Assembly: GCF_964204645.1 (NCBI RefSeq)
Contig: NC_134030.1
Span: 8,661,122-8,725,121 of the forward strand
Origin: Tubulanus polymorphus
Taxonomy: Eukaryota > Animalia > Nemertea
Length of the DNA stretch: 64,000 nt
Direction of reading: 5' to 3'
How positions within the stretch are numbered: the stretch's first letter is position 1; each line of letters begins with the position of its first letter. The notes below the pieces were generated by a model that was not told the origin of the DNA, did no database searches, and saw only the letters and a list, made by a program, of their open reading frames with translations. The position numbers and the translations under genes are program-made. Shown piece by piece: positions 1 to 64,000 of this stretch.

Positions 1-180
1 CAATACAATCTTACATTAATCACGGAAACTTCTGGTTCATTCCTTGAAAAATAAACCATTCAGTGAATTATCAGACTATGACAAACGGGTTGTGATTTGA
101 AAAGAAAGCATACATTAATTTTTTTCGGGTTAATAAAACAGTTACAGCAGGCTCGTAATTCAATAAATTTTTCATTATAG

Positions 181-3138
181 AACCTGCTGTAACGTTGACA
201 GAACCATATCTTACGCGCGATAAAGGTGAGGAAATAATCCGGTATGATTAAGAAAATAAATTATCATTAACATAATCATTATTGATTATTCAGGTCAAAG
301 CTGTTGTTGTTATCTATAAAAAGATATCTAGAATAGGAATGAATAAATGGAAGTAATCATTAGATTAGCGATACCGATGATGGAAAGGTATCAACATTTC
401 TCTCAATTTGTAGCATTTTTGCGAGAAAAGTTGGAAAGAAGTTTGAATCAAAGGAACATTACTGACGACGAGAAAACAGGTGCGCGCGTTACAATGTCTT
501 TCTCGTGCTTTCCCAAATGCCTATTTCAAGAACGGTATTTTCTTAAACGATTCTCATTACAGAGATATTGACGCTTTTAAGATGGGAAGGAAATTGGATC
601 GAATGGAATAGAGTGGTCTGCATTGATAATGCTGGTAAATATTGTACGCCAACATTTATGAGGCCTTCTTTTAAAATCTATGTACCGGTATGTTAATCTA
701 TGCAACATAGACTTTAAGTGTTACTTTCTGGCAGAAAAGACAGACTTAATGATTTTGCTTTTCGATTGAAGTTCTCATTTCGCATACATTTTAAATGATA
801 TATACATGTATAATACCTATTCATGAAAATCTTCTGTTTTAAGTAAGATTGATTGAGCGAACATTAATGGAATATTCCGCTACAGCCAACAAAAAGTCAC
901 CGGGTAAATTTAGCATTTGTTTATTTCTCATTTTAAGCATAATTATAACAACAACAAAGAGGATATTTTTGTCATTTTCTTTTATAGATGTATTAAAAAC
1001 AATGGATCAGTTACTAACTCAAGAAACTGAAGGTGATTCTGACATTAAATATATGTACACAGACAGGCCCTTGAATCAATTTTTAGGATCCCTTTACCTT
1101 TTATTGATATTTCCATCCGTAACGATTACTTGTTCTTCCGTACGACTTTCAGAAATCGACGCTTTGTGCAATAGAAATGAGGGTGAGCTTCAATTTTATT
1201 TAGGAATATTTCGTCCGTCTAATTGGCTCTGTTTTCGTCCAGAAATCCCACGCACGATCGTATAGAAAAAAAATTGTTAATTTTTCTTTTCTGTGTTTCA
1301 GTTGATTTATTCCGAAAAAGGGTTATATGCTATAGAGGTTCGTGTAATTCAAATTCTTATTTGTTATCATTAGAAGTTTTAAAATACTTTTGTGTATAGT
1401 TCCATAAAAGTAATTTCAAGATCATATTTTGTTTCAGCTACTGATACAGTAACACGTAAGTTATCAGAAAAATGAGAAAACGTTCGGTTGAAAAATGTAT
1501 CAAAAGCTTGAGTGATCGTTAGAGCATTGATATTGATGCATAAATTATTTTTGATTTATGTACTTGACAGGTAAATACATGAAAACTAGTTGTGCAACTA
1601 TCTTTGAGAATCAAATCGAAAAATTCAAAGGTAAGTAGCTACAGGTCCCTACTCAAAAGAGACAGTGGTTATAGATAAAAAACGCCTCCCATTTCTCATT
1701 TGCTTAAGCTAAACAGAAAAATCTAAATAGATACGAGCGCACTGCATTGAATTTGATAATGTTATAGTAGTGATTAAGTGTTATGTATGATAGTTAGCTA
1801 ACCATGCAGTATCCATCTTACAGAGTTGATAACTGTTATCTTGGATTCTCGAATATCAGAACTGTCGAAACAAGGTAAGTAGGTTTCCTGAAAATGTAAA
1901 TAAAAAACGATAAGATCAATTTTTATTCTAAAAACGCATTCAAAAATGCCATTCTATTGTCAAAATTGTGATGAAAAGTTTTACTTTTTGTAGTTCCTTC
2001 ACATAGTTTCATCGTCAGCAGGATACAGATAGGTACGCGCGCATAATCATCTATTCCCACTCATAGCATATGTCTGTCTGAACTGAAATGGGCCCCTGAA
2101 AAGAAGTATATTTTTATTTCTATATCTTGAATTTTTTTAGACAGTCTTTTAAGAGAGAAAATCATATTTGACCAAGGTAAGTCAGAATTTCATTGTGAAA
2201 CACAAAAGCGATGCTACGTGTAAAGTTTTCAACAGGACAACCTGATATCATTATGCGTGTTAATGCTTTTTCAGCCTCCGTCGATGGAATGCGAGAAATT
2301 ATAGGTACGTACATGATACGGATCCTCTTTGCATAATATGTGTGCTAATTGCACTAGGATAATAACTCATAATTTATTTCCAGACGATCGCATTCGTAAA
2401 ATCCAAGGAAATGGACGAGCCGATATAGGTATGAACAACTAAAAACTGTGGCATTGGTTGAATCTTTTCACTAACTACCATAGGCATCCCCGAGGGGGAA
2501 GGTTAAGTTAAGTTTATTTTGCAAAAAGGTTCGAGGATGCGAACGCCCCTCTCTTTTGGAATAATGAAAAATAGTTTTTTACCTCATAAATTACGCCGGC
2601 TACTCCAAACTTCGTACACCAAAATCTAGCAGCCATTCTTTTTCATTAGTAAAAAGCCTTATCGGCAAAGTGTGGTACAATCTTTATAGTGGAAATAGCC
2701 ATTTTTAAGGGAATTCGGCCCCTCCCCTGGAAAAAGAAACCGGGACGCTCATGTTTACCAATTCGCTCCCCGAAGTTTTAATGTACACTTTTTTTATTAA
2801 GATTTATTGGACGATTTAACCGAAGAAAGCGAAGATGGACAAATTGTTCTCAACCACGGTAAAAATTGATTGATTGGAATGATATTCGTTATACTTTCGA
2901 AATGTATTCTATTAAATTTGCCTTCATTTATGCAGCGAATAGGATCGGTTTGAACCTACAAGACGAAATACTGCACTGGGCCTTAGGTAACGAAGGATTC
3001 ACGACAATTTTTACTTTGATATTAAGTCCACTCTCTGTAGGTACACTGAAATGACTATGATATTATGCGCTTTTTTCAGATGATCTCATCCGACAACATT
3101 TATTAGTGTCAAGCGTGAACAGTGTCTATCGAGTATAG
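181..3138 (+). CDS. Micro-exon gene of unknown function, 3' part (5' end probably lies outside the window); about 266 aa visible
   Basis: AG/GT-bounded exons: 181-225, 414-479, 563-634, 844-903, 988-1032, 1153-1182, 1302-1337, 1438-1455, 1571-1630, 1824-1874, 1994-2032, 2141-2176, 2275-2304, 2384-2428, 2802-2858, 2936-2986. All 16 are multiples of 3, phase 1 and stop-free. Exon 3080-3138 ends in TAG. A probable 3'UTR exon starts at 3399, with AATAAA near 3489 and 3759. Confidence 0.8.
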
Positions 3139-4720
3139 GTAAATATAGTTCCAAACAGCACATGATCCTAGAGCAGATTCAGATGGGAGCACAAGAAGCA
3201 CGTGCCTGCCACCATCGAAATTGTCCCGTGCCTTTTTTCGGGCAGGTTTTCTTAGAATTTTCCTGACCGAATGGCGTGGATATTGCCCTTGTAAATAGTA
3301 TGCCCTTTTCATGTCTTTCGTTGTGCTCCTGTCGAAATCTGTCCCTTCATTTTTAGATCAAAATCTACCCTACTAATTGAAGTATTTTCTTTTTTCAGCT
3401 TCAAATGAACGTCATGTTTTTCAAGCCATGTAAAGTTAAAAAAGAATCAAAATATATGCATGTTAATAACTACAATCTCAGTAATGAAAATAAATGTAAT
3501 TTTGTAACTCTAGTTAAGTACCCTAGTTACCGAATCATTGGTGGTAAGTTTTTTCACTCGGATGGATTTATGCTTGGTGGTTCGCAAAAATATCCGATCG
3601 TGAAACCAAACCACGGACAGGATACGAGGACCCATGAATCACCATATGGTAGTTGTGTGGTTGGTACATCGATCATATGCTGCCAACAGCAAATATGCTA
3701 AAGCCTTCAGTTTCCACAATGAATCAATGAACAATCTGGAACACTTCTAGTACTGAATGAATAAAATGATTTTATTTTGTGAAAAATGATACGAATATAT
3801 CATTATATATTATATATAAAATACAGTTGTGAATGGTCCCGGTACAAATTTCTCATAAACTGATGGAAGTTGTGTATAAAAATTTGAGCAATATAAAAAC
3901 ACATGAGCAATAAAATATACGTGTCCGGCTGGCATATACACCAGCTGCTAATGATGGTAGGATGGTAGGCTCTGATTATCTACATAATGTACCTACACTG
4001 AATCGTCTAATGTATAGTCCTCTTAACTACGAAGAGTGGAAATGCTCGCAAGTACTACATGTACGTTTGCTTATTGGCCAAATAGGTTCAACTCTACCAC
4101 TCCCAACCATGGCGAACTTCAGATTTCGTAGTTTGTCGACAAGTGGTTGGAGCAAATAATCGAACGCTTTATAGTTCAATCTTAAAGTATTTCACAGCTT
4201 CAGCCATTCTACATCGACTATACTCAGTTGCGTGGTTTGCTATTTTCGGACTATAGTTCCGACTAACTGACATTCGGTTTGACTTAACTTGCCAAATAGT
4301 CAGTTTACTTAGATAACTGAAGTTCGACCTTACTAAGTTAGACTACAGATGATAAAGTCTGCCGAATTAGGCTACCTTAAAAGGGTATTGTTCAACTCGA
4401 TATAATTAATTATATGACTAAGAACCTATGAAATATACAGAATAAAATGTCATAATCTATACAAAAATACACCGTACAGAATCGCTAATGAATCACACTT
4501 CAGTTATACAGTGGTCCAACATGCATACACCCAGTCACACAAACACATACACGTACATATGTCAAAACTGCAATTTTGAGGTAGGGTTAACCATGCGCTC
4601 TTAATTCGTTTTAGAGTCCATGGGTTAACGTGTATGACTTACTTAAAATCATGTACAGCCATTACCATCATCGAATCAGTATTGGGCAGTGCATTTGGCT
4701 ATTTACACTTTCATAACATA

Positions 4721-4895
4721 TAGTAGAACTCGCTTAATTTGGATTTTTCATACCGGATTTTCATTTAATTTGGATGAAATATTCGGTCTATTTAACCTGG
4801 AACCATGTAAACCATTACTATTATTCAAAATTCAGATTTTACTTAATTTGGAGAGATCTGGGCAGTTCCCTAGTCATCTGAAGTGAGTTCTACTG
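4721..4895. mobile_element. Tc1/mariner-type MITE
   Basis: Imperfect TIRs TAGTAGAACTCGCTT / AAGTGAGTTCTACTG with TA on both flanks. Confidence 0.55.
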
Positions 4896-5647
4896 TAATA
4901 CAATAGAAACTAATTCAGATTATTTCTGACAATGAAACTACTTAAGTTCATTAGAAATCCAGATTGACGATCAGATTTCACATACGTTTATGTAGGTGGA
5001 CCAATAACAATAACTGGATTAGATAAAAATCCAGAATGAAATGACTCGAATTAAGTGAGTTCGACCATAATAAATACTTGTATAGGAAATGTAGTTAAAT
5101 GCATCATAAGACTATTCTATCGGCTGAGCAATTTATCAAATTCTTATTTCACATGGTAAAAAATTACATTTTTCAGTACAAGATTTTGCGATAAATTTGC
5201 TTAAGACGAAATCCATTATGCCTGGGTAGAACACAGTATTACATACATTAAAAATATGTAAAAGCTATTAATCATGACAAAAAAATATTATTGGATAAGA
5301 TAAAAATATGTGAAAATTCTAAAATGCAGTATTTACTTTACGAGATAAAATGGAATAAACGCTTTATAAATGCATTCGTATCGTACAGGTATATGATAAA
5401 AGAAATATTCTTTAATAATTCTTTAAATGCGAATAGGACCGACCACTGTGCTGGTAAAATGCATCATAACAAAATTGCATACATTTTGTATTTCTTATTG
5501 AGATAATAAATGGCGTAAGTCGTAAAATTGATTTTTGATACCAGGGTACCTAAAAATGAATTCAGCCAGGAATAAAATGCTAAAAAAAATGTATTTCCCA
5601 TACGCAGATGGTAAAATATTATTGTAGTAACCAATTTCTCTCATGTT

Positions 5648-8720
<3,073 letters not shown>

Positions 8721-8852
8721 GACAACTGTTAGGCTAAATACGATTCCAATTGTTAACCCATCATTGCTCTCTTCTCAGTACTTTTACATAATAACGTCAT
8801 CAGGTCATCAGCTGAAGAAACAAAAAGAAGGTACATGTGTTTTGTATGTTGT

Positions 8853-9310
8853 CTACATCTACATGTACGTGGGATACTGCATCTGAACCGCGATCGCGCG
8901 TATTACGATGCAGGGGGAAGGTGGTGCGATTAGGTGGTGCATACTGAGGCAGCAGAACATATCCTATGGATTATCTCCTGACTGCTGTTGTTCCAGTCCA
9001 CAAATGTTCTTGGGAAAAAAGAGTTTTGAGAACTCCTCGGTCGACGTCCTAAACTGTAGCAGTTTACAATCGTTCAGCCGTCTAGTTCTTCCGGATCCTT
9101 GTTCGATGTAATTTTCCTTGTCGATTGCAGGGACTGTTCCGGTTACTATTCTGGCCATGAGCGCTATGAGATTATCTTGGCGGCGGGAGGCTAGGCTTGG
9201 CCATTTCAGCTCCTCCAGCATTGTCATTACCACACTACTGCTGCGGTACGCTTATACTCAGTTATAGTTTCCGGTCACGGTTGTGTTTTCTTATTTTAAA
9301 ATTTGTTACT
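8853..9310 (-). mobile_element. 5'-truncated CR1/L2-clade LINE fragment upstream of the CDK start codon
   Basis: Peptide VTGNY..VMTMLEELKWPSLASRR...FFP resembles the C-terminus of LINE ORF2. Short (ATGTAG)n tail. The 17-bp direct repeat TGTGTTTTGTATGTTGT lies at 8836-8852 and 9311-9327. Confidence 0.7.
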
Positions 9311-9875
9311 TGTGTTTTGTATGTTGTATTTTCCTATTTTAAAATTTGTAACTTTATTGAATTTGGGAATCTTATATGTAATGTTTAACATGTTATAAGG
9401 ATCACAGAATTGAATTGAATCGTCTAAGAACAAGTCTTCTGCCCTGGGCATGAAAAGAGCACTTCTACAGCAGGTCCCAGCAAATCTAGTACTAGCAAGG
9501 TGAAGAAAATCAAAACATCAATAGTAACAACATTACGAACCAATGAAACAGCCTCCAACACTTTGTCTTTATAGATGAAGAAATTAATTCTTCTTCTTAA
9601 AACTTTGGGCGATCAGATCACAATTTATCATGAAGCGAACCGTCGTTTATTTTGTGTTAGATGGTGTGTAAGATCAGATTCAATCTGCGATCTACAAAGA
9701 ACGGCAACAGATTTTTCAATGTATTTAGAACGTATGGTATATTTATGAGAATTGGAATTAAGTTACTTAATGGAGATTTAACAATCTAATTAATCGACAT
9801 TTCGTACAACAAATTTCTAACCAATTAAATTCAACCTGACAAAAGATTGTGAAGGTCGCGTGGACCTAGGTAAAT

Positions 9876-9895
9876 ACTTCCGGTTCCACTTCCGG
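9876..9895. promoter_or_regulatory. Tandem ETS/GABP-type sites in a probable bidirectional CDK/AGPS promoter
   Basis: ACTTCCGG at 9876-9883 and 9888-9895, about 70-90 bp upstream of the AGPS ATG and between two divergent genes. Confidence 0.6.
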
Positions 9896-9966
9896 GTTCG
9901 TCGTTCAAGTCCTTTACGCAATCCCTTTTACACCGCCTGCCCGGTCACTACTGAACGGCTCTGAAA

Positions 9967-49941
<39,975 letters not shown>

Positions 49942-50354
49942 AACAATGTTAAACAAAGTATGGTGTGTAGTTTGATAGGTGTACATGTAGTCGTTTCCTA
50001 GACAGTTCTGCTACGTGTCTATTTGATTTTAGTTGAATGATACTGATTCTTCAGATATCCAAGGTGCTCGATGTATATGACAAAAAGTTCATCTGTCTGA
50101 TTCTGATCAAAAATAAGATAAAGCCATTCGTTCTGAATCGATTCAATGAAATAATGAATTTAGTTGTAAATGACAGTTATTGTTATACTTTGAATATACA
50201 AAGCCGAAGACAGTGACACTGTGTTAAACTGTATAATATTGTCCCCGCATCACGTGGAAAAGATATGACTCAAATTGTGATTTTGAAGGCAGTATGAATA
50301 AGTGAAAAATGTTATATATATACATGTATGTAATAATGTGCTAAATCATGTCAA

Positions 50355-50366
50355 AATAAATTTATT
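50355..50366. terminator. Back-to-back polyadenylation signals AATAAA|TTTATT between convergent AGPS and ERI1
   Basis: Palindromic AATAAATTTATT about 410 bp after the AGPS stop. Confidence 0.35.
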
Positions 50367-52498
50367 TCAATTGTGAATAAATAAGCAATCACGAAGTTCT
50401 CCCTAAGTTTTATCTCCAAAGTAGAAACGAATATTTGATTGGACGGTATATCTTCAGAGGAGATGGCTACTGTCAAGCGAGTTCTCGTATTTTTCCAGCT
50501 GATACTATGATTCTGCATCTGCTACATGTAAACATGGTTCGTGGTCGTGGGCACAAAAAGTGCGGGAAAAGTAGCGCTTTTAGTGAATTACGCCTATGAT
50601 GGACATCGTAACAAGATTTGTGAAACCATCACCATTGGATGACCTGGAACAGACTGAACTCGTTCACGAAATCTGATCTTTTAAACCAAAATCAAAAGTT
50701 GCATAAAACATCTTTTCTATTTAAAGTGGCTTTAAATTCGTTATTAATTGAGCGAACAATTTCTCTTCATTAGATAAAGCATTGGCGTTGATGGAATTAA
50801 CGAATGAAACAATATCTATCTCCACAACAATTTTTCCACAATGAAATTCGTCTTGCAAGAGTAAATTTGTATAGGGGTTTACTATTTTTGGTGGGGGAGG
50901 GCAACGGGTATTTGTATTCGGCACATCAATTAATTGCTCTCAATAATATGGAAGGAAAGAAGTGGAAATTTATTGAATGTTTTTGGTGAATGGTCATTTA
51001 ATCAATGTTAATGAATAGTTCATTCTGTATATAAATAGATTAATTAAGCAAATGAGTTTTTGCTGAAAAAAATTGAATACAGAATACCGTTACCTAAAAA
51101 AATATGGAAACATCATTTAGAATTTAGGTCGGATTCTTGCAAGTATCATACATTATTAGCACTAAACACCTCAGTGGTCTGTATTGTTGGTAATAAGGAA
51201 ATTATGTTCTGGCGGTAAATATTTACTAATTTTAGTTCACAGAAATTCCGCTATAGTTATTCACCACCTAATACAGCCGCGCGATTCTACTCTGGCACGG
51301 GAGGAATTCAGATACTTTTTCAGTCAAATTTAATCACAACTCAACTGTAGTTTGACACAAATGGATAATCGTATAAATTTTAAAGCTTTATTTAACAGGA
51401 ATCTGCTTATGTGATCGATTTTCAAGCCACTTTAAAGAGGACTCTTTGCTCGGCGAATGTATAAGCATCTGGTGAAGCAGCAGACTCACGTGCCACACGA
51501 TAAATTTAAAGGAAATAAGATTTTATTCCAAAGGATTTTCAGATCATAAACTATATAACAAACAATCATTTCACAAAGACAATAGTCTGCACTTACGTCG
51601 TATGTAATGGGACAAATAAATTGACCATGTCCAAAGGACATGTTTACTGCTTAGAAATGATGTGTGCTTGGCCTTTTAATTAGATCATCTCTTGAGTACT
51701 CTTGACTCTTACAAAATGTTGTGACAAGTATTCAGATAACTTGTAAATCAAAAAGTACCTTTTCAGCACTTTTTGATATTTTCATGACAAATTTTTCCAA
51801 AAAATATCCCAGCAGCAGATTCATTAGTCCTTGCAATTTTGTGGGAAATCCTGCAAACATTCCATTGTTTCTGTAAAACAATTCGGTCCAATCAAAATAA
51901 CATCGAAAATTAATGTATTTGAAGTGTGTTGCCAGGACTATATAGATAGATAGATAGCATGTTTTGATAGAATCAATTTTTTTGTAAACTGATTTTATTT
52001 TGCTTTGAAATCAACCATTATACAATCTTATTTCATTGATATCTTGAAGTCTATGCAACTACATTAAACAATATACAAATCACCTCATAACTACACATTT
52101 ACGTCATTTGCTATACTACAGTCCTGAATGACTGAATATGTGAAGTAATTTAAATGCTTTAAGTATTTGTAACTATTTTTAAATGATAATGAGTCAATAA
52201 TACACTAGGTACGACAGGTATTAATTCTCTATATCAATCAGTAGCGAATATTAAAATACCGATAATTAGAGATAATAGCACAGATTTAACAGTAATGATT
52301 TTGTGTTTTCTGTACGTAATATAAAGGCAAAGATTGGATCGCTCTACTAAGATTCAGTTGACGATTTAATCGTCACTCTCATTTTCATTGAAAGCTTGAT
52401 TCGGGATCATGTATCACCAGAGTTTTGAGATAGATAGAATATTTGCTTAATGGCCAGTATCTCAGTTTTTCGAAAGTCAGAGAGAAAAGCTACGTTCT

Positions 52499-53749
52499 TC
52501 AACTGTTTTGTAAGTTTAGATAAAACAACAGATCCTCGATGTTGTTATCATCCTGTTTCAAAATATTCTCGACCTCTTCACGTTGTTTTTCGCGTACTGA
52601 TTTCTGTTTAACTGGTACCTGATGTTGCTGATGCTGTTTCCGTTGCTGATGGTGCGACGACGATGACGACTGTTGCCGCGTATGCCCGCGCTGTAAAATC
52701 GGCACGTCGCCCGATTCACCGATTTCGCAATCGTCGACGTCATTTTTCTCATCTTCGCGAAGCACGGGAACGACGTCGTACAAAATCTCGGCATTCTCCT
52801 GTAGACGATACGCCAGCAATTTCTCGTTGACGTGCACGCTGCATCCGTCGGCCATGATATGACCGACGACTCGCGCAATATTGCGCGCGTCGTCGATACC
52901 GCTGTGCGGTTTACCGATGAATGCCATTCCCAAATTCTCGAGCATCGCGCGTAAATTCGCCTTGGCGAATCCGTAAAAATTACGATACGTCTTACGCACA
53001 TTGACCCACTTGCGCGCCCACCGCGGAAACTTTATCTCCGATATTTGACATTGTTTCTGCATGAATCGACTCATATCCCACGGCCCGTCGGTGACGATCG
53101 CGTACGTCGATGCGCCGTCGTTCGAGCACAGCGAAAGCCATGATTCCATTCGCTGAAGAACGTCGGGGAAAGCGTCGGCGCTGTCGATCACCTCCTGGGT
53201 AATACCCGTCAACTCTGTGCAGAACGGTGACAATTTCGAGTTCTTCTGCGGCCTGCAATATTCGTGAAACTCCGATTCGACTTTTAACGTGTTAGTGTTC
53301 AGCAAAATGGCCGGAAACTCGATTATCTCATGCGGAAAGTTTGTGCCGTTACTTTCCTCACAGGTCGCCTCGAAATCGATGATTACGAGATAATCGTATG
53401 GCGTTTCACGTTTAGTTACGTTCGCGATGCGCGCTTTAACGAGTTTCTGTTTTTTGTACAAATTCTTCAGACGCTTTTTCAGAACTTCTTTCACGCCACG
53501 CGTGTCCATGTGATACTTAGCAAGCTGTTCCCGTAGCTCCAGTTTCGTCATTCTGTTCACTTCGCCGTTCGTCAGCGATATCTGTTTGTAAACGGGATCG
53601 CTGAACGGGCCATCGTAAGAATGCCTCTGATCATCTTTATTGACTGTCCGCTGTGGATTCGGTTTATGTCGGGGTTTCCAGTTATGCACAGTTGCCGCAT
53701 CGGGACCTTCCCCGCAGACATCCAACTGCAATAAGCCTCCTTCTGCCAT
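52499..53749 (-). CDS. ERI1: 3'-5' exoribonuclease 1 (ERI1/3'hExo; SAP domain plus DEDDh nuclease), 416 aa, single coding exon
   Basis: SAP-like MTKLELREQLAKYHMDTRGVKEVLKKRLK, followed by IIDFEATC, HEIIEFP, FCTELTGITQ, TDGPWDM and HSGIDDARN. Probable start is MAEGG at 53749, behind an acceptor at 53768. Candidate 5'UTR donor GTATGT at 54996. Confidence 0.95.
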   Translation of the reverse strand: MAEGGLLQLDVCGEGPDAATVHNWKPRHKPNPQRTVNKDDQRHSYDGPFSDPVYKQISLTNGEVNRMTKLELREQLAKYHMDTRGVKEVLKKRLKNLYKKQKLVKARIANVTKRETPYDYLVIIDFEATCEESNGTNFPHEIIEFPAILLNTNTLKVESEFHEYCRPQKNSKLSPFCTELTGITQEVIDSADAFPDVLQRMESWLSLCSNDGASTYAIVTDGPWDMSRFMQKQCQISEIKFPRWARKWVNVRKTYRNFYGFAKANLRAMLENLGMAFIGKPHSGIDDARNIARVVGHIMADGCSVHVNEKLLAYRLQENAEILYDVVPVLREDEKNDVDDCEIGESGDVPILQRGHTRQQSSSSSHHQQRKQHQQHQVPVKQKSVREKQREEVENILKQDDNNIEDLLFYLNLQNS

Positions 53750-53930
53750 AATAACAAACACGAAAATCTGCAATCGAGAAACAATACATATCAAAACTCT
53801 CATCTCATAAAAAACCCAAAAATTTGAAATAAATTGAATTAAACTTTAACCATCTTAAGGTTAATAGAGCTTTAAAAAAAACAAATCAGAACAACATTCT
53901 TCACGATATGTGGAAAATACATCTGATAGG

Positions 53931-54890
53931 TATGGAAGCCCTGAAACGACATTACAAATTATGTTTTACAAATTACGAGTTTAAGGTTAACGATTTACCA
54001 TAATGAGCTCCCTGCATTTCATATTTCGCGCCAGGTCAAGGCCTTAAACAATTACGTTTTACGAATTACGTTTCATGACTTAGGCCTACGTTTTACGCAT
54101 TACGTTTTACGAACGTTTTCCATTGACTTATTGGCTATTGCTTCAAGAGTTTTTCGGAAAAACACAGGCTTTGCAATGAAGTCGAATCATGACGAAGAAT
54201 GAATCTGACTGAATTTATTTTGCATTTTGAAATATATACATGTATATATCAATAGTAAAATTGACAGAGTTTCGTATGCATTTTTTATTACAATATAGAG
54301 TAATAATGAGACTAAGGAAGTCAAAAAGTGACTTATGATAATTTCAAATGATTAAAAATATAGAGATTCAGCCTGCATATGCCCGGATTAATTTCTTAAT
54401 AAATTAATAAAACACTGACACAGTCCTGTTTGGCAAGGGCACGATGATTAAGATGATACAAAACTGAAAATTATTCGGGGTTCATGGAGATAAAAAGGAA
54501 TTTGACTCCATATCGGTGCGGATACAATTGTTCAATTGTAACCAATGATCAGAACAAGTCTTAGCTTTTAATAATGAAAATATATATTTATATTTGAAAG
54601 CAAAGCGTTTGGGCTGCAATGTCATCGATCATTAGTTCATTCATCGTTATTAGTTCGGCAAAAAATTACAACCGATCACACTACAGTGCTGCCTTCTCTG
54701 CCTGCTGCCCAAAGTTATTCACGACACAGAGAGTGCACCACAACCTTGACCATTTGTGATAAATTGAACCGAAATGTAGTGGTAAATCGTTGCCCAAAAT
54801 ATAAGTCGTAAAAAGTAACTCGTAAGATGTAATTCGTAAAAAACGTAATTCGTAAAACGTAATTCGTTATGTCGTTTCAGGGCTTCCATA
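53931..54890. mobile_element. Non-autonomous DNA transposon (IS3EU-like), 960 bp, in the probable ERI1 5'UTR intron
   Basis: Perfect 22-bp TIR TATGGAAGCCCTGAAACGACAT. 6-bp TSD GATAGG at 53925-53930 and 54891-54896. Subterminal TTACG(T/A) repeats. No ORF. Confidence 0.85.
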
Positions 54891-54915
54891 GATAGGGTTC
54901 TTAGTCTTTATCAAA

Positions 54916-54993
54916 TCTATATCTTCGAAATAACACTTTCTCGTACAAACAATCAATTCTATATCTTCGAAATAACACTTTCTCGTACAAACA
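54916..54993 (+). repeat. Tandem duplication with a 42-bp period
   Basis: TCTATATCTTCGAAATAACACTTTCTCGTACAAACA at 54916 and 54958. Confidence 0.8.
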
Positions 54994-57900
54994 TACCGCT
55001 AAAATATCTTAATTTTTCACAAAACCATCATTACGGAAGTAGAATTGTTACTCCACCTCTTCATACCCGAAGCCTTGCCGAAACCGAATGGTTATAATAA
55101 AACACGGATCTGGACTTACAATCGGTACAACGGATTGACACTAAGAGTCAACGAGCCTAGGGTTCCCTGTCCCAGATTCCGCTTCCAAAGTTCTCGGTTC
55201 AGCGTGTGACTTTTAGATTATTTTTTCACTCTTAAATTGAATTAAACTTTAAAGCGGAAACTGGATCTAATAAAAACGCCTAACTGATGGGACAGACTTG
55301 GGAAAGACCAGTACTTCAGATCATCTGGATATTCGCAATATTTTCCTCTCCTCATGGACCAAACATGATCTTTGCTAGAAATTGAGTATAAAATCCATCA
55401 CGACAAACCCTTTTTACTGCTATTTTATATTTATTGTCCACTACAGACAGCCTGACAAGACGGTGACAAACGTATTTTGTGACATTGCAAATTGTGTGAC
55501 AACAGAATGATACTGATATCTCTAACTTAACTCGAATTACAAAGACCAAGTCTTGACCAGACAGTAGGCCTAAATCCAATCTCAATTCCAATTGCATGCT
55601 CGCTAGTGTAGTTATTCATAAATTCCAGCGCTTTAAACCTCATCACTGTATCAGAATCTAGGAGTTTCGCCGTTATTTGGAATCTCATTTCATGACGATT
55701 AGTGCTGGATTCGTTTAATCTCTTTGATTCGTGATTGACGATACTTTCTGAAATTAAATCAATATAGATGTACTAACAATTAAATCTGGATTGACTTTTC
55801 AATTCATGTTTCATCCGTTTTTTAAACTGACCATGATACAACAACAATTCATTCTGTGCACGTTGAGCTCAATTTAATACGTATAACTTCTAATTCTTAA
55901 GAAATCCTGAGTTGTATCTCAGAGAATCTTCATCAGAACACAATCAATGACCTACAATAGACAATCAACAGAATATTTGTAAATAAGTATTCATTTACTG
56001 TTCACAAGTTTTAAAAGACTGAAGTGAAGTTACCTGTCGTATAATATTTTCACCCCAATGAAATTGACTGCTAATGTCCAGTGTCACGTTCAGAATAATA
56101 AATTAATCATCTTAAGTGAACAAACAAATTGCCAGTGTCGTGGCCTCTGCTGCATGGCTGGTTCAGTTCAGTATGTCAGTGACAGTAGAGATTGGTTTAT
56201 CCATCTCAAGTTCATTGTTGTCGATTGACGACGGTTCCTTCAAGCAGGGTAGATTTAGACGGCGATGTAACGGAGACATCCTGAATTGCATATCGATATT
56301 TTCGAAGCCACACGTAGTACAGGTGCCCGCAGAAAAGTTACCAGAACCTGATAGTTTTTGTCGGGTTTCTTTCTTCATTGGTGTAAAAACCGACTTTAAA
56401 GCGGTCCATGGAACGTAAATCGAGACACTTCGAGGCCAAATTCGGTTTTCGTATCTAGTCGACTATAGTGGTCGGAACTAATAACCGAATGCGCTTGATT
56501 TTCGAACTTTTCCGGAATCTAGTTCCGACTTACGGACATTCGGTTGGTTTCGTTTAGTTCGACTATAGTCGACTAACTCAGATAACCGAAGGTGGCCCTG
56601 GGTTCGTGAAAATGATTCACAGGCCGGCCGTGAAAAGCAGTTAATTTTATAGCGGGGCAGTGAAATGGGGGTGTTACTAAAAACCATGCGCTACTAAAAC
56701 GAAGACCTATGCACTTTGGGGTATTAGAACTATGCATGACTAAAAAGAAGTCCGAAGATACTCGAAATCATCACTTGGGGCGCTCTGTACCACCTCTGCC
56801 GGTTTGCTTAAATAAACGAATGACAAATTTCAAAATCAATCATATTTATTCTCATACAACAATTATACAAAATGCCAGGTTTGTGCTCGAGGAATTATAA
56901 TGTAAGCTCCTCAAACACGGACTTTCAAAAACAACTAGTCCAACCACCATAGGCGTATTAACTATAAACGAGAGTTTATATACGCCCATGGCCCAACCAT
57001 AGACTCTAAAACAGAAACGTCTATGGCCTACAACCATGGACTCTTGAACCGTGAGTCCATGGCTCCCCGCACCAAAACCAGAGATAAACCTGGCCAAATA
57101 CTCTGGAAAGCCTAGGATTAAGTAATCAATCTGATTTACATTCTTACATCATTTCATTTTCACATATCATTTATTTCTATTACTATGTATGAAATTGTAC
57201 TAACTTAAAACAAAGTTACATGTAAGGTTTTTAGAAGTCTTTATCTATGATACATTTCCACTACAGCTGATTAATACAATTTGCATCGATAGGAAAATAA
57301 CAAAAATACACAAAGAATTATAAACTTTGATCCATAAAAAAACCGAAAATTGGACTAGTCTAAGATTATGAATTTGACAATTCATGAGGTCAAAATAACC
57401 GACACTTTGTTATATTTCATGAAATATGAATCTATCATGTCAACTTTTCAAATGACATCGATTGAGGACATCTCATTTAGCAAGAAAAAGCTCAACTTTA
57501 TTCAATAGGACCTGTATAAATCAATTTTTTATGAACAATTGACATGAACACGTCATTTTATCTCCACAACAACAATTATACCTAAATGACAGGTATTCAT
57601 GTACTGGAGAAAGTGCCTCAGTCATTTACAAAAACGTAACCTGTATTTCAAAAAAGTCTCCAACATAAAAACATTATAACCGGAGATAAAACCACAAATT
57701 CAATCTGGAAAGCTAAAGATTAGATTAAATAAACAGTCTTTGATTTAATTTTCATTAACATTATTTTACAAGATAGCTAGTTTTGCCACCTTTGCCTTGT
57801 CTTTAAGAGGTTTGAAGACATTATCAAATTGGTTATTTTCTCAAATGTTACATTTAATGCAAAGTATTTTGGAGGTATTCTCTTCTATGCATTCAGCAAG

Positions 57901-60900
57901 AGTATATAAATCGAGTGTATAAATATTGTTCAACTGCCGATTTGAATAGAGCTAGGGCAATTACTAATAGCTAATGGCTTTGCTACAATGGAGTTAAGAT
58001 TCAATAACTATCTTTTTGAGGTGCTTCTTGTGCAGACATTCAGAACCCATATAGACATTGTTAAACCATGGTTTTAGAGTCCATAGCTAGCATTATCTAC
58101 TGATTAATACTGTTCATATATCCTCATTTATCAAGAAACTGCTCCTCTATTTTGATACTCAATTTTCCATAAGGGCCTTAATGAAAATAGTATTTTATGA
58201 GCACCACAGTATGAATGACGAAACATGTATATCATTTTATTCTTACACAACAATTATACCCCACTAAATGAGTTATTTATAAAACAGTTCAACATAAAAC
58301 CTACAAATTCACTCACTCGTGAAAGCGTAAGGTAAACTAATTAATCTTAGTTATTACAAGAAAACTAAAAACATTGCCAACAATCTCGATGCAAGGGATG
58401 ATTGTGTCTCAATCTGGACTTCTCATGTAGGGCAAGTTGATTTTTGAGGGGGCAAGTGATATTACATATGCTCGGTCAAGTGGCTGGCATTTATTTCTTA
58501 AATCAAACCCTGCAAAATATTATAAAGGTTTTTTCTTCGTGATAATTTAAGATAAATCGAGTATCTTCATATAAATATGGCTTGACTGACGAAGCTACGG
58601 CAACTTCTTAATTTTTATTATTCAACTTGATAGTAGATATCAATACAACTCTATATAAAGATCAGAAATTCTTCTGATATTACAGGCTCCACACAGATGT
58701 GGTTAAACTGATAATCAAAACAAAGCTAGGACAATTGACCAATTAGCACTATATCCTTGAGTTAGCCTATCAAGAAACTGCTCCTTCTATTCTATGCTCC
58801 TGCTAATCAAATCAGTACTTTATGAACCACTGAAAAGTACCAAGAAATTAACAACTAAAAAGTTTCAACATGAATGATGAAAATGTACATCGTTTTATTA
58901 ACACAACAATAATATCTCAAACGAGAAATCATCATGCAAGTTCCTAATTTCCAAACATGCGTTATGTGTTACAATAACAGTCTCCAACATAGAGCATTAA
59001 AACTGGAGATGGAACATACAGATTCACTCTTGAAATCTAAGTATCAACTAATCATAACTTTCACTAGAAAACTAGAATTTTGCCTACTTTGCCCAGATGT
59101 CCAAGCACCTTGGCATTAAATACTAAGTATTCTGATGTTTTTTTCTGGCAGCTTCGAAAACATCAACATAATCAAACAATCGGTAACTAATCAATAACAT
59201 CAATAACTTAAGTTTATAACTGTTTTACATTCTTTCTAAAAAGTAAAATGTATGTACCAGATTTTAGATAGTAAGTCTACCCCCGTATAACAATCAACGG
59301 TCACAGCAGTGATTGAGCGCGGCTAGTTCATTGGACGGTCGATCTTTCATCACAGTTATTCAAAGCATTCTATCATATCAGTTATTTTCTTAAAGTGTGT
59401 TCGATTTAGTTAAGGTTTATGGTTATTTGTTTTGTTCATTACAATAACTGAGTCCGATAGAATGCTTAAAACAACAACAGAAAAGATCTCGGGTTCTCGC
59501 TATACTTAGGGAAGGTTGTTCGATAAGTGAATAACCTTGTTGATAAATGTTTGAAAAATGCCTTTTCATGTAAATAGAGTATTAATTTGTTGTTTGTTTC
59601 TATTGTTGTTAGTATTTTTATCTATTTTTTGATATTATCTATTTATGTATGTACTTGTATTTTATATTATTTACTACTTATTATTTATTGGGTTTTTTAA
59701 ATTTATTTTTTCATTAATTTATGTACTTGTAGTTTATATTATGTATTATTTATACTCCTCTATTTACAACTGCAGGCATTTTTTCACTGTAAAGTTTCTG
59801 GGCCCATTTTAGAAAAGCACTACCGATTCACTGCCACTCCTTAATAATCATTATACACCCAATTTGAAGCTAAGTGATTATTCACGAGAGCCATCTCGTG
59901 ATATGGATTTACCAATTACAATAAAAGAAGTTCAAACAGCTATAAACAATGTTAAAACGTTCAAAATTAGTCCTAGCTATCACTTAATGCCTTGTTATTC
60001 CTAGCTTTACCTCTCAAATGTAAATAATGGTCTCCTTTCAAATAAAGCTTTTTATTTCAAATACGTAGCTATGATCATCAAACAGATTGATGGAGGCTCA
60101 AAGTTAAAACTCGATGTGAAAATCGACATATACGATTCAATTGTGAAATCAGTTACATGGGCCTTCGAAAATATATATCCATCAAATTAATACATCTACA
60201 ATTCAGCAAATACTTAATATTTGTACATCAACACTGGCCTAATGTTATGTTCTATATTTCCTAACTATGTGATACCTACACGGAAAAGTAGCCATAGTTG
60301 ACTATGTTTAACTATGGCAAAGTTTAAAGATTAAACTCACAATATCATGTTGAAACTATATCTCAGTTTAGGAGTTAACTCAACAGACCTGCGAGCCCAA
60401 ACAAGGCGCTTGACGCGACCATTTACCCCTATTGACTAACCTAACTTGACTTCTCTATCAACCAAGGATCGAATACCAATATTGTGAATTAATGGAGCTT
60501 AGTTTTTATTAGACTCTCACATTGCATTAAACATTATAAAATAATTTCCTTTACAACACTATATCAGACTGGTTTGAAAAAGGGTGATAAGTAAAAAAAT
60601 CAATACTTTACGACAAAAATCCGCTATTGTCTTTGCCGCTCCTGGATCTCAGTGTTTATAAGATGCGCTATTGTTTATGCTGCTCCTAATAAGATACACT
60701 ATTGTCTTTGCTGCTTTCAAAACAGTGCTTATCCTGAATCAGTGTTTATCAGATAATCCATTAGCTTTGTTGCTCGAATCAGTGTTTATAAGATTCACTA
60801 TAGTCTCTGCTGCTCCTGATAAAATATTTTATAGAAATCAACCACCGTTTGTAGAAGAATCTATCGTTGAGTGATTAATCCGTTGCTGGCTCCTTAACTT

Positions 60901-60974
60901 CTAATCTGGGCTTCTGCAGTTTTCAACAGCAAATGGGTCAATCAGTATTCATCTACTTGTAGATTTTCTGATGA

Positions 60975-62305
60975 GTTGTTGATCTCAAGCTGGGTTTTTT
61001 CTCATAGTTGATATTTAGCTGCAATAATTAAAAGAAGATATCCTGTTATGACAAAATATTTCAATAAGAATTAATCGTAATAATTCCATGTATATCAAGT
61101 TACCTTTTATGATTGCCTGGTTCGTTATCGGTGTGGATCATCTAAAGTTGGTGGGTTAATGAGTTCAATTCTGTTGGCCTCATCTGTGCGCTGTTCAAGT
61201 TGGTCGATTTTGGACGAGTAGCTGATCTCGAGCTGGGTTTCTTCTTATAGTTGAAATTTAGCTGCAATGATTAAAAGAAGATATCCTGTAATGACCAAAT
61301 ATTTCAATAAGAATTAATCGTAATAATTTCATGTATATCAAGTTACCTTTTATGATTGCTGGGATCGTTATCGGTGTGGATCATCTGAAGTTGGTGGGTT
61401 AATGAGTTCGATTCTGTTGGCGTCATCTGTTCGCTGTTCCAGTTGGTCGATTTTGAACGAGTAGCTGATCTCAAGCTGGGTTTCTTCTTATAGTTGAAAT
61501 TTAGCTGCAATGATTAAAAGAAGATATCCTGTAATGACCAAATATTTCAATAAGAATTAATCGTAATAATTTCATGTATATCAAGTTACCTTTTATGATT
61601 GCTTGGTTCGTTATCGGTGTGGATCATCTAAAGTTTGTGCGTTAATGAGTTCGATTCTGTTGGCCCCATCTGCGCGCTGTTCAAGTTGGTCGATTTTAGA
61701 CGAGTAGCTGATCTCAAGCTGGGTTTCTTCTTATAGTTGAAATTTAGCTGCAATGATTAAAAGAAGATATCCTGTAATGACCAAATATTTCAATAAGAAT
61801 TAATCGTAATAATTTCATGTATATCAAGTTACCTTTTATGATTGCTGGGTTCGTTATCGGTGTGGATCATCTTAAGTTGGTGGGTTAATGAGTTCCATTC
61901 TGTTGGCCTCATCTGTGCGCTGTTCAAATTGGTCGATTTTGCACGAGTAGTTGATCTCAAGCTGGGTTTTTTAACATAGTTGAAATTTAGCTGCAATGAT
62001 TAAAAGAAGATATCCTGTAATGACAAAATATTTCAATACGAATTAATCGTTATAATTGCATGTATATCAAGTTACCTTTTATGATTGCTGGTTTCGTTAT
62101 CGGCGATTATCTTATTAGTTGGTTGGTAAATGAGTTCAATTCTGTTCGCTGTGCGCTGTTCAAGTTGGTCGATTTGGACGAGTAGTTGATCTCAAGTTTG
62201 GTTCTTCTTGATAGCGGAAATTTAGCTGCAATGAAAGATATCCTGTAATGACAAAATATTTCATTTAGAATTTATCATAATAATTTCCATAAAAATATAC
62301 TTACA
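60975..62305 (-). repeat. 243-bp tandem array (~5.5 units); each unit has a - strand splice donor and acceptor
   Basis: AAAAG|GTAACT junctions at 61104, 61347, 61590, 61833 and 62076. ATTGCAG| acceptors at 61018, 61261, 61504, 61747, 61990 and 62225. Confidence 0.9.
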
Positions 62306-63617
62306 TTTCAAGATTGCTGGGTTCAGTATTGGTGACGATCTTCTGAGTTGGTTTGATTCTTCTGCGGGCGATTGGTAGATTTCGTTTGATTGATTTGAGT
62401 TGGTGTCCCTTACAAACCCACCACACCTGCCTGGAGCGAAACAGGCGGTTTTTTTTCAAAATCGGAAATCGAAGTACAGATATAGTTGTGTGATCGGCGG
62501 TCGAGTTTACATAATTTTCTTTCTTTAAATCAAAGCACGTAATTGCGAAATTCGGTTCAGGTTCATTCAAACAATCTTCCATCCAGTCAGAAAGCGACTG
62601 ATTGGGGTTAACTTTTTTTTCTGCCTATTTTAATACATCGAGATTCTGGATATCTATTGGATTATTACGAGATTTTGGATTTGCTTTAGTTTATTAGTCA
62701 CGGACAGTTCATGCACCCCGAGATAACTAATTCACACCATGCACGAGGAAAGCGGTCTATTTGAGTCATTGGGGAAAACCCACTAATACCATGCATTCAC
62801 GATTAATCACCATTCATGCTGTTATCACAATCCCGTCAATAGACAGATTTTCAAAAAACTCCTTGATTCAACTGAGGGGAGACAGGCTTTTTTAATTACT
62901 TGGAGCACCGATCCTCTGAAATTCTGCCAAAAACCTCATGCTAATTACCACTCATAATTTGGAAAAAACAAATGGTTTTCTTTAATTTTGATACTGAATT
63001 AAACGCCGTACATCATCATGTAAATTTAGGAAAGTTCATATTAGAATTCTACTCTTATCCCATTTTTGATTTTGGTCAAAGAATACGGCGGTATCAAATC
63101 ATGCGTACAGGGTCAGTCTGTCCATGAGGATGTGATTAGTCAGACAAGTCATGATTAGGCATTGATGCAATTCACTAAGTGAAAAAGTGCCCTTGCCACT
63201 TTTTCCGCATTAAGTGTTAAATTCTACTTAAGCCTACAAAAATCACGTCATCATTGATGCCGGTCCTCTGATAGAAGAAAAATAAACTCATAAGAAAAAC
63301 CATTCAGTAAATGATAATAATAATATTGAGTTTATTTATAAAAATGCAATAAAAGTGGTAATTTTTAATTTGCCTCGCACAAATTCATACGCTCGCTGCT
63401 GTAATGTGGTCACAATTCTCTGGTGAAATTAATCCCTTTAGTTCCTAATCTATCTTTGTTTCTTGGTGAAATAATGTACGTTCGATATTGACCCTCGCCA
63501 TCAATAACTCTCGCCTTTCTTTCCCGCCACCTGAAATAAAAAAAGAAAGTATTTTTCAGCGGTTAATTATTGATGTCGAAAAGTCTGTAAAACATTCTTT
63601 GAATTTAGAAAATTATA

Positions 63618-63768
63618 CAACGGAACCTCGTTGCAACGAACTTCAGGGCACCAGAAAATCTGTTAGTTATAACTCGTTATCAAGTATGGAAATAATTGAT
63701 ATTGTCTTATCTGGAATGGAATTCTAGTTTTGTATTAACTGATAAATTGTTAAAACGAGGCTCCGCTG
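63618..63768. mobile_element. Tc1/mariner-type MITE
   Basis: CAACGGAACCTCGTT / AACGAGGCTCCGCTG termini with TA flanks; related to 48718-49078. Confidence 0.6.
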
Positions 63769-64000
63769 TAAACAAGAGTTCTACAGATGGTGAATTATCT
63801 CAGAATTCATTGTCTCAATTCAGGTTGAAATTCCAAATAAATCCATGACTGAAATATCTAAACATACGTGAAATAAACAATCACCAAATTTTAATTGTGG
63901 GTTTTTATCTTATCATCTGTTCACCACGTTTGAGTGTGGTTATCGTACCATTATGTTACCCACGGATTTTAATTTGGCTTTGAAATTCTTATTTATAACC

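Follow-up and report, generated by a model that had tools for sequence, protein, structure and literature searches.

What kind of gene is encoded by a run of very small exons at positions 181-3138 of a 64,000-nt stretch of the Tubulanus polymorphus genome (contig NC_134030.1, forward strand; hereafter, the window)? A sequence-only reading of this DNA had proposed a hidden gene resembling the micro-exon genes (MEGs) of Schistosoma, one that annotation had not seen and that would diversify its protein by combinatorial exon skipping. The run most likely forms the 3' half of an ordinary protein-coding gene of this ribbon worm, LOC141906835, and the micro-exon build of the gene's tail is more plausibly a trace of gene assembly than a splicing-based generator of diversity.

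Evidence for the micro-exons

The run of small phase-1 coding exons is real. AG/GT boundaries, lengths divisible by three and freedom from stop codons, the features by which it had been recognized, do not by themselves exceed chance, as simulated sequences of 3.7 kb yielded 'chains' of 20-31 such segments. We accept the exons because their splice-site and coding signals are strong. The acceptors were richer in pyrimidines than other AGs (fractions of 0.68 and 0.48; p 7e-8), and matches to GTRAGT at the donors reached 4.9 versus 3.3 of 6 (p 7e-9). Codon log-likelihood was +23.5 bits in the claimed frame, whereas the alternative frames scored -122 and -99 and size-matched intron pieces -111 +/- 24 (z 5.6). 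The chance of 266 codons without a stop is ~5e-9. A splice-aware chain finder retrieved 16 exons on the plus strand and none on the minus strand, while the same finder returned 0-3 exons in ~68 kb of control sequence and in 300 simulations.

The places and lengths originally given for the 16 symmetric exons were borne out, all of them being bounded by AG/GT, divisible by three and in phase 1-1 (Table 1). The 17 tail exons, which include the last coding exon, have a mean size of 47 nt, and five are of 36 nt or less. Intron sizes, put earlier at ~75-370 bp, measured 77-373 nt. The longest of these introns contains an interspersed repeat at ~2533-2735, with copies on other contigs. Exon 16 has an in-frame extension of 54 nt that leads to a second strong donor. 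A further 18-nt exon at 1374-1391 was considered and rejected: it would leave an intron of 36 nt, is absent from RefSeq and falls below relaxed splice-score thresholds.

The exons were described as not being repeats of each other, and we agree. Their best pair scores summed to 308, compared with 297 +/- 15 in shuffles, and internal exon duplication was rejected on these figures. Introner-like intron gain was likewise rejected; no repeat is common to the introns, which are not copies of one element.

Table 1. Features of the micro-exon run, in window coordinates
Feature	Position	Strand	Remarks
Micro-exon 1 (coding exon 9 of X1)	181..225	+	45 nt, phase 1-1
Micro-exon 2	414..479	+	66 nt, phase 1-1
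Micro-exon 3	563..634	+	72 nt, phase 1-1
Micro-exon 4	844..903	+	60 nt, phase 1-1
Micro-exon 5	988..1032	+	45 nt, phase 1-1
Micro-exon 6	1153..1182	+	30 nt, phase 1-1
Micro-exon 7	1302..1337	+	36 nt, phase 1-1
Micro-exon 8	1438..1455	+	18 nt, phase 1-1; used by RefSeq protein
Micro-exon 9	1571..1630	+	60 nt, phase 1-1
Micro-exon 10	1824..1874	+	51 nt, phase 1-1
Micro-exon 11	1994..2032	+	39 nt, phase 1-1
Micro-exon 12	2141..2176	+	36 nt, phase 1-1
Micro-exon 13	2275..2304	+	30 nt, phase 1-1
Micro-exon 14	2384..2428	+	45 nt, phase 1-1
Intron 14 of the tail	2429..2801	+	373 nt, longest tail intron
Micro-exon 15	2802..2858	+	57 nt, phase 1-1
Micro-exon 16	2936..2986	+	51 nt, phase 1-1
Last (17th) coding exon	3080..3138	+	59 nt, entered in phase 1; TAG stop abuts GT
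Possible 3' untranslated exon	3398..3500	+	Candidate from sequence only; good acceptor 3397/3398, AATAAA 3489-3494

Gene identity and receptor architecture

The exons at 181-3138 are coding exons 9-25 of LOC141906835 in RefSeq (XP_074652361/2/3), for which three isoforms, X1 (XP_074652361.1), X2 (XP_074652362.1) and X3, are annotated. Immediately upstream of the window, an immunoglobulin (Ig) exon matches X3, the 640-aa public protein XP_074652363.1, with 100% identity, and the peptide spliced in the sequence-only reading agrees with the public protein P0001 over residues 375-640, except for its first residue, x. Exact spliced mapping of the three isoform proteins to the upstream DNA and the window gave 25 coding exons (23 in X3), among which the exons of the run again occupied places 9-25. 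At the DNA level, the gene is present as a single copy, at C6:8.66 Mb. Phase 1 is shared by 23 of its 24 coding introns; the sole exception, in phase 0, lies inside Ig2.

Because these exons belong to an annotated RefSeq gene, the claim that they are invisible to annotation is refuted; NCBI RefSeq already holds the exact exon model as isoforms X1-X3. The term micro-exon gene does not apply either. Micro-exons account for 800 of the 2229 coding nucleotides of X1 (36%) and 800 of the 1923 of X3 (42%), lie downstream of the Ig and transmembrane (TM) exons and encode what is predicted to be an intracellular tail. The locus thus stands as a correction, the supposed hidden micro-exon gene being, on this evidence, the tail of an annotated Ig receptor.

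Extension upstream to the 5' exons, as the sequence-only reading had suggested, recovered a leader, four Ig-sized modules (three in X3) and a TM exon, in this order and nearly all in phase 1. Two of the four modules score above Pfam's Ig cut-offs: Ig2 (C1-set, 22.8 bits; cut-off 21) and Ig3 (C2-set_2, 23.8; cut-off 21; and ig, 22.5; cut-off 21.8). Ig4 matched Ig_3 weakly, and the first module is Ig-sized and unmatched. The hydrophobicity maximum (KD19 2.18, residue 450 of X1) falls within the TM exon (L010:9778-9891), and basic residues cluster directly after it. A second membrane span was not found, no other 19-mer of X1 having a Kyte-Doolittle value >1.8. The short N-terminal leader is mildly hydrophobic, with a maximum KD19 of 1.35. 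Seven N-glycosylation sequons were detected before the TM segment and one after it.

The product of LOC141906835 is likely to be a type I membrane protein of the immunoglobulin superfamily, a topology that we infer from these features. The micro-exon-encoded part is predicted to be cytoplasmic because it follows the TM segment and the basic cluster, whereas the Ig modules and most sequons (7/8) precede the TM segment.

The predicted cytoplasmic tail

The tail comprises 266 residues encoded by 17 consecutive exons. It is acidic, rich in Leu and Ile and poor in Pro and Gly, and is probably alpha-helical; a low-confidence AlphaFold single-sequence model (pLDDT 39) contains seven long helices. A correspondence of one exon to one helix was rejected, since each of the seven helices spans two or three exons in that low-confidence model and helix breaks fall near an exon boundary in four of six cases, which is about chance. 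The C-terminus, -Y-R-V, fits the class II PDZ-ligand pattern and may act as a PDZ ligand. Among the five tail tyrosines, none occurs in the context (S/I/V/L)xYxx(I/V/L).

Pfam searches retrieved nothing above the cut-off for the tail, hence no recognizable domain, and nothing for the two micro-exons of scannable length. No match was obtained in a PDB sequence search or in the ESM Atlas. Three homologue searches with the tail returned the gene's own isoforms only; the last, which took the tail alone so that short ORF fragments from RNA assemblies could be admitted, yielded no such fragment. Within the organism's own genome, the tail retrieved the exons of LOC141906835 and no others. By comparison with Pfam, the PDB, the Atlas, protein databases and its own genome, the tail thus appears to be an orphan sequence.

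We propose that the ectodomain would bind a ligand or a partner cell, and that the helical tail might provide a docking scaffold for cytosolic partners, the latter weakly suggested in view of the model's low pLDDT. With 23 of 24 coding introns in phase 1, the tail carries on the modular construction seen in the Ig and TM exons. Its micro-exon build would be a trace of how the gene came together and how it can evolve, with in-frame exons being added, lost or exchanged in the gene itself.

Isoforms and tail splicing

Alignment of X1-X3 revealed differences only in the ectodomain, namely that X3 skips Ig2 and that alternative acceptors of Ig3 lie 6 nt apart. The tails of the three RefSeq isoforms are identical. 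RefSeq isoforms generally reflect RNA-seq through the NCBI pipeline, and the tail appears to be spliced constitutively, as one unit, in the annotators' transcripts.

It is highly improbable that LOC141906835 makes no functional product, whether as a purely computational model or as a gene that died recently. Homologue and own-genome searches yielded no orthologue or paralogue that would show conservation, and the tail-alone search yielded no transcript-derived protein fragment, as would be expected of such a gene. However, a decaying gene would hardly keep 266 stop-free codons over 17 exons, a codon signal specific to the claimed frame and splice signals that are intact and of good quality in 34 of 34 cases. 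Moreover, a 6-nt acceptor variant among three isoforms is typical of transcript alignments.

The observation that any subset of the micro-exons could be skipped without a frameshift is correct, as every symmetric tail exon is divisible by three and in phase 1-1. The combinatorial diversification built upon it is unsupported by the annotated isoforms, which vary in the ectodomain only and have identical tails. If the 16 micro-exons were skipped in many combinations, a population of receptors with differing intracellular tails would result, similar to MEG products or to PECAM-1 on a large scale; we regard this as unlikely. The retention of frame by all subsets would permit it. By a rough estimate, 16-17 consecutive phase-1 introns have a probability of ~1e-9 at usual phase frequencies, which suggests constraint, and a uniform phase 1 over 16 cytoplasmic exons, which is hard to ascribe to chance, could also reflect selection for skippable exons. 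Skipping of short tail exons can alter the function of PECAM-1 (PMC2132561), and the in-frame extension of exon 16 offers a potential tail variant. Nevertheless, annotated isoforms that resolve both the 6-nt acceptor choice and the skipping of Ig2 still share one tail, and the protein collection is devoid of shorter tail-bearing proteins. The phase pattern can be accounted for by the build of the gene, phase 1 being common to the Ig and TM exons. Furthermore, an intracellular location would leave the tail unexposed to the selection that has been proposed for MEG variation (PMC4350168).

If regulated skipping did occur, LOC141906835 would represent the PECAM-1 principle on a large scale, with the choice of tail exons tuning receptor signalling. 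If it did not, the uniform phase 1 over 16 sub-domain exons would become a question of how genes are built and how such exons are retained.

Comparison with known systems

Schistosome MEGs contain runs of very small symmetrical exons whose skipping keeps the frame, and they are lineage-restricted orphans (PMC4350168). Their coding region consists mostly of micro-exons (PMC4350168), and the proteins that they encode are secreted or lie exposed on the surface that faces the host. LOC141906835 resembles them in its 16 exons of 18-72 nt, all of them multiples of three in phase 1-1, and in its orphan sequence. However, micro-exons form a minor part of its coding sequence (36%) rather than most of it, and they encode what is predicted to be the inner portion of a transmembrane receptor with four Ig modules, in a nemertean that lives free. 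The likeness to MEGs therefore holds for exon symmetry and fails for location and for the share of the gene in micro-exons. Sequence does not place the gene in a MEG family: searches with the tail return its own isoforms only, and the host is a nemertean, whereas MEG families are confined to platyhelminths.

The closest known analogue, although not a fellow family member, is vertebrate PECAM-1. In the gene of this Ig type I receptor, each Ig domain has roughly an exon to itself, a further exon encodes the TM segment, and the short exons 9-16 together encode the cytoplasmic domain (PMC2132561). Its exon 14 encodes 19 aa, and skipping of tail exons yields functionally distinct isoforms (PMC2132561). 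In LOC141906835, the predicted cytoplasmic domain is similarly split over short exons (17, of 18-72 nt) that follow the TM exon. Their number differs, with about seven tail exons in PECAM-1 and 17 in LOC141906835, all but the last being symmetric and in phase 1. The PECAM-1 tail carries tyrosine-based signalling motifs, whereas no ITIM-type pattern occurs in that of LOC141906835, and tail-exon skipping, documented in PECAM-1, is absent among the three annotated isoforms. No PECAM-like match was found in Pfam or homologue searches. Within the ribbon-worm genome, LOC141906835 adds a further case, unrelated in sequence to the others, to an unusual pattern of receptors with cytoplasmic domains cut into many symmetric micro-exons.

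Metazoan extracellular proteins are commonly built of domain-sized exon modules in phase 1-1, the exon-shuffling rule. The Ig and TM exons of LOC141906835 are symmetric phase-1 units that follow this rule, and the tail exons are in the same phase. Here the rule extends to 16 cytoplasmic exons of sub-domain size that correspond to no known domains.

Relation to other micro-exon-tailed receptors of the contig

A cluster of micro-exon-tailed Ig and Ig-NACHT receptors is located at ~21.8-22.8 Mb of the same contig. Two of its loci, A and B, consist of Ig-sized phase-1 exons followed by 28-29 phase-1 micro-exons on the same strand. No TM exon was found at either locus with the thresholds used. We consider it somewhat unlikely that LOC141906835 is a distant, short-tailed relative of this cluster. 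If it were, it would share the origin of these receptors and probably a role in innate immunity, and variety would arise as copies of the gene gained, lost or exchanged exons. Such kinship would be compatible with the explanation of the run as the tail of an Ig receptor.

The location on one contig and the common build, with Ig-sized phase-1 exons preceding a phase-1 micro-exon run on one strand, are consistent with kinship. The best paralogues of Ig2 in the genome include C6:22287704, beside the cluster (E 2e-4, 29% identity), and Ig2 shares 24-31% identity with Ig exons of loci A, B and C, although similarity of this kind is at the generic level of the superfamily. Summed best exon-to-exon scores slightly exceeded those of shuffles (391 versus 364 +/- 10), a small excess that can arise from a common amphipathic-helix composition. 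Pfam gave a sub-threshold match to the NACHT-associated domain NCAB1 (E 0.06), yet LOC141906835 has no NACHT module or partner.

The tails themselves argue against kinship. No tail exon was significant versus shuffles in the far loci, and exon-by-exon tblastn, which has low sensitivity for exons of 6-24 aa, returned only noise. The tail matches were not colinear (p 0.48 and 0.05), the exon-length series is unlike those of the far loci, and the own-genome tail search returns LOC141906835 alone. In addition, this single-copy gene and the cluster are 13 Mb apart.

A broader proposal, which we hold to be unlikely as a whole, is that LOC141906835 is a diverged minimal relative of a nemertean-specific family of Ig receptors whose tails are made of interchangeable phase-1 micro-exons. 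These tails would vary as genes gain, lose or swap exons with one another and, in some tissues, through regulated skipping. If so, these genes would form a receptor system that varies inside the cell and not outside.

Gene identity and exon organization

The stretch at 181-3138 encodes the predicted cytoplasmic tail of LOC141906835, an annotated immunoglobulin (Ig) receptor that is lineage-restricted, and the interpretation offered in the sequence-only reading needs correcting. The window is part of a 268-Mb assembly (G000:C6:8661122-8725121; C6, contig NC_134030.1). Ig-sized phase-1 exons were found in L010, the 10 kb upstream, and one of them, compared with a representative library, was 100% identical to a 640-aa protein. 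This is RefSeq isoform X3 (XP_074652363.1), whose residues 375-640 are the peptide previously read from the sequence; the other isoforms are X1 (XP_074652361.1, 742 aa) and X2 (XP_074652362.1, 740 aa). Exact spliced mapping of the three proteins onto the genome gave 25 coding exons (see table), with phase 1 at 23 of the 24 coding introns. This refutes the idea that the gene is invisible to annotation: public RefSeq proteins carry this exon model. Start and leader exons lie upstream, and the supposed micro-exon gene proved to be the 3' part of an Ig receptor gene.

Exons of LOC141906835 and other features of the region (plain positions refer to the window)
Feature	Position	Strand	Size	Remarks
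Start exon			22 nt	
Leader exon			57 nt	
Ig1			318 nt	
Ig2			170 + 136 nt	two exons, parted by the sole phase-0 intron of the gene
Ig3			324 or 318 nt	
Ig4			288 nt	
TM exon	L010:9778-9891		114 nt	phase 1-1; hydrophobic helix and basic cluster
Tail	181-3138	+	266 residues	17 exons, after the TM exon
Final coding exon	3080-3138	+	59 nt	TAG stop directly against GT
Possible exon extension	2987-3040		54 nt	past micro-exon 16
Interspersed repeat	2533-2735			in the longest tail intron; occurrences on other contigs
MITE-like element	3174-3341		168 nt	21-nt inverted ends; just past the stop codon
Interspersed element	3524-3600		~80 nt	downstream of the gene; matches at 37 other genome places, ~80% identity
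Long stop-free frame	21966-45473	+	7,835 codons (23.5 kb)	Asp/Glu 23%
SAP/exonuclease frame	52499-53803	-	434 aa	single frame
Tandem repeat	60973-62352		243 bp x 5.7 copies	89% matches
GPCR	L010:2655-5147	-		4.9-7.3 kb upstream of the window
42-nt exon array	L021-L022 (C6:18.408-18.412 Mb)	+	5-7 exons in a row	phase 1
42-nt exon array	C6:22.282-22.285 Mb	-	5-7 exons in a row	phase 1

Support for the micro-exons

Mechanical rebuilding of the model returned 16 AG/GT-bounded exons of 45, 66, 72, 60, 45, 30, 36, 18, 60, 51, 39, 36, 30, 45, 57 and 51 nt, in exact agreement with the places and lengths first reported. Each has a length divisible by three and an open phase-1 frame, and the tail introns span 77-373 nt. 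The criteria by which they had been recognized (AG...GT, divisible by three, stop-free) do not by themselves discriminate true exons, because simulated sequence of the same dinucleotide make-up yields chains of 20-31 such segments per 3.7 kb. The micro-exons are nevertheless real on four further lines: splice features, a codon model, a chain finder and the independent public gene model.

Generic splice features, not trained on the tail exons, gave an acceptor pyrimidine fraction of 0.68 vs 0.48 at other AGs (p 7e-8), YAG at 15 of the 17 acceptors, and a donor agreement with GTRAGT of 4.9/6 vs 3.3/6 (p 7e-9). With a codon model trained on other nearby coding sequence, the claimed frame scored +23.5 bits, the remaining frames -122 and -99, and intron pieces from the same gene, matched for size, -111 +/- 24 (z 5.6). 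A run of 266 codons without a stop has a chance of ~5e-9. On the + strand the splice-aware chain finder retrieved precisely the 16 symmetric exons; the - strand gave none. In ~68 kb of controls, both strands included, it found 0-3, and 300 simulations gave 0-2. Exon-to-exon comparison agreed with the sequence-only reading that no exon is a repeat of another, and the tail introns are not copies of one element. The extension at 2987-3040 is in frame, stop-free and ends at a further good donor. Use of this donor, a possible alternative 5' splice site absent from RefSeq, would add 18 residues.

Predicted topology and tail sequence

Ig2 and Ig3 were above Pfam's own cut-offs, Ig4 was weak and Ig1 is Ig-sized without a Pfam match. 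The TM helix is the only strongly hydrophobic 19-mer (KD 2.18). Because the micro-exons follow this sole helix, with seven N-glycosylation sequons ahead of it and one after, they are predicted to encode a cytoplasmic tail. The tail has a net charge of -10, 28% Leu+Ile+Val and <4% Pro+Gly; a hydrophobicity scan found no second membrane span in it, and single-sequence AlphaFold returned an all-helical model of low quality (pLDDT 39). Class II PDZ ligands have the pattern hydrophobic-x-hydrophobic, and the C-terminal -Y-R-V fits it, a lead suggesting that the tail may end in a PDZ ligand.

By sequence, the tail is an orphan. No Pfam profile exceeded its cut-off (best matches E 0.007-0.06, including the NACHT-associated domain NCAB1 at E 0.06), and neither PDB sequences nor the ESM Atlas gave a match. 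Apart from one weak match at Ig level, to a Tubulanus polymorphus syg-2-like protein, homologue searches retrieved the gene's own isoforms alone, and a search of its own genome retrieved its own exons alone.

Relation to other micro-exon receptors

We compared the gene with three Ig-type micro-exon receptor loci ~13 Mb away on the same contig (~21.8-22.8 Mb). Two of these have Ig-sized phase-1 exons followed by same-strand chains of 28-29 phase-1 micro-exons; no TM exon was found at these two. No exon-level match of the tail to the far loci was significant and none was colinear (p 0.48 and 0.05). Summed best exon scores were 391 vs 364 +/- 10 for shuffles, a slight excess for which a common amphipathic composition could account. 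The Ig2 module matched only generic Ig exons there (24-31% identity), and its best genome paralogues were weak (E ~1e-4 at C6:18.41 Mb and C6:22.29 Mb). Because there is no significant exon-level or colinear tail match and the Ig2 similarity is generic, LOC141906835 and the cluster have a common architecture and no demonstrable common origin: the gene is one more instance of this genome's micro-exon tail architecture, smaller and sequence-unrelated. At both positions of the weak Ig2 paralogues, the chain finder also detected arrays of 42-nt exons (see table), suggesting another kind of micro-exon repeat beside Ig exons.

Splicing and comparison with known systems

The three isoforms vary in the ectodomain only and have identical tails: X3 omits the Ig2 exon pair, and X1 is distinguished from X2 by an alternative Ig3 acceptor 6 nt away. 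To our knowledge, the NCBI pipeline gives alternative variants only where transcript alignments back them. If so, the 6-nt variant implies that RNA-seq covers the gene and that skipping of tail exons is uncommon in the material sampled. A search built to admit short ORF fragments of the tail from RNA assemblies retrieved none. There is thus no evidence for the combinatorial splicing earlier proposed; rare or tissue-specific skipping may occur.

Three features define schistosome micro-exon genes (MEGs): very small symmetrical exons make up most of the coding region, the products are secreted or surface-exposed, and they vary through alternative splicing; the genes also appear restricted to platyhelminths (PMC4350168). 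The likeness drawn to them holds for exon symmetry, but not for the share of coding sequence in micro-exons, the predicted exposure of the product or the host group, and the annotated isoforms give no sign of splice variation in the tail. Vertebrate PECAM-1, whose cytoplasmic domain is divided among several short exons (PMC2132561), is the closest working analogue; LOC141906835 takes this layout further, to 17 exons sharing a single phase, but without sequence relation, an ITIM-type motif or documented tail variants. In the literature searched, neither micro-exon tails of nemertean receptors nor the annotation of the Tubulanus polymorphus genome was the subject of a paper.

Other features of the region

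The stop-free frame at 21966-45473 has a strong 288-residue (864-nt) periodicity, missed by Tandem Repeats Finder, and against Pfam gave only sums of many weak short matches. The frame at 52499-53803 combines a SAP domain with an RNase_T-type exonuclease domain (E 3e-32). The upstream GPCR is of secretin/adhesion type (7tm_2, E 3e-25) and is oriented opposite to the Ig receptor gene; its 300-aa 7TM frame immediately adjoins a 529-aa Cys-rich ectodomain frame.
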